64,000 bases of DNA from an uncultured Planctomycetota bacterium. Lineage in GTDB: Bacteria; Planctomycetota; PLA2; JAEUHO01. The stretch is from positions 416,001-480,000 of the forward strand of contig CAVVXN010000005.1 of NCBI GenBank assembly GCA_963752285.1. Reading direction: 5' to 3'. Under the pieces are notes generated by a model. The model ran no database searches. It was given only the letters and a program-made list of their open reading frames with translations, and was not told where the DNA came from. Shown here piece after piece: positions 1 to 64,000 of this stretch. Position numbers and translations under genes: made by a program. Numbering within the stretch: the stretch's first letter is position 1; each line of letters starts with the position of its first letter.

Positions 1-974
1 CGGAAGAGGTCGGGCAGCCGCGTCCTGAGGACCACCCACTGCCGATAGGACTTGAGGTCCACCGCGGGCGTGCCGCCGTACATGCCGGGCTTCTGGATGC
101 CGCCCGCCGCGCCGGACTGCGCGACCAGGACCACGTCGTCCCCGATGCGACAGTGCCCCGGAACGCCGACCTGACCGGCCAGCACCGTGCGGTTCCCGAT
201 CTCGGTGCTGCCCGCGAGACCCGTCTGGCCGCAGAGCAACGTGTCCTCGCCGATGTGGCAGCCGTGGCCGACCTGCACCAGGTTGTCGATCTTCGTCCCG
301 CGACCGATGGTCGTGGCTCCGACGGTCGCGCGATCCACGCAGGCGTTGGCCTGGATCTCTACCGCGTCCCCGAGCTCGACGCCTCCGGTCTGGGGGATCT
401 TGTGCCACGAGCGGTCCTTCTCCGGCGCGAAGCCGAAGCCGTCCGCGCCGACGACCGCGCCGTTCTGGAGGATGACGCCCGCGCCGAGGCGCACGTGCTC
501 GCGCACGACCGCGAACGAATGCAGGACCGAGCCGGGACCGATCACCGCGCCCTCGTAGACGACGACGTGCGGGTGGATCACGACGCCGTCGCCCACGCGG
601 ACGCCGTCGCCGATCACGACGTAGGGTCCGATGCAGACGTCGTCGCCGAGAACGACGCCTTCGCCGAGTACCGCCGTCGCGTGGACGCCGTGGGTCACCT
701 CCGGTGGACGATGCAGGGTCTCGAGCAGGAGCGCGAACGAGAGGTAGGGGTTGTCCACGCGAAGCAGGGCGGGCGGGACCTCCTCGCTGAACGAGCGTTC
801 GACGAGCGCCGCGCCGGCCCGGGAGGTCCGGAGTGCAGCCGTGTACCTCGGGTTCGCGAGGAACGTGACGTCGGCGGGGCCGGCGTCGGCGATCGTGGCG
901 GCGCCGGAGATCTCGAAATCGACGTCGGGATCGACGTCCGCCTGCACCATCCGCGCCAGCTCCTGGATCCTCAT
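1..974 (-). CDS. lpxD: UDP-3-O-acyl-glucosamine N-acyltransferase LpxD (3' end truncated by window edge)
   Basis: Manual translation from ATG at 974: MRIQELARMVQADVDPDVDFEISGAATIADAGPADVTFLANPRY..., followed by hexapeptide repeats and GADGFGF, KIPQTG, DRATVG and TKIDNLVQVGHG motifs. Absent from the ORF track because there is no stop in the window. Confidence 0.95.
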   Translation of the reverse strand, partial: MRIQELARMVQADVDPDVDFEISGAATIADAGPADVTFLANPRYTAALRTSRAGAALVERSFSEEVPPALLRVDNPYLSFALLLETLHRPPEVTHGVHATAVLGEGVVLGDDVCIGPYVVIGDGVRVGDGVVIHPHVVVYEGAVIGPGSVLHSFAVVREHVRLGAGVILQNGAVVGADGFGFAPEKDRSWHKIPQTGGVELGDAVEIQANACVDRATVGATTIGRGTKIDNLVQVGHGCHIGEDTLLCGQTGLAGSTEIGNRTVLAGQVGVPGHCRIGDDVVLVAQSGAAGGIQKPGMYGGTPAVDLKSYRQWVVLRTRLPDLF

Positions 975-1096
975 CTCGGTCTCCGTCCTCCTCGTCCGTC
1001 GCCGCCGAGGACCGCGCATCCTACCCGTTCCGTCACGGCACGGAACACGCGGAGGCGCGGCGCCCTGCTACCCTCGCGCGGTCCCCGGAGGCCACC

Positions 1097-1702
1097 TTGC
1101 CGGACGCGCCCGAACCTGCGACTGCGCCCGCCGACCGCCCCCCGCGAGGTCGCGAGCTCCTGAGGCCCGCGGCGTGGTTCTACGGCGTGGTCGTGCTGTT
1201 CGCCGTGGGCCTCGGCCTCTTCGGGACGGGCGTCCATTCGATGAGCCCGCGGTCGCCGACGTTGCCCGGTGTGCTCGGTGGCGCCGGCATCGCGATCGCG
1301 CTGGTCGTCCTGTTCCGCGTCCTCGCGGGCGCCTGGAAACCGATGGCGCGGACGGTGGACGCGATCGTGGACTGGATCGGCCCGATCGGGTGGCCCGCGG
1401 CGCTGTGGCTCGCGCTGATCTCGGGGAGCGCGGAGGAGGTCCTCTTCCGCGGCGCGCTCTGGCCTCACCTCGGGCTCGCCGGCACGACGCTCCTCTTCGG
1501 CCTCGTGCACGTGATCCCCCGGCGCGCGTTCTGGACGTACCCGCTCTTCGCGCTCCTGGCGGGTCTCCTCTTCGGTCTGCTCCGCGAGGGGACCGGCAGC
1601 GTGTGGCCCCCCGCTCTCGCCCACGCGGTCCTGAACGGAGTGAACCTCGTGTGGATCGGGCGGCGCGCACGACGCCGGACGCGCGCGGGTGCCGAGGCGT
1701 GA
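1097..1702 (+). CDS. CPBP/Abi (CAAX protease-like) intramembrane metalloprotease
   Basis: Motifs EEVLFRG, FGLVH and AHAVLN in hydrophobic helices; TTG start with GGAGG upstream. Confidence 0.88.
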   Translation: MPDAPEPATAPADRPPRGRELLRPAAWFYGVVVLFAVGLGLFGTGVHSMSPRSPTLPGVLGGAGIAIALVVLFRVLAGAWKPMARTVDAIVDWIGPIGWPAALWLALISGSAEEVLFRGALWPHLGLAGTTLLFGLVHVIPRRAFWTYPLFALLAGLLFGLLREGTGSVWPPALAHAVLNGVNLVWIGRRARRRTRAGAEA

Positions 1703-3144
1703 GACCGGCGCCCAAGCCGACGCTCGCCGACCATCTCGCCGTCGCCCTGCTTCTCGGGCGCACGCTGCTCGGCGCCCTCCCGTTCATGGCGTGGATCCTC
1801 GGCTCTCCCATCGTGCAGCCGCTCGCGAGGCGCCGGATCCGGCGGCGGCTCGCCGCGCCTCCCGGCCCCGTGCCCGAGCCGCCGGCGCCCGACCCCTCCG
1901 CGTGGGCCGGACGGACCATCTTCGTCTCGGCCGGCGAGCGGTCGGGCGACCTCCTCGCGGCCCGCGTCGTCCGCGCGATTCGCGCGCGTTGCCCCGACGT
2001 CGAGGTGCGTGGATACGGCGGCGAGGCGCTTCGGGAGGCGGGCGCCGAGCTCGACGAGGACATCGTCTCGCGCGCCGTGGTGGGGGTATGCGCCGTCGTC
2101 GGGTCGCTCGGGACGTGGTGGCGCCTCCTCGCGCGGACGCGCGCGCGGTTTCGCGCGTCGCCGCCCGACCTCTGCCTGACCGTCGACTTCCCGGGTCTCA
2201 ACGTCCGCATCGCCCGCTGGGCCCGCGCGCGCGGCGTCGCGACGGCGCACCTCGTCCCGCCCGCCCTGTGGGCGTACGGGCCCTGGCGCATCCGCCGCTG
2301 GCGGCGCGCGGTCGATCGTTTCGTGGCGGTGTTCCCGTTCGAGCCCGCGTACTTCGAGGGGGCGGGCATCGAGTGCGTGCGCGCGGGCCACCCGCTCTTC
2401 GAGGCGCCCCTCGCCCCGCCCCGGACGCCCGAGCGCTGGCCGGGATCGGGGCCCTGCGAGATCGAGCTCCTGCCGGGGAGCCGTCGCCAGGAGATCCTCC
2501 GGCACGCGCCCGTGGTCCTCGAGGCGGCCGCGGAGGTCGAGCGGCGCCTCCCGGCGGCGCGTTTCGTGGTCCGGCTCGCGACCGACGCGCACCGCGCGGC
2601 GTTCGAGACGGGCGCACGCCGCGCGCGGCGCACGCCGTCGCACGTGCGGTTCGCCGGGGGGACCCCGTCGGACGCGTCGGGCGAGGCGCCCCTCCTCGGT
2701 GCGATCGCCGCGAGCGGGACCGTGACCGCCGAGCTCGGCGCCGCGCTCGTGCCGCACGCCCTGTTCTACCGCGTGACGCCGCTCGCGCGCGTCGGCGCGT
2801 TCGTCGGCCTGACGGCCCCGTGGATCGGTCTGGTCAACCTCGTCGCGGGAGAGGAGGTCGCGCCCGAGCGCCTGATCGTGCGGCGCTCGGGACGCGCAGT
2901 TGCGCGGGACTTCCTGCGCGTCGCCGCGGACGCCGCGACCTGGTCCCGCACGCGCGAGACGCTCGCGACGAAGGTACGCGCGCGACTCGAGACGGGTGGC
3001 GTCGCGGACCGTGCCGCGCGCGCCGTGCTCGCCACCGCGACCCGCGCGTCTCGTCGTTGCGAATCGATCGCAACTTCTCCCGCGACGCCCGAGGCGGGCG
3101 GGTCGGTCGAGGTTCGAGGCGGGGGATCAGGTCGCGGGGAGTAG
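1699..3144 (+). CDS. lpxB: Lipid-A-disaccharide synthase LpxB with an N-terminal hydrophobic extension
   Basis: IFVSAGERSGDL, VDFPGLN, LLPGSRRQEI, ASGTVTAEL and IGLVNL motifs; GTG start overlaps the upstream stop (GTGA). Confidence 0.88.
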   Translation: MRPAPKPTLADHLAVALLLGRTLLGALPFMAWILGSPIVQPLARRRIRRRLAAPPGPVPEPPAPDPSAWAGRTIFVSAGERSGDLLAARVVRAIRARCPDVEVRGYGGEALREAGAELDEDIVSRAVVGVCAVVGSLGTWWRLLARTRARFRASPPDLCLTVDFPGLNVRIARWARARGVATAHLVPPALWAYGPWRIRRWRRAVDRFVAVFPFEPAYFEGAGIECVRAGHPLFEAPLAPPRTPERWPGSGPCEIELLPGSRRQEILRHAPVVLEAAAEVERRLPAARFVVRLATDAHRAAFETGARRARRTPSHVRFAGGTPSDASGEAPLLGAIAASGTVTAELGAALVPHALFYRVTPLARVGAFVGLTAPWIGLVNLVAGEEVAPERLIVRRSGRAVARDFLRVAADAATWSRTRETLATKVRARLETGGVADRAARAVLATATRASRRCESIATSPATPEAGGSVEVRGGGSGRGE

Positions 3145-3194
3145 GATCTCGAAACGGGCGCCCTCACGGGCACGATCTGGGACGCGATCTCCCC

Positions 3195-4550
3195 ATGGGC
3201 GGACTCGCCACCGCGGCGGCCTTGCCGCCCACGCTCTTCTCCGACCGCGTCGGGCTCCTCGGCACGGAGGAGGCGTTCCGCCTGGGTGCGCTCATCGCGG
3301 GGATCGAGGCGGAGCCGCCCGCGCGCCCGGGTCCCGGCGGGCGGGTGATCCGACTGAACCTCGGTCAGCCCGACTTCCCGCTCCCGCGCCACGTCGCGCG
3401 CGCCGTGGACGCCGCCCTCGAACAGGGGCTCACGACGTACTGCGACCCGCAGGGCCTCCCCGATCTCCGACGGGCGATCGCCGACAGCGTCGGACCGCCG
3501 CGCGGGATCGAGATCGACCCCGCGCGCGTCGTGGTCTACCCGGGGGCGCGGTGCCCGATCGGCTTCGCGCAGATGGTCTACCTGCGGCCGGGCGACGATG
3601 TCGTCTATCCGACGCCGTGCTACCCGCTCTTCGAGTCGTTCATCCGCTACCAGGGGGCGGTGCCGGTGCCCGTTCCGCTTCGCGAGGAGACCGGGTTCAC
3701 GCTCACGGGCGCGGACCTCGAGCCGTACCTCACGGCTCGCACGAAGCTCGTCTATCTGAACTTCCCGTCCAACCCGACGGGGGGCGTCGCGTCCACCTCG
3801 GACCTGGCCGAGATCGCCTCGGTGATCGCCCGCCGGGCCCGCCCCGACGTCCGCGTCTACTCGGACGAGTCCTACGAGGCGATCGTCTTCGACGACGTCC
3901 CGCACGCGTCGATCCTCTCCGTGCCCGGGATGAGCGAGCGCACGATCTTCACCTCCGGCGTGTCCAAGACGTACGCCTGGACGGGGGGGCGCGTCGGGTG
4001 GTCGGTCTACCCCACGGTCGAGGAGGCGCTCCTCCACCGCAACCTGAACATCAACTACTTCGCGTCCCTGCCGCCCTACAACCAGATGGGCGCGGTCGAG
4101 GCGCTCCGATCTCCCGAGTCGTCGCCGGTGGTCCGCGCGATGGTGAACGCGTTCCAGCGACGCCGCGACCTGACCGTCGCGGGCCTCCGCGCGATCGACG
4201 GCGTCTCGTGCCAGGTGCCGAAGGGCGCCTTCTACGTCTTCCCCAACGTGAGCGGCGTTCTCGATCGCCTCGGCGCCGTCGAGGCGCACGAAGGTCTCCC
4301 CGACTGGCTGCGTACGCGCACGAGCCCCGCGACGCTCCTGCAGCTCTTCCTCCTCTACCACTACCGGGTCGCCACCATGGACCGGCGGTCGTTCGGGCTC
4401 CTCGGGAGCGAGGGCCAGCACTTCCTCCGCGTGTCGATCGCCGCGGCCGACGCCGACCTCGAGGAGGCGCTCGACCGGATGGAACGCGCGTCGTACGACG
4501 TCGAGGGGTTCGACTCGTTCCTCGGGTCCGGACGGTCGCTCACGCTCTGA
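3195..4550 (+). CDS. PLP-dependent class I/II aminotransferase (aspartate aminotransferase family)
   Basis: LNLGQPDF, NFPSNPTG, SDESY, SKTYAWTGGRVG (PLP lysine) and PKGAFYVF; C-terminal part of track ORF 1689..4550. Confidence 0.9.
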   Translation: MGGLATAAALPPTLFSDRVGLLGTEEAFRLGALIAGIEAEPPARPGPGGRVIRLNLGQPDFPLPRHVARAVDAALEQGLTTYCDPQGLPDLRRAIADSVGPPRGIEIDPARVVVYPGARCPIGFAQMVYLRPGDDVVYPTPCYPLFESFIRYQGAVPVPVPLREETGFTLTGADLEPYLTARTKLVYLNFPSNPTGGVASTSDLAEIASVIARRARPDVRVYSDESYEAIVFDDVPHASILSVPGMSERTIFTSGVSKTYAWTGGRVGWSVYPTVEEALLHRNLNINYFASLPPYNQMGAVEALRSPESSPVVRAMVNAFQRRRDLTVAGLRAIDGVSCQVPKGAFYVFPNVSGVLDRLGAVEAHEGLPDWLRTRTSPATLLQLFLLYHYRVATMDRRSFGLLGSEGQHFLRVSIAAADADLEEALDRMERASYDVEGFDSFLGSGRSLTL

Positions 4551-4616
4551 GGGGCCCCGCGCGGGACCCGCCTACCGTCCGTCGCCCCTGCCGTCCCGCC
4601 TGCGACTGGAGCCGAC

Positions 4617-6983
4617 ATGAACCCGATCTTCGGACCTCGCCGAGCCGAGTGGATCCGCATCGCCGAGCCCTCGCCGGGGCTCGTCGAGGAGTCCGACCTC
4701 GGGCACTTCGCGTTCCTCGACCTCGTCTACCGCGCGCTCTGCTCCGTGCTCTACAACTTTGCCCAGTCGGGCCACCCGGGCGGCTCGATCTCGAGTGGTC
4801 GCATCGTCGCGGGGCTGTGCTACGACGCGATGGACTACGACGTCGCAAACCCCGACCGGCTCGACGCGGACGTCCTCTCGTATGCGGCGGGGCACAAGGC
4901 GCTCGGCCTGTACGCGATGCTCGCGCTCCGGGACGAGATCGTCCGGATCGGCGCCCCGGGGGTCCTCCCCCGGGAGGACGGGAAGCGCGTACGGCTGGAG
5001 GACCTCCTCGGGTTCCGCCGAAACCCCACGCACCAGGGCCACCTGTTCCGCCGGTTCGGGGCGAAGGCGCTCGACGGTCATCCCACGCCCGCCACGCCGT
5101 TCGTGCGCCTGGCCACCGGCGCGTCCGGCGTCGGCGTCGGCGCCTCGCTGGGCCTCGCCGCGGGCCTCGCCGACCTCTACGGCCGTGCGGCGCCCCGCGT
5201 GCACGTGATCGAGGGCGAGGGCGGCCTCACGCCGGGGCGCGTCGCCGAAGCCCTCGCGTTCGCCGGCACGGCCGGCCTCTGGAACGCGGTGCTGCACGTG
5301 GACTGGAACCAGTCGTCGATCGACTCCGACGCCGTGACGCGCGAGGGCGGGCGGCCCGGCGACTACGTGCAATGGGACCCGATGGAGCTCCTCTACCTCC
5401 ACGACTGGAACGTGGTGGAGGTCCCCGACGGCCTCGACTTCGCGCTCGTCCTGTCGGCGCAACGCCGCGCGCTCGAGATCGACAACGGCCAACCCACGGC
5501 GATCGTGTACCGAACCGAGAAGGGATGGCGCTACGGTATCGAGGGCCGCGTGTCCCACGGCGCGGGCCACAAGCTCTGCAGCCCCGGGTACCGGCACACG
5601 CTCGAGTCGCTCTTGGGACCCGGGGCGCCGGGGCTGCCGCGTTGCGTGGACGCGCCCTGCCGCCAGCCCGGCTGCGACGGCGAGCTCGAGGGCTGCTACT
5701 GGGAGACGCTCTGTCTCGTGCGCGAGGTGCTCCTCGCGACCCGACCGGCCTGCGACGAGATCGCGGCGCGGGTGGTCGCGGCGCAGGGTCGTCTCGACGG
5801 CCGGGGCCGGACGGTCCGCGCCGACGCGCCCGACGTGGAGCGGCTCTACGCCGCGGCCGACCCCGCGCGGACGCCCGAGCCCCTGGCGCTCCGGCCGGGC
5901 GCGAGCGTCGCGCTCCGAGAGCAGCTCGGCCGGGCGCTCGGGCACCTCAACCGCGCGAGCCGAGGCGCGCTGCTCGTGGGCGCGGCCGACCTGCTCGACT
6001 CGACGGCGATCTCCGCGGCGACCGAGGGCTTCGCGCCGGGCTTCTTCCACCTCGCGAAGAATCCCGCGTCGAGGACGATCGCGGCGGGAGGGATCTGCGA
6101 GGACGGCCTCGCGTGCGTTCTCTCCGGCGTCGCGGCGACGGGGCGCCACGCGGGCGTCGGCGCGTCGTACGGCGCGTTCCTCGCCCCGCTCGGCCACGTC
6201 GCCGCACGTCTGCACGCGATCGGGAACCAGATGCGCACCGGGCGCACGGGCGGCGCGTCTCGTCCCCTGGTGCTCGTGTGCGGACACGCGGGCCTCAAGA
6301 CCGGCGAGGACGGGCCCACGCACGCCGACCCGCAGGCGCTCCAGCTCGTGCAGGAGAACTTCCCCGAGGGCGCGGCGATCGCGCTGACGCCGTGGGAGCC
6401 CTCCGAGACGTGGCCGCTCGTCGCGGCGGCGTTCGCCGCCCGGCCCGCGCTCGTCTTCCCGTTCGTGACGCGTCCCCGCGAGACGGTGCCCGACCGCGAG
6501 GCCCTCGGGCTCGCGGCCGCGGAGGCCGCGGCCGACGGGGTGTACGTCCTCCGCCCGGCGCGCGGTCCCGCGCCCGTGGCCACGGTGGTGCTCCAGGGCT
6601 CGGAGGTCGCGTACGCGTTCGTGGACCGCGCGCTGCCCGCCCTGGACGAGGCCGGGCTCGACGTCGAGGCGCTCTACGTCGCGAGCGCCGAGCTCTTCGA
6701 CCGGCGGCCCGCCGCAGAACGGGCGAGCCTCTTCGCCGGCCGACCCGTGGAGCGACGGATGGGGATCACCGGCTTCACGCGTCCGACGATGGACCGCTGG
6801 GTGCCCACGGACGTGGGTAGAGAGCACACGCTCCACCCGTTCCGGAAGCGGCGCTACCTGGGGAGCGGCCCGGGTCCCCGTGTGCTCGCCGAGGCGGGCC
6901 TCGACGGCGAGGCCCAGGTCGAGGCGATCCGCGCGTTCGTGGACGCGCTCGTCCGCCGGCGGGCCGTGCCCGCCGGCGCGTAG
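4617..6983 (+). CDS. Single-chain transketolase-like ThDP enzyme (atypical)
   Basis: SGHPGGSIS, GHK, LDGHP, ADL..ST, GICED and GEDGPTH motifs; the ThDP motif is a variant (GEGG...N). Confidence 0.85.
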   Translation: MNPIFGPRRAEWIRIAEPSPGLVEESDLGHFAFLDLVYRALCSVLYNFAQSGHPGGSISSGRIVAGLCYDAMDYDVANPDRLDADVLSYAAGHKALGLYAMLALRDEIVRIGAPGVLPREDGKRVRLEDLLGFRRNPTHQGHLFRRFGAKALDGHPTPATPFVRLATGASGVGVGASLGLAAGLADLYGRAAPRVHVIEGEGGLTPGRVAEALAFAGTAGLWNAVLHVDWNQSSIDSDAVTREGGRPGDYVQWDPMELLYLHDWNVVEVPDGLDFALVLSAQRRALEIDNGQPTAIVYRTEKGWRYGIEGRVSHGAGHKLCSPGYRHTLESLLGPGAPGLPRCVDAPCRQPGCDGELEGCYWETLCLVREVLLATRPACDEIAARVVAAQGRLDGRGRTVRADAPDVERLYAAADPARTPEPLALRPGASVALREQLGRALGHLNRASRGALLVGAADLLDSTAISAATEGFAPGFFHLAKNPASRTIAAGGICEDGLACVLSGVAATGRHAGVGASYGAFLAPLGHVAARLHAIGNQMRTGRTGGASRPLVLVCGHAGLKTGEDGPTHADPQALQLVQENFPEGAAIALTPWEPSETWPLVAAAFAARPALVFPFVTRPRETVPDREALGLAAAEAAADGVYVLRPARGPAPVATVVLQGSEVAYAFVDRALPALDEAGLDVEALYVASAELFDRRPAAERASLFAGRPVERRMGITGFTRPTMDRWVPTDVGREHTLHPFRKRRYLGSGPGPRVLAEAGLDGEAQVEAIRAFVDALVRRRAVPAGA

Positions 6984-7016
6984 CCGGGCCGGAGGGGCGT
7001 CCTCTGCGCGCGCGGC

Positions 7017-7817
7017 TCAGGCGACCCAGGTCCTCTTCTTCACCACGACGACCCAGTGCCCGCCTTGCCGGCGCAGGAGGACCCACCACCCCGAGCCGGC
7101 GAGACCGCCGGCCAGCGAGGACGCTTGCAGCACGGCCTGGTCTCCGCGGGGAGAGAACCCCACGTCGCTCAGGTGGACCAGCCCGGAGCTGCCGGGGTAC
7201 CGGTGGTGGAAGCCCATCCACGCCGGGCTCTCCCCAGCGGGTCCGTCGGGCGTGATGACCACGGGCTCGATGGCCCTGCTGCTCGCCTCGGTGAACCACT
7301 CGATCGGTCGTGACGCGGCCAGGTCCCTCGGCGCCGGGACCCGCGCCGCGTGCGCGAGCCAGTCCGCGAACGTCTCCGGCGCGAGCCCCTCGAGGGTCGG
7401 GCGGTACATCCAGGTGCCGTCGGGGAGCGTCACCGCGTCGGCCGCGCGATCGGGACGGGGAGGGGTGTCCTTCGCGTAGCCGAGATCGGGGGAGAGGTCG
7501 TCGTCGATGACGAGCACGCGCGTGCCGGGCTCCACGTACAAGGCGTCGAGGACGGCCGCGAGCACCTCCCGCCGCGCGACCTCCCGGGGCGCGAGCGGCG
7601 GCCTTCCGCAGGCCGAGAGGCAGAGCGAAGCGAGGGCGACGGCGACGAGGCGAACGCGGTGGCCGCCGACCGTTTCGTCCGCCGAGCGGATCCGGACCCG
7701 AGCGGCCACGGGTCGCAAGAGGCGCCCGGGCGCGGCCTTCGAGTCCCCTCGGCGATGCCCTCCCCGGGGGCCTTTGAGCGGTGCGGCGTCGTCCCACATC
7801 GTGCGTCGGGTCCGCAC
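7017..7817 (-). CDS. Hypothetical lipoprotein (start uncertain, probably downstream of the track start)
   Basis: Lipobox-like LVAVALASLCLSA-C followed by a globular region ending ...WVVVVKKRTWVA. Confidence 0.6.
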   Translation of the reverse strand: MRTRRTMWDDAAPLKGPRGGHRRGDSKAAPGRLLRPVAARVRIRSADETVGGHRVRLVAVALASLCLSACGRPPLAPREVARREVLAAVLDALYVEPGTRVLVIDDDLSPDLGYAKDTPPRPDRAADAVTLPDGTWMYRPTLEGLAPETFADWLAHAARVPAPRDLAASRPIEWFTEASSRAIEPVVITPDGPAGESPAWMGFHHRYPGSSGLVHLSDVGFSPRGDQAVLQASSLAGGLAGSGWWVLLRRQGGHWVVVVKKRTWVA

Positions 7818-7862
7818 CGAGGATACGCGATCTCCCGATCGGCCTCCACGGTGCAGCGCGGC

Positions 7863-10616
7863 TCACCGCGGTCCGCGCGTCCGCCGACGCGCCCGCGTCC
7901 CCCCGGTCGGCTCCCCCGGGGGCGCGGTCGCGGCGTCGCCGGGCGCGCGTTCGATCGCCTCGGCGCCCGCGGGCGGGCCCTGGTAGAGGAGGCGTCCGCC
8001 CGCGTCGCCGGCGCCGGGGCCGAGCACCACGAGGTGGTCGGCCTCGGCGACGAGACGCGGATGGTGCTCGACCGCCACGACCGCGTTCCCCGCGGCGGCG
8101 AGGCGCAGCAGAACCGTGGCGAGGTGTCGCACGTCGTCGGGGTGGAGGCCCAGCGTCGGCTCGTCGAGCGCGTAGAGGGTCGGCGTCTCCCCACCGCGCC
8201 CGAGCGCCGCCGCGAGGGAGAGTCGCAGCGCCTCTCCGCCCGAGAGACGACTCGTCGGCTCGCCGAGCGGGACGTACCCCAGGCCGACGTCGGTCGCGGC
8301 GGCGAGCGGTCCCGCCACCGCGGGCAGGTCGCGGAAGACCTTGGCGGCCTCCTCGAGCGACAGCGCCTCGGCGTCGGAGATCGACAGGCCCTTCACGCGG
8401 ACGCGCCGCGTGTCGCTCGCGAAGCCGGTGCCGTCGCAGACGTCGCACGGCACCGACGACGCCGCCAGATCGCGGAGCGCGACGCGGCGTTCGCCGATGC
8501 CCCGGCACGCCTCGCAGCGCCCGCCTTTCACGTGCCGGCTGAAGCGGGAGGGCCTCCAGCCGCGTGCCCGCGCGTCGAGGGTCGCGGCGAAGAGCCGCTG
8601 CAGCGGTCCGAGCACGCCGAGCACGCTGCCCGGGCTCGCGCGGGGGTGGCGCGAGGCGGTGCCCCGCGCGACGCGCACCCGGCCGACCGCAGACGCCCCC
8701 TCGACGGCCGTGACCCGGTCGGCCCGGAGCGGCCGCCGGACGAGCGTCGCCTCGACCGCCGGCGCGAGCACCTCGAGGAGCAGCGTGGTCTTGCCGGCCC
8801 CGCTCGGCCCCGTGATCACGGTGAGACCGGCGAGCGGGATCTCGACGTCGAGGCCCGAGAGGTTGTGGCCCCGCGCGCCCCGCACCCGGATCACGGCGGC
8901 ATGGCGCCGCCGCCGGGTCCGCGGACGCGGGGCGGGCGCGAGGAGCGCCTTGGCGAGCGGTGCGCGCCCTGCCGCCACCACCTTCGCCGCGGGGCCGGAC
9001 GCGACGACCGCGCCGCCCCGCGGCCCGGCGCCGGGTCCCATCTCGACCACGTGGTCCGCGTGGCGGAGCGCGACGGGGTCGTGCTCGACCGAGACGACCG
9101 TGTTCCCCTCGCGGACGAGGTCGGCCAGGCGGCGCCAGAGCCGCTCGCGTTCCGAGGGCGCGAGCCCCGCGGTGGGCTCGTCGAGGAGGAAGAGCAGCCC
9201 GCTCATCCGCGCCGCGCACGCCGCGGCGAGGCGCGCGCGGCGAAGCTCGCCGCTCGAGAGGGACGCCGCGGCGCGCGCGGGCGCGAGGTACGCGAGCCCG
9301 ACCTCGTTCAGGAACGCGAGTCGCGCCGCGGCGTCCTCCTTCGCGGCGCGGGCGAGGAGCCCCGCTGCGCCCTCGAGCGCCAACGCGTCGAGGAACGCCG
9401 CGAGGTCGCGAACGGCCATCGCCTCCGCCTCCGGAAGCGTCGTGCCCGCGAGGCGCGCCGAACGTGCGAAGGGGGAGAGGCGTGTCCCTTCGCACTCGGG
9501 ACACGTGACGTCCTTCGCGTACCGCGCCCACCGTCCGGCGCGCGCGAGATGTGCGAGCAGCCCCGGCGTGCTCGGCGTCCCCTCGAGCCAGCGCGTTCGG
9601 GTCGCCTCGGAGAGGTCGAGCACCCGCGCCCGCTCGTCCGGCGCCTCGCGGCGGACCCAGCGCGCGACGTCCCGTGCGAGGGCGGCGCGCCCCGCCTGGT
9701 CGAGGGCCCGCGCGAGCCACGCCGGGAGACGGGCGAGGCGCAGCCGCCGCGGGAGGACACGTTCGGGGTCGAGCGCAGGAACGGCACCACGGCCCTCGCA
9801 GGAGGGACAGGCGCCCTCCGGGCTCTCGAACGAGAGGGTCCGGGTCGAGAGGCGAGGCCAGGTCCGGTCGCACGCGCCGCAGAACGGGCGGTCGGCGAAC
9901 GTCGTCTCGCCGCCGCTCGTCGCGTCGAGCACGCGAAGGACGCCGCCCCCGAGGTCGAGGGCCTGGTCCACGGACGCCTGGAAGCGCTCGTCCGCGCCCT
10001 CCTTCGCGACGAGCCGGTCCACGACGACCTCGACGCGGGCGTCCGCAGGGACGCCGGCGGGGTCCACGTCCTCGGTGCGCGCGATCTCGCCGCCCGAGAC
10101 GCGCACCCGCACGAAGCCCTCGCGCCCGGCGTCCGCGAGGGCGGCGGGCCCCCGACCGCGCGACGCGAGCAGGACGAACCGCGTGCCGGGAGGCCGCTCG
10201 AGCAGACGCGCCGCGACGGCGAGCCGATCCAGCGCCACGAGGCCCGCGCCGCAGCGAGGACAGTGGGGGGTGGCCATCCGCGCGAAGAGGGCGCGGAGCG
10301 CGTACGTCACCTCCGTCACGGTCCCGAGCGTCTCGCGCGGGCCCGGCGCGCGCGCGGTGAAGCCGGCGGCGACCGCGGGCGGAAGCCCTTCGATCGCGTC
10401 CACGTCGGGCCGCGGGAGCTCGAGGTCGCCCCCGCGCCGCGAGGTGGCGAGGAACCGCCGCCGGGACTCCGCGCCGAGCGTGTCGAGCACCAGGGACGAC
10501 TTCCCGGACCCCGAGACGCCGCCCACGACGGTCCATGCACCGCGCGGGAGGTCGAGGTCCAGGTCCCTCAGGTTGTGCGTGCGAGCCCCGCGTACGCGAA
10601 TCGTGCCGTCGGACAT
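7863..10616 (-). CDS. uvrA: Excinuclease ABC subunit A-like (UvrA family, divergent)
   Basis: IRVRGARTHNL, two Walker A motifs (GVSGSGKSS, GPSGAGKTT), two signature/Walker B sets (LSSGE..LDEPT, LSGGE..LDEPTLGLH) and six CxxC motifs; start at ATG 10616. Confidence 0.88.
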   Translation of the reverse strand: MSDGTIRVRGARTHNLRDLDLDLPRGAWTVVGGVSGSGKSSLVLDTLGAESRRRFLATSRRGGDLELPRPDVDAIEGLPPAVAAGFTARAPGPRETLGTVTEVTYALRALFARMATPHCPRCGAGLVALDRLAVAARLLERPPGTRFVLLASRGRGPAALADAGREGFVRVRVSGGEIARTEDVDPAGVPADARVEVVVDRLVAKEGADERFQASVDQALDLGGGVLRVLDATSGGETTFADRPFCGACDRTWPRLSTRTLSFESPEGACPSCEGRGAVPALDPERVLPRRLRLARLPAWLARALDQAGRAALARDVARWVRREAPDERARVLDLSEATRTRWLEGTPSTPGLLAHLARAGRWARYAKDVTCPECEGTRLSPFARSARLAGTTLPEAEAMAVRDLAAFLDALALEGAAGLLARAAKEDAAARLAFLNEVGLAYLAPARAAASLSSGELRRARLAAACAARMSGLLFLLDEPTAGLAPSERERLWRRLADLVREGNTVVSVEHDPVALRHADHVVEMGPGAGPRGGAVVASGPAAKVVAAGRAPLAKALLAPAPRPRTRRRRHAAVIRVRGARGHNLSGLDVEIPLAGLTVITGPSGAGKTTLLLEVLAPAVEATLVRRPLRADRVTAVEGASAVGRVRVARGTASRHPRASPGSVLGVLGPLQRLFAATLDARARGWRPSRFSRHVKGGRCEACRGIGERRVALRDLAASSVPCDVCDGTGFASDTRRVRVKGLSISDAEALSLEEAAKVFRDLPAVAGPLAAATDVGLGYVPLGEPTSRLSGGEALRLSLAAALGRGGETPTLYALDEPTLGLHPDDVRHLATVLLRLAAAGNAVVAVEHHPRLVAEADHLVVLGPGAGDAGGRLLYQGPPAGAEAIERAPGDAATAPPGEPTGGTRARRRTRGPR

Positions 10617-11017
10617 CCGCGTCCATCGTACGGCCCGATCCGCGCCGCGTACCCCGTACCCCGGACCGGACGCGGGATCCCGCGCGTCTGGCTCGTGGTG
10701 GCGCCCGCATCCCGATGCGCCCCCGCGAGGAGAGCGAACGGCTGTGCCGGGACGGCGCGGGTCCAAAAGTCGTCTCGTGACGCGGGAGCGGGAGTCGCCG
10801 TCGTCCGCGAAGGACGAGCGTGGCGCGGGCGGGTCGCGGGACGGACGAAGACCGCCGACGTGCGAAGGACTCGGGTCTCTACCGGGCGTACGCAAGACCG
10901 GTGAAGCCCGAGGTGCTGGAGGAAATCCTCGGTTCGCTCGCCGGCAGATGACGCGCGGGCTCCGTCGGCGGAGCGGGCGCCACGGGGCCACGCGGGGGCC
11001 GCGGGTATGCTGCCGGC

Positions 11018-11707
11018 GTGAGCCCGACCGAGGAGTCCCCCGCGTTCGTCGAACCGAAGCGGGTTCGCGTGTGCAGCCTCTCGGGCATGCTCGGATCGGC
11101 GCTGGTCCTCGTCGCGTTCTTCTCGCCGTGGGTGCGGATCGACCCCGACGTGGCGAAGCGCTTCGACGCGGCGATCGAGTCGTCGCTCGAGGGACCGGGC
11201 CCGAGCCGCGCGGCGGCCGGCGACTGGCGCCGCCTCGGCCGGATCGTCTCCGAGCAGGGGGAGGTCTCGGGTCTGGACGTGTTCTTCTGGGCGCGGACGG
11301 CCACGCGCACGGCCGCGTCGGAGAACACGGCGAGCGGCTCCACGATCCGCGCGGTGCGGGTGGCCGCGGTGCTCCTCGCGGCGCTGCCGGTCCTCGCGCT
11401 CCTCTTGTTCTTCTACTTCCTGCAGGTGCGGTGTCGGCGCGCGCGCAGCCCCGCGCTGATCCTCTCGACCCTGGTGGGGGCGGCCGCCATCGCGACCGCC
11501 GCCCTCTACGACGTCACGCGCGGCATCCTGGAGGCGGAGACCACCCGCGGCGGCGGGATGTCACTCCTCCTGGCGGGCGGCGCGCTCCTCTTCCTCGCCG
11601 GGACGTTCGGCGTGAAGGCCGTGAACTGGTGGCGGGTGCTCGGCGGCTCCATTGCCGTGGGCACGTTCGTGGTGATCGGGATCCTGTCGTACGTCCGGGG
11701 CGTCTGA
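11018..11707 (+). CDS. Hypothetical multi-pass membrane protein
   Basis: About five hydrophobic segments; AFFSPW motif after the first helix. Confidence 0.7.
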   Translation: MSPTEESPAFVEPKRVRVCSLSGMLGSALVLVAFFSPWVRIDPDVAKRFDAAIESSLEGPGPSRAAAGDWRRLGRIVSEQGEVSGLDVFFWARTATRTAASENTASGSTIRAVRVAAVLLAALPVLALLLFFYFLQVRCRRARSPALILSTLVGAAAIATAALYDVTRGILEAETTRGGGMSLLLAGGALLFLAGTFGVKAVNWWRVLGGSIAVGTFVVIGILSYVRGV

Positions 11708-11788
11708 GGGCCCCGCCGCCCTTCCGCCCCGACGCACGGGGTGCGACGCCGGGTTGCGCCCCGCGCCCCGGGCGTCGAAGATTCCCCC

Positions 11789-12316
11789 GTGGACCGCATG
11801 ATCTCCGTCTTCGGTGCCGGGAACCCTCCCCGTGACGACTACAACCTCGCGGCGGAGATCGGGCGTCTGCTCGCCCTGCGCGGGATCACCGTGGTCACGG
11901 GCGGGCTCTACGGCGTGATGGAGGCCGCGTCGATGGGGGCCAAGGAGGCCGGCGGGAGGACGGTGGGGATCCTCCGCACGTACAACCGCTTCGACGCGAA
12001 CCCCTACGTGGACGTCGTGATACCCACGGGTCTCGGTGACGGGCGAAACGTCCTCGTGGCGACCGCGGGCGAGGCGGCGATCGCCATCGGCGGACAGCTC
12101 GGGACGCTCTCCGAGATCTCGATCGCCCTGAAGCACCAGATCCCGGTCGTGGGGGTTCGCTCCTGGCGGCTCGACCGCGACGCGCTCTTCGACCGCTACC
12201 TTCCCGAGGCGAAGACGGCCGAGGAGGCGGTCGAGATGGCCGTTCGCATGGCCGACGAACGGGTCCGGGTGCGGATCGGCGCCGCGCCGGCCGACGAAGA
12301 CGACGTCTCGGACTGA
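11789..12316 (+). CDS. LOG-like / TIGR00725 family Rossmann-fold nucleotide-binding protein
   Basis: ISVFGA, VTGGLYGVMEAA, GRNVLV and GGQLGTLSEISIAL motifs. Confidence 0.88.
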   Translation: MDRMISVFGAGNPPRDDYNLAAEIGRLLALRGITVVTGGLYGVMEAASMGAKEAGGRTVGILRTYNRFDANPYVDVVIPTGLGDGRNVLVATAGEAAIAIGGQLGTLSEISIALKHQIPVVGVRSWRLDRDALFDRYLPEAKTAEEAVEMAVRMADERVRVRIGAAPADEDDVSD

Positions 12317-12323
12317 GGCCGCC

Positions 12324-12914
12324 GTGACCGATCCCAGCCCCTGGCCCACGCCCGAGGAGACCCGACGTCCCGGCGCCGCGCGGGGCCCCGGCGGGTTCGC
12401 GTACCTCGTCGCCTGGCTCTCGTTCCTCCCCGGGCTCGGGGTCGTCTTCGGCGGCATCGGGATCGTGTGGGGCGCGACGCGGAACGCGCTGTCGCTGATC
12501 CTGATCGGCGTCGGCGGCATCGCCTTCAACGTCGCCCTGATCCTGGTCGTGATCTACTTCGGTCTGCTCCAACGCGGGGGCACGTTCGACCGCCTCCGCG
12601 AAGAGCTCGCGGCGCAGATGCTCGTCCAGGTGGTGGACGAGATCGAGGCGTACCACGAGGAGCGCGGGAGGTACCCCCAGCAGATCGCGGACCTCGCACC
12701 GCCAGGCCGGCGGCCGGACCCGACCGTGGACCCGACGTTCATGCAGCGGGGTCTCGCGAGCGACCCGCACTTCTTCTACGAGCTCCTACCCGACGAGGCG
12801 CACTACTTCCTCCGCTCCGTGGGAACCGACGGCGTCCCCTTCACCGCGGACGACATCCTTCCCCCGCTCACGGAAGAACGACGAAGCCACACGGGCCTCC
12901 TCCTCCATCGGTAG
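12324..12914 (+). CDS. Membrane protein with a GspG/pseudopilin-like C-terminal domain
   Basis: N-terminal hydrophobic helices, then IEAYHEERGRYP..L and DP..F.Y...Y.LRSVGTDG..T.DDI typical of the T2SS-G C-terminal domain. Confidence 0.7.
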   Translation: MTDPSPWPTPEETRRPGAARGPGGFAYLVAWLSFLPGLGVVFGGIGIVWGATRNALSLILIGVGGIAFNVALILVVIYFGLLQRGGTFDRLREELAAQMLVQVVDEIEAYHEERGRYPQQIADLAPPGRRPDPTVDPTFMQRGLASDPHFFYELLPDEAHYFLRSVGTDGVPFTADDILPPLTEERRSHTGLLLHR

Positions 12915-13068
12915 TCCGTTCTGCGGGCCGGAGACGATGGAGCGCCGATCCAAAGCGGCGGGACGAGGAGGCAGGCCGCCGACCCTCGTGGGGGGGCGCC
13001 TTCGCTATGGAGAGCTCGGCTCCGTCGAATCCGATCGCGAGGGCGCGGCTCGGCAGGGCCGGCTCTCC

Positions 13069-14373
13069 CTACCGGCCGAGCGGGTCGATGCGGGGCGCGG
13101 ACGGTGAGGGGGACGCGCCGCCGCCCGACGAACGCGGCGTGGCCCCGGGCGAGGGGGTCGGGCGCGGCGTCGTCGGCGCGGAGGAGGGACCCGACGGGAG
13201 GGACGGCCCGCGCGTCCCGCCCCCGGCCGACGTGGACGGCCCGGTGGTGGAGGCGCCCGTCCGACGGTCGTTCACCCGGTCCTCGAACGGCGTCGGTCGG
13301 AGCCGCCGGCCTCCCTCGAAGAGGCCCGGCGTGCCGGGTGTCCCGTCCCCGCCGGGCGGCGTCGGCCGCGTCGCCGACGGCGCGCGCTCGAGGCGCAACG
13401 TGGCCGTAACGGGGTCGGCGCCGATGGCGAGGCCCTCCCACGCGCCGGTGGCGTGAGGCACGCCCGTGACCTCGTAGCGGAGCTCCGTGCCCACGCCGAA
13501 GTTCGGGCGTTCGAGCGGCGTCGTCGCGAGGGCCCGGACGAGGATCCCGACGTCGCGCGAGAGGTCCTTCGTGCGCGCTGCGACGCCGCGGTCGGCCACG
13601 AGCATCGCGTCGATCGCGATGCCCTCGCGGATCGACGGCCAGCGCGCCGCGAAGCGCGCCGGATCGGACTCGACGGTCCCCCAGCAGGGTCCGAGGTCGT
13701 CGGCCACCAGCACGCCCACGACGTGTCGTCGATCGGCGAGACCGCGGAGGTCGGCGTCGTAGCCCGCGTACCGCTCGACGAACCGCGCCGTCGTGTACGC
13801 GGCCGCCATGTCGTCCTTCCGAGAGGAGTCTACGCCGAGCACGGCGTTTCGGCGGCGCACCCGCGCGCCGAGGACGTCGAGGTCCACGAGCGTCTGCTCG
13901 AAGGGTGTGAGACCGCGGCCGCGCGAGAGATAGGGCCCGGAGGGCGGCGGATCGACACCTTGCACGACGGGTACGAACGTGGCCGCGTGCGCGGGGATCC
14001 ACACGGGACGGTCCACCGCGCGGGACGGGCCCGCGGGCGTGAGGAGCGCCTCGCCGGCGGGCGCGAGCACGGGCCGCTCGCCGTGGTTCGCGACCCGCAC
14101 GTGCCAGCGGCCGGCCACGCCCGGCAGGTCCTGGACGTCGAGGTGGGGGCCCGCGAGGTCCGTGCGCGCGTCCCGGTAGGCGGGTCCGGCGGGAGGCACG
14201 TACCCGTCGGCCACGACCAGCAGGGTCACGGCGGCGCCGCGCACCATGACGGTCGTCCCGACGTGGAGGCTCGCCGCGAGCGTCGCGAAGGGCTGCGCGG
14301 GCGGCGCGGCGCCCGCGGACGACGCGACGCAGAGGGTCGCGAGGACCGCGGCGAGGGTCCTTCCTCTCGTCAC
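13069..14373 (-). CDS. Secreted hypothetical protein, possibly DUF6569/ARPP-1-like, with a Pro/Gly/Thr-rich tail
   Basis: Signal peptide (VTRGRTLAAVLATLCVASSAGA) and V.VANHGERPVL..AGE.L.....R.V...VWIP motif; GTG start at 14373. Confidence 0.6.
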   Translation of the reverse strand: MTRGRTLAAVLATLCVASSAGAAPPAQPFATLAASLHVGTTVMVRGAAVTLLVVADGYVPPAGPAYRDARTDLAGPHLDVQDLPGVAGRWHVRVANHGERPVLAPAGEALLTPAGPSRAVDRPVWIPAHAATFVPVVQGVDPPPSGPYLSRGRGLTPFEQTLVDLDVLGARVRRRNAVLGVDSSRKDDMAAAYTTARFVERYAGYDADLRGLADRRHVVGVLVADDLGPCWGTVESDPARFAARWPSIREGIAIDAMLVADRGVAARTKDLSRDVGILVRALATTPLERPNFGVGTELRYEVTGVPHATGAWEGLAIGADPVTATLRLERAPSATRPTPPGGDGTPGTPGLFEGGRRLRPTPFEDRVNDRRTGASTTGPSTSAGGGTRGPSLPSGPSSAPTTPRPTPSPGATPRSSGGGASPSPSAPRIDPLGR

Positions 14374-14446
14374 TGCTTCCCCGTCGTGCGCGAGGGCCCG
14401 GGTCGCGCCGGCCGGATGGGCGCCGCGGTCACCGCGCCCTCCCATG

Positions 14447-16879
14447 CTACCCGGCGCCGCTCTCCGGATCGCCCGTCTCCTGTGCTCGGTCGGGCCGCGC
14501 CGAGCGGATCGCCTTCTCGACACGCCCCGTCTCGAGCTCGAACTCGGGACCGAGGAGGTCGGGGACCGGGTCGAGGGTCCCGCCCGGCGGCGGCTGGACC
14601 TGGCCCGATATGTAGCGGACCCGGTGCCGGCCGCTCGTCACGACGAGGCCGTCCACCAAGAGGTGGCGCTCGACGCCGTTCGGTCCGGGCACGTCCAGGA
14701 ACCCGCCCACGCGGCTCGGCCGGACGCGCGCGACGGCCTCGCCGTCGCCGCCCAGCGCGAGACGACCGGCGGGGTCCGAAACGAGCGTTCGCGCCCGCCG
14801 CCCCGCCGGCGCGAGGTCCACCCGACCCACGGCCCCCGCCTTGCCCTCGACGGCGTAGAGGAGGGTCCCCTCCAGCGGAGCGGCCCGAAGGTGCGACGCC
14901 GCGATCGCGCCCACCAGGAGCGCGATCCCCGCCAGGCCGATCAGCACGAGGCCGAGCCGACCCCACCGCGCGGGCACGTCCACCCGGACCTCGACCGAAC
15001 GAGGCGTCCCGCCCTCCGACCACGCGATCTCGATCGGCACCGTCTCGGCGCGGCCGGAGAAGATCGCGCCGCGCTCCCCGCGCCAGGGGCCTGCGGCCTC
15101 GATCCGCCAGAGACCGGGCGCGTCGGGCACGAGCACGAGGCGCACCGGCGCCGACGGGCCCACGCGGAGCGCGGGCGGGTGCTCGAGGAGGGCGAGCCGC
15201 CACGTTTCGTCGCCGCCGTCCGAGTCCAGGCGCAGGCGCAGGGGCTCGACCGGGACGACCCGGTCGCCTTCGAGCCGGAAGCCCCCGCCGCCTTCGAGCC
15301 GGAGACGGGGACGGCGGGGCCGAAGCGTCGCACGGCCCTTCGTCTCGAGCACCACGCCCGGTGTCGCGCCCGCCGCGAGCGTCACGGTCGCGGCGAAGGG
15401 GCGCGTCCCCTTCGCGAGTCGTGGCACGACGCGGTGGCGGCCCGGCAGGGGGACGACGATCTCCCGTCCGGGCGCGAAGCGAAGCACCCGGCCGTCGGAG
15501 AGCGTCACCTCGAACGAGAGGCCCGCGGGCGGGGCGGGGTCTACGTCGAGTCGGAGCGCGACCTCAGGCGGCGCGTTCGCGTCGTCGCGCTCGACGTCGA
15601 TGTCGAGCGCGTCGTCGTCTTCCCCCGCGGGCAGCGCGACCTCGCCGCCGGGGGCGTCGAGGCGCGCGTGCCCGTGGCCCGGCAGGACGACGACGTGATA
15701 GGAGAGCTCGATCGCGACGCCGGGCGTGCCGGAATCGAGCACGATCGTGCCCGAACGCTCGATCGGGTGGCCGGGGACCGCGTGCATCCGGATCGTGACC
15801 GGGGTCCGTTCGACGTCGTGCCGCGCCGGGCGCGTCTCGCCGAACGCGACCTCGACCTCCTCGGGCAGCGCGGCGTCGCGTCCGCGCGCGGTCCAGCGCG
15901 CGGGCGCGCCCACGACGACACGCTCGATCGTCCGCTCGACCACGAGGGGTCGGTCGGCCTCCAGGTCGAGCGCTTCGACGGGCGCGACGTCCTCCTTGAC
16001 GAGGCGTGCGTCCGGGCGGAGCTGGTCCCACACGACGCGCGCGGGCTCGGGGAGCGCCGCGGCGACCAGGACGGGCACGTCGTCTGCGACCGAGATCTCG
16101 ACCTGCGCCTTCGCGACCGCGGCCGTGGGGCGTGCGACCGAGGCGACGAGCTCCGCGCCCTCGAGCCGCGTCTTCACGTCGTCCGCTCCGTCCGTAGAGA
16201 CGAGGAGGGGCATCACGTCCGGTTGCACGCCGACGACCGCCGCGTCCACCCTCGCGCGGACACGGGCGCGGTACGGCTCGTCCGGTGCGATCGGCGAGTG
16301 CGGATCGACCTCGACGGCCGGCGGTCCGACGTCGAGGAGGACCCACCCGGAGCCCACGACGCCGGGAAGCGCCCCGACCGCGCGGCGCGCCGCCGTCCCG
16401 AGCGCGAGAGGCCAGATCCGGCTGCCCTCGGGCGCGCGATTCCGCCAGGTCTCGAGCGCCGCGTCGTCTTGTCCGGCGGGCAGGTCCTCGGTGCCCGAGA
16501 ACGGACCGACCAGCGCGAGGTCCACGGGCGTGTCGAAAGTCCGCCTCTCGAGCGCCAGCAGGACGCCCTGTCGCACGTCGGTCGGCCCCGTGAAGTCCCA
16601 GCCCTCCTTCGTGTCGGCCTCGCGGAGCGCGGCCGCCCGGTCCCCGCGCACGACGGCGAACCGAGGCCGTCCTCCCGCCCGCGTCCCGTAGAGGATCAGG
16701 GTGGAGGCCGCGTCGTCGCCCGCGATGCGGAGCGCGACCTCGGAGAGCCGGCTCGCGTCGTCCTTCGCGCCGCGCCCCCGGTCGAGGATCACGATCCGGC
16801 CGCGCGCCTCGCCCGGGGCGGCAAGCGCCGGCGAGAGGAGAGCCGCCAAGAGCGCCAGCGTCACGAGCGTCCGGCTCAT
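14447..16879 (-). CDS. Large exported single-pass membrane protein (degenerate vWA-like N-terminus, possible FHA-like C-terminus)
   Basis: Signal peptide, beta-rich middle, TM helix LGLVLIGLAGIALLVGAIAA and a cytoplasmic beta domain. Confidence 0.7.
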   Translation of the reverse strand: MSRTLVTLALLAALLSPALAAPGEARGRIVILDRGRGAKDDASRLSEVALRIAGDDAASTLILYGTRAGGRPRFAVVRGDRAAALREADTKEGWDFTGPTDVRQGVLLALERRTFDTPVDLALVGPFSGTEDLPAGQDDAALETWRNRAPEGSRIWPLALGTAARRAVGALPGVVGSGWVLLDVGPPAVEVDPHSPIAPDEPYRARVRARVDAAVVGVQPDVMPLLVSTDGADDVKTRLEGAELVASVARPTAAVAKAQVEISVADDVPVLVAAALPEPARVVWDQLRPDARLVKEDVAPVEALDLEADRPLVVERTIERVVVGAPARWTARGRDAALPEEVEVAFGETRPARHDVERTPVTIRMHAVPGHPIERSGTIVLDSGTPGVAIELSYHVVVLPGHGHARLDAPGGEVALPAGEDDDALDIDVERDDANAPPEVALRLDVDPAPPAGLSFEVTLSDGRVLRFAPGREIVVPLPGRHRVVPRLAKGTRPFAATVTLAAGATPGVVLETKGRATLRPRRPRLRLEGGGGFRLEGDRVVPVEPLRLRLDSDGGDETWRLALLEHPPALRVGPSAPVRLVLVPDAPGLWRIEAAGPWRGERGAIFSGRAETVPIEIAWSEGGTPRSVEVRVDVPARWGRLGLVLIGLAGIALLVGAIAASHLRAAPLEGTLLYAVEGKAGAVGRVDLAPAGRRARTLVSDPAGRLALGGDGEAVARVRPSRVGGFLDVPGPNGVERHLLVDGLVVTSGRHRVRYISGQVQPPPGGTLDPVPDLLGPEFELETGRVEKAIRSARPDRAQETGDPESGAG

Positions 16880-16904
16880 GGCGACACCCTACCGCGGCGG
16901 GGCC

Positions 16905-17846
16905 TCAGCGCCCGCAGAGCCGCCGGAAGCCGCACGTCGAGCAACGGGAGCGGTCGTCGGTCAGGGGGAAGTCCTCGCGATCGGCCCGGTTCGTCGCCGG
17001 GTCGGCGAGGCGGGCGCGCATCGCCGCGACGCTCGCGCGGATCTCGCCCCGCGCCTGCTCGAGCTCGACGGGACCGAGCACGAAGTCGTGGACGATCACC
17101 TCGGGGCCGAGGTAGACGAGGCGGTTCTTCACGCGCTCCGGGTCGATCCCGTGGCGGGACTCCATCCACAGCGTGTAGCCCGCGAGCTGGATGCGGTCCT
17201 CGTCGGGTTTCACCGCACCCGTCTTCCAGTCGTAGATCTCCGCGCCGCCGGTCCCGTCGCGGCGGGCGAAGTCGGGGACGGTCCAGATGCCCGTCCCCTC
17301 GAAGTCGAACTGGTCGAGGCGCTCGATCGGGAACCACCCGGCCGGGTCGGTCTCACGGATGTGCGCGAACACCTCGCTCTCGAGGAAGCCTCGGAGCGCG
17401 GTCTTCGCCTTCGCGTTGACCTCGCGCCACTGCGCGTCGTCCACCGGGTCCCGGTACTCGTGCTCCATCAGCCCGAAGCTCTTCTTCGGGTTGTCGCGGT
17501 ACCGGCCGGCGAGGCTCTCCCGGTACTGGGCGCGCATCGACCGGGTCATCCCCTCCACCTCCGCGGCGGGGTCGAGGGGGATCGCGGCGAACGGCAGCCG
17601 ATCCGCGAGCGCTCGCTCCTGGAGCCGCTTCAGGATCCGCTCGATCCTCGCGTGCACGGCGGAGCCGGCCCAGGACCAGCGGTTCGCGAGGTTCTTGAGG
17701 ACGTACGCCTCACGGGCCTCGGGCGGGGCGTTTCGGTCCCAGCCGCCCCACGCGCCGTAGTACTGCCACCAATACGCCCGGAGGCACCGGTCGAACGCCC
17801 CCGCGCGGGACCGCGACCAGGAGAACGCGTTCTCGAGGACCTTCAC
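16905..17846 (-). CDS. PD-(D/E)XK nuclease family protein (RecB/AddB/Cas4-like)
   Basis: SWS..F..C.R.Y, GSAVH, IE...PD..IYDWKTG, QL..Y and C-terminal CxxCxxxxxC (four-Cys Fe-S staple pattern). Confidence 0.88.
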   Translation of the reverse strand: MKVLENAFSWSRSRAGAFDRCLRAYWWQYYGAWGGWDRNAPPEAREAYVLKNLANRWSWAGSAVHARIERILKRLQERALADRLPFAAIPLDPAAEVEGMTRSMRAQYRESLAGRYRDNPKKSFGLMEHEYRDPVDDAQWREVNAKAKTALRGFLESEVFAHIRETDPAGWFPIERLDQFDFEGTGIWTVPDFARRDGTGGAEIYDWKTGAVKPDEDRIQLAGYTLWMESRHGIDPERVKNRLVYLGPEVIVHDFVLGPVELEQARGEIRASVAAMRARLADPATNRADREDFPLTDDRSRCSTCGFRRLCGR

Positions 17847-17921
17847 GGCCGGATCGTAGCAACCGCGGGGCGCGAGACGCCCCGCGGTCTTCGCGACCCG
17901 CGACGTGCCTCGCGACGCGGC

Positions 17922-18086
17922 CTATCCCTGGCGCTGGAGGTCGCGCAGACGCCACGACCCGAGGGGGAGCTGGGGCGATGCCGACGGCACCGCGCAACGA
18001 CCGCGCCCTCACCCTCCGGACGAGCACGCGGGCAGCGCGAACGTGCCGGCGAGGAGCGCTGCGACGAGGATCAGCCTTCGGACCAT
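17922..18086 (-). CDS. Small lipoprotein, candidate selenoprotein (in-frame TGA at 18011-18009)
   Basis: GGGAGG RBS then MVRRLILVAALLAGTFALPA-CSSGG(TGA)GRGRCAVPSASPQLPLGSWRLRDLQRQG(TAG); hairpin downstream of the TGA. Not in the ORF track. Confidence 0.45.
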
Positions 18087-18178
18087 GGGTTCCTCCCGAT
18101 GCGTCGGGGGAGTGTAATCGGCGACGACGCGCGAACAAGGCGCCGGGTCGCGGGGCAAAAGGCCCATCCGGACCGCGG

Positions 18179-21142
18179 TCACTCTCCCCGGGTGAGCTCG
18201 ACGACGACCTCGGCTTGGCCCCCGGGATCCACGCGGACGCTGGGTGCGTCGCCGGAGACCACGTACCCGGCGAGGTCCGTCCGGAGCGTGTAGACGCCCG
18301 GCGCGAGGTCGGTCAGCGCGGTCCGCCCCTCCCCGTCGGTCCGCCCCACGCCCGGGTCCGTGAGGCTCACGAGCGAGAGCGTGTGCGTGACGAGCTGTCC
18401 GCGGTCATCGAGCAGCGAGACCCGCGCGCCCGCCAGGGGGTGCTGGCTCGCGTCCAGGACCCGCACGGCGATCGCGCCGCCGCGGCGCAGGCGCGTGTCG
18501 GCCGTCCCTCCGCCCTCGTCCACGTCCACGGCGACGGAGGCGGGCGCGTAGCCGCGGGCCTCGACCTTCACCACGTACCGCCCGGGCGAGAGGCCGGAGA
18601 GGCGCCATCGCCCGTCGCTGCCCGAGGTGATGAGCGAGAACACCTGGATGGGCCGCCCCGACGCGTCCACGAGAGCGATGGTCGCGTCCTCGACCGGCGC
18701 GCCCGCGTCGTCCACGACGCGCCCCTGGAGGGCGACGCCGAGGGGCACGTGGAGCGTGCCGAGATCCAACGCCTGCCCGTCGGCGAGGGCGAACGGGTCG
18801 GTGACGAGGTTTCCGTAGCCGCTCCCGCTCGCGCGGACCCGGTACGTGCCCTCGGCGAGCCCCCGGGCGCGAAAGCCCCCGTCCTGGTCCGACACGACGG
18901 TGGCGCGTACCTGGCCGGGTCGGGCGCCCGGGCCGGCCAGCTCGATCTGGACCCACGCGCCGGACACCGGCGCGTCGTGGTCGCCGGCGATCCTCCCCTT
19001 CACCTCGCCGGCCGCGAACAGGAGGTCCACCTGGGCCGGCGTGCCGTCGTCGGCGACCGCGACGTCGCCCTTCACGGTGCTCGTGCCCTGCGCGGTGGTC
19101 GCGACGACGGTGACCGGGCCGGGCTGGACGCCGGTCGCGCGGAAGGCGCCCTGCTCGTCGGCCTCCACGTGGGTGGCCTGGCTCCATCCGCGCCCGTCGA
19201 TCACCGTGATCGCCGCGTGGGGGACGGGCTGGTCGCCCGACCGCACCGTTCCCTGGACGACGCCCTGACCGCCGGGCGCGGCCTGGTCGAGGTCCACGAC
19301 GACCTCGCCGGACGCCGGGACCGGCACGTCGCGACGGAGGATGCCGGGGGACCCGGCCTCCAGCGGTCCGGTGCTCACGGTGTAGGTGCCTGCCGCGACC
19401 CCGGGGAACGCGTATGCGCCGTCCGCGTCCGTGCGCGTCGTTCGCGCTTCGAAGAAGTCGAAGCCCGAGAAGAGGTTCACCTGCTCGTCGGGGAGCGGCG
19501 CGTGGTCCTGGCGAACGACCCCGCGCACGACGGCGCCCTTCTCGAGGCGCACCGTGATCTCCTTCCCCTGGCCCTCCAGGGCGGGGGTGACCTCGAGGAC
19601 GGCCGGGGCGTAGCCCTCTCGCTCCACGTGGATGCCCACCGACTCGTTCGGGAGGCCGCGCAAGACGAAGCTCCCCTCGGCGTCGGAGCGCGTGTACTCC
19701 TCGCGGGTCGCGCCGGGAGGGAACCCGCCGTGGCGGACGTAGACCTCGGCGCCCGAGACGTGGTTCCCCTCGGAGTCCGTGACGACCCCCGACACGCTTG
19801 CGCTCTTCGGGAGCACGATCGCGACGGACACCGTCTGACCGAGCGCTACCGTCGCCGTCTGGTCGGCCGCGACGTCGCCGGCCTCGCCCTGGACGGTGAG
19901 GTGGTACGTGCCCGGGGGCAGGTGGAGCACCTTGTGGCCCTCGGGGTCGTCCACGGCGAACTGGACCGAGTACGTGTAGCCGAACGGCTGGCTTCGCCAG
20001 GGGCGGAGCCCGTACCGGGGAACGGGCTTCCCGTCGGCGCGGGTCACGCGGACGTCGAGGTCGCCCGTACCGCCGAGCTGGAGCCGCACGCCCGCGCTCG
20101 GGGCGCGTACCGGGTTCGCGACGACCTGCCCCTTCTCGTCGTGGCCCGCGAAGAGCATGTAGCTCCCTTCCCGGAGGCCGTCGAGCACGAACGTCCCGTC
20201 CGCGCCCGTGCGCGCGGTGGGGGCGTTGGCGTAGGACGGCTGGTGGAGGCCCGAGACGAAGCCCCCTTCCACCGGGTCGCCGGTCGCGCTGACGAGCGTG
20301 CCGGAGATCGAGACGCCCGGCGCGAGGCGAAAGAGGACGTGCTTCGTGTCGTCTTCGCCGAGCACGATTCGCGGCTGCGCGTCCACGCGGAACCCGGGCG
20401 CGATCACCGCCACGTCGTACGTCTCGGGCGGGAGGCGCTCGAAGCGCGCCTCGCCGCGCTCGTCCGTCGTCGCGCGCCGGTCGATGCTGTCCCGTTCGCC
20501 CGAGAGCTCGGGACCCATCGCGAGGTCCAGGGCCCAGAGCATCGTGGTCGCAAGGACCTTCGCGCCGACGACGGGCCGGCCGACGCCGTCCTCGACCTTC
20601 ACGGCGAGGAGGTTCCGGAGCTCCTTCGCGCGCTCCAGGTCGATCGCCGGCACCTCGACCGTGGCGCCCTCGGCGACGGCGGGACTCGTCTCCGTCCGTC
20701 CGCGCCAGCCCTCGGCCTCCGCGCGGACGTCGAAGGTCCCCGCGGGGACGCCCGCGATCTCCCAGGTCCCGTTCGGACGCGTGCGGACCGCGGCGACGGT
20801 CGAGCGCGGCTCGAGGGCGAGCCGGACGAGCGCGCCGGGGAGCGGCGCGTCCGCCCCCGTGACCGTGCCCGTGAGGGTCGCCGAGCCGAGTGCGAGCTCG
20901 AGACGGCCGATCGGCGCGAAGCCGTAGGGGACCGCGTCGGGGGCCGCCGCCGCGTCCGGCGTCCCCGTCAGCCGAGCCGCCGTCTCGTGGACGAGGACCC
21001 CCGGGTCGCCGGCGGCCGCCGCCGCGGGCCCCACGTCGTCGCCCGAACCCCAGCCGAAGGGCCGCGCGAGGAGGAGCACCAGGGCCACCGCCACGACCGC
21101 CGCGCCCACGCCCACCAGGCCGAGAACTCTTCGCCGTTCCAT
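18179..21142 (-). CDS. Membrane-anchored protein with tandem carboxypeptidase-regulatory-like (transthyretin-like beta-sandwich) repeats
   Basis: ATG 21142 with GGAGGTG RBS, N-terminal TM helix and about nine repeats of G.V.D..G.PV.GA.V...TD.DG.F.L.GL..G.Y.V. Confidence 0.85.
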   Translation of the reverse strand: MERRRVLGLVGVGAAVVAVALVLLLARPFGWGSGDDVGPAAAAAGDPGVLVHETAARLTGTPDAAAAPDAVPYGFAPIGRLELALGSATLTGTVTGADAPLPGALVRLALEPRSTVAAVRTRPNGTWEIAGVPAGTFDVRAEAEGWRGRTETSPAVAEGATVEVPAIDLERAKELRNLLAVKVEDGVGRPVVGAKVLATTMLWALDLAMGPELSGERDSIDRRATTDERGEARFERLPPETYDVAVIAPGFRVDAQPRIVLGEDDTKHVLFRLAPGVSISGTLVSATGDPVEGGFVSGLHQPSYANAPTARTGADGTFVLDGLREGSYMLFAGHDEKGQVVANPVRAPSAGVRLQLGGTGDLDVRVTRADGKPVPRYGLRPWRSQPFGYTYSVQFAVDDPEGHKVLHLPPGTYHLTVQGEAGDVAADQTATVALGQTVSVAIVLPKSASVSGVVTDSEGNHVSGAEVYVRHGGFPPGATREEYTRSDAEGSFVLRGLPNESVGIHVEREGYAPAVLEVTPALEGQGKEITVRLEKGAVVRGVVRQDHAPLPDEQVNLFSGFDFFEARTTRTDADGAYAFPGVAAGTYTVSTGPLEAGSPGILRRDVPVPASGEVVVDLDQAAPGGQGVVQGTVRSGDQPVPHAAITVIDGRGWSQATHVEADEQGAFRATGVQPGPVTVVATTAQGTSTVKGDVAVADDGTPAQVDLLFAAGEVKGRIAGDHDAPVSGAWVQIELAGPGARPGQVRATVVSDQDGGFRARGLAEGTYRVRASGSGYGNLVTDPFALADGQALDLGTLHVPLGVALQGRVVDDAGAPVEDATIALVDASGRPIQVFSLITSGSDGRWRLSGLSPGRYVVKVEARGYAPASVAVDVDEGGGTADTRLRRGGAIAVRVLDASQHPLAGARVSLLDDRGQLVTHTLSLVSLTDPGVGRTDGEGRTALTDLAPGVYTLRTDLAGYVVSGDAPSVRVDPGGQAEVVVELTRGE

Positions 21143-21257
21143 CTGGCACCTCCCACGCGAGGACCCCCGAGCGTAGCCTGCTCGGCCGGCGGCGGGGCCG
21201 CGGAGGGGTAGCCCGACCCCCCGTCGCCCCGAGAATCGAACGCGGGGGGCGCGTCGC

Positions 21258-24200
21258 ATGTCGGAGCCCGAACGGGTCTCACTGGTCCTCTCGGAATGGC
21301 TGGCGCATCGGGACGAGATCACGCCCGAGGAGATGCTGGCCCGCCATCCGGCGATCGCGGAGGAGCTCCGGCGAAACTTCGTCTCCCTCGGCGTGCTCGA
21401 CGCCGCGCCGGCCGCGTCGCCCGCCGTGCCGCCCGGCGCCGGCGCGCCGGCGGGCGACGCGTCCGGCGAGGCTCCGGACGCGCACGCGACCGCCGCGCTG
21501 CCGCGCGGCGTGCTCCCGGGGCGCGGACCGCCGTCGGCGCGGAGGCCCGCGACGGAGGGCGCAGGGCCGACCGCGCCGTCCGGACCCGAGTCGCCGAGGC
21601 CCGATTCGCCCGAGCCCGAGCCGTCGAAACCGGCGCCGCCCGAGCCCGCGCCCCCCGCCCCGGAGCCGTCGAGGCCCACGCCGCCCCGGCTCGCTCGTCC
21701 GAAACCCAGGCCGCCGAAGCCCGAGCCGCCGAAGCCGATGCCCCCGGCGCCGCGACCCGTCCCGACGCCGCCGCCGCCGCAGTCGCCGCCGAAGGCGCCG
21801 CCATCGACACCGGCTCCGTCTGCGCCCGCGCCTCCGACCCGAGGGCCCACGTCTTCCCGCAGCGCGGCGCCGGCGCGCGCTCGCCCGTCCCCGCTCGCGC
21901 TGGTGGGGCGACATCCGCTCGTGGCCGTGGCCGTGCTCGTCCTCGCGGCGGCGGGGGCGGGCGCGTTCTGGTGGATGCGCCGTTCGTCCCGCGAAGCGGA
22001 CGCGGCGCGGCGCGCGCGCTACGAAGCCGCGATCGAGGCGGCCGAGCTCCCCCGCGCGAGCGGGCCCGACGCCTGGCCCGAGGCGGGTCTGCGGCCTCTC
22101 GAGACGCTCGCGGAGGCGAAGGTCGTCGATCCCGCCCGCCCCGAGGCCTTCCTGCTCGCGGCGCTGATCCCGGGACGCGACGCCACGGCGCGCCAGGAGG
22201 ACCTCGCGGCCGCCGTGAAGCGCGGCGCGGGACCCGCGACCGCGGCCGTCGTCGAGGCGGAGATCGGCGGACAGGACGCGCCCGGCGCCGTCTCCTCGGC
22301 GATCCCCGACGACGCGGCGGCCGCGGCCTGGGTCGAGGGCGTGGCCCTCGCCGGGCGTGGCGAGCTCGCCGACGCGACGGCGCGGCTCGACGCCGCCGTC
22401 GAGGCGGCGAAGGGCGCGGGGGTGGCGACGTTCGCTCGGCGCCTGCGGGCGTCGATCCGGCTGGGCTCGGGCGACCTCGACGGCGCCGCGGACGACCTCG
22501 CGTCGTTGACGGCCGCGGGGGCCGGGGCCGACGTCCAGGTCGCGTCCGCGTGGATCGACCACGAGCGCGGGAAGGACGACGCGGAGCGGCGCTTCGACGC
22601 GCTCCTCGCCGGCGCCAAGGCCGAGGGGTCCGCGGACGCGCTCCTGCGCCTCGCCGCGGCGTGCCGGCAGGCCGGAGCGCGCGCGTGGCACGCGAAGACC
22701 ACCGAGGCGGCGCTCGCGGCAGGCCGGCGCACCGCGGCGCTCCTCGTGGCGCGGGCCTCCGACGATCCCGGCGCCGCGGGGGACCTCGCCGACGAGGCGC
22801 TCCGCCTCGAGCCGAAGCTCCACGCCGCCCGGGAGCTCCGCGCGATGGCGAGCGGACGCGCGGGGCGCGTCGCCGACGAGATCGAGGCCCTCGAGGCCGG
22901 CCTCGGCGAGCGGCCCGACTGCCCCGCGTGCCTCGCGCGCCTCGCGTGGGCGCGGACGCGCGTCGGTCCCCTCGCCGAGGCCGAGCCGCCCGCGCGCCGT
23001 GCCCTCGAGCTCGACCCGGGCGCGGTCGATCCGGCCCTCGCGCTCGCCCGTTCGCTCCTCCTCCGCGGCGCGCCCGGCGAGGCGCGCGCGGTGCTCGAGG
23101 CGTGTGCCAAGCGTCGGCCGCACGACGCGCGGGTCGCCGCGGCCCAGGGCGACGCGCTCCGGGGCCTCGGCCGAACGCAGGAGGCGAGCGCGGCGTACGA
23201 GCGCGCGCTCGCGCTCGAGCCCCACCTCGCCGTCGCCGCGGCGGGCCTCGGCCGGCTGGCGGAGCGCGCCGGCGCTTGGGAGGACGCGGAGCGACGCTAC
23301 GCGGAGGCGATCGCCGCGGACCCCACGGACGCCGCGTGTCACGTCGCGCGCTGGCGCGTCCTCGTGCGCCTCGGCCGCACGGACGAGAGGAAGTCGGCGC
23401 TCGACGTGGCCGCGAGCGCGGCCGACCCGCGCGTGCGCGGGCACGCGCTCGAGGCCCTCGGGCGGCTCGACGACGCGAGCGCGGCGTACGCGGACGCCGA
23501 GAAGGCGCTCGGGCCCACGGCCGAGGTGCTCGAGGACCGCGCACGGGTCGCGACCTCGCTCGGGCGCGAGGACGACGCGCTGCCGCTCCTCGAGAGGGCG
23601 GCGCTCCTCGCGCCGGTGCGGGCGAGCGTCGAGGAGGAGATCGGTCGGGCTCACGCCGCGAAGGGCGAGGCCGCCCCCGCGCTCGCCGCGTTCGAGAAGG
23701 CGCTCTCGCTCGATCCCGACCGCGCGGCGGCGCACGCAGGCCGTGCACGGCTTCGCCTCGCGGCGGACGACCCGACCGGTGCGATGGCCGACGCGGAGGC
23801 GGCGGTCCGGCTGGCGCCCGACGACGCCGAGTTCCGGCTCGACCACGCGCGCGCGCTCGTGCAGACGGGAGACACGAAGGGGGCGGAGACGGAGGCGCGG
23901 GAGGCCGTGCGTCTCTCGCCCCGCCTCGTGGCCGGGCTCGTGCTCGTCTCCGACCTCGTGCGTCGGCGCGACGGGCCCCGGGAGGAGGCGCTGGACCTCC
24001 TCGACCGCGCGCTCCGCGCGGCGCCCGACGACTTCGGCGCCAATCGCCGGCGGGGCGAGGTGCTGTTCGAGGCGGGGCGGTTCGCCGACGCCACCCAGTC
24101 GCTCGACCGCGCGATCGCGTCGCAGGACGACGCGGCGGTCCGTGCGCTCCGCGGACGGGCGCTCTTCGAGCTGAAGCGGTTCGACCTGGTCGCGACCGAC

Positions 24201-25235
24201 CTCGAGAAGGCGCTCCTCGCCGAGCCGAAGGACGCCCGCTCGCTGGACCTGTACGCGCGTTCGCTCGTCGCGCTGGGGCGCGACGCGGACGCGCTGCCCA
24301 TCTGGCGGCGGCTGGACGAGGTCCGGCCCGACGACGCGCACGTGCTCGACGGGCTCGGCGGCGCGCTCGTCCGTCTCGGCCGATACGACGACGCGGTGCC
24401 CGTGCTCGAGCGGGCGACGGGCCTCGACGGCGAGGTGCGTGACGCGTGGTACGACCTGGGGCTCGCACGGTCCCGGACGAAGCAGCCGAAGGCGGCGGCC
24501 GAGGCGCTGGAGCACGCGGTCGCGATCGACGCGGACCACCTCCCGTCCTGGCTGGAGATGGCGCGGGCCTACCAGGCGACGGGCGACGACGAGAACGCGC
24601 TGCGCGCGTACGAGCGCGTGCTGGAGCTCGATCCCAAGCACGTCGAGGCCGCGCTCGCCGCGCCGGAGTGTCTGTGGCGCCTCGGGCGATTCGACGACGC
24701 GCTCCGCGCCTACGACCGGGCGAAGGACGTCGATCCGAAGAACCCCGACCCGTTCGCCTCGACGATCGGCGTGCGCATCGAGACCCGACGGCTCGAGGAC
24801 GCGCTCCGTGACGCGGAGGCGGCGACGAAGCGCTTCCCCGAGACGATCACCTTCGCGCGGGACGTCGTCGCGTGCCTCCGGGGCCTCCGGCGCGACGGCG
24901 ACGCGTCGCGCCGGGCGATGGCGTTCCTCGACGCGACGCCGAGGTGGAAGGACTCGGTGGACCTCGCGTATCTGCAGGCCGCGGCGGGCCGCGGCGCCGA
25001 GGCGCGCTCGACGATCGCCCGCCTGGGCGAGGTCTCCGGGATCGACCGGCGCATCGTTCTCGCGATGGTCTACGTGGCCCTCGGAGAGAAGCTCAACGCG
25101 ATCGACGTGCTCGAGAAGCTGGTGGACGACGGCTGGAGGCTCCGCCCGCGCGGCCGGCCCCTCCCGGAGTTCGACCGTCTCGAGGGAAACCGCCGCTTCG
25201 TCCAGGTGATCGCCCGCGCCCAGTCGGGCGGCTGA
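21258..25235 (+). CDS. Large membrane-anchored TPR-repeat protein with a Pro-rich linker
   Basis: Short helical N-terminus, Pro-rich region, one TM helix, then many TPR motifs (A..AYERAL.L.P). Confidence 0.88.
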   Translation: MSEPERVSLVLSEWLAHRDEITPEEMLARHPAIAEELRRNFVSLGVLDAAPAASPAVPPGAGAPAGDASGEAPDAHATAALPRGVLPGRGPPSARRPATEGAGPTAPSGPESPRPDSPEPEPSKPAPPEPAPPAPEPSRPTPPRLARPKPRPPKPEPPKPMPPAPRPVPTPPPPQSPPKAPPSTPAPSAPAPPTRGPTSSRSAAPARARPSPLALVGRHPLVAVAVLVLAAAGAGAFWWMRRSSREADAARRARYEAAIEAAELPRASGPDAWPEAGLRPLETLAEAKVVDPARPEAFLLAALIPGRDATARQEDLAAAVKRGAGPATAAVVEAEIGGQDAPGAVSSAIPDDAAAAAWVEGVALAGRGELADATARLDAAVEAAKGAGVATFARRLRASIRLGSGDLDGAADDLASLTAAGAGADVQVASAWIDHERGKDDAERRFDALLAGAKAEGSADALLRLAAACRQAGARAWHAKTTEAALAAGRRTAALLVARASDDPGAAGDLADEALRLEPKLHAARELRAMASGRAGRVADEIEALEAGLGERPDCPACLARLAWARTRVGPLAEAEPPARRALELDPGAVDPALALARSLLLRGAPGEARAVLEACAKRRPHDARVAAAQGDALRGLGRTQEASAAYERALALEPHLAVAAAGLGRLAERAGAWEDAERRYAEAIAADPTDAACHVARWRVLVRLGRTDERKSALDVAASAADPRVRGHALEALGRLDDASAAYADAEKALGPTAEVLEDRARVATSLGREDDALPLLERAALLAPVRASVEEEIGRAHAAKGEAAPALAAFEKALSLDPDRAAAHAGRARLRLAADDPTGAMADAEAAVRLAPDDAEFRLDHARALVQTGDTKGAETEAREAVRLSPRLVAGLVLVSDLVRRRDGPREEALDLLDRALRAAPDDFGANRRRGEVLFEAGRFADATQSLDRAIASQDDAAVRALRGRALFELKRFDLVATDLEKALLAEPKDARSLDLYARSLVALGRDADALPIWRRLDEVRPDDAHVLDGLGGALVRLGRYDDAVPVLERATGLDGEVRDAWYDLGLARSRTKQPKAAAEALEHAVAIDADHLPSWLEMARAYQATGDDENALRAYERVLELDPKHVEAALAAPECLWRLGRFDDALRAYDRAKDVDPKNPDPFASTIGVRIETRRLEDALRDAEAATKRFPETITFARDVVACLRGLRRDGDASRRAMAFLDATPRWKDSVDLAYLQAAAGRGAEARSTIARLGEVSGIDRRIVLAMVYVALGEKLNAIDVLEKLVDDGWRLRPRGRPLPEFDRLEGNRRFVQVIARAQSGG
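21580..21840 (+). repeat. Degenerate Pro-rich coding repeats (about 5 aa / 15 bp units)
   Basis: PESPR PDSPE PEPSK PAPPE PAPPA PEPSR ... PRPPK PEPPK PMPPA within the TPR gene. Confidence 0.6.
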
Positions 25236-25274
25236 GCCGGCCCCCGCCCGGTCCGTCCTCCCCGGCCGCCCGGC

Positions 25275-25801
25275 ATGGACGCCCTCGTACGGCTCCCGGC
25301 GCTTCGCCCGGGCCCGGGTTCTGGGGAACCGCTCGGACCCTCTTCGACCCGGTGTGGCCCGAGATGTCGTCGCGGATCGGCCGCGCCGCCGAGCGTCGGC
25401 GCCCCGTGGGAAGACGTGACGACGCCGTTCGCGATGTTCGAGAACGGCCGCGCCGTGGCCCCCGTCGGCGTGATCGAGCACCCGATGCTCCTCGCGGGCG
25501 GACCGCGCGCCTGCGCCGGCGCGCCCGCCGTCGGCACGCGCCCGTCCCGCCGGGGTCGCGGTCTCGCGAGCGGCCTGCTCGACGAGGCGATGCGGTGGAT
25601 GGGCGCGCGGTTCCCGATCGGGAGACCCTCCTCGGAAGCGTCGCGGCGCCGTTCGACGCCGTCCGCGGGTGCTTCACGCCCGACCGGCTCGACCCCGACG
25701 CGAGCCCGGAGGAGGTCCCGCCCGCGGAAGGCGTGCTGCAGGTCCGCGGCGCATGGGACCCCGGCGGCCCGGTCGCCATACGCGCCGAGTGGGAGCACTG
25801 A
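25275..25801 (+). pseudogene. Frameshifted GNAT-family N-acetyltransferase remnant
   Basis: Acetyl-CoA motif A (AVGTRPSRRGRGLASGLLDEA) lies in one frame; plausible flanking protein segments (LFDPVWPEMSSRI; FTPDRLD...LQVRG.W) lie in another. Confidence 0.6.
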
Positions 25802-25851
25802 GGCGTACGGATCTGCGGCGATCCCTCCCGCGGTTCCGGCCGATGCCCGCC

Positions 25852-27363
25852 TCAGTAGGCGCGGGCGTAGAGGACCGTGTGCTTCGCGGGCTGGCCCGTC
25901 ACCAGGTCCTTCCGGCCGGCCGGGTCGGCGCCTTCCAGCGGGATCACGCGGATCGTCGCGTTCGTGCGCTCCTTGACCGTCGCCTCCGTCGCGGCCTCGC
26001 CGTCCCAGCCGCCGCGGTAGAAGCCGGGCTCGGTCTCGATCCGCTGGGCGAGGTCGTCGAGGGTCTCGACCTCGTAGGTGCGCGCCTCCTGGTTCGCCCG
26101 CGCGCGGTGGAGGAGGTCCTTCTGCATCCGGTCGAGGAGCTGGGGCAGGGCCTCCGAGAGGGCGCCGACCGCGAGGGGGGTCTTCGAGCGGTCGTCGCGG
26201 CGCACGGCCATCACGCCGTCCTTCTCGACGTCCCTCGGCCCGACCTCGAGGCGGACCGGCACGCCCCTCCGCTCCCACTCGAAGTACTTCGCGCCGGGCT
26301 TCATGTTCTCGCGGTCGTCCACCTTCACGCGGTGGCCGAGCGCGCGGACCGCCCGCTCGACCTTGGCCACGTGCGCCATCACCGCGTCCTTCTCCTCGCC
26401 GCGCCGGTAGATCGGCACGATCACGAAGGGCGTGGGGGCGACCCTCGGCGGCAGCACGAGGCCGGTGTCGTCGGAGTGGGCCATCACGAGCCCGCCGATC
26501 AACCGCGTGGAGACGCCCCACGACGTGGCCCACACGAAGTCGCGCACGCCGGCCTGGTCCTGGAACGTCACGTCGAAGGCCTTCGCGAAGTTCTGGCCCA
26601 GGAAGTGGCTCGTGCCCGCCTGGAGGGCCCAGCCGTTCTGCATGAGCGCCTCGATCGAGAAGGTCTCGACCGCGCCCGGAAACCGCTCGCTCGGCGTCTT
26701 CACGCCCTGCACGACGGGCAGCGCGAGGACCTCCTCGCAGAAGTCGCGGTACACGTCGAGGATCGTGCGCGCCTCGGCCATCGCCTCGTCGCTCGTGGCG
26801 TGCGCCGTGTGGCCCTCCTGCCACAGGAACTCCGCGGTGCGCAGGAACGGGCGCGTCCGCATCTCCCAGCGCACGACGTTCGCCCACTGGTTGTAGAGGA
26901 GCGGCAGGTCGCGCCAGGAGTCGATCCACTTCCCGTACATGTGCCAGATCACCGTCTCCGACGTCGGCCGGATGACGTACTCCTCCTCGAGCCGGCTCGC
27001 GGGATCGGGCTCCACCGTCCGAACGCCGTCCTTCTCCACGGTCCGCAGCCGGTAGTGCGTGACGATCGCGCACTCCTTCGCGAAGCCCTCGACGTGCTCC
27101 GCCTCCTTCGCGAGGAACGACTTCGGGATCAGCAGCGGGAAGTAGACGTTCTCGTGGCCGGTCGCGCGGAAGCGGCGGTCGAGGTCCTCGCGGATCGCCT
27201 CCCAGATGCCGTAGCCGTTCGGGCGGATCACCATGCACCCGCGTACGGGCGCGTAGTCCATGAGCTCGCCCTGCTGGACCACGTCCAGGTACCACTGGCT
27301 GTAGTCCTCGGCCCGGGGCGTGATCCGGGCCGATTCCTTGGAGGCGTCCGCCGACTGCGCCAT
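25852..27363 (-). CDS. proS: Proline--tRNA ligase (archaeal/eukaryotic-type, no INS editing domain)
   Basis: RPTSET, QWANVVRWE, FLRT.EFLWQEGHT, LQAGTSH.LGQNF, TSWG.STR and C-terminal ARAY. Confidence 0.97.
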   Translation of the reverse strand: MAQSADASKESARITPRAEDYSQWYLDVVQQGELMDYAPVRGCMVIRPNGYGIWEAIREDLDRRFRATGHENVYFPLLIPKSFLAKEAEHVEGFAKECAIVTHYRLRTVEKDGVRTVEPDPASRLEEEYVIRPTSETVIWHMYGKWIDSWRDLPLLYNQWANVVRWEMRTRPFLRTAEFLWQEGHTAHATSDEAMAEARTILDVYRDFCEEVLALPVVQGVKTPSERFPGAVETFSIEALMQNGWALQAGTSHFLGQNFAKAFDVTFQDQAGVRDFVWATSWGVSTRLIGGLVMAHSDDTGLVLPPRVAPTPFVIVPIYRRGEEKDAVMAHVAKVERAVRALGHRVKVDDRENMKPGAKYFEWERRGVPVRLEVGPRDVEKDGVMAVRRDDRSKTPLAVGALSEALPQLLDRMQKDLLHRARANQEARTYEVETLDDLAQRIETEPGFYRGGWDGEAATEATVKERTNATIRVIPLEGADPAGRKDLVTGQPAKHTVLYARAY

Positions 27364-27457
27364 CGTGCTGCTCCGGGGTCGAACGGAGGAGCGTACCCAG
27401 GCCCGACCGATTTCCCCCTTCAGCGTGCGACCGTCCTAGGACGATGGGACGGTCGCC

Positions 27458-27859
27458 GTGGACCTCCGCGTCGATCCCAGCCGCCCGGAATCGCCGAGCC
27501 GCCAGCTCGTGGACGCCGTCCTCTTCGCCCTCGCCAAGGGGGACCTCGCGGTGGGGGACCGCCTCCCGAGCGTCCGGACGCTGGCCGCCGAGGCGCTCGT
27601 GAACCCCAACACCGTGGGGAAGGCGTACCGCGAGCTCGAGCTCCTGGGCGTGGTGGAGGGACGCTCGGGCGCGGGCGTGTTCGTTACGAGCGAGGGCCCC
27701 GCGCTCGCGCGGAAGGACCGCCGCGGACGGACGCTCGACGGGCTCCGTCAGGCGGTCGAGGCGGCGCTCGCCGCGGGCCACGATCCGGAGCGGATCCTGG
27801 CCCTCGTGGAAGACCACCTGCCCCGGTCCCTGGCGACCGGGATCGCGAGGACCGCATGA
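27458..27859 (+). CDS. GntR family (YtrA-like) transcriptional regulator
   Basis: GDRLPSVRTLA...VNPNTVGKAYRELE...G.G.FV. Confidence 0.93.
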   Translation: MDLRVDPSRPESPSRQLVDAVLFALAKGDLAVGDRLPSVRTLAAEALVNPNTVGKAYRELELLGVVEGRSGAGVFVTSEGPALARKDRRGRTLDGLRQAVEAALAAGHDPERILALVEDHLPRSLATGIARTA

Positions 27860-28590
27860 ACGAGCCGTCGATCGAGATCCGCGGCCTCACCGTCTCGTAC
27901 GGCCGCCGGCGCGTGCTGGAGGGCGTGGACCTCGCGGTGCCCGCCGGCACGACGACCGTCCTCCTCGGCGAGAACGGCGCGGGGAAGAGCACGCTGCTCC
28001 GCGCGCTGCTCGGCGTGGTCCGCGTGGGCGCGGGACGCCTCCGCGTGGCCGGCCTCGACCCGACGCGTCGTCCGGCCGCGGTCCAGCGCGCGGTCGGCTA
28101 CGTGCCCGACCGCCCGGACGCGTACCCGTGGATGCGCGTCTCGGACCTCTTCCGCTTCCTCCGCGCGCACCACGCGGGGTGGGACGCCGCGCACGCCGCC
28201 TCGCTCGTGGAGCGGCTCGAGGTCCCCGAAGACGTGTCCCTCGAGTCGATGAGCCGCGGCCAGGCGATGAAGACGATGCTCGCGGCCGCGCTCGCGCCCA
28301 AGCCCTCCGTGCTGCTCCTGGACGAGCCGTTCGGCGGCCTGGACCCGCTCGTCCGGGAGGAGGTCCTTCGAAACGTCATCGGGGCGCTCGGCGAGACGGC
28401 GCCGACCGTGCTCCTCGCGACGCACGACCTCGAGGTCGCCGCGCGCGTGGCCGACCGGGTGGCGGTCCTCGGGAAGGGGCGGATCCGCGAGGAGGGCCCC
28501 GCCGACGAGATCGGACGCGACGTCGAGCCGAGCCCCGGCGCGAAGCGGCTCCACCGCGCGCTGGCGAGGGTCCACGAGAGGGTCCCCTGA
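27856..28590 (+). CDS. ABC transporter ATP-binding protein
   Basis: GENGAGKST, MSRGQ, LLLDEP and H-loop ATHD; ATGA overlap with the GntR gene. Confidence 0.93.
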   Translation: MNEPSIEIRGLTVSYGRRRVLEGVDLAVPAGTTTVLLGENGAGKSTLLRALLGVVRVGAGRLRVAGLDPTRRPAAVQRAVGYVPDRPDAYPWMRVSDLFRFLRAHHAGWDAAHAASLVERLEVPEDVSLESMSRGQAMKTMLAAALAPKPSVLLLDEPFGGLDPLVREEVLRNVIGALGETAPTVLLATHDLEVAARVADRVAVLGKGRIREEGPADEIGRDVEPSPGAKRLHRALARVHERVP

Positions 28591-30488
28591 TGCGCTCCTT
28601 CCTCCTCCGACTCGGCGCTCACGTCCACAAGGAGGCCCGCGACCAGCGGGCCGTGTTCCTGGGGGTGGCCCTCGCGCTGCCCGTCCTCACGTTTCTCGCC
28701 TTCTGGGCGTTCGGAGACCGCCTCAGCGCGGCGTCGGCCACCGACGTGGCGGGCGCGGTGCTCCCCGTCGCGCTGATCCTCTTCGTGCTGGGCGTCGCGT
28801 CCGACCTCGGCGCGGGCGAGGTGCGCCGCGGCACGGTGGCGTTCCTCCGGCGGACGCCCAACGGTCTCTCGACCGCGTTCTTCGCGAAGGCGATCGCCCT
28901 GGCGCTCGGGGCCGCGGCGATCCTCGCCTGGCAGGCGGCGGTCCTCCTCGGCGCCCACGGGCTCCTGGGCGCCGGTCCGGGCGCCGGGTTCCTCGAGACG
29001 CTCCGCGCGGGCGTTCTCTGTCCGCCGACGATCCTCGTGCTCCTCCTCGCCGGATGGGTCTTCCTCGCCTCGACGTGGCTCCGACACGGCGGCGTGGCGA
29101 TCGTGCTCGCGCCGCTCCTCGCCGGCGCGCTCGGCCTGCCGGCGGTCCTCTGGGCCCGCTCGCACGCCCTGCTGGCCCGCTGGCTGGCGCACGACCTCGG
29201 CGTCGCCTCGCTCCTCGTCGTCGTCGTCGCGCTCCTGCCGCTCCTCGCTGCGGGCGTGGCGTTCGTGCGGGGACGTCGCCACGTGGGATCCGGGTTCGCC
29301 GCGGTCGTGGGCGGGCTCGCGGTCCTCGTCGTCCTGGGCGGGAGCGCGTACGCCTACGCCGGACTGCGCCTCCACGGGCTCCTCGACTTCGCGCCGGGCG
29401 ACGCCGACGTGGTCCTCGCCCAGCCACTGCTCTCGCCCTCCGGGCGCGTGGCGTGGCTCGAAGCGGCGCGCGTCCTCGATGCCCCGGCGCGTGAGCTCAC
29501 CGCGACGCGCGCGTGGCGGATCGACCTCTCGGACGGCGCCGCCGTCCCGGCGGGCGACTGGGGCGAGCCGACCGAGGCGCCTCGCGCACGGGGCACGTGG
29601 GGGAGCCTCGTGCCCCAACCGCGCCTCGTGCGCTACCGCGCCGGCGTCCTCGACGGGGGCCCGGTCGTCGACTGGCTCGACGCCGAGAGCGGCGCGGCCC
29701 TCAAGACGGTCCCCGTGGGGGTCGATCCCCCCGACGTCTCGGGCTGGCGCCGCGAGGCGGCGCGGCTCGCGTCGCGTGTCCGCGACGCCCAGGGACGACG
29801 CGTGTGGCTCCGCGCCTCGGACGGCGCGATCGAGCGCGAGGGCGAGGAGGGGCCGCCGGCCGCGCGCCCGTCCGAGGTCCCGTTCTTCGCCGGCATCCCC
29901 GGCGGCTGGCTCGGGTACGACGCGCGTTCGAAGACGGTCACGCTCGACGCCACGTCCGGCGAGGTCCGCACGCTCGACCGGCCCGGTTGGACCGTCGTCA
30001 CATGGCTCTCGCCCGCGCACGGACTGGCCTGGGGTCCCGAGGCGCGCGTATTCGACCTCGCGACGGGCGAGAGCGCGCCGGTGCGGGGCCGACCCGCCGG
30101 CGCGGGCATCCTCCTCGGCGCGGTCGATCGCGACCGGGTGCTCGTGGCGGGCGGCGGGCCCGGGGCGCGACGCGCGACGCTCTGGAACCCGGTCACGGGC
30201 GAGGCCACCGTTCCCGCGGGCCTGTCGGACCTCGAGGTGGCGTCGTGGTACGTCGCGGGCTTCGACGCCGAGGACCGGCAGGTCTGGCTCGTGGCCTCGT
30301 CCGACGGGACCCGCGTCGTGCGATGGGAGCCGGATGGCGACCGGGCGACCGTGCTGGGGATCTGCGACCGCGACGCGAACGTCTTCGCGCTCCGGGAGGA
30401 CGGGAGCGTCTACGTCCTCGAGGCCGGGCGGCGGATCGTCCGGTACGGGCCCGCGGCGGGGCAGCGCGCGGTGCTCTTCCCGCGCTGA
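28590..30488 (+). CDS. ABC-2-type permease fused to an extracytoplasmic beta-propeller-like domain
   Basis: KEAR motif, E..RGT..FL...P, about seven TM helices, then a beta-rich soluble region; TGATG overlap. Confidence 0.75.
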   Translation: MRSFLLRLGAHVHKEARDQRAVFLGVALALPVLTFLAFWAFGDRLSAASATDVAGAVLPVALILFVLGVASDLGAGEVRRGTVAFLRRTPNGLSTAFFAKAIALALGAAAILAWQAAVLLGAHGLLGAGPGAGFLETLRAGVLCPPTILVLLLAGWVFLASTWLRHGGVAIVLAPLLAGALGLPAVLWARSHALLARWLAHDLGVASLLVVVVALLPLLAAGVAFVRGRRHVGSGFAAVVGGLAVLVVLGGSAYAYAGLRLHGLLDFAPGDADVVLAQPLLSPSGRVAWLEAARVLDAPARELTATRAWRIDLSDGAAVPAGDWGEPTEAPRARGTWGSLVPQPRLVRYRAGVLDGGPVVDWLDAESGAALKTVPVGVDPPDVSGWRREAARLASRVRDAQGRRVWLRASDGAIEREGEEGPPAARPSEVPFFAGIPGGWLGYDARSKTVTLDATSGEVRTLDRPGWTVVTWLSPAHGLAWGPEARVFDLATGESAPVRGRPAGAGILLGAVDRDRVLVAGGGPGARRATLWNPVTGEATVPAGLSDLEVASWYVAGFDAEDRQVWLVASSDGTRVVRWEPDGDRATVLGICDRDANVFALREDGSVYVLEAGRRIVRYGPAAGQRAVLFPR

Positions 30489-30506
30489 GCGGGAGACGGG
30501 CGGGGC

Positions 30507-31493
30507 TCAGCGCGCCGAGATCTCGAGCATCCTCTGGACGGGGCGAAGCGCCTTCTCCTGGATCTCGGCCGGCACCGTCACCTCGGGCTGGAGGTCGCGG
30601 AGGCAGAGGTAGAGCTTCTCCATCGTGTTGAGGCGCATGTAGGGGCACGTCGCGCACTGGCAGCCCGAGTCGGCCGGCGCACCGATCAGCTCCGCGTCCG
30701 GACGGACCTTCCGCATCTGGTGGAGGATCCCCATCTCCGTCGCGACGATGAAGCTCTTCTTCGGGCTCTCCTTCACGTGGCGGACCAGCTTCGCGGTCGA
30801 GCCGATGAAGTCGGAGAGGTCGAGCACGGACTGCTCGCACTCGGGGTGCGAGATCAGCTCCGCGTCGGGATGGTCCTGCTTCATCGCGAACAGGCGCCGC
30901 GCGGTGAACTGCTCGTGGACGACGCAGAACCCCGGCCACAGGACCATCTTCCGTCCGGTCTGCTTCTCGACCCAGCGCCCGAGGTGGCGGTCGGGGGCGA
31001 AGACGACCGGCTGGTCCCTCGGGATCGACTCCACGATCTTCACGGCATTGCTGGACGTGCAGATCAGGTCGGAGAGCGCCTTGATCGCCGCCGAGGTGTT
31101 GATGTAGCTCACGACGACGTGGCCGGGGTACTGCTCGAGCCACTTCGCGAACGCGTCCGGCGGGCACCGGTCGGCGAGGCTGCAGCCCGCGTCCGTGTCG
31201 GGCATCACGACGATCTTCCCGGGGTTCAGGATCTTCGCCGTCTCGGCCATGAAGTGGACGCCCGCGAACGCGATCACGTCGGCGTCGGTCTTCGCGGCGG
31301 CCTGCGAGAGGCCGAGGCTGTCGCCGACGTGGTCGGCGAGGTCCTGGATCTCGCTCTCCTGGTAGTAGTGCGCCAGGATCACCGCGTTTCGCTCGTGCCG
31401 GAGGCGGTCGATCTCCGCCTCGAGGTCGAGCGACGGGTCGATCGGCGCGCGGTCGAGGAGCGGGAGGGGATGCGGTGCGGCCGTGGGGGTCAT
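30507..31493 (-). CDS. nadA: Quinolinate synthase
   Basis: [44 protein letters not shown] and CPYM. Confidence 0.97.
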
Positions 31494-32212
31494 CTCGGTT
31501 CCGGTTTCGCCTCGCGTCCCGTGCGTCGGGGTCCGAGCGCGCCTCGACCATACCCCCGATCCGACGGCGAGAGGTCGGGCAGCGGACCCGCTTCGAACGG
31601 GCCCCCGGGCAAGATCTCGGACGCGTGGACGAGCATCCGCCGACGAACGTCCGCGAGGTCCACGTCGCGGTCGAGAAGCTCCGCCATCGACGACATCACT
31701 CCGCCGTCGAGGCCGCACGGGGAGAAGACGCGGAACGTGGAGAGGTTCGGACGGACGTTCAGCGCGAGCCCGTGCCAGGTGACCCAGCGGCGCACGGCGA
31801 TCCCGAGGCTCATCAGCTTCCGCCCGTGTGCCCAGACGCCCGTGTGCGGCGGGCGCCGCACGCCCTCCACGCCGGAGTCGGCGAGCGTGCGGATCCCGAT
31901 CTCCTCCAGGTCGCGTTGGAAGCGATGCAGGTCGCGGCGCGACTCGGTCAGGTGGACGATCGGGTAGAGGACGAGCTGGCCGGGGCCGTGCCACGTCGCC
32001 TCGCCGCCGCGCTCGACGGCCACGACGGGGACGCCGGGCGGATAGGCGCCGCCCGCCGGTGTCTTCCGCCCGAGGGTGATCACCGGGTCGTGCTCGCCCG
32101 TCAAAAGGAGGTTCGGGCAGAGCCCGTTGGCGCGCGCGTGGACCAGTCGCTCCTGGAGGGCGTGGATCTCTTCGTACGGGGCACGACCCCAGTCGTGGTG
32201 GACGCCGGTCAT
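31490..32212 (-). CDS. lipB: Lipoyl(octanoyl) transferase
   Basis: [38 protein letters not shown] and PCG. Confidence 0.95.
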
Positions 32213-32274
32213 CCCCTGATCCTCGCCCGGACGAGCGGGGAGGACGAGCGGCGCCGAAGGGAGCGCTGCGCGCG

Positions 32275-32523
32275 CTACGCCGGTGCGGACCCCGGGAGGA
32301 GCGACTGCGCCTTCTGGAGCTGCTCCACCGCGTGCGCGAGATCGATGGAGCTCCCCGCGTGGTGGATCAGGCCCAGGATCTCCTTCGCCGCGGGCTCCTT
32401 GCCGCCGTGGAGCATCCGCTCGGCGGAGCTGCAGTGGACCCGCAGGGAACCGCGCTCTCCCTTCTCCGCCGCGTGGAGGCTCCGCTCGATGGCCTGCTTG
32501 ACCTTGCCCCAGTCCACGTTCAT
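32275..32523 (-). CDS. Small hypothetical helical protein (82 aa)
   Basis: GGAGGT RBS before the ATG; coding-like codon usage; no family recognised. Confidence 0.65.
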
Positions 32524-32954
32524 GTGACCTCCGCCGCCCCGTCTCCGGGACCCCTGTCCGTCCGTGGGAACGAGATCCGCCCCGGGAGCCGGGCCCTACG
32601 CACGTCAGGCCCGACCCTTGGCCGACATGATCCGTCCGCCGCGCCCCAGGGTCAACGTCCGTCGGTTCGAAACGCCAACGGAGGCCCGATATCCGGCCGC
32701 AGCGGGCTCGGAGCCCGCACCGCCCACGGACCTTCGCGAATCACGCGGCCCCTGCGCACGCCAGGACCCCGAGGACCGCGTTGCTCGTCGTCGGCGACCC
32801 GCCTCCGGGGTCGGCTCCTCCTCTCCCCTCGTCCGCCGGGCCCAGGCGCACGCGGGACACCCCGCAGGCGGAGGCGTCATCCTTTCGGGATCGCAACTCG
32901 GGCTTGCATCGACACTTCCGCCGGACACGTCGCGTGCGACATGGTCGATTCGGA

Positions 32955-33995
32955 CTAGGTGGACACCTCGCGGAAGGCCGCCTCCTCCACCAGGTCCGCG
33001 AGGCGCTCCGGGTCCGTGCGCGCGTTCGCCGCGGGCACGGCGAGGGTTCCCTGCACGTACGCGACGCCCACCTGGTTGTCGGTCGCCGGGCCCGCGATCG
33101 CGTCCACCGGGAGACCGCGGTCGCGGAGCCACCCGAGGCCCCCCCAGGCCGCGACGAGATCGTTCGCGCAGAGCACGTGCGCGCGGATCTCGGCCCGGAA
33201 CGCGGGCATCGTGAGGATCGTCTCGACGCCGTAGCACCCGATGATCCCGTCGCCCATCTCGGCCACGACCACGTCGAGTTCGGCGCCGGCCTCCTTCTCG
33301 ATCGAGCGGAGGAGGTGCATCGCTACGGGGCCGACGTCGTCGAGACCGGCCGTGCTGGGGAGCCCGCAGTCCACGAAGGACAGGGTCGCGATGGCGCCGT
33401 GGTCGGTCATGTTGAGGAGGTCGCGCTGCGCGGCGACGCCGGTGAGCTTGACGCCCGCGCACGCGTACCCGCGCGCCGTGAGCTTGGCCACGATCTCGCA
33501 CGCGGCCTGCGTCTTGCCGCTGCTCATGCAGGTACCCGACACCACGATCACGGGTGGGATCTGGGCCTCGGCGCCCGGATCGGGCAGCGCGGCGTCGGCG
33601 ATGTTCACGCCGCGGCCGTCCTTCGTGACCATGCCCAGGACTTCGACGCGGAGCGGGTGCCCGACGTCCTGGTTCTCTCCGATGGCCTCGCCGAGCACGC
33701 AGCCCAGGTTGAGGAGATGGAGGACGTCGCCGGCCTTGACCCGCTCGGGGACCCGGCCCACGTAGCCGCGGAGTGCGTCGCGCCGGCCGAGCGCGCCGAC
33801 CAGCACGTCGCCCTTTCCGACGTGCGCCATGCGGCCGGTCGTGAGCTCGACCTGGTCGTAGACGCGTTTCTCCTCCAGCGCGCGGACCACGAGCACCTGG
33901 CCGGTCCGGACCTCGACCATGCGTGTGAACTCGACCTCCGGCGGGAGCCGGAGCCGCTGGACGACGCTTCCGATCTTGTGGGGACGGATCTTCAC
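32955..33995 (-). CDS. DUF1611-like P-loop protein
   Basis: GTCMSSGKT, KLTG....D, SF.D.GLPST and E.GDG..G; GTG start overlaps the argG stop (GTGA). Confidence 0.75.
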   Translation of the reverse strand: MKIRPHKIGSVVQRLRLPPEVEFTRMVEVRTGQVLVVRALEEKRVYDQVELTTGRMAHVGKGDVLVGALGRRDALRGYVGRVPERVKAGDVLHLLNLGCVLGEAIGENQDVGHPLRVEVLGMVTKDGRGVNIADAALPDPGAEAQIPPVIVVSGTCMSSGKTQAACEIVAKLTARGYACAGVKLTGVAAQRDLLNMTDHGAIATLSFVDCGLPSTAGLDDVGPVAMHLLRSIEKEAGAELDVVVAEMGDGIIGCYGVETILTMPAFRAEIRAHVLCANDLVAAWGGLGWLRDRGLPVDAIAGPATDNQVGVAYVQGTLAVPAANARTDPERLADLVEEAAFREVST

Positions 33996-35224
33996 CTTGC
34001 GCCCTCCCGGCCGCCCTTCGCGGCGTCGCCGCGCGCCTCGGCGCGGCGGGCGAGCATGGAACCGAGACCATAGATCCGGGCGAAGCCCGCCGCCTCCGCG
34101 CCGGTCCACGCGCGGGCGCCCTCGCCGTACGTCGCGACCTCCGGGTCCAGCATCGAGTACGGCGAACGGACGCCGACCACCCGGATCGCACCCCGATGGA
34201 GCCGAACGCGGGCGTCGCCCGTGACGCGCGCGTTCACGCTGTCGAGGAACGCCTCGAGGTCGCGCATCACCGGGTCGAAGTAGAGACCCTCGTGGAGGAG
34301 GTTCCCGTAGAACGAGCCGAGCTGATCCCGCCACCACGCCTGCCAGCGGGATTGGACGACCTTCGTGAGCTCCCGGTGCGCCTGGACGAGGATCAGGGGG
34401 CCCGGCGCCTCGAACGCGAGCCGGCCCTTGACGCCGAGGATCGTGTCGCCCGTGTGGATGCCGCGGCCGACCCCGTGGGGCCGGGCGCGGACGTTCAGGG
34501 CGCGGACCAGGTCGGCGCCGGGCCGGCGCGCCCCGTCGAGCGCGACCGGCACGCCGCGTTCGAACGAGACGACGAGCTCCTCGGGCGGCGCGTCGGACGC
34601 GTCGGGGTCGTCGGTCATCCGATACACGTCGGCGGGGGGCTCGCACCACGAGTCGTGGATGTCGCCGCCGCCGATCGTCGTGCCGAAGAGGCCTTCGTTG
34701 ACCGAGTACGAGACCGTGCGTGCCGGGATCTCGACCCCGCGTTCGGCGAGCCAGGCCGACTCCTGGGCCCGCGACCAGTTGAGGTCTCGAATCGGAGCGT
34801 GGATCGTCATGTCCGGCGCGAGCGCCCGGATCGCGACGTCGAAGCGCACCTGGTCGTTGCCGGCTCCGGTCGACCCATGCGCGACCGCGTCGGCGCCGAT
34901 CTCCTTGGCGAACCGGACCACCGCCTCGGCCTGCGCGGTCCGCTCGGCGCCGACGCTCACGGGGTACGTCCCGCCCCGCAGGCAGTCGCCCTTGATCAGG
35001 TACGAGACGAACCGGTCGAAGACGTCGCCGGTGGCCACGATCGTGCGGTGGTCCACGACGCCGAGCCGGCGCGCGTGGGCCTCGATCCGGCGAAGCTCCT
35101 CTTCCGAGAAGCCGCCCGTGTCCACGGTCGCCGTGAAGACCTCGGCGCCGAGCGTCTCCTTCAGCCAGACCGCGAGAAAGGTGGTGTCCAGCCCTCCCGA
35201 GAAGGCGAGCACGATCCGGGGCAT
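33992..35224 (-). CDS. argG: Argininosuccinate synthase
   Basis: LAFSGGLDT, AHGSTGAGNDQVRFD, YSVNEGL and G.KGR..FEAP. Confidence 0.97.
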   Translation of the reverse strand: MPRIVLAFSGGLDTTFLAVWLKETLGAEVFTATVDTGGFSEEELRRIEAHARRLGVVDHRTIVATGDVFDRFVSYLIKGDCLRGGTYPVSVGAERTAQAEAVVRFAKEIGADAVAHGSTGAGNDQVRFDVAIRALAPDMTIHAPIRDLNWSRAQESAWLAERGVEIPARTVSYSVNEGLFGTTIGGGDIHDSWCEPPADVYRMTDDPDASDAPPEELVVSFERGVPVALDGARRPGADLVRALNVRARPHGVGRGIHTGDTILGVKGRLAFEAPGPLILVQAHRELTKVVQSRWQAWWRDQLGSFYGNLLHEGLYFDPVMRDLEAFLDSVNARVTGDARVRLHRGAIRVVGVRSPYSMLDPEVATYGEGARAWTGAEAAGFARIYGLGSMLARRAEARGDAAKGGREGAR

Positions 35225-35377
35225 CCGACGATCTCCCGGCCCCCCACGAGCCGAACGGCGGATCGTAGGGCGTGCGCACGGGAAGAGGGACCGAAAAGGT
35301 CCGCTCCCTGCGGCGCGCCGCGCGGTCCGCGAGGCGTCGGCGCGGCCTCGGCGGAGCCTCGGCGCGCCGTCCGCGGC

Positions 35378-35406
35378 TTGCGCCCGCCCGCATCGAGGGG
35401 TAGGTT
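35378..35406 (+). promoter_or_regulatory. Putative sigma70 promoter of tRNA-Arg
   Basis: TTGCGC-N17-TAGGTT, 12 nt upstream of the tRNA. Confidence 0.45.
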
Positions 35407-35418
35407 CTGCCGCTCCTC

Positions 35419-35495
35419 GCGGGCGTAGCTCAATTGGATAGAGCGTCGGACTACGGATCCGAAGGTTGAGGGTTCGACTCCTTCCGCCCGTACCA
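35419..35495 (+). tRNA. tRNA-Arg (anticodon ACG), CCA encoded
   Basis: Acceptor stem GCGGGCG/CGCCCGT, D arm AGCTCAATTGGATAGAGC, anticodon arm TCGGA-CTACGGA-TCCGA, T loop GGTTCGACTCC and 3' ACCA; 77 nt. Confidence 0.97.
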
Positions 35496-35500
35496 GTCAG

Positions 35501-35537
35501 GGAGCCCGGGAGCGGCCGTCGAGCCCTCCCGGGCTCT
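35501..35537 (+). terminator. GC-rich hairpin after the tRNA (terminator or processing signal)
   Basis: GGAGCCCGGGAG / CTCCCGGGCTCT 12-bp stem; no clear U-tract. Confidence 0.45.
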
Positions 35538-35596
35538 CCTCGATCCGGCCTCGCGCCGCCGTGCCGACACGCGGGCGGAAGAGGAACGGTCCCCCC

Positions 35597-37585
35597 GTGA
35601 CGAGAGCACGGGCGCTCGGCTGTGTTCTCCTCGCGCTCCTGCTCGGGACGAGCGCCTGGTGGCTCCTCCGCGGTTCCGGCGTTCGACCCGGGCCGAACGG
35701 CGGCGTCCCGTCGGCCCCGTCCGAGGCCCGACCGCCCGAGCTCGTCGGGACCGGCGTCGCGCGTCCCGTCGCACCCGGCTCACCTCCCGCCGCGGAGTCG
35801 AGGCCCGCTCAGGAACCGGCGGGGGAAGCTCGGCGCGAGGCCGCTGACCCCCACCTGCTCGACGGAGAGCTCGTCGGGTTCGTCCCCGCGGGTGAAGCAA
35901 AGGCCCGCATCGTCGTGACGGGGGTCACGGTGGAGTACGAGCCGGTGCCGGCCCACGCGGAGACGACGGCGGGGCCGGACGGACACTTCTCGCTCGACGT
36001 GACGCCGATCTTCGGGGCGGGCACGACGATCGTCGAGCTGCACGTTCGCGCGGACCACCCCGACTACGTGCCGGCCGAGGCGCGCGTCCCCGTGACGAGC
36101 TCCGCGGAGGCACGCGCGCGGCGCTACCACGTCCGCATCCCGCTGGAACGCGCGGGCGTTCTCTCGGGCCGCGTCGAGACGGCGCGGGGCGACCCCGCGA
36201 AGACGACCGTCGCCGCGTTCCGGATGGACGGCGGGAAGCCGACGACGGATGCGGCCTGCGCGGCCGAGTCCGACGCCGAAGGCCGCTATCGCCTTCGCGT
36301 CGGGAAGGCCGCGTCGTACCTGGTCGTGGCCGCGGGGAGCGAGCTCGGCACGCCGGCCCAGGCGCTCGTCGATGCGGCTCCAGGCTCCCACGTGGAGGTA
36401 CCGACGCTCGTTCTGGGGGAGGGGGTCGGCATCCGGGGCGTGGCGCGCGATCTCACCGCCCCCCTCGCGGGCGCGTCGGTCGAGGCCCACCCCGACCGGG
36501 AGGGCGCCGTTCACCTCTCGGTCGGCGGCACGGACATCGACTGGAGGCCGCACCTCCCCGCGATGTCCGGCGCGACGGCGCGCACGGACGTGCGCGGTCG
36601 ATTCGACCTGACGGGTCTCGCGCCCGGCCCCTACCGGCTCCGCGTGGCGCACGCCGCCGGGTTCACGGTCCACGTCGATGCGGCCTTCGACTCGGAGGTC
36701 GTGGTGGAGGCCCCGACGACCGACGCGCGCCTCACCCTCCATGGTTGCCTCGTGACGCTCGCGGTCGTTCGAGACGGGCGCCCGGTCCCGCGCTCCGCGC
36801 TGACGGTGATGGGCACCTCGGGCTGCGTTTCGCTCGTGGCGGATGCGGCGGGCGAGGCGCGGCTCCTGCTTCCGGCGGGAGACGAGATCCAGGTGACGTC
36901 CGCCGACGCGTCGGGCGCCTTCGAGCCCTGGACGTTCACGGCGCCCACGGACCGGCCCGAGACGCGGGAGGTCATCGACCTCTCCACGCATGGCGGGAGG
37001 GCGGCCGTGGTGGTGACCCTCGGCGGTGCGGGTGCGTCGAGCGTCGCAGGGGCCGGCGTCGCGTTCTTCTCTTCGGACACGGATTCGTGGCCCGCAGAGA
37101 CCTACGACCTCCAAGCCGAGGAGGGCCGACTCCGGGTGGAGGGTGCGCCGGCGGGCCGGTTCGTACTGCGTGTGCGGCCTGGAGGACCCTGGTGGGGGGG
37201 GCACGGGCTCTACCGGGAGGAGTCCGTGGAGGTGGAGGTCCCTTCCCACGGCGAGATCGACGTGGGGGTCACCCTCCATCCCGCCGGGCGCCTCCGTGTC
37301 GCGGCGCGGGATCCCGACGGCGACTTCCTCGAGGCCGGGTGCGAGGTCCACGACGCGCGGGGCGAGCGGGTTCCGGTCGTGTTCGTTCAACGGACGCCCG
37401 GCGGCTGGTCGGCGACGGACGGGACGCTCGAGAGCGACGCCATCTCGAGCGTGGACCCGGCCCTCGCCCCCGGCACGTACGAGGTCCGGTTCGCGATGCA
37501 CGGGTACGAGGAGAAGGTCGTGTCGGTGGACGTCGTCGCGGGCGAGAGCCGGGACGTCGAGGTGACGCTCGAGCCCGCGCGCTGA
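35597..37585 (+). CDS. Membrane-anchored protein with carboxypeptidase-regulatory-like repeats
   Basis: N-terminal TM helix; repeats such as TD..GRF.L.GLAPG.Y.L and LAPGTYEVRF...GYE. Confidence 0.78.
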   Translation: MTRARALGCVLLALLLGTSAWWLLRGSGVRPGPNGGVPSAPSEARPPELVGTGVARPVAPGSPPAAESRPAQEPAGEARREAADPHLLDGELVGFVPAGEAKARIVVTGVTVEYEPVPAHAETTAGPDGHFSLDVTPIFGAGTTIVELHVRADHPDYVPAEARVPVTSSAEARARRYHVRIPLERAGVLSGRVETARGDPAKTTVAAFRMDGGKPTTDAACAAESDAEGRYRLRVGKAASYLVVAAGSELGTPAQALVDAAPGSHVEVPTLVLGEGVGIRGVARDLTAPLAGASVEAHPDREGAVHLSVGGTDIDWRPHLPAMSGATARTDVRGRFDLTGLAPGPYRLRVAHAAGFTVHVDAAFDSEVVVEAPTTDARLTLHGCLVTLAVVRDGRPVPRSALTVMGTSGCVSLVADAAGEARLLLPAGDEIQVTSADASGAFEPWTFTAPTDRPETREVIDLSTHGGRAAVVVTLGGAGASSVAGAGVAFFSSDTDSWPAETYDLQAEEGRLRVEGAPAGRFVLRVRPGGPWWGGHGLYREESVEVEVPSHGEIDVGVTLHPAGRLRVAARDPDGDFLEAGCEVHDARGERVPVVFVQRTPGGWSATDGTLESDAISSVDPALAPGTYEVRFAMHGYEEKVVSVDVVAGESRDVEVTLEPAR

Positions 37586-37639
37586 CGTCCCGAGGCGTCG
37601 CGAGGGCGATCCGGAGGGTCTTGGGGTGGGGTGCCGCGG

Positions 37640-38173
37640 ATGAGCGTTCTCGGCTGCGACTGGTTCGCGCGGCCGTCGTACCGCGTCGCGCCGGAGCTCC
37701 TCGGAAAGGTGCTCGTCGCCCGGTCGCGTCACGGCGAGATCGCGCTGCCGATCACCGAGGTCGAGGCGTACCACGGACCGCGCGACCGCGCGTCGCACGC
37801 CGCGCGCGGCGAGACGCCCCGCAACCGACCGATGTTCGGGCCGGCGGGCGTCTGGTACGTGTACTTCGTCTACGGCATGCACTGGATGCTGAACGTCGTG
37901 TGCGACGCGCCGGGAACGCCCTCGGCGATCCTGATCCGCGGAGCGGGCGACGTGGTGGGGCCCGCGCGCCTCACGAAGCGACTGGGGGTCACGAAACGCT
38001 TCGACGGGCGCCCCGCGACGCCGCGCACCGGCCTCTGGGTCGAGGACCGAGGCCACGTGGTCCCGCGCCGCGCGGTCCGACGAACGCCGCGGATCGGCGT
38101 GGCGTACGCGGGCGAGACGTGGGCCGCGAAGCGGTGGCGCTTCGTCGTGGAGGGCGGGGCGCTCCCCGGGTAG
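37640..38173 (+). CDS. mpg: DNA-3-methyladenine glycosylase (MPG/AAG family)
   Basis: VAPELLGK, ITEVEAY.G..DRASH, YVY.VYGMH..LN and RIGV. Confidence 0.93.
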   Translation: MSVLGCDWFARPSYRVAPELLGKVLVARSRHGEIALPITEVEAYHGPRDRASHAARGETPRNRPMFGPAGVWYVYFVYGMHWMLNVVCDAPGTPSAILIRGAGDVVGPARLTKRLGVTKRFDGRPATPRTGLWVEDRGHVVPRRAVRRTPRIGVAYAGETWAAKRWRFVVEGGALPG

Positions 38174-38463
38174 GGCCGGGTCCCGCGAGCCCCTCGGCCG
38201 TCCCCGCCGGTTTTGTCTGGCGCCGAACGTGCGCCGGCGTTCCGGCAAGCGCTACCGCCGAGCCGGGCTGGCCGGACGTCCTCGCCGGGCCGCGCGGGCG
38301 GCCGCGGCGTGGGGGCCCGGGACGACCGGCGACGCGCGTGCGCCCGCGCGTCGCGTCCGCCGAGCGCGCGAGACCGGTCGGGTCCCGTTGCATTCCGGTC
38401 GGCCACCGGAGAGACTCGCATGTCGAGGTACCGGCACGGGGCCCGCGGGCCCGAGGAGGGATC

Positions 38464-38955
38464 ATGGGGAAACGAACTCTGGGGAACGGGATCGGGACTC
38501 GACGCTCCGCACGCTCGGTGGCGTCGCTCCTCCTCGGTCTCGCCCTGCTCGGCTCGGCGGTCGTCGCGCTCGGCACCACCGGATGCGGGAGACCGGACGA
38601 CGACCGGAAGGGGGGGCGCGTCGAGGCCGTGACCGTCGCGTGGATCGAGTACTACGACTCCAAGTACACGGGCGTGGATCCGACGAAGGACCGCGTCTTC
38701 CACCTGATCGCCAACCTGATGCAGAAGGCGGCGAGTCGCTACCGCCTGGAAGGCGCTCACAACGACGAGGACACGGCGATCGAGCACCTGGCGGACAAGC
38801 TGGTCGCCTGTCTCGACGGGCCCCACCGGGTCAAGCCGATGAAGGACGCGTGGGCCGAGCTCAAGACGGCTTCCGACGCCGTGACGGCCAAGCTCCCGAA
38901 GAGCGCCCAGGAGTGGAACGACGTCGCGGACGGGCTCATGCACGGCCACGACTGA
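38464..38955 (+). CDS. Hypothetical lipoprotein
   Basis: GGAGGG RBS, basic N-region, hydrophobic core and TTG-C lipobox-like site, then a helical mature region. Confidence 0.7.
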   Translation: MGKRTLGNGIGTRRSARSVASLLLGLALLGSAVVALGTTGCGRPDDDRKGGRVEAVTVAWIEYYDSKYTGVDPTKDRVFHLIANLMQKAASRYRLEGAHNDEDTAIEHLADKLVACLDGPHRVKPMKDAWAELKTASDAVTAKLPKSAQEWNDVADGLMHGHD

Positions 38956-39198
38956 CCGGCGTCGAAATTCGCCGGCCGGGGGGGAGGCTCGGGCCTCGCG
39001 TACGACTTTCGACCCGGAGGACCCGGGTTTGGGGCGCCGTCGTGCGGGAAGCGCGGCGCCCCGCTCGTGCAGCCCCTCGCGCCGAGCGCCGATGTGAGCG
39101 GGGTGTTGGGCACTCCGTCACGAGCCGGTTGGCGACCGACGTTCGAACCCTTGGGAGATGCCGAGAATCGTAGGGTGGTCGCGTCGGAGCCGCCGGAG

Positions 39199-39549
39199 AT
39201 GATGCACCTCGCGGATCAGCGCTGCGAACCGTGTCGCGGTGCCGTGCCGCCGCTCGCGGACGGCGAGGTCCGTCGGCTCCTCGCCGAGCTCGACGGCTGG
39301 ACGGCGCAGGAAGCGCACCACCTCGAGAAGCGGTGGTCCACCGGCGACTTCGCGCGGGCGCTCGACCTCGTGAACCGTTTCGGCGAGGTCGCCGAGGCGG
39401 AGGGCCACCACCCCCTCCTCGCGTTCACGTGGGGCTGGGTCGAAGCCCGGGTCTGGACCCACCGGATCGACGGGCTCACCCGGAGCGACTTCGTGCTCGC
39501 CGCGAAGCTCGACCGGGTCGCCCGGCGCGCCGAGGCGACGCCGGGCTGA
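39199..39549 (+). CDS. Pterin-4-alpha-carbinolamine dehydratase
   Basis: LADQRCEPCRG, AE.EGHHP and WTH.IDGLT.SDF.LAAK.D. Confidence 0.92.
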   Translation: MMHLADQRCEPCRGAVPPLADGEVRRLLAELDGWTAQEAHHLEKRWSTGDFARALDLVNRFGEVAEAEGHHPLLAFTWGWVEARVWTHRIDGLTRSDFVLAAKLDRVARRAEATPG

Positions 39550-39607
39550 GGCGGTCCGGGAAGGGGGAGGCCGGGGCCTCGAGCCCCCAGGTTCCCCGGG
39601 AATTGGC

Positions 39608-39636
39608 TTGTCGATCGCCGGGTCAGGAATTATGAT
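39608..39636 (+). promoter_or_regulatory. Putative sigma70 promoter of the feo operon
   Basis: TTGTCG-N17-TATGAT in an AT-rich patch. Confidence 0.65.
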
Positions 39637-39637
39637 C

Positions 39638-39654
39638 TTGAGAACGGTTCTCAA
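39638..39654. promoter_or_regulatory. Fur-box-like operator
   Basis: Perfect 8-1-8 palindrome TTGAGAAC-G-GTTCTCAA, resembling the Fur 7-1-7 consensus TGATAATnATTATCA, immediately 3' of the -10 of feoAAB. Confidence 0.8.
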
Positions 39655-39708
39655 TATCGTCCGTGACCCCGCGGGCCCGCCCCGCCCGGTCCGCAGCCCC
39701 GAGAGTCG

Positions 39709-39957
39709 ATGAACCCGCCCCGTTCGAACGTCGTCTCGCCGCTCCGCGCCGCCTCCCTCCCCCGGGGGGCCCGAGGCCTCGTCACCGCCGTGGACGGCTC
39801 CGTGGAGACGGTCGAGCGCCTCGCCGCGCTCGGCCTCGTCCCGGGCGCCGCCTTCCGCGTGCTCCGGGGCGGCTCGCCCCTGGCCCTCGCCGTCGGTGAG
39901 GCCCGGTTCGCCCTGGGCCGCGAGTGGGCCGAGGCCCTGGTGGTCTCCCCGCTGTGA
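39709..39957 (+). CDS. feoA: Ferrous iron transport protein A (copy 1)
   Basis: RLAALGLVPG..F.V...G.PL...VGE.RFALG...A. Confidence 0.85.
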   Translation: MNPPRSNVVSPLRAASLPRGARGLVTAVDGSVETVERLAALGLVPGAAFRVLRGGSPLALAVGEARFALGREWAEALVVSPL

Positions 39958-40211
39958 CGGCGCCGCCCGGCGGGGCGGGGCGGACGCTCGCGGACCTCCC
40001 CGTGGGCGGGCACGGGCGGATCCGGTCGATCGACGCGCCCGCGGCGCTCCGCCAACGCCTGCTCGAGATGGGTCTCGTCGAAGGCACGCCGGTCGAGGTG
40101 GTGCGGTTCGCGCCCCTCGGCGACCCGATGGAGATCCGCGTGCGCGGCTACCACCTGAGCCTCCGGCGCGCCGACGCGCGCGGCGTGACCGTCTCGGAGG
40201 ACGACGCGTGA
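39954..40211 (+). CDS. feoA: Ferrous iron transport protein A (copy 2)
   Basis: RLLEMGLVEGT.VEVVRFAPLGDPMEIRVRGY.LSLRR.DA; GTGA overlap. Confidence 0.92.
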   Translation: MTAPPGGAGRTLADLPVGGHGRIRSIDAPAALRQRLLEMGLVEGTPVEVVRFAPLGDPMEIRVRGYHLSLRRADARGVTVSEDDA

Positions 40212-42592
40212 GCCCGGCCTTCGCCCGCGAGCCCGTCGTCCTGCCCGTCGTCCGGGCCGAGCGGTGGGTGGCCCTGATCGGGAACCCGAACACGGGGAAG
40301 ACCACGCTCTTCAACGCGCTGACGGGTGGCCGCGCGCGCACGGGTAACTACCCCGGCGTCACCGTGGACAAGCGGATGGGCACGCTCCGCGGCGCGGACG
40401 GACACGTCGTGCGCGTGCTCGACCTGCCCGGCACGTACAGCCTCGCTGCGCGCTCGCCCGACGAGATGGTCGCGGTGGACGTGCTGCTCGGTCGTCTCGC
40501 CGACACGCCCCGCCCGGGCGCGGTGGCGGTCGTGGTCGATGCCGCGAACCTCGAGCGGAACCTCTACCTCGTGACGCAGGTGATCGAGACCGGCGTTCCG
40601 ACGATCGTCGCCCTCAACATGATGGACGACGCCGCGGCGCGAGGCATGCGGATCGAGCCCGCCGCGCTCTCGGAGCGCCTGGGCGTCCCGGTCGTGCCCA
40701 CCGTCGCCTCGCGCGGCCAGGGCGTGGACGCGCTTTGCGCGGCGCTCGTCGGAGCGCTCGACGCGCCCGCGCCCGCGTCCCGGCTCGACTGGCCCCCGGC
40801 GATCGAGTCCGCCGAACGGGCGCTCGCGCGGTCCATCGCGGATGCCGGGCTCGACGGCGTGACGTCGGTCGAGGTGCGCCGCGCGCTCCTCGACGCGGGC
40901 GGCGAGACCGAGCGTCGCCTCGTCGCCCGGGGTGGACCGCGCGTCGCGCAGTCGATCGCCGCCCACCGCGCGGCGGCCGAGGCCGAGGGCGGTTCGCTCG
41001 CGGCGCTCGAGGCCGCGACGCGCTACGCGTTCATCGCCGGCGTCGTGGAGGGGAGCCTCTCCCGCGAGGCGGCCCCCGCCGTCACCCGGTCGGACCGGAT
41101 CGACACGGTCCTGACGCACCGGATCTGGGGCACGCTCGCGCTCGCGGCCGTGATGACGACCGTCTTCACGTCGATCTTCTCGGGCGCGGCGCCGATCATG
41201 GACTGGATCGACACCGGCGTCTTCAAGCCGCTGCAGCAGGCCGTGGCCGGTTGGGCCTTCCTCGGCGACGGCGCGGTGAAGAGCCTCGTCGTGGACGGGG
41301 TCATCGGCGGGGTGGGGAGCGTCGCGGTGTTCCTCCCGCAGATCGCGATCCTCTTCGCGTTCATCGCGCTCCTGGAGGGCTGCGGCTACATGGCCCGGGC
41401 CGCGTTCCTGATGGACCGGCTGCTGCGCGGGTGCGGGCTCTCGGGGCGCTCGTTCATCCCGATGCTGTCCTCGTTCGCGTGCGCGGTCCCGGGAATCATG
41501 TCCGCGCGCACGATCGAGAACCGGCGGGACCGGATCGTCACCGTGCTCGTCGCGCCCCTCATGTCGTGCAGCGCGCGGATCCCCGTGTACGTGCTCATGA
41601 TCGCGGCGTTCGTGCCGCCGATCGCCCTGCTCGGCTTCGTGAACCTGCAGGGCGTGGTCTTCGCGGGGATGTACCTGGTCGGCATCCTGGTCGCGATCCC
41701 GGTCGCCCTCCTCCTCAAGCGCACCGTGCTCCGCGGCGACACGCCCTCGTTCCTCGTCGAGCTCCCGCCGTACCGCATCCCCCGGCCGGGCGTCGTGGTG
41801 GCGCGCGTCGTCGAGCAGGCGTGGGCCTTCCTCGCGCGCGCGGGGACGATCATCTTCGCGGCGAGCATCGTGATCTGGGCGCTGTCCTACTTCCCGCGCC
41901 CCGACGACCCCGAGGCGCCCGTCCGCGCCGCGGTCACGAAGGCCGAGGCCGGCGTGGCGCCGCGGCGCGAGCGTCTCCGGATCGAACGCGCGCGCCAGGA
42001 TCAGGCCGTGACCGCGGCCGAGGCCCAGGGGCCCGCGCTCGGTGTACCGGCGCGCCAGGCCTACACCGCCTTCCTCGCGTACGCGGACGACGAGGAGGCG
42101 AAGCTCCGCGGCGAGGTCGAGTCGGCGCGGGTGGAGGCCGAGCACGACGTCCAGGGCGAGGCGCTCCGCGAGAGCTTCCTCGGCCGGGCCGGCCGCGCGC
42201 TCGAGCCGGTCTTCGCGCCGATGCGGTGGGACTGGAAGGTCGCCGCGGCCGTCGTGGCGTCGTTCCCCGCGCGCGAGGTCGTCGTGAGCACGCTGGGGGT
42301 CATCTACAACCTGGGATCCGACGCGGACGAGGAGAGCGAGGGTCTTCGCGACCGCCTGCGCGCGGCGTCGTGGGACTCGGGACCGCATGCGGGGCAGGCC
42401 GTCTTCGACCTCCCGGGGGCCATCGCGCTCATGGTCTTCTTCGCGCTGTGCGCCCAGTGCGTCTCGACGCTGGTCACGATCCGGAAGGAGACCGGGGCCT
42501 GGCGGTGGGCCGCGTTCTCGTTCGGCTACATGACGATCCTCGCCTGGTGCGCGGCCGCGCTCGTCGCGGTCGGGCTGAGGGCCCTTCTCTGA
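40208..42592 (+). CDS. feoB: Ferrous iron transport protein B
   Basis: G motifs GNPNTGKT, NYPGVTV, DLPGTYSL and NMMD; membrane motifs GYMARAAF.MD, MSCSAR.P.Y, ELPPYR.P and AREVVV. Confidence 0.96.
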   Translation: MSPAFAREPVVLPVVRAERWVALIGNPNTGKTTLFNALTGGRARTGNYPGVTVDKRMGTLRGADGHVVRVLDLPGTYSLAARSPDEMVAVDVLLGRLADTPRPGAVAVVVDAANLERNLYLVTQVIETGVPTIVALNMMDDAAARGMRIEPAALSERLGVPVVPTVASRGQGVDALCAALVGALDAPAPASRLDWPPAIESAERALARSIADAGLDGVTSVEVRRALLDAGGETERRLVARGGPRVAQSIAAHRAAAEAEGGSLAALEAATRYAFIAGVVEGSLSREAAPAVTRSDRIDTVLTHRIWGTLALAAVMTTVFTSIFSGAAPIMDWIDTGVFKPLQQAVAGWAFLGDGAVKSLVVDGVIGGVGSVAVFLPQIAILFAFIALLEGCGYMARAAFLMDRLLRGCGLSGRSFIPMLSSFACAVPGIMSARTIENRRDRIVTVLVAPLMSCSARIPVYVLMIAAFVPPIALLGFVNLQGVVFAGMYLVGILVAIPVALLLKRTVLRGDTPSFLVELPPYRIPRPGVVVARVVEQAWAFLARAGTIIFAASIVIWALSYFPRPDDPEAPVRAAVTKAEAGVAPRRERLRIERARQDQAVTAAEAQGPALGVPARQAYTAFLAYADDEEAKLRGEVESARVEAEHDVQGEALRESFLGRAGRALEPVFAPMRWDWKVAAAVVASFPAREVVVSTLGVIYNLGSDADEESEGLRDRLRAASWDSGPHAGQAVFDLPGAIALMVFFALCAQCVSTLVTIRKETGAWRWAAFSFGYMTILAWCAAALVAVGLRALL

Positions 42593-42798
42593 TGGACACC
42601 GCCGTCGCCCTCGCGATCGTGCTCGTCGCGCTCGTCTACCTGGGACGGCGTCTCCAACGCGTCCTCGGGGCGGGGGCGGGGGGATGCGGCTGCGGAGCCC
42701 GCGCGGGCACGTGTCCCGCCGCGCGCGAGATGGGTCGCGAGATGGACGCGGCGGCGAAGGCCGCCCTCGGGAGCGGCGGCCCGCGCCGCGCGATCTGA
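42592..42798 (+). CDS. FeoB-associated Cys-rich membrane protein
   Basis: MDTAVALAIVLVALVYLGRR...GGCGCG....TCP; TGATG overlap with feoB. Confidence 0.8.
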   Translation: MDTAVALAIVLVALVYLGRRLQRVLGAGAGGCGCGARAGTCPAAREMGREMDAAAKAALGSGGPRRAI

Positions 42799-42899
42799 CC
42801 CCGGACCCGCGGGGGGCGGGGGGTCCCGCGGCGACGGAAGGGAACCGACGCCTGCTATCCTCCGTTACTCCACTCGTGATCCCCCACGGAGGAGGTGCC

Positions 42900-44201
42900 A
42901 TGCGCGCTCTGTCCCGGCCCCGTTCGCTCGCCCTCGTGCTCGCCCTCGCCGGACTCGCGGCGGGGTGCGGGGGAAAGGAAGAGTCGCAGTCGGGCAAGGC
43001 GGCCGCGGCCCCGCCGGGGACCTCTCCCTACGCCGCGTCCCCGTACGCGGAGATCCACGGCGCGGCGTCCTCGGGCCTCGCCCAAGACCTCGTGAAGAAG
43101 GCCGAGACCGCGGTCGGGAAGGGTCGGGAGGCGCTGCTGAAGGCGCAGGATCCATCGGGCGCGTTCGGCGATCCGACGCTCAAGATGCCGCCGAACGTGG
43201 GGTACACCGCCATGGCGGTGGAGGCCGTCATCGCGGCGACCCCGCAGCGCGAGGTGGCCAAGGACGAACACGTCGGCAAGGCGCTCGCGTACCTCGCCAA
43301 GCAGCAGAAGGACGACGGGTCGATCTACGACAACGACCAGTACGTCAACTACATGACCTGCGCGTCGATCGGCGCGTTCTCGATGGCGAAGGTCGCCCAG
43401 TACGCCCAGAACGAGCTGAAGGCCCGCGACTTCGTCGTGAAGAGCCAGATCGGCGGTGACGAGAAGGACATGTCCTACGGCGGGTTCCCGTACGGGGAGG
43501 AGCCCGACGAGCTGCCGGACCTCTCGAACGCGCAGTTCGCGGCGCAGGCGTTCCACGACGCCGAGCTCCCCGCCGACGCCGAGGCGTGGGCGCGGCTCCG
43601 CGTGTACCTCGACCGCGTGCAGAACCGCTCCGAGTCGAACAAGACCGAGGTCGAGGCCAAGGTGGACGACGCGAAGGGCGTGGTGGTCGCGGGCGACGAC
43701 GGCGGGGCGTACTACCGTCCGGGGATGAGCCAGGCCGGGCTCGTGAAGCGCGCCGACGGCACATACGAGCCGCGTTCGTACGGCTCGATGACGTACGCGC
43801 TCGTGAAGTGCTACCTGCTCGCGGGCGTGAACGCGAAGGACCCCAAGGTCCAGGCGGCGATCGGCTGGATCCAGGACCACTTCACGCTCGACCGGAACCC
43901 GGGCTTCGAGAGCGCGAAGGACCCCGAGAAGGCCGGTCAGCAGGGCTGGTACTACTACGTCTTCACGATGGCGCGCGCGCTCACGGCGTACGAGCTGGTG
44001 ACGGGCAAGCCCCTGGAGATCAAGGACGACCAGGGCCAGACCCACAACTGGAGGGCCGAGCTCGTCCAGGCGCTCCTCGACCGCCAGAAGGACGACGGCA
44101 CGTGGGTGAACCCGACGGATCGCTGGGAGGAGAGCTCCCCGACCCTCGCCACGTCCTACGCGCTCGTCTCGCTCGCGGAAGCGCTCGGCCGGTTGCACTA
44201 G
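42900..44201 (+). CDS. Lipoprotein with prenyltransferase/squalene-cyclase (QW) repeats
   Basis: LAAG-C lipobox; repeated L...Q..DG motifs; DLSN.QF, DGG..Y.P, RSYGSMTY and Q..DG.W.N...W.E. Confidence 0.85.
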   Translation: MRALSRPRSLALVLALAGLAAGCGGKEESQSGKAAAAPPGTSPYAASPYAEIHGAASSGLAQDLVKKAETAVGKGREALLKAQDPSGAFGDPTLKMPPNVGYTAMAVEAVIAATPQREVAKDEHVGKALAYLAKQQKDDGSIYDNDQYVNYMTCASIGAFSMAKVAQYAQNELKARDFVVKSQIGGDEKDMSYGGFPYGEEPDELPDLSNAQFAAQAFHDAELPADAEAWARLRVYLDRVQNRSESNKTEVEAKVDDAKGVVVAGDDGGAYYRPGMSQAGLVKRADGTYEPRSYGSMTYALVKCYLLAGVNAKDPKVQAAIGWIQDHFTLDRNPGFESAKDPEKAGQQGWYYYVFTMARALTAYELVTGKPLEIKDDQGQTHNWRAELVQALLDRQKDDGTWVNPTDRWEESSPTLATSYALVSLAEALGRLH

Positions 44202-44221
44202 GAGCGGCGAGGAGGCTCCCC

Positions 44222-44929
44222 GTGGCGGACCGTCCCGCCCCGCCCGATCCGGGGCCTTCCTGGCGGGCGGCGGCGGCCCTCGGTCCGCCCGCGCTCCCGG
44301 TCCTCGCGTTCGTCGCCGTGCGGCTCGCGGGCGGCGCGGGCGCGGCCGGCACGTACCGCGCGATGGCCTTCGCGCTCGTGGCGTCGGCCGCGGTGGGGGC
44401 GTTTTGCGCGCGGTCCGCGGCCGTCTCGTCGCTCCGCGCGGTCGTGGTGGCCGCCACGCTCGGCGGAGCCGCGGCCGTCTCGACGACCGAGGTCGCGCGG
44501 GGCCTCGCCGCCGCCTTCCTCGGGGGGAGCGTCGTCCTGTCCGCCTCGGGCCTCTCGGCGCTCGGACGCCGCGTCGGCGCGCCGGGCGTCGCCGCGGGCG
44601 CCGTCGCGGCGTCGGTGCTCTGGGTGGCGATGCTGGGGCTCTACTGGGCCGACCCTCTCTCGGAGCACGTGCCCCTGGCTCTCCGCCGTGGCGTGCGGCA
44701 GGCCGTCCTCTACGTCGATCCGGTGCTCGCCGCGTCGTACGGCGCGGCGGGTCACGACCGTCTGCACGACCCCGACGTCTACTTCGAGGTCCCCCTCGCC
44801 TCGTCGCTCATCCAGGCGCCGGACGCCCGGACGACGGGCCTGACCTGGACCGCCGTGGGCCTCCTCTCGTGGGCCGCGGCGCTCGTGGGACGGCGGCGCG
44901 GTCCGGGGACCGCCCGGCCGGCGCCGTAG
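44222..44929 (+). CDS. Hypothetical multi-pass membrane protein
   Basis: Several Ala/Val/Leu-rich helices in the C-terminal part of track ORF 43586..44929; GTG start at 44222. Confidence 0.65.
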   Translation: MADRPAPPDPGPSWRAAAALGPPALPVLAFVAVRLAGGAGAAGTYRAMAFALVASAAVGAFCARSAAVSSLRAVVVAATLGGAAAVSTTEVARGLAAAFLGGSVVLSASGLSALGRRVGAPGVAAGAVAASVLWVAMLGLYWADPLSEHVPLALRRGVRQAVLYVDPVLAASYGAAGHDRLHDPDVYFEVPLASSLIQAPDARTTGLTWTAVGLLSWAAALVGRRRGPGTARPAP

Positions 44930-44939
44930 CATCGACCCC

Positions 44940-46406
44940 GTGCGCACCGTTCCGGGCTCTCTCGCGGACGCCGAGGTCGTCGTGGTCGGCGCGGGCGGCC
45001 TCGGGTGTCCCGCCGCGTGGGCGCTCGCGGCCGCCGGCGTCGGGCGCGTGACGATCGTAGACCCCGATCGCGTCGAGCCCTCGAACCTCCCGCGCCAGGT
45101 CCTGTTCGGCCCGGACGACGTGGGCCGGCCGAAGGCGCTCGCCGCCGCGCGGCGCCTCGACCCGGACGGCGCGCGCGTGCACGGCGTGGCCGAGCGCCTC
45201 GACGACACGAACGAGATGCGCGTGCTCGCGGGCGCCTCGGTCGTGATCGACGCCACCGACGGCGCGCCCGCGAAGGACTGGCTGAACGCCGTCGCGGTCC
45301 GTCGGGGCCTGCCGCTCGTGCACGCGGCAGCGCTCCGGTCGGAGGGCCGGGTCCTCGAGGTGCCTCCGGGCGGTCGGCCCTGCCTCGCCTGCCTCTTCGG
45401 TCGGCTTCGGGAGGAGGGCGGGGCGTGCGCGGACCTCGGCGTCTGGCCCGGCGTCGTCGGCGCGACGGGCTACCTGGCGGCGGCCGCCGCCGTGCGGCGC
45501 GTGCGGGCGCCCGACGCGCCGTCCCCCGGCTACCTCCTGCTCGACCGCGGCGGCGGTCGCACCGTCGTCCTGACGGCCGCGCCCGACTCCTCGTGTCTGG
45601 TGTGCGCGCGCGGCGAGGCGCCGCCGGAGCCGTACCCGTCCGTCCCCGCCTGCGCCGTGGACCCCCTGGCCGGTACGGCGCCGCTCGACGGAGAGGCGCG
45701 GCTCGACCTTCGCGACGAGTCGTGCCCGTTGAACCTGCTCCGCGCGCGCCGCGCGGTGGAGGACCTGGCGCCCGGCCGCGTCGTCCGGATCGTCCTCGGC
45801 GCCGAGGGCCGGGAGAGCGTGCCGGAGGGCCTGCGTGCGCTCGGGCACCGGCTCGTGGACGTCGAGGCCCGCGCCGACGGACTCGAGCTCGTGGTCGCGC
45901 GCGGTCGGACCGACGCCGGGCCCGGACCCGGCACACGCCTCTCGCGCGACCAGCTCCTCCGCTACGCGCGGCAGGTCGTGCTCCCGGAGGTGGGGGAGGC
46001 CGGGCAGCGCCGCCTGCTCGACGCCGCGGTGGGGCTCTCCGGCTCGGGCCCTCTGCTCGAGGCGGCCGCGGTCCACCTCGCCGCGTCGGGCGTCGGGCGA
46101 CTCGTGATCGATGGGGAGGGCGCGCCGCCGCGGAACGGGTTCCCGTACGGTCGCGGACGGACGGCCGCGGAGGCGCTCGCCGCGTTCCTCTCGCCGCGGT
46201 CCGACGGCCGGGTCGAGGCGGGTCCGCTCCGAGGCGACCTCCTCGTCGTGCGCGCGGACGACGCGGTTCCCGGGACGGAGGGGCTCGACCTCCTCGCGCC
46301 CGGCGCGGGCGCCGACCGGGACGCGCGGCTTCGCGCCCGAGGGGCGCTCCTCGCAGACGGCGCGATGCGCGCCGTCGTCGGCGCGGCGTACGCTGGACGT
46401 CCGTGA
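44940..46406 (+). CDS. ThiF/MoeB adenylyltransferase - TusA sulfur carrier - degenerate ThiF fusion
   Basis: GAGGLG, DPDRVEPSNLPRQ, DATD and CLAC...CLVC; then LDLRDESCPLN (TusA); then RYARQVVLPEVGEAGQRRL (MoeB N-terminus). Confidence 0.85.
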   Translation: MRTVPGSLADAEVVVVGAGGLGCPAAWALAAAGVGRVTIVDPDRVEPSNLPRQVLFGPDDVGRPKALAAARRLDPDGARVHGVAERLDDTNEMRVLAGASVVIDATDGAPAKDWLNAVAVRRGLPLVHAAALRSEGRVLEVPPGGRPCLACLFGRLREEGGACADLGVWPGVVGATGYLAAAAAVRRVRAPDAPSPGYLLLDRGGGRTVVLTAAPDSSCLVCARGEAPPEPYPSVPACAVDPLAGTAPLDGEARLDLRDESCPLNLLRARRAVEDLAPGRVVRIVLGAEGRESVPEGLRALGHRLVDVEARADGLELVVARGRTDAGPGPGTRLSRDQLLRYARQVVLPEVGEAGQRRLLDAAVGLSGSGPLLEAAAVHLAASGVGRLVIDGEGAPPRNGFPYGRGRTAAEALAAFLSPRSDGRVEAGPLRGDLLVVRADDAVPGTEGLDLLAPGAGADRDARLRARGALLADGAMRAVVGAAYAGRP

Positions 46407-47326
46407 GGTCGCTCGCCCCGGTCTACCGCACGCTCGCCGCCATGCACCGCGCGGGGATCCCGTGGCCGCGCGCGGTCCAGAGCGCGACGCTCGACGACGC
46501 GCGCTTCGTGACCGTGCGGCGGGACCTCGAGACCGGCCGGACGCTGTCGGAGGCGCTCGGGGGGATCGTAGACCCGCTCGACCGGGCGCTGATCGAGGCG
46601 GGCGAGAAGGACGGGTCGCTCGATACGACGCTCGACCGCCTCGCCGAGCGACACGAGGACGCGCGCCGGAGGGGCCGCGAGCTCCGCGCGCGACAGGCGT
46701 ACCCCGTGTACCTTGCGCACGTCGCGGCGGTCTTGATGGCGCTGCCCGACGTCATCCAGTCGCACACGCTCGCCGCGGTCGGCTGGGCCGCACTCGTGCT
46801 CGTTCCCGTCTGGACCTGGCTGCTGCTCCAGCGTCGGTTCCTCGGCGCCGAGCGGCGGCCCGCGACGTCGGGCGACCCGCCCGCACCGCCGCCGCTCGTC
46901 GGTCCCCTCCGGTCGCGGGTGGAGGAGGCCGACGCCCGGGCCCTCGAGGCGCTCGGGCGGCTGTACGAAGCGGGCGTCCCCCTCGCCGAGGCGACGCCTC
47001 TCGCGCTCCGGGCCGGGTGGGGCGGGCGCGCCGCGCTCGACCTGGCGACGCTTCGCGACCGGGTCCGGCGTGGCGACGACGTCGCGGGGGCCTTCCGGCA
47101 CCTCCCGCCGGATCTCGCGGGCCGGATCGCCGCCGCCGAGGAGTCGGGCTCGCTCGGCGAGGCGCTGGTCCAGATCGCGGGGGAGCTCGCCTTCGACGCG
47201 GAGGTGCGCCGCAAGAAGCTCCATCAGCTCCTGCCCCTCGTCCTGATGCTCCTCGTCGGAGGGATCATCGCGGCCCGGCTGTTCACCTTCTACGCGCAGT
47301 ACTACAGCCAGCTCTCGGGCCTCTGA
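46403..47326 (+). CDS. Type II secretion system F / PilC family protein
   Basis: Two repeats: L..M.RAGIP...GE..GSL...L.RLA...YP and AG.PL...AEESGSL...L..IA; GTGA overlap. Confidence 0.85.
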   Translation: MRSLAPVYRTLAAMHRAGIPWPRAVQSATLDDARFVTVRRDLETGRTLSEALGGIVDPLDRALIEAGEKDGSLDTTLDRLAERHEDARRRGRELRARQAYPVYLAHVAAVLMALPDVIQSHTLAAVGWAALVLVPVWTWLLLQRRFLGAERRPATSGDPPAPPPLVGPLRSRVEEADARALEALGRLYEAGVPLAEATPLALRAGWGGRAALDLATLRDRVRRGDDVAGAFRHLPPDLAGRIAAAEESGSLGEALVQIAGELAFDAEVRRKKLHQLLPLVLMLLVGGIIAARLFTFYAQYYSQLSGL

Positions 47327-47434
47327 CCGGCCCTCGTGCGGGGGGGGCCGGGACCCGGGTCCGGGTGCGCGTGGCGCGAGCCCGAGCGGTAGGATGGACG
47401 GCCGTCGCCCGCCCGATCTCCCTCGGAGCCCGTC

Positions 47435-48601
47435 ATGGAGCAGGAACAGATCATCCAGTGTCCGACCTGCGGGAAGAAGTACCGGTTGAAGGGAGCCCCG
47501 CCTCCGACCTTCACGTGCCGCGGCTGCCAGACCGTGATGGACCTCTCCGGGTTCCAGGCCGCGGCGGCGCCCGCGCCCGGCCCCGTCGAGACCGCGCGAC
47601 GCGGCGCCTCGCCGCCGCGTGGGGGCGGCGGGGGCGCGCCGAGCTCGCGTCACCGGCCCGGTCATCGCGCGGGCGCGTCGTCCCGGCGTAGCCGTCGAGG
47701 CGAGCCCGCGGCGGACGCGGGCGAGGACGAGGGTCGGCCCCGGTACTCCGGTCGCGAGAAGAAGCCGAACACGGCGCTCCTGATCGGTTCGGTCGCGGGC
47801 GTCGTCGTCGCGGGCCTCGCGCTGTTCCTCTTCATGACCGGCGGGGACAAGCCGGACGCGAAGAAGGATGCAGCGAAGAACGTGGCGCCGGTGAGCGCCA
47901 CGCCTCCGGAGACGACGAACACAGGGCCCGAGACGCCGACCACGGGGCCGGCTACGACGGACGCCACGGAGTCGCCGGACAAGCCGAACGATCCGCCGAA
48001 GGAGAAGCCGAAGCCGAAGGACGTCGAGGAGGCGCGGCCCGAGCTCTCGGAAGGCGACTACGCGAGCATCCCGATCCCCGAGGGGAAGACGAAGTACGGG
48101 TGGAACGCGGCGCGCATCCAGACGTACCCCTGGCCCTCGTACGTGACCGGCGAGGAGAAGAACCAGATCGACCAGTGGGTCCACACGCTCGTCTGGGGGA
48201 GCGGCCGGGACGCGGACGAGGCGGGGGACGCGCTCGTGAAGCTCGACGCGTTCCCGAAGAAGGGCGAGGAGTTCAAGGCCGTGGGACGGTTGATCACGGA
48301 GTTCAAGAACGTGCTCGGCCAGGGCAGCGCCAGCGACCCGATGACCCTGGCGCGTCTCCGGGTGATCGACCGCACGCTCCGCCGGATCGACGGCGCGATG
48401 GAGCGTGAGTTCAAGGACATCGACGGCATCAACATCAACTCCTCCGACCGTGACGCCGAACGTCTGATCAAGCGCTGGAACTGGTGGTACGACCTCGAGA
48501 AGTGGCGCCTTCGCCGGCAGCCCTACGATCCGCGAGAGGACATGACGGACTCTCCCGACAGCGGCGGCGACGACGGGGGCCTCGCGCCGCTCGACCATTG
48601 A
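47435..48601 (+). CDS. Zinc-ribbon single-pass membrane protein
   Basis: N-terminal CPTC...CRGC, low-complexity linker, TM helix, Pro/Thr/Lys linker and a helical C-domain ending W..WW. Confidence 0.8.
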   Translation: MEQEQIIQCPTCGKKYRLKGAPPPTFTCRGCQTVMDLSGFQAAAAPAPGPVETARRGASPPRGGGGGAPSSRHRPGHRAGASSRRSRRGEPAADAGEDEGRPRYSGREKKPNTALLIGSVAGVVVAGLALFLFMTGGDKPDAKKDAAKNVAPVSATPPETTNTGPETPTTGPATTDATESPDKPNDPPKEKPKPKDVEEARPELSEGDYASIPIPEGKTKYGWNAARIQTYPWPSYVTGEEKNQIDQWVHTLVWGSGRDADEAGDALVKLDAFPKKGEEFKAVGRLITEFKNVLGQGSASDPMTLARLRVIDRTLRRIDGAMEREFKDIDGININSSDRDAERLIKRWNWWYDLEKWRLRRQPYDPREDMTDSPDSGGDDGGLAPLDH

Positions 48602-50682
48602 CCCCGACGGAGCCGGGCACGCCGGGGCCGAAGCTCGAGTCGGCGCCGTTTCGGCTGACGACGGCGTTCCGCCTGTCGGACGACCAGTCGCACGCGGTGG
48701 ACGCGCTCGTGCGCGGACTCGCCGCGGAGAAACGGCACCAGGTGCTCCTCGGCGTCACCGGCTCGGGCAAGACGTTCACGATGGCGAACGTGATGGCGCG
48801 CGTCGCCCGCCCCACGCTGGTGCTCGCGCCCAACAAGACGCTCGCCGCGCAGCTCTTCGACGAGTTCCGCGAGCTCTTCCCCGAGAACGCCGTCGAGTAC
48901 TTCGTCTCCTTCTACGACTACTACCAGCCGGAGGCGTACCTCCCCTCGTCCGACCTCTACATCGAGAAGGACGCGAGCATCAACGACCGCATCGACCGGA
49001 TGCGGCACTCCGCGACGCGCGCGGCGCTGACGAGACGGGACGTCGTGGTGGTGGCGAGCGTCTCGTGCATCTACGGCCTCGGCTCCCCCGAGGAGTACCG
49101 TGACTTCCACGTCGAGCTCGAGGAAGGACAGTCGATCGACCGCGACCTCGTGCTCCGGCGCCTCGCGCGGATCCAGTACCACCGCGACGACTTCCAGCTC
49201 GGGCGGGGCGCGTTCCGGGTCCGGGGCGACGTGGTCGAGATCGGGCCGGCCGACCAGGACGACCGGGTCGTGCGCGTCGAGTGGTTCGGCGACGAGATCG
49301 AGCGCATCGAGGAGGTGGACACCCTGACCGGCGAGATCCTCGGGCGTCGTGCGAAGGCCGCCTTCTTCCCGTCCACGCACTACGTGCAGAGCGACGAGGC
49401 CCTCTCCCGCGCCATCGACGGCATCGAGGCCGAGCTCGACGAGCGCGTCGCCGCGTTCAAGGCGAAGGGCCGTCTCCTCGAGGCGGACCGGATCCTGAGA
49501 CGCACCCGGTACGACCTGGAGCTGCTCCGCGAGACGGGCTTCTGCCCCGGCATCGAGAACTACTCGCGCCACCTCGACGGCCGGCGGCCCGGGGAGCCGC
49601 CCGCGACGCTGCTCGACTACTTCCCCGAGGACTTCCTGCTCTTCGTGGACGAGAGCCACGTCGCGATCCCGCAGGTGGGGGGCATGTACTTCGGGGACCG
49701 GCGCCGGAAGGAGAACCTCGTCGAGTACGGCTTCCGGCTGCCCTGCGCCCTGGACAACCGGCCTCTGACCTTCGAGGAGTTCGAGGCGCGGGTGGGTCCG
49801 TCCGTCTACGTGTCGGCGACGCCGGGCGCGTTCGAGCGGGAGGCGGCCGGCGACGCGGTCGTCGAGCAGGTCATCCGCCCCACGGGCCTGGTCGATCCCG
49901 AGGTCGTCCTCCGACCGGCGCGGGGGCAGGTCGAGGACGTGCTCGGCGAGATCCGGGCGCGCGTCGCCGTGGGCGAACGGGTCCTCGTGGCGACCCTGAC
50001 GAAGCGGATGGCCGAGGAGCTGACCGAGCACCTCGGCGAGGTGGGCGTGCGGGCCCGGTACATGCACTCCGACATCACCACCCTCGAGCGCGCCGAGATC
50101 CTCCGGGACCTCCGGCTCGGAGTGTTCGACGTGCTGGTCGGCATCAACCTCCTCCGCGAGGGGCTCGACCTCCCGGAGGTCTCGCTGGTGGCGGTGCTCG
50201 ACGCCGACAAGGAGGGGTTCCTGCGTTCCGAGACCTCGCTGATCCAGGTGTCCGGCCGCGCGGCGCGAAACCTCAGGGGCACGGTGATCCTGTACGCCGA
50301 CCGCGAGACGGAGGCGATCCGTCGGGCGACCTCCGAGATGTCCCGCCGGCGCGAGATCCAGAGGCGGTTCAACGAGGAGCACGGGATCGAGCCGAGGACC
50401 GTGGTCCGCGCGGTCCGGGACACGGTGGGCCAGGTCTACGCCGACCGCGACTACGTGGACGTGAGCGCGCTCGCCGCCGAGCGCGAGGCGCTGCCGAAGA
50501 GCCGTCGCGGCCTCCTCGATCGGCGGACGCAGCTCGAGAAGGAGATGCGCGAGGCGGCGCAGGCGCTCCGCTTCGAGGACGCGGCGCGCCTCCGCGACGA
50601 GATGCGCCGCGTGGAGGCCCTCCTGCTCCGCGGCGCCGAGGCGGTCGAGGAGGAGGCGCCCGCAGAAGAACCCGCCCCGTAG
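48598..50682 (+). CDS. uvrB: Excinuclease ABC subunit B
   Basis: LLGVTGSGKTFTMA, NKTLAAQL, FVSFYDYYQPEAY, DESH, GINLLREGLDLPEV, GRAARN and a C-terminal UVR coil; TTG start overlaps the upstream stop. Confidence 0.97.
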   Translation: MTPTEPGTPGPKLESAPFRLTTAFRLSDDQSHAVDALVRGLAAEKRHQVLLGVTGSGKTFTMANVMARVARPTLVLAPNKTLAAQLFDEFRELFPENAVEYFVSFYDYYQPEAYLPSSDLYIEKDASINDRIDRMRHSATRAALTRRDVVVVASVSCIYGLGSPEEYRDFHVELEEGQSIDRDLVLRRLARIQYHRDDFQLGRGAFRVRGDVVEIGPADQDDRVVRVEWFGDEIERIEEVDTLTGEILGRRAKAAFFPSTHYVQSDEALSRAIDGIEAELDERVAAFKAKGRLLEADRILRRTRYDLELLRETGFCPGIENYSRHLDGRRPGEPPATLLDYFPEDFLLFVDESHVAIPQVGGMYFGDRRRKENLVEYGFRLPCALDNRPLTFEEFEARVGPSVYVSATPGAFEREAAGDAVVEQVIRPTGLVDPEVVLRPARGQVEDVLGEIRARVAVGERVLVATLTKRMAEELTEHLGEVGVRARYMHSDITTLERAEILRDLRLGVFDVLVGINLLREGLDLPEVSLVAVLDADKEGFLRSETSLIQVSGRAARNLRGTVILYADRETEAIRRATSEMSRRREIQRRFNEEHGIEPRTVVRAVRDTVGQVYADRDYVDVSALAAEREALPKSRRGLLDRRTQLEKEMREAAQALRFEDAARLRDEMRRVEALLLRGAEAVEEEAPAEEPAP

Positions 50683-50742
50683 TCGGAGCGCGGTCCGGCT
50701 CGATTGCGGAGCGCTGGCCCTCGGGTAGGTTCATCCGCCGAC

Positions 50743-52119
50743 GTGGTCTTCAGCACGCCCTTCTTCGTGACCGTGTTCCTGCCGCTCGCACTCGGCGGGT
50801 ACTACCTCGTGGCCCGCTGGCCGCGGGTCCGACGCCTCGTGCTCGCGGGCGCGTCGGTCGTCTTCTACGGCTGGTGGGACCCGCGACTCGTCCCCCTGCT
50901 CGTGGGATCCGTCACCGTGACGTGGCTGGTGGCCCGCGCGTTCGCCCGATCGAAGCGGAGGGCTTGGTTGGCGCTCGGCGTGGCGGCGGGCCTCGGGACG
51001 CTCGCGTTCTTCAAGTACGCGGACTTCCTCGCCTCGAGCGTGCTCGCGCTCCTCGGGCGCGGTCCCTCGCACCTCGACATCGTGCTGCCCCTCGGCATCT
51101 CGTTCTTCACGTTCCAGCAGATCTCCTACCTCGTGGACCTCCGGCGCGGGCAGGCGCCGATCTACGGGTATCTCGACTGGTTCCTCTACGTGACGTACTT
51201 CCCCCAGCTCATCGCGGGGCCGATCGTCCGCCACGACGAGATCATCGACCAGTTCCGGCTCGACCCGCGCCGCGACGAAATGTGGGAGAACCTGGGCCGC
51301 GGCGCGGTCCTGTTCCTGCTCGGCCTCGCGAAGAAGGTGCTGCTGGCGGACCGACTCGCGCGGCTCGTGGACCCCCTCTACGCGGAGGCGCTCGGGGGCG
51401 GGTCGCTCGGGTTCGTGGGGGGCTGGGCGGCCGCGGGCGGCTTCCTCCTCCAGGTGTACTTCGACTTCTCCGGCTACTCCGACATGGCCGTCGGCATGGG
51501 CCGGATGTGCGGCTTCGACATCCCCCTGAACTTCGACGCGCCGCTCCGAGCCGCGTCGCTCACCGACTTCTGGCGTCGCTGGCACATGACGCTCTCCCGG
51601 TTCTTCCGCGACTACCTGTACATCCCGCTCGGAGGCAACCGGAAGGGGCGCCCGCGCCAGGCTGCGAACATCGTGGTGACCATGGTGCTCTGCGGGCTCT
51701 GGCACGGTGCGGGGTGGACGTACGTCGCGTGGGGGGGCACGCAGGGCGTCGGTCTCGCCCTGAACGTCGCGTGGCGGAAGGGGGGACGCTCGCTCGGCCC
51801 TGCGCTCGGCTGGGCGACGACCCTCGGCTACTTCGTGGCGACGATCGTCGTGTTCCGGGCCAGCACGTTCGTCGCGGCGGGGCGCATCCTCGCGTCGATG
51901 GCGGGGGTGTCGGGGCTCGGGGGGATCGACCCGGGGCTCGGGCGCTGGCTCGTCCTCGGCTGGATCCTCGCGCTCCTCGGCCCGACGAGCCAGGAGATCG
52001 CGCTCCAGCGCCTCGCGCCACGGCGCCTGGTGGCTGCCGCCGCGGGCGCGGCGGTCGCGTACCTCGTTCTGCTCCTCGGAGAGGGGTTCCACCCTGAGTT
52101 CATCTACTTCCAGTTCTGA
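50743..52119 (+). CDS. MBOAT family O-acyltransferase (AlgI/DltB-like)
   Basis: LPLGISFFTFQ, FPQLIAGPI, YFDFSGYSDMA, FWRRWHMTLS, GLWHGA and terminal FIYFQF. Confidence 0.95.
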   Translation: MVFSTPFFVTVFLPLALGGYYLVARWPRVRRLVLAGASVVFYGWWDPRLVPLLVGSVTVTWLVARAFARSKRRAWLALGVAAGLGTLAFFKYADFLASSVLALLGRGPSHLDIVLPLGISFFTFQQISYLVDLRRGQAPIYGYLDWFLYVTYFPQLIAGPIVRHDEIIDQFRLDPRRDEMWENLGRGAVLFLLGLAKKVLLADRLARLVDPLYAEALGGGSLGFVGGWAAAGGFLLQVYFDFSGYSDMAVGMGRMCGFDIPLNFDAPLRAASLTDFWRRWHMTLSRFFRDYLYIPLGGNRKGRPRQAANIVVTMVLCGLWHGAGWTYVAWGGTQGVGLALNVAWRKGGRSLGPALGWATTLGYFVATIVVFRASTFVAAGRILASMAGVSGLGGIDPGLGRWLVLGWILALLGPTSQEIALQRLAPRRLVAAAAGAAVAYLVLLLGEGFHPEFIYFQF

Positions 52120-53176
52120 TCCCGCGACCCGCGCGGCCTGGCGGCGGTTCTTCCTCGCGCTCGTCGCCACGGCGCTCGGGCTGTGGACCCTCACGTGCCT
52201 GTTCATCGTCGTGATGGACCCGTTCGACGACCTGCCGTTCTCGCCGCGCTTCCAGCGGGCGCCGATCGAGGAGAACCAGCGCTACTCGTTCCCCGGCCTC
52301 GCGCGGAGCCCGCGGTTCGACAGCGCGGTCGTCGGCACGTCCACGTCCCGCCTCCTCCGGCCGGAGCAGCTCGACCGGCTCTTCGGCGCGCGCTTCGTGA
52401 ACCTCGCCATGAACAGCTCCGTCGCGTGGGAGCAGTACCGGATCCTCGGTGTGTTCCTCGACCACCACCCGGCGCCTCGCGTGGTCGTGATGGGGCTCGA
52501 CGACGACCGATGGCTCGCGCCCGGCACGACGCTCCCGCACTCGGTGCCCGAGTACCCCTTCCCGGAGTGGCTCTTCGACGACGATCCCTGGAACGACCTG
52601 CCCCACATGTTCGACACGTGGACGCTCGAGCGGGCGCGGCGGCAGCTGGTCGTCCTCCTGGGGATGCGGCGCCCGACGTACGGCTACGACGGCTACCGCT
52701 CGTTCCTGCCCGACTTCGGGACGTACGACCTCGAGAAGGCGGAGCGCCTCCTCCACGCGACTCCACAGCGGGGGGGAGAGCCGCGCGATCCGCCGATCGA
52801 CCTCTCGGAGGCGGAACGGCGGCGCCTCGTCTATCCTGCCGACGCCCTCCTCGAAAGGATCCTCGCCCGGCTCCCGACCCCGACCGAGCTCGTGCTCTTC
52901 TTCCCGCCCTACCACCATCTGCACCTCCCCGCGGAGGGTTCGCACGCGGCGGCCGTGCTCGAGGAGGGCAAACGCCGCGTCGCCGACCTCGCCCGGGGGC
53001 GACCGCGGACTCGCGTCGTGGACTTCATGATCTCCAGCCCGATCACCGAGCGGGACCAGAACTTCTGGGACCCGGTCCATCCGACCGAGGAGGTCGCGGC
53101 GCGCGTGGACCAGTCGCTCCGGGCGTCACGGGACGCCGCCGTCGGCGACGACGGCTACGTGCGGCGGGTGCCCTGA
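52094..53176 (+). CDS. MBOAT-associated periplasmic SGNH/DltD-like protein (start uncertain: CTG 52094 or GTG 52211)
   Basis: TM helix then DP; GTSTS (block I-like), NLAMN and terminal WDPVH (DxxH). Confidence 0.7.
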   Translation: MSSSTSSSDPATRAAWRRFFLALVATALGLWTLTCLFIVVMDPFDDLPFSPRFQRAPIEENQRYSFPGLARSPRFDSAVVGTSTSRLLRPEQLDRLFGARFVNLAMNSSVAWEQYRILGVFLDHHPAPRVVVMGLDDDRWLAPGTTLPHSVPEYPFPEWLFDDDPWNDLPHMFDTWTLERARRQLVVLLGMRRPTYGYDGYRSFLPDFGTYDLEKAERLLHATPQRGGEPRDPPIDLSEAERRRLVYPADALLERILARLPTPTELVLFFPPYHHLHLPAEGSHAAAVLEEGKRRVADLARGRPRTRVVDFMISSPITERDQNFWDPVHPTEEVAARVDQSLRASRDAAVGDDGYVRRVP

Positions 53177-53187
53177 GGGGCGCGACG

Positions 53188-53898
53188 ATGCGATTCGTCG
53201 TCCAGATCGTGGCCCGCGCGCTCCTCCTGCTGCTCGCGCCGTTCTGCCGCACCCGGGGGACGCAGCGCGCCCTCGCTCGTCTCCAGACGGAGATCCGGTC
53301 CCAGCGCCGGGACCGGGGCGGGCGCCGCGCCGCCCGCCGCTACCGGGGCCGGAGGGGGCTTCTCCTGAACCTCGGGAGCGGGCAGCGGGGCCGGGAGGGG
53401 TGGGTGAACGTGGACCTCTCGCCGAAGGACGCCGACTGCCGGGTGGATCTCCGCGAGCGTCTGCCCTTCGACGACGCCTCGGCCCGGACGGTCTACACCG
53501 AGCACTTCCTCGAGCACCTCGACTACCCCCACGACGCGGAGCGCTTCCTCGCGGAGTGCCGCCGCGTCCTCGCGCCGGGCGGCACGATCCACGTCGGCGT
53601 CCCGGACACCGAGTGGCCGCTCCGCGCGTACGCCGGCGCCGACGACTCGTACTTCGAGTTCGTCGGAAGCGGCCTGCACCCCGCGTTCTGCCGGACGCGG
53701 CTCGACCACGTGAACTGGCACTTCCGCCAGGGCGGGGAGCACCGCCACGCGTTCGACACGGAGTCGCTGCTCGCCCTACTGGGGCGCGCCGGGTTCGTGG
53801 ACGTAGCCGCGCGCGGGTTCGACCCCGAGCTCGACAGCGAGAGCCGGCGGCGGGGCACGATCTACGCCGTCGCGACGCGCCCGGCCGAGCCCTCGTGA
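53188..53898 (+). CDS. Class I SAM-dependent methyltransferase
   Basis: LNLGSG...GWVNVD, LPFDD, EHFLEH and RVLAPGG...VPD. Confidence 0.88.
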   Translation: MRFVVQIVARALLLLLAPFCRTRGTQRALARLQTEIRSQRRDRGGRRAARRYRGRRGLLLNLGSGQRGREGWVNVDLSPKDADCRVDLRERLPFDDASARTVYTEHFLEHLDYPHDAERFLAECRRVLAPGGTIHVGVPDTEWPLRAYAGADDSYFEFVGSGLHPAFCRTRLDHVNWHFRQGGEHRHAFDTESLLALLGRAGFVDVAARGFDPELDSESRRRGTIYAVATRPAEPS

Positions 53899-53927
53899 CG
53901 GGACGCCCGTCGGGCGCCGCCGGGCGC

Positions 53928-54673
53928 TCAGGCGCGGCCCGCGAAGAGCGACTTCCGAACGTCCCGGTGGAGCTCCTGGATGAACGTGACCGGGATCTCC
54001 TTCGGACAGGCGGCCTCGCAGTCGTACGTGTTGGAGCAGGCTCCGAAGCCCTCCGCGTCCATGGCCGCCACCATGGACCGCGCCCGGTGGCGCCGCTCCG
54101 GCTGGCCCTGCGGCAGGTGGTGCATGTGCGCGACCTTCGCGGCCACGAAGAGCATCGCGGAGGCGTTCTTGCAGGCCGCGACGCAGGCGCCGCAGCCGAT
54201 GCACGCGGCGGCGTCCATCGCCGTCTCGGCCTCGTCCTTCGGCACGGGGATCAGGTTCGCGTCGGGCGCCCCTCCGGTGCGGACCGAGACGAAGCCGCCG
54301 GCCTGGATGATCCGGTCGAACGCCGACCGGTTGGTGGCGAGGTCCTTGATGACCGGGAACGCGCCCGCGCGCCACGGCTCGACGGTGACGGTGTCGCCGT
54401 CCCGGAACTTGCGCATGTGGAGCTGGCACACGGTCGTGCCGCGGTCGGGCCCGTGCGGGCGGCCGTTCACCATGAGCGAGCACATGCCGCAGATGCCCTC
54501 TCGGCAGTCGTGGTCGAAGGCGACGGGGTCCTTGCCCTCGACGAGCAGGCGCTCGTTCAGGACGTCCAGCATCTCGAGGAAGGACATGTCCGAGGAGATG
54601 TCCTGGACGGAGTAGACCTCGAACCGCCCCTCGGCGGTCGCGTCCTTCTGCCGCCAGATCCTGAGTGTGAACT

Positions 54674-54677
<4 letters not shown>
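53928..54677 (-). CDS. sdhB: Succinate dehydrogenase/fumarate reductase iron-sulfur subunit
   Basis: [21 protein letters not shown] and C.....CE.ACPK. Confidence 0.95.
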
Positions 54678-56593
<1,916 letters not shown>

Positions 56594-56601
56594 GCCCTCC
56601 G

Positions 56602-57285
56602 TCACGGGTTCCCGACGACGTGGAGCAGGATCAACACGGGCATCGCGACGTTTCCGACCACGATGACGGCGGCGAGCCCGCGCCCCAGGGCGCGGGTGAA
56701 GCCCTGGTACTTCGGCGCGTTCCATCCCATGCTCTGGAAGACGCTCGAGATGCCGTGCTTCAGATGGAAGAAGAGCAGGATCATCGCGATCGCGTACGTC
56801 GCGGCGACCGCCGGCTGCTGGAAGCCGCGGACCACCATGCCGTACACGTCGTGGCGCCCGAGCGGGTCGTGGAGGGCGTACGCGGACGGGTCGGTCACCC
56901 CGAGGGTGAAGTGGAGCAGGTGGTACACGATGAAGGCGAAGACCACGAGCCCGGTCCAGATCATCGTCCGCGAGGCGAGCGTGGACTTGAGCGGGTGCTT
57001 CTCGACGTACGCGACGGGCCGTGCGCCCCAGTTCCGGAGCTGCAGACGGAGCACCGCCCAGACGTGGAGCACGAAGGCGACCAGCAATCCGCCGCGGAGC
57101 ACCCACAGGAGCGCGCCGAGGTGCTGGAGCTTCTCCGCGTACGAGTTCAGGGCATCGGGCCCGAGGAACACCTGCAGGTTGCCGAGCAGGTGGACGATCA
57201 CGAACAGGAGGAGCAGGAGCCCCGTGATCGCAGCGACGAACTTCGTCCCCACGGTCGAGCCGAGACCGCGCACCAGCCAACCCAT
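56602..57285 (-). CDS. sdhC: Succinate dehydrogenase cytochrome b558 subunit
   Basis: Five TM helices with conserved His residues (HLLGN, LH, YHLLHF, HL.HG); upstream of sdhAB. Confidence 0.92.
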
Positions 57286-57336
57286 GGGCTTCTCCTAGCC
57301 GCCCGACCGGCTCGCGTGCTCGCGCGAGAGATCGGG

Positions 57337-58524
57337 CTAATCGACGCGCAGGACGAGCGCCGCAGCGGTGTCGCCGGCGGCGCATCCCGCGAAGAGGACG
57401 TGGCCGCCGCCGAGGAGGCGGGCCTCCGCGATGCCCTCGGCCACCAGCCGGGCGCCCGTGGGGCCCTGCGGGTGGCCGTAGATCAGCGAGCAGCCGTTGT
57501 TGTTGAACGACTCGGCCTCGATGCCCATCTCGCGGGCGAAGTACAGGTCGTTCACGGCGAACGGGTTGTGCGTCTTGATGACCTTGACGTCGCCGATCCC
57601 GATGCCGGCCGACGCGAGAGCGCGCTGCGCCGCCGGGACGACGGCCTTGGCCATGTAGCCCTTCTCGACGCGCGCCGTCCCCATCGAGAGCAGCCGCACG
57701 GGGGTATCGCCGTGGCTCCAGGCGCGGGCCTTCTCCTCCGTCGCGACGAGGAGGCCGGCGAAGCCGTCTGCCGGGTACGTCTGCGTGCCGAACGTGATCG
57801 TCCCGTCGGGAAGGACCGGCTTCAGGCGCTCGAGACCCTCCTTCGTGGTGGGGAACACGCCCTCGTCGGACGTCACGCTGGCGACCACCTTCTTGCCCCG
57901 CAGCACCTCGACGGGCGCGATCATGAACTCGTTCGGGAAGCCCGACGCGAGGCCCTCCTGATACTGCCGGTGGCGGTGCACGGTGAGCGCGTCCTGCGCC
58001 TCGCGGCCGATGCCGGCCTCGCGCGCGACGTTCTCGGCCGTCTGGATCATCGAGTTCCGGGCCCAGGGGTCGAACGAGAAGTTGTCCCAGACCCAGTCCT
58101 CGGCGTCCGCCTTCCCGCCCGGGGCGGAGGGGTCGGGGTACACGAGGTGGGGACCGTTGCTGCACTTGTCGGCGAGGACCACGAGCGTCGCGCCCGCGCC
58201 CCCCGCGTCGGTGGCCGCCGCGGCGTGGGCGATCGCCGCCGCCGAGGTGGCGCAGGCCTGGCTGATCATGGCGCCCGTCGCGCCCGGCGCGCCGACGAGC
58301 CCGGCCAGCCACGGCGCCCCGTAGAAGACGTGCTTCGAGGGGACCGTCCAGCCGAACACGACCGACTCGAGCTCCGCGGCCGCGATGCCCCGGTCCTGGA
58401 GCGCCTTCTTCGTGACCTCGCTCGCGAGGTGGATGGGGTGAGCCGACGCCAGCGACCCCTGCCACTTGCAGAACGGGGTGGACCACGCGCCCCGCGCGGG
58501 CACGAACGCCTTCTCGAATCGCAT
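57337..58524 (-). CDS. Thiolase family protein (HNPF variant)
   Basis: TPF, QACATS (catalytic Cys), HNPF, GHP.GPTGAR and GCAAG; ATG 58524 with GGAGG RBS. Confidence 0.9.
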
Positions 58525-58658
58525 CGTGGACCTCCGGAACCGAGGAGGCCGGATTCTAGCCCTCCACGGTGGTACCGCCCCGTCGTGCGCCGGAGCCGCC
58601 GGGCGGGTCCCACGGAGCGTCGGGCGACGGTCGCGCCGCGCGTGGCGCGGCGCGGGGC

Positions 58659-59243
58659 TCACGCGCCGGCGCCCGCCTCCCCGCTCCCCCCGAGCCCGAC
58701 GACCGGCGCGGGGACGCCCACGGCGCGGCGGCGGTCGATCTCGGCCACGATGCCGAGGTGGTGGCGCGTGTGCACGTGCGCGTACCGAACCCACTCCGTC
58801 GCGTCGAACGGGCCGAGCCGCGGATGGAGGATGCGCCCCTCGAGCGTCCCGAGCGCGCGCGCGCGCGGCCGCAGCTCCGCGTACGCGCGCTCGGACTGAC
58901 GCAACGCGTCGCGCAGCACCGCGCGGGGGGGGCGCGGTTCCGGGGCGAACGCCTCGGGCGTCTCCGCGCGTCCCCGGGGGATCCATCCCGTGACGAGCAC
59001 CATGCGCCCCGCGATGGAGGGGTGTCCCACACGAAGGATCGCCGGGTCGCGGCCCTCCTCGAGCATCGCGACGAAGTCCCGGACGCATTCGAGGGCCCGG
59101 GCCACGTGGCTCATGTGCTCGGCCGGAGACCAGGCGGACACCTCGTCCATGACGACGTGAAGGCGCTCATCGGGCCAGGCCACGACGCCGAGGGCGTCCG
59201 CGAGGTCCACCGCCAGCCGATCGATGTCCTTCTCGACGCTCAT
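58659..59243 (-). CDS. DinB family protein
   Basis: WSPAEH.SH, HP.LG and H.RHH His triad. Confidence 0.8.
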   Translation of the reverse strand: MSVEKDIDRLAVDLADALGVVAWPDERLHVVMDEVSAWSPAEHMSHVARALECVRDFVAMLEEGRDPAILRVGHPSIAGRMVLVTGWIPRGRAETPEAFAPEPRPPRAVLRDALRQSERAYAELRPRARALGTLEGRILHPRLGPFDATEWVRYAHVHTRHHLGIVAEIDRRRAVGVPAPVVGLGGSGEAGAGA

Positions 59244-60319
59244 CTTCCTTCGCCGGTACGCCTGTCTTCGGGCCTTCGCCACCCAGGATACGACAGGGCC
59301 TCGCGGGCCCGCCCGAGGGCTTCGTCGGCGCTCGTGGCGAGCTGTACGCCCGGCGCGTCGCGGGTCCACGTCGCGTGGAAGGCCGAGAGCTTCGAGGTCC
59401 GCCCGTCGAGGATCACGTGCGGTTGCCCCCGCAGGAGGCAGAAGAGGTGTCCGTGGAGGCGGTCGGTCACGACGACCCGGGCGCCGTCGAGGACGCGTTC
59501 GGCCGCGCGGACCCGTTCCCGCGCGACGGGTTCGTACGTGGCCTCGAGCCGCGCACGGAGCGCGCGCGGCGGGTCGAGGCGCCGGCGGAGGCGGCGCGAC
59601 CGCCGCGACAGACGGCGGTAGCCCGGCGTGCGCGTCGCGTCCGCCCAGTCGCGGACGACCACGTCCGCGGCGTCACGGGGTGGGAGGATGCGCGCTTCCG
59701 CGTCGTCGCGCGCGAGCCAGAGGATCCGGGCGGGCACGTCCAACGGGGCGGGTCGGAGGTCCAGGAACAGCGCGAGATCCGGGCAGAGCGGCGCGCCGAA
59801 GCCCAGGTCCTCGACGGCGGCTCGCCGGCTCGGCTCGTCGCGGACGAGGAGGCGCAGCGTCGGATGTCCCGAGACGACGGCCCGGGCCCGTGCGAGCGCC
59901 TCCTCGGTCTCGAAGTGGAGCGACTGCGGGAGCTGCACGAGCGGCCGGTCCCGCGTCGAGGCGAGCACGCGCTCGCGAAACGCCTCCCGCTCGGGCCACA
60001 CGTCTCCGAAGGAGCCGCCCCCGGCCAGCAGGACCGTGCCGTCCCTCCCGAGGGCGCGGGCGAGGTCGTCCTCGCGGTGGCACCGCGCCTCCGTGCGGTA
60101 GCTGGGGCTCGGGAGCCCGAGGGCCGCGAGCGCCCGGAGCGTACCGAGCCAGATCGCGGCGTCTCCGGGATTCGGGTACGCGGGGAAGTCCAGGAGCGCG
60201 GTCGCCGGCGGGCGCCCGAGCGTCTCCGAGAGGACGGCCAGGGCGTGGCGCCGCAGCGCGCCGACGATCGCGCGGTGGGAGCGGGCGGCCAGGCGCGCCG
60301 CGATCGCGATCCCCCTCAC
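59240..60319 (-). CDS. Polysaccharide pyruvyl transferase family protein
   Basis: N.GD.AIW, GGGSFGD.W, QLPQS, VRD..S, CPD.A and TDRLHG. Confidence 0.9.
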   Translation of the reverse strand: MRGIAIAARLAARSHRAIVGALRRHALAVLSETLGRPPATALLDFPAYPNPGDAAIWLGTLRALAALGLPSPSYRTEARCHREDDLARALGRDGTVLLAGGGSFGDVWPEREAFRERVLASTRDRPLVQLPQSLHFETEEALARARAVVSGHPTLRLLVRDEPSRRAAVEDLGFGAPLCPDLALFLDLRPAPLDVPARILWLARDDAEARILPPRDAADVVVRDWADATRTPGYRRLSRRSRRLRRRLDPPRALRARLEATYEPVARERVRAAERVLDGARVVVTDRLHGHLFCLLRGQPHVILDGRTSKLSAFHATWTRDAPGVQLATSADEALGRAREALSYPGWRRPEDRRTGEGR

Positions 60320-61284
60320 CGGCCGGCGCCCGCGGGAGGCCGCGCTCCGCGCCACGCGCACGCGATCCACCAGAGGAGCGGACGCGCGCGCCAGGGACGC
60401 GTGCGCCACCACGCGGCGAAGTACGGCCGCGCCCGCGACCACATGCCCTGGCGCCAGTAGAACTTCGCGAACCGCCGGAACACGTGGGAGGGGCGCCGGA
60501 TCGAGCGCCGCTCCGCGGCCGAGAGGGCCCACCAGTGGCGATCGTGGACCTCGATCCACCACTGGTCCATCTCCTCCTTCTGACGCGAGAGCCGCGGCGT
60601 GCCGCCCGCGAACTCGTCGTCCGCGTACACCACGAGCACCTCCGAGAGCAGCATGGCCCGACGTCCGGAGGCGAGGAACCGAAAGAGGAAGTCGGTGTCC
60701 TCCTGGTACGGGATGGTCGCGTCGAAGCGGAGCGCGCGGGCCGCGTCGATCCGCAGCATCCACGTGCTCGGGGCCGCCCACGCGCCGTCGAACATCGCCT
60801 CGAGGGACGTGGGGGGGAGGAAGCCCTTGTGCGCGTGCATCGTGCAGAGCACCTCACCGTCTTCGGTCTCGAAGCGCGCGTCGCAGATCGAGATCGCGGC
60901 GTCGGGACGCGCGTCGAGCCCCTCCGCCTGACGGGAGAGACGCCCGGGGAGGCAGGTGTCGTCGCTGTCGAGGAAGGCCACGTAGCGACCGCGGGCGCGC
61001 TCGATCCCGACGTTCCGCGCGCTCGAGCACCCGCCGTTCTCCTTCTCGACGAGCACGACCCGCGCGTCGCTTCCCCACCGCGCGCGGACGTGCTCGGCGG
61101 TGCCGTCCGTCGAGCCGTCGTCCACGACGATCAGCTCGATGCGGACGCCCTCCTGCGCGAGCACGCTCTCGATCGCGCGGTCCACCAGGGCTCGGCGCTG
61201 ATACGTCGGCAGGACGACCGTCACGTCGGGCCGGCGGTCGTGGCCCGCTTCGTGACCGTCGGGGGGCTCGGGAGGATCGGACAT
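60316..61284 (-). CDS. Glycosyltransferase family 2
   Basis: VVLPTY, VVDDGSTD, N.G.SSARN.G, FLDSDD and ED..F. Confidence 0.93.
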   Translation of the reverse strand: MSDPPEPPDGHEAGHDRRPDVTVVLPTYQRRALVDRAIESVLAQEGVRIELIVVDDGSTDGTAEHVRARWGSDARVVLVEKENGGCSSARNVGIERARGRYVAFLDSDDTCLPGRLSRQAEGLDARPDAAISICDARFETEDGEVLCTMHAHKGFLPPTSLEAMFDGAWAAPSTWMLRIDAARALRFDATIPYQEDTDFLFRFLASGRRAMLLSEVLVVYADDEFAGGTPRLSRQKEEMDQWWIEVHDRHWWALSAAERRSIRRPSHVFRRFAKFYWRQGMWSRARPYFAAWWRTRPWRARPLLWWIACAWRGARPPAGAGR

Positions 61285-61405
61285 CGGCGGACCTCGGCGG
61301 CGGGTCGCCAGCATACGCGCCCCGGGGCGCGCGCCGGCGCAATCCTCCGCGACCGGCAGCGCGGCCGGTAGCCTTCGCGTCTCCGACGGTCCCCGGGAGA
61401 AGCCC

Positions 61406-63034
61406 ATGTTCAACGCGTTCCCGCGACTCGATGCCCCCGCGAACGAACCCATCCGCGCCTACCGGCCCGGAGACGAGGCGACCCGCGCGCTGAAGGCACG
61501 CCTCGCCGAGATGGCGGGCGAGACGATCGAGGTCCCGCTGATCGTCGGCGGGCGCGAGGTGCGCACCGGGAACCTGGCCGAGCACCGCTGCCCCCACGAC
61601 CACGCGAACGTGCTCTGCCGGTACCACACGGCGACGCCGGAGGTCGTCAGGGACGCGGTCCGCGCGAGCCAGGAGGCGTGGAAGCAGTGGGCCGCACTCG
61701 GCGCGACCACGCGCCTCGCCGTGTTCCTCCGCGCGGCGGAGCTCCTGGCCGGCCCGTGGCGCGACACCCTGAACGCCGCCACGATGCTCGGGCAGTCGAA
61801 GACCTGCCACCAGGCGGAGATCGACTCGGCGTGCGAGCTGATCGACTTCTACCGGTACAACCCGTACTACGCGCTGCACCGCGTCTACTCCGAGCAGCCG
61901 AAGAGCCCGCAGGGCATCTGGGACTACGTCGAGTACCGCCCGCTCGAGGGGTTCGTCTTCGCGGTGACGCCCTTCAACTTCACGTCGATCGCCGGGAACC
62001 TCCCCACCGCGCCCGCCATGATGGGCAACGTCGTGCTGTGGAAGCCGGCGTCGTCCACCATCCTCTCGAACTACTACCTGATGCGGCTCTGGGAGGAGGC
62101 GGGCCTGCCGCCGGGCGTGATCAACTTCGTGCCCGGCCCCGGGGCGTCCGTCGGCGACCCCGTCCTCTCGGCTCCCGAGCTCGCCGGTATCCACTTCACC
62201 GGCTCGACCGCCGTGTTCCAACGCATGTGGCGCCAGATCGGCGAGCGCATCGCGACGTACCGCACCTACCCGCGGATCGTCGGCGAGACCGGGGGCAAGG
62301 ACTTCATCTTCGTCCACGCCTCCGCCGACGCGGAGGAGGTCGTGGCCAACGCGATCCGCGGCGCGTTCGAGTTCCAGGGCCAGAAGTGCTCCGCCGCGAG
62401 CCGGATGTACGTTCCGAAGAGCCGGTGGAAGGAGATCCGTGACCGTCTCGTCGCCGAGATCGCCGGGATCTCCATGGGCGACACGAGCGACTTCCACAAC
62501 TTCATGGGCGCCGTGATCGACGAGGGCGCATTCGACACGATCACGGGCTACATCGACGCCGCCCGGTCGTCTTCGAAGGCCCAGATCCTCTGCGGCGGCG
62601 GCTCGGACCGCACGACGGGCTGGTTCATCGAGCCCACGGTCATCGAGTGCGAGGACCCCCGGTTCAAGACGATGGCCGAGGAGATCTTCGGCCCCGTGCT
62701 CTCCGTGCACGTGTACGACGACGCGCGTCTCGAGGAGGCGCTCGACCTCTGCGACACGACCAGCCCCTACGCGCTGACGGGCGCGGTGTTCGCGAAGGAC
62801 CGCGCGGCCGTCGAGCGGATCGGCGCCCGCCTCCGCTACGCCGCCGGCAACTTCTACGTGAACGACAAGCCGACCGGCGCGGTGGTGGGCCAGCAGCCGT
62901 TCGGGGGCGCGCGCGCCTCGGGCACCAACGACAAGGCCGGCAGCCCGATGAACCTGCTCCGCTGGGTGAGCGCGCGGGCCGTGAAGGAGAACCTGCTCCC
63001 CGCGCGGGGCTGGCGCTACCCCTTCTTGGGGTAG
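61406..63034 (+). CDS. pruA: L-glutamate gamma-semialdehyde (P5C) dehydrogenase
   Basis: QAEIDSACEL.DF, PFNFTSI, FTGST, ETGGK, QGQKCSA, EEIFGP and QQPFGG.R.SGTNDK. Confidence 0.96.
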   Translation: MFNAFPRLDAPANEPIRAYRPGDEATRALKARLAEMAGETIEVPLIVGGREVRTGNLAEHRCPHDHANVLCRYHTATPEVVRDAVRASQEAWKQWAALGATTRLAVFLRAAELLAGPWRDTLNAATMLGQSKTCHQAEIDSACELIDFYRYNPYYALHRVYSEQPKSPQGIWDYVEYRPLEGFVFAVTPFNFTSIAGNLPTAPAMMGNVVLWKPASSTILSNYYLMRLWEEAGLPPGVINFVPGPGASVGDPVLSAPELAGIHFTGSTAVFQRMWRQIGERIATYRTYPRIVGETGGKDFIFVHASADAEEVVANAIRGAFEFQGQKCSAASRMYVPKSRWKEIRDRLVAEIAGISMGDTSDFHNFMGAVIDEGAFDTITGYIDAARSSSKAQILCGGGSDRTTGWFIEPTVIECEDPRFKTMAEEIFGPVLSVHVYDDARLEEALDLCDTTSPYALTGAVFAKDRAAVERIGARLRYAAGNFYVNDKPTGAVVGQQPFGGARASGTNDKAGSPMNLLRWVSARAVKENLLPARGWRYPFLG

Positions 63035-63277
63035 GGCCCGTCCGTGAATCCCTCTCGCTCTCGCATCCCGGCGTCCCGCCCGCTCCGACGGCCTCTCCGC
63101 CGCGGGTCCCTCCAGGGAGCGGGCGTTCCGCCTGCGGAGCCGCTCCCGCGTCGCCGCCGAATCTGATCCCGATCCGGGCGCGATCGGCCCGACGTGTTCC
63201 CGGCCCGGCCCCGGGCGGCACCCCGCCGCGCGGCCCGCCGGCACGCCCGCCGACCCCGGGGCGGGGCGTCGTGGGCG

Positions 63278-63781
63278 TCAGCCGGCCTTCGGCGGGGGCG
63301 GGAGGGTCGTGTCGCGCAGGGTGGCCTCCGCGCGGAGCGCCTTCACGCGCTCCTGGACCTCCGGCTTCGCCACGCCCAGGATCTGCGCGGCGAGGATCGC
63401 GGCATTCCGCGCGCCGGCCTTCCCGATCGCGAGCGTCCCGACCGGCACCCCGCCGGGCATCTGGGCGATCGAGAGGAGGGCGTCGAGGCCGTCCGTCGCC
63501 CAGCCCTTCATGGGGACGCCCAGGACGGGGCGGGCGGTCAGGCTCGCCACCACGCCCGGCAGGGCCGCGGCGCCCCCCGCGGCGGCGATGAATACGAGCG
63601 CGCCCCTCGACTCCACGTCGGCGACCCAGGCCTGGAGCACGTGGGGTTGGCGGTGGGCCGAGATGGCCCGCGCCTCGTGCGAAACGCCCAGCTTCTCGAG
63701 CTCCTGGCTCGTGTGGCGCATGGTGTCCCAGTCCGAGGGCGAGCCCATGACCACGGCGACGAGGGGCGGGGCGTCGTTCAT
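63278..63781 (-). CDS. purE: N5-CAIR mutase
   Basis: MGS.SD, SAHR, AGGAAALPG, PVLGVP and QMP.GVPV.T..IG; ATG 63781 with GGAGG RBS. Confidence 0.95.
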   Translation of the reverse strand: MNDAPPLVAVVMGSPSDWDTMRHTSQELEKLGVSHEARAISAHRQPHVLQAWVADVESRGALVFIAAAGGAAALPGVVASLTARPVLGVPMKGWATDGLDALLSIAQMPGGVPVGTLAIGKAGARNAAILAAQILGVAKPEVQERVKALRAEATLRDTTLPPPPKAG

Positions 63782-63867
63782 CGGGTCCTCCTCCGAGGGG
63801 GGATTCAACCATCCGCCGGGGCCGCGTGGGGGCCTCCCCGGCTCGGGGGGGCGTAGCATGCCGCGCC

Positions 63868-64000
63868 GTGCGACGCATCCGACTCACGCTGGCCCTGCTC
63901 CTTCTCCTCGGACTCGCCCCCGGCGCGGCCGCGGACGACGCCCCGCTCCACCTCGCTTTCGAGCGATACGTGCTGGACAACGGCCTGACCGTCATCCTGC
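63868..64000 (+). CDS. M16 (pitrilysin/insulinase) family peptidase, N-terminal fragment
   Basis: Signal peptide then FERYVLDNGLTVIL, the typical M16 start; truncated by the window end. Confidence 0.7.
   Translation, partial: MRRIRLTLALLLLLGLAPGAAADDAPLHLAFERYVLDNGLTVIL

Follow-up and report, generated by a model that had tools for sequence, protein, structure and literature searches.

How would an adenylating enzyme of the ThiF family complete its ATP site once its N-terminal arginine segment is gone, and could the replacement lie further along the same chain? E1s that pair an active adenylation domain with an inactive one, and are in that sense asymmetric, are regarded as typifying the ubiquitin-type activation of eukaryotes, and bacterial MoeB and ThiF are their textbook symmetric ancestors. 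The window considered here, a stretch of 64,000 nucleotides from an uncultured Planctomycetota bacterium, contains an open reading frame (44940..46406, + strand; GTG start, TGA stop at 46404-46406) whose 488 amino acid product is laid out as a ThiF domain shorn of its N-terminus, a TusA domain and a degenerate ThiF. The reading favoured here, held with somewhat more confidence than doubt, is that this is a single-chain, intramolecular pseudo-dimeric E1-like enzyme predicted to act on sulfur-carrier proteins.

A missing N-terminus invites suspicion of the gene start. That the RYxRQ segment might be regained by an upstream start, a condition under which the original prediction would have fallen, or by a frameshift, can be excluded: the frame 5′ of the GTG is open for just 32 codons, with no ATG, GTG or TTG and no RYxRQ among them, and the preceding gene, which is read in a different frame, has its TAG stop at 44927-44929, leaving 10 nt up to the ORF. 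No such start exists, and none can therefore restore the segment.

What is left of the first domain is in good order. Residues 1-235 (44940..45644) include a Pfam ThiF match (PF00899, residues 8-203, 177.2 bits against a cut-off of 28.1) that begins at profile position 18 and extends to 219 of 238, in keeping with the predicted loss of the N-terminal RYxRQ. Every residue of the nucleotide-binding and catalytic motifs that had been named from the letters is located in the translation: G17, G19, G20 and G22 of GAGGLG, R52 of SNLPRQ, K65, D104 and D107 of DATD, C163, and the two CxxC pairs (C148, C151, C219 and C222) of the Zn tetracysteine. In an 81-sequence family alignment D41, R52, Q53, K65, D104, D107 and all five cysteines are invariant, as are C262, P263, R344, G355 and G384 later in the chain (81/81); the four glycines are invariant in a 29-sequence alignment and at least 90% conserved among the 81. 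With such invariance the named features are not due to chance. The predicted fold is that of E. coli MoeB and ThiF (1jw9 and 1zud; Z 27.6-29.4 over 213-221 residues, 33% identity), with ThiF (1zud) giving Z 29.4 over 217 aligned residues, and the protein scores below the NCBIfam equivalog cut-offs (TIGR02356, 181.1 vs 275.25; NF006444, 180.2 vs 449; TIGR02355, 142 vs 376.55). The RYxRQ helices that would precede beta1 are absent, none of 29 aligned family members having the motif at the N-terminus, and the segment sits instead at residues 336-364.

Between domain 1 and that relocated segment lies a linker (residues 236-252; 45645..45695), within which lie the only model residues of pLDDT under 50 (239-246), followed by the TusA domain (residues 253-320; 45696..45899). 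The TusA-like character first suggested by LDLRDESCPLN is borne out by a PF01206 match above cut-off (residues 254-319, 43 bits against 28.6) and by the invariant Cys-Pro, the cysteine being Cys262 (codon 45723-45725). A Pfam search of the 488 residues gave no match to rhodanese (PF00581), no catalytic-cysteine domain or C-terminal ubiquitin-fold domain, and no further domain above the gathering cut-offs; ThiF, TusA and degenerate ThiF account for the whole 488-residue model.

The third part, termed here the C-module (residues 330-488; 45927..46403), is supported as a degenerate ThiF domain by profile-profile comparison and by the fold of its model. Scanned alone it matches ThiF profile positions 1-49 at residues ~341-390 with 23 bits, which is below cut-off, and against domain 1 hhalign returns an E-value of 1.8e-4. 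Folded alone, its best 21 structural matches are all E1-superfamily chains, the inactive subunits APPBP1 and SAE1 included (Uba4 Z 12.5, MoeB Z 11.6, the N-terminal part of UBA1 Z 11.3, APPBP1 Z 11.0, SAE1 Z 10.6). Residue by residue the shortened second ThiF is as had been described: RYARQ (R341, R344, Q345) and the following PEVGE.GQ are kept, together with beta1-helix-beta2 and a late helix (GALLAD); GxGxxG, SNLxRQ, DxxD and the Zn cysteines are lost. The ATP site of the Uba4/MoeB type is described in PMC7527816 as assembled from a Gly, an Arg, a Lys and an Asp that one subunit contributes and an N-terminal Arg of the second. In alignment to ThiF and MoeB N-termini, Arg344 (codon 45969..45971) lines up with the trans-acting Arg14 of MoeB and is the proposed arginine finger.

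The architecture is no oddity of one genome. ThiF plus TusA is found in 85 of the 120 homologues listed (about 85 protein clusters, 314-566 aa), all of them from Planctomycetota or without a named source, and an architecture common to so many clusters rules out chance fusion. The short matches (P0121-P0126, P0140, P0146, P0151 and P0189) are not taken for real cases of a split gene in the fused family: they begin within or just before TusA, mostly on short contigs, and are read as fragments or miscalled starts.

Genuine separate parts do occur, in a sister family (f2, as distinct from f1, the window's own), where in eight of the nine loci examined a gene for truncated ThiF is followed, in the same synteny, by one for a NIL-domain protein and then by a free C-module. 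The original prediction had allowed that relatives encoding the parts separately would betoken a chance fusion; the separate genes are there, but, being adjacent and conserved at the same locus, they speak for a functional unit that was later fused. Free-standing C-modules turn out to be a large unnamed family, usually adjoining NIL genes in sulfur operons of the CysO/CysM-like kind.

These free forms bear on what the C-module is for. It might be non-catalytic, a domain for regulation or docking or else a remnant in decay, with domain 1 needing no arginine finger at all; its score below the Pfam gathering cut-off and the variability of most of its length, seen on aligning fused and free forms, would favour this. 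Against it, all 30 of the fused and free C-modules aligned keep the R and Q of RYxRQ and the G..GQ motif without exception, and in the f2 loci the module is maintained as a gene of its own, its open frame touching or overlapping the stop codon of NIL (8/8, except for a 23-nt gap in L061). We consider a non-catalytic C-module highly improbable.

The geometry of the favoured pseudo-dimer is that of a prediction. The AlphaFold2 model of the whole chain is compact (pLDDT 91.1, pTM 0.92), and with VIA-align both ThiF-like halves superpose jointly on the single-chain E1s UBA7, UBA1 and UBA6 (332-352 residues, rmsd 3.0-3.9 Å; the model range 3..488 denotes the first and last aligned residues and nothing more). 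For UBA7 (9jtc_A) 335 residues align at 3.0 Å over model 7..487, compared with 217 for ThiF alone. Foldseek with the whole model matched domain 1 well but placed single-chain E1s no closer than an rmsd of ~17 Å, a fit too loose to be informative. The intramolecular pseudo-dimer that had been proposed from the letters, of two ThiF-fold domains, one of them with the nucleotide motifs, is thus supported by the predicted model, to which the alignment of invariant R344 with MoeB Arg14 may be added; a contact of R344 with the ATP site of domain 1 would follow from that arrangement.

Would the same sequence serve a homodimer? In a circular permutation the RYARQ helices would pack on their own chain and R344 would reach into the ATP site of a second chain, as in MoeB, with what remains of the C-module surviving as a linker relic. 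The helix pair of the C-module ends in RRLLDAAV and domain 1 starts with SLADAEVVVVG, both aligning to one ThiF segment, as is expected after duplication and deletion, and conservation is low in the middle part of the C-module. A relic is nevertheless hard to square with a full beta1-helix-beta2 and late helix predicted to fold alone as an E1-type domain, with a whole-chain model in which both halves fit single-chain E1s at once, or with C-modules that stand alone as conserved proteins in f2 and in other lineages. Permutation is judged decidedly unlikely.

If the chain is an E1-like pseudo-dimer, which carriers does it activate? As originally noted, no ThiS or MoaD gene is nearby, all three ThiS-family matches in the genome lying outside the window. 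The further remark that the target is unknown was too pessimistic, since this is the sole ThiF-family gene, and also the only TusA domain, found in a genome that encodes carriers elsewhere: MoaD (79 aa, with MoaE), ThiS fused to ThiG, and a third carrier, of 86 aa, ending in GG. The assembly is 89% complete, and a second ThiF gene could be missing from it. MoaC and several class-V aminotransferase genes of the cysteine-desulfurase type are likewise present, and the fusion of ThiS to ThiG means that its Gly-Gly end is not free unless cleaved. A canonical full-length ThiF was found in 0/19 genomes of f1, and MoaE in 17 of 18 f1 relatives and in the window's genome; other ThiF-like pieces amount to a divergent match of 102 bits in one f1 genome (G001) and a partial match at a contig end in another (G012). 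Because it is the sole ThiF-family protein of its genome, the enzyme most likely serves MoaD for molybdopterin, ThiS for thiazole and the third carrier, which is SAMP1/CysO-like.

Upstream on the + strand are a lipoprotein with weak alpha/alpha-toroid (prenyltransferase/squalene-cyclase-like) matches (42900..44201), syntenic in both f1 and f2, and a 235 aa membrane protein without a Pfam family (44222..44929), which stops 10 nt short of the ORF and shows synteny in relatives; downstream, a T2SSF-domain gene (46403..47326, +) overlaps the TGA stop with its GTG start (GTGA) and is on the opposite strand in most relatives. The toroid lipoprotein and membrane protein are conserved neighbours with no known link to sulfur transfer. 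Among the GG-ended open frames at L006-L031 there is no carrier gene beside a family locus, the lone one being at L028, which is not a family member.

The enzyme could instead be dedicated to one pathway, that of the SAMP1/CysO-like carrier, as in the operons of the NIL type, or some process tied to the toroid lipoprotein and membrane protein, with MoaD and ThiS activated otherwise. Such a restriction would fit the lipoprotein and membrane protein synteny kept across f1 and f2, the coexistence of the same locus in f2 with a canonical rhodanese-MoeB (11/11 genomes), and the operons of other lineages in which free C-modules accompany two PLP enzymes and a carrier 42-45% identical to the third carrier here. 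It has to contend with the lack of a second ThiF-family gene in the window's genome and of a canonical one in 19 f1 genomes, despite their MoaD-MoaE, and to our knowledge there is no MoeB-independent route to thiocarboxylated MoaD. A one-pathway enzyme is an unlikely alternative. For the past the coexistence in f2 carries another message: where the orthologous unit lives beside a canonical MoeB, the ancestral job of the three-gene unit was probably not MoaD or ThiS activation.

On the reading preferred here, of a pseudo-dimer serving several carriers, domain 1, having lost the N-terminal helices that normally bear the trans-acting arginine, would bind ATP-Mg and adenylate the C-terminal Gly-Gly of a ThiS/MoaD-type carrier, and the C-module would pack on it in the manner of a MoeB dimer partner and give Arg344 to the ATP site. 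Delivery of sulfur to the acyl-adenylate is the job of a rhodanese domain in MoeZ, MOCS3 and Uba4. Here the flow would run from a cysteine desulfurase to a persulfide on TusA Cys262, and thence to the acyl-adenylate to yield the carrier thiocarboxylate. The protein would have arisen by fusion of a truncated ThiF, a small middle protein and an arginine-finger subunit, still separate in sister lineages, in a lineage in which the canonical rhodanese-MoeB was not found. We infer that NIL was replaced by TusA in the window's lineage and that the split three-gene unit became fused, the order of these events being likewise a reconstruction.

A broader thesis may be ventured, that bacterial MoeB-type sulfur-carrier E1s have repeatedly turned asymmetric. 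A catalytic ThiF without arginine-finger helices would rely on a small degenerate ThiF, its arginine-finger subunit, drawn from the large unnamed family usually encoded beside a NIL protein in CysO/CysM-like operons; the whole series would be on display at one Planctomycetota locus, as three genes in f2 and one chain in f1 with NIL swapped for TusA; and in f1 the fused enzyme would now do what the lost rhodanese-MoeB once did. That all of this holds jointly, a role for NIL-domain proteins in E1 chemistry included, is quite possible, yet we would lean slightly against it. Even so, one bacterial order offers a natural series of symmetric enzyme, split three-gene form and fused asymmetric form, which makes how and why E1s became asymmetric a testable matter. 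It also suggests which enzyme probably makes the sulfur carriers for molybdopterin and thiazole in planctomycetes of a family without a recognisable MoeB, and TusA is put forward as an integral substitute for rhodanese. Small unnamed proteins in their thousands emerge, along with the NIL-domain proteins next to them, as likely subunits of E1s.

How does this compare with what is established? Searches of largely open-access full texts brought up no paper recognised as describing TusA fused to ThiF, a degenerate ThiF subunit encoded on its own, or NIL domains connected with E1-like enzymes, and the term ‘NIL domain’ is absent from the papers that part of these searches listed. A precedent is the set of operons in which an E1-like protein without rhodanese is accompanied by a separate SirA/TusA gene, for which Iyer, Burroughs and Aravind (2006, PMC1779556) describe a functional link, proposing TusA/SirA as a stand-in for rhodanese beside an E1-like enzyme and a ThiS/MoaD carrier. 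Those operons have separate proteins and a carrier gene in the operon, whereas here TusA is inside the E1 and there is no carrier gene nearby. BilD, a bacterial antiphage E1, resembles the C-module model weakly (8tyz, over BilD residues 8..178, Z 8.6) and, unlike the present protein, takes part in ubiquitin-like conjugation with an E2, without TusA and without a Zn tetracysteine. Its inactive adenylation domain is N-terminal.

With E. coli MoeB and ThiF, domain 1 shares the nucleotide motifs, the Zn tetracysteine and the crossover-loop cysteine; those enzymes are homodimers, whereas here the arginine helices are in a degenerate C-terminal ThiF of the same chain, with TusA in between. MoeZ/MoeZR, MOCS3 and Uba4 likewise have an adenylation domain fused to a persulfide-carrying one, TusA here standing in the place of their rhodanese; they are homodimers with an N-terminal arginine, in contrast to the single-chain pseudo-dimer predicted for this protein. 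That one E1 may serve several carriers has a precedent in MoeZR, which is reported in PMC3227635 to serve both MoaD and CysO, and the protein of the window probably activates more than one sulfur carrier as an intramolecular pseudo-dimer. The eukaryotic E1s (UBA1, UBA6, UBA7; NAE1-UBA3; SAE1-SAE2) also combine an active ThiF-fold domain with a degenerate one. The order here, active then inactive, is the reverse of that in UBA1, and the protein has neither their catalytic-cysteine (FCCH/SCCH) domain nor their ubiquitin-fold domain; its Zn tetracysteine and TusA point to sulfur transfer, not E2 charging. Yet the eukaryotic enzymes come in heteromeric and single-chain forms, as do f2 and f1 respectively, and if the repeated turn to asymmetry is true, their history from heterodimer to single chain has a prokaryotic parallel in sulfur transfer.

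Could an upstream start give back to the fused protein the N-terminal RYxRQ segment that its first ThiF domain lacks? The open reading frame at 44940..46406 (+) begins with GTG and specifies 488 amino acids, and in its translation all the residues named in the original prediction are present. The in-frame open stretch 5' of the start is 32 codons only, with neither an RYxRQ-like segment nor an ATG, GTG or TTG, and the gene before it, read in a different frame, stops with a TAG at 44927-44929, so the segment cannot be restored in that way and the possibility allowed for at the outset falls away. Pfam finds ThiF at residues 8-203 (profile positions 18-219 of 238, 177 bits), TusA at 254-319 (43 bits) and, with the C-terminal third scanned alone, a partial ThiF at about 341-390 (profile positions 1-49) whose 23 bits are below the 28.1 cut-off. 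The NCBIfam models ranked top are those for ThiF and MoeB, all scores being under the curated cut-offs.

On sequence and modelled fold, the protein finishes with a degenerate ThiF domain (residues 330-488, the C-module). Profile-profile comparison of these family residues with residues 1-235 (domain 1) aligns beta1-helix-beta2 and a late helix (E 1.8e-4, probability 48%). Folded by itself (pLDDT 76.5, pTM 0.72), the C-module has as its top 21 structural matches, in a search of 48,161 representative chains, exclusively E1-superfamily members, among them Uba4 (Z 12.5), MoeB (11.6), UBA1 residues 52..423 (11.3), APPBP1 (11.0) and SAE1 (10.6), of which the last two are inactive subunits, belonging to the NEDD8 E1 and the SUMO E1 respectively. 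The whole chain, folded using an 81-sequence alignment, gave pLDDT 91.1 and pTM 0.92, with pLDDT below 50 only at residues 239-246. ThiF and MoeB structures superpose on domain 1 of this model (Z 27.6-29.4, 213-221 residues) and single-chain E1s on both halves: UBA7 (9jtc_A) over 335 residues at 3.0 Å, model range 7..487 (first and last aligned residues only), and UBA1 and UBA6 entries over 332-352 residues at 3.2-3.9 Å. Some 115 residues beyond the ThiF/MoeB match are thereby taken in as well. Read most simply, the model has domain 1 and the C-module placed like the two adenylation domains of an E1, which is the MoeB dimer geometry. We infer that R344, the proposed arginine finger, contacts the ATP site of domain 1.

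ThiF and TusA occur together in 85 of the best 120 homologues listed (314-566 aa), these being from Planctomycetota and named at source merely ‘ThiF family adenylyltransferase’ or similar. As judged from sequence, the architecture is that of a conserved family and not a chance fusion. In a 29-sequence family alignment the N-terminal RYxRQ is absent from every member, and all retain the Cys-Pro of TusA and, in the C-terminal part, R[FY]ARQ..LPEVGE.GQ. Residues invariant among 81 sequences include D41, R52, Q53, K65, D104, D107, C148, C151, C163, C219 and C222 in domain 1, C262 and P263 in TusA, and R344, G355 and G384 in the C-module. In a phmmer comparison with proteins of known structure, residues 8-229 match ThiF 26-250 and, separately, 336-364 match ThiF 5-31 and MoeB 4-33, by which R344 falls on MoeB Arg14. 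According to a passage in one account of Uba4, its ATP site, as in MoeB, has Gly, Arg, Lys and Asp from one subunit and an N-terminal Arg from the second (PMC7527816).

In the sister family, f2, of the same order as the window's own family, f1, the unit is spread over separate genes. All 11 f2 genomes have a canonical ThiF enzyme, in which a rhodanese domain precedes ThiF profile positions 1-237 in the one representative checked (L035, genome G019), and 10 of the 11 additionally have an N-truncated ThiF. The locus of the latter is that of the window, with toroid lipoprotein, membrane protein, ThiF and, further on, a T2SSF gene. Two further genes follow the truncated ThiF in eight of the nine loci examined: a 79-aa NIL-domain protein (PF09383, 1e-12), then a free-standing C-module of about 125-165 aa in a separate open frame opening ..TP..VRRYARQILLP..; the ninth (G023) has an unrelated gene in their place. 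Between the NIL stop and the C-module frame there is a gap only in L061 (23 nt); in the other seven of the eight the two abut or overlap. By eye, from the junction sequences, GTG or TTG is a possible start in four of the eight and only CTG in the other four. No ATG, GTG or TTG lies ahead of the C-module RYxRQ in L034, L062, L064 and L065, and there the CTG overlaps the NIL stop (CTGA), an arrangement suggestive of coupled re-initiation from a start codon that is rare.

Identity to domain 1 of the window protein is 47% for the f2 truncated ThiF (142 residues) and 37% for the f2 canonical enzyme (230 residues); between the C-module and the start of the canonical enzyme's ThiF domain it is 49% (67 residues). 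Positions that never vary among 30 C-modules, fused and free, are R and Q in RYxRQ, the G..GQ motif and a single Gly. A quick maximum-likelihood tree of 51 rows, midpoint-rooted only, has three groups: the 20 fused N-domains (support 42 alone, 95 with a long-branch extra row from genome G001), the truncated f2 type (98), and canonical plus diverse MoeB-like rows (82). With a root placed within the canonical enzymes, the support-82 branch would have the truncated and the fused type together on one side.

Searched against 1.84 billion representative proteins, the C-module profile matches 12,747 at E ≤ 0.001 and 3,437 at E ≤ 1e-10; many of the weaker matches will be N-termini of ordinary ThiF proteins. 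Among the best 150 of the 12,747, 16 are of the fused type and in 117 the match begins within the first 15 residues, 110 of the latter being at most 240 aa. Names at source are mostly ‘hypothetical protein’. By these sequence matches, free-standing C-modules are a wider unnamed family. Two single-chain proteins, P0210 (396 aa, Myxococcota) and P0215 (448 aa), have a degenerate ThiF with RYSRQ first and an active ThiF, beginning at profile position 20 or 9, second; this is the domain order of eukaryotic E1s, and TusA is absent from both. Of 80 metagenome loci fetched for a non-planctomycete subgroup, 20 were examined, namely those in which the match spans almost all of the protein. A NIL gene is directly upstream (gap ≤35 nt) in 15, and in three of the remaining five the DNA on that side is too short; upstream in nine there is a carrier with 42-45% identity to an 86-aa carrier of the window's genome, and in five a ThiF gene, every one cut at the locus edge. 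The order in L073 (ThiF, PLP enzyme, ThiS-family carrier, second PLP enzyme, NIL, C-module, then sulfate symporter and ATP sulfurylase) marks it, from gene content, as a CysO/CysM-like sulfur-assimilation setting.

Upstream of the E1 gene in the window are a lipoprotein with weak squalene-cyclase/prenyltransferase toroid matches (42900-44201; detected in 21/28 loci, and in all nine f2 loci) and a 235-aa membrane protein of no family (44222-44929; detected in 24/28), for neither of which is a link to sulfur transfer apparent. Downstream in most relatives are a T2SSF-domain protein (46403-47326), a Zn-ribbon protein (47435-48601) and UvrB (48484-50682). Just three loci (the window, L006 and L009) have the T2SSF gene co-directional and overlapping the E1 stop (GTGA); in the others it runs the opposite way. 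Upstream of the cluster come FeoA and FeoB, for ferrous iron transport (39924-42592), with synteny in eight related loci.

What might the enzyme activate? In the window's genome (4.64 Mb, 5 contigs, 89% complete) the fused gene is the one ThiF-family gene found and holds the one TusA domain, and there are three ThiS-family genes, besides MoaC and several class-V aminotransferases. MoaD (79 aa, ending GG) is followed by MoaE. ThiS is fused to ThiG in a single 385-aa frame (L004:703-1860 (-), G000:C5 ~1433833-1434030) reading ..VAFVGGG then DPAFEDEPL..ThiG, the Gly-Gly end of which would be free only after cleavage or with an internal ThiG start. The third, the GG-ended 86-aa carrier (L005:1498-1758 (-), G000:C3 ~22343-22561), has SAMP1 and archaeal MoaD as top NCBIfam matches, both under cut-off, and is directly downstream of a 419-aa BNR/sortilin-like protein (L005:1781-3040 (-)). 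A canonical full-length ThiF was found in 0/19 f1 genomes and the N-truncated type in 14; G001 has an extra divergent ThiF match, G012 a partial match at a contig end, and G005, G011 and G014 no ThiF match. In G007, 90% complete, the sole ThiF-family signal is two weak pieces at C7:34397-34962 (-), one with an in-frame TGA, which may reflect a disrupted gene or faulty assembly. With MoaE present in 17 of the 18 f1 relatives and ThiS-family genes in 31/31 genomes searched, the fused enzyme is, on gene content, the only visible candidate activator of MoaD and ThiS in f1.

The mechanism and evolution envisaged draw on sequence, gene content and predicted structure. Domain 1 would adenylate the carrier's C-terminal glycine, its ATP site being completed in cis by R344 of the C-module; a persulfide on TusA Cys262, supplied by a cysteine desulfurase, would then be passed to the acyl-adenylate to yield the thiocarboxylate. 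C163 may have a supporting part, like the corresponding Cys in ThiF. The ancestral split unit, NIL included, probably acted on a carrier of the CysO kind. Members of f1 have the unit fused and TusA in place of NIL, and canonical rhodanese-MoeB was not found in the 19 genomes; together this fits a takeover of MoaD and ThiS activation by the fused enzyme, the order of events being one that we infer.

In the full-text literature, as incompletely covered here, no description of a ThiF-TusA fusion, a free degenerate subunit or a NIL-E1 link was recognized. Iyer et al. 2006 (PMC1779556) had already connected E1-like proteins without rhodanese to separate SirA/TusA genes. The fused protein belongs to the ThiF superfamily but is under the equivalog cut-offs of both MoeB and ThiF, and its active domain lacks the N-terminal arginine segment of the family. 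In working it may be likened to MoeZ, MOCS3 and Uba4, with TusA where those have rhodanese. Although it has neither the catalytic-cysteine nor the ubiquitin-fold domain of E1s and its domain order is reversed, the predicted architecture resembles that of an E1 with its active and inactive adenylation domains.
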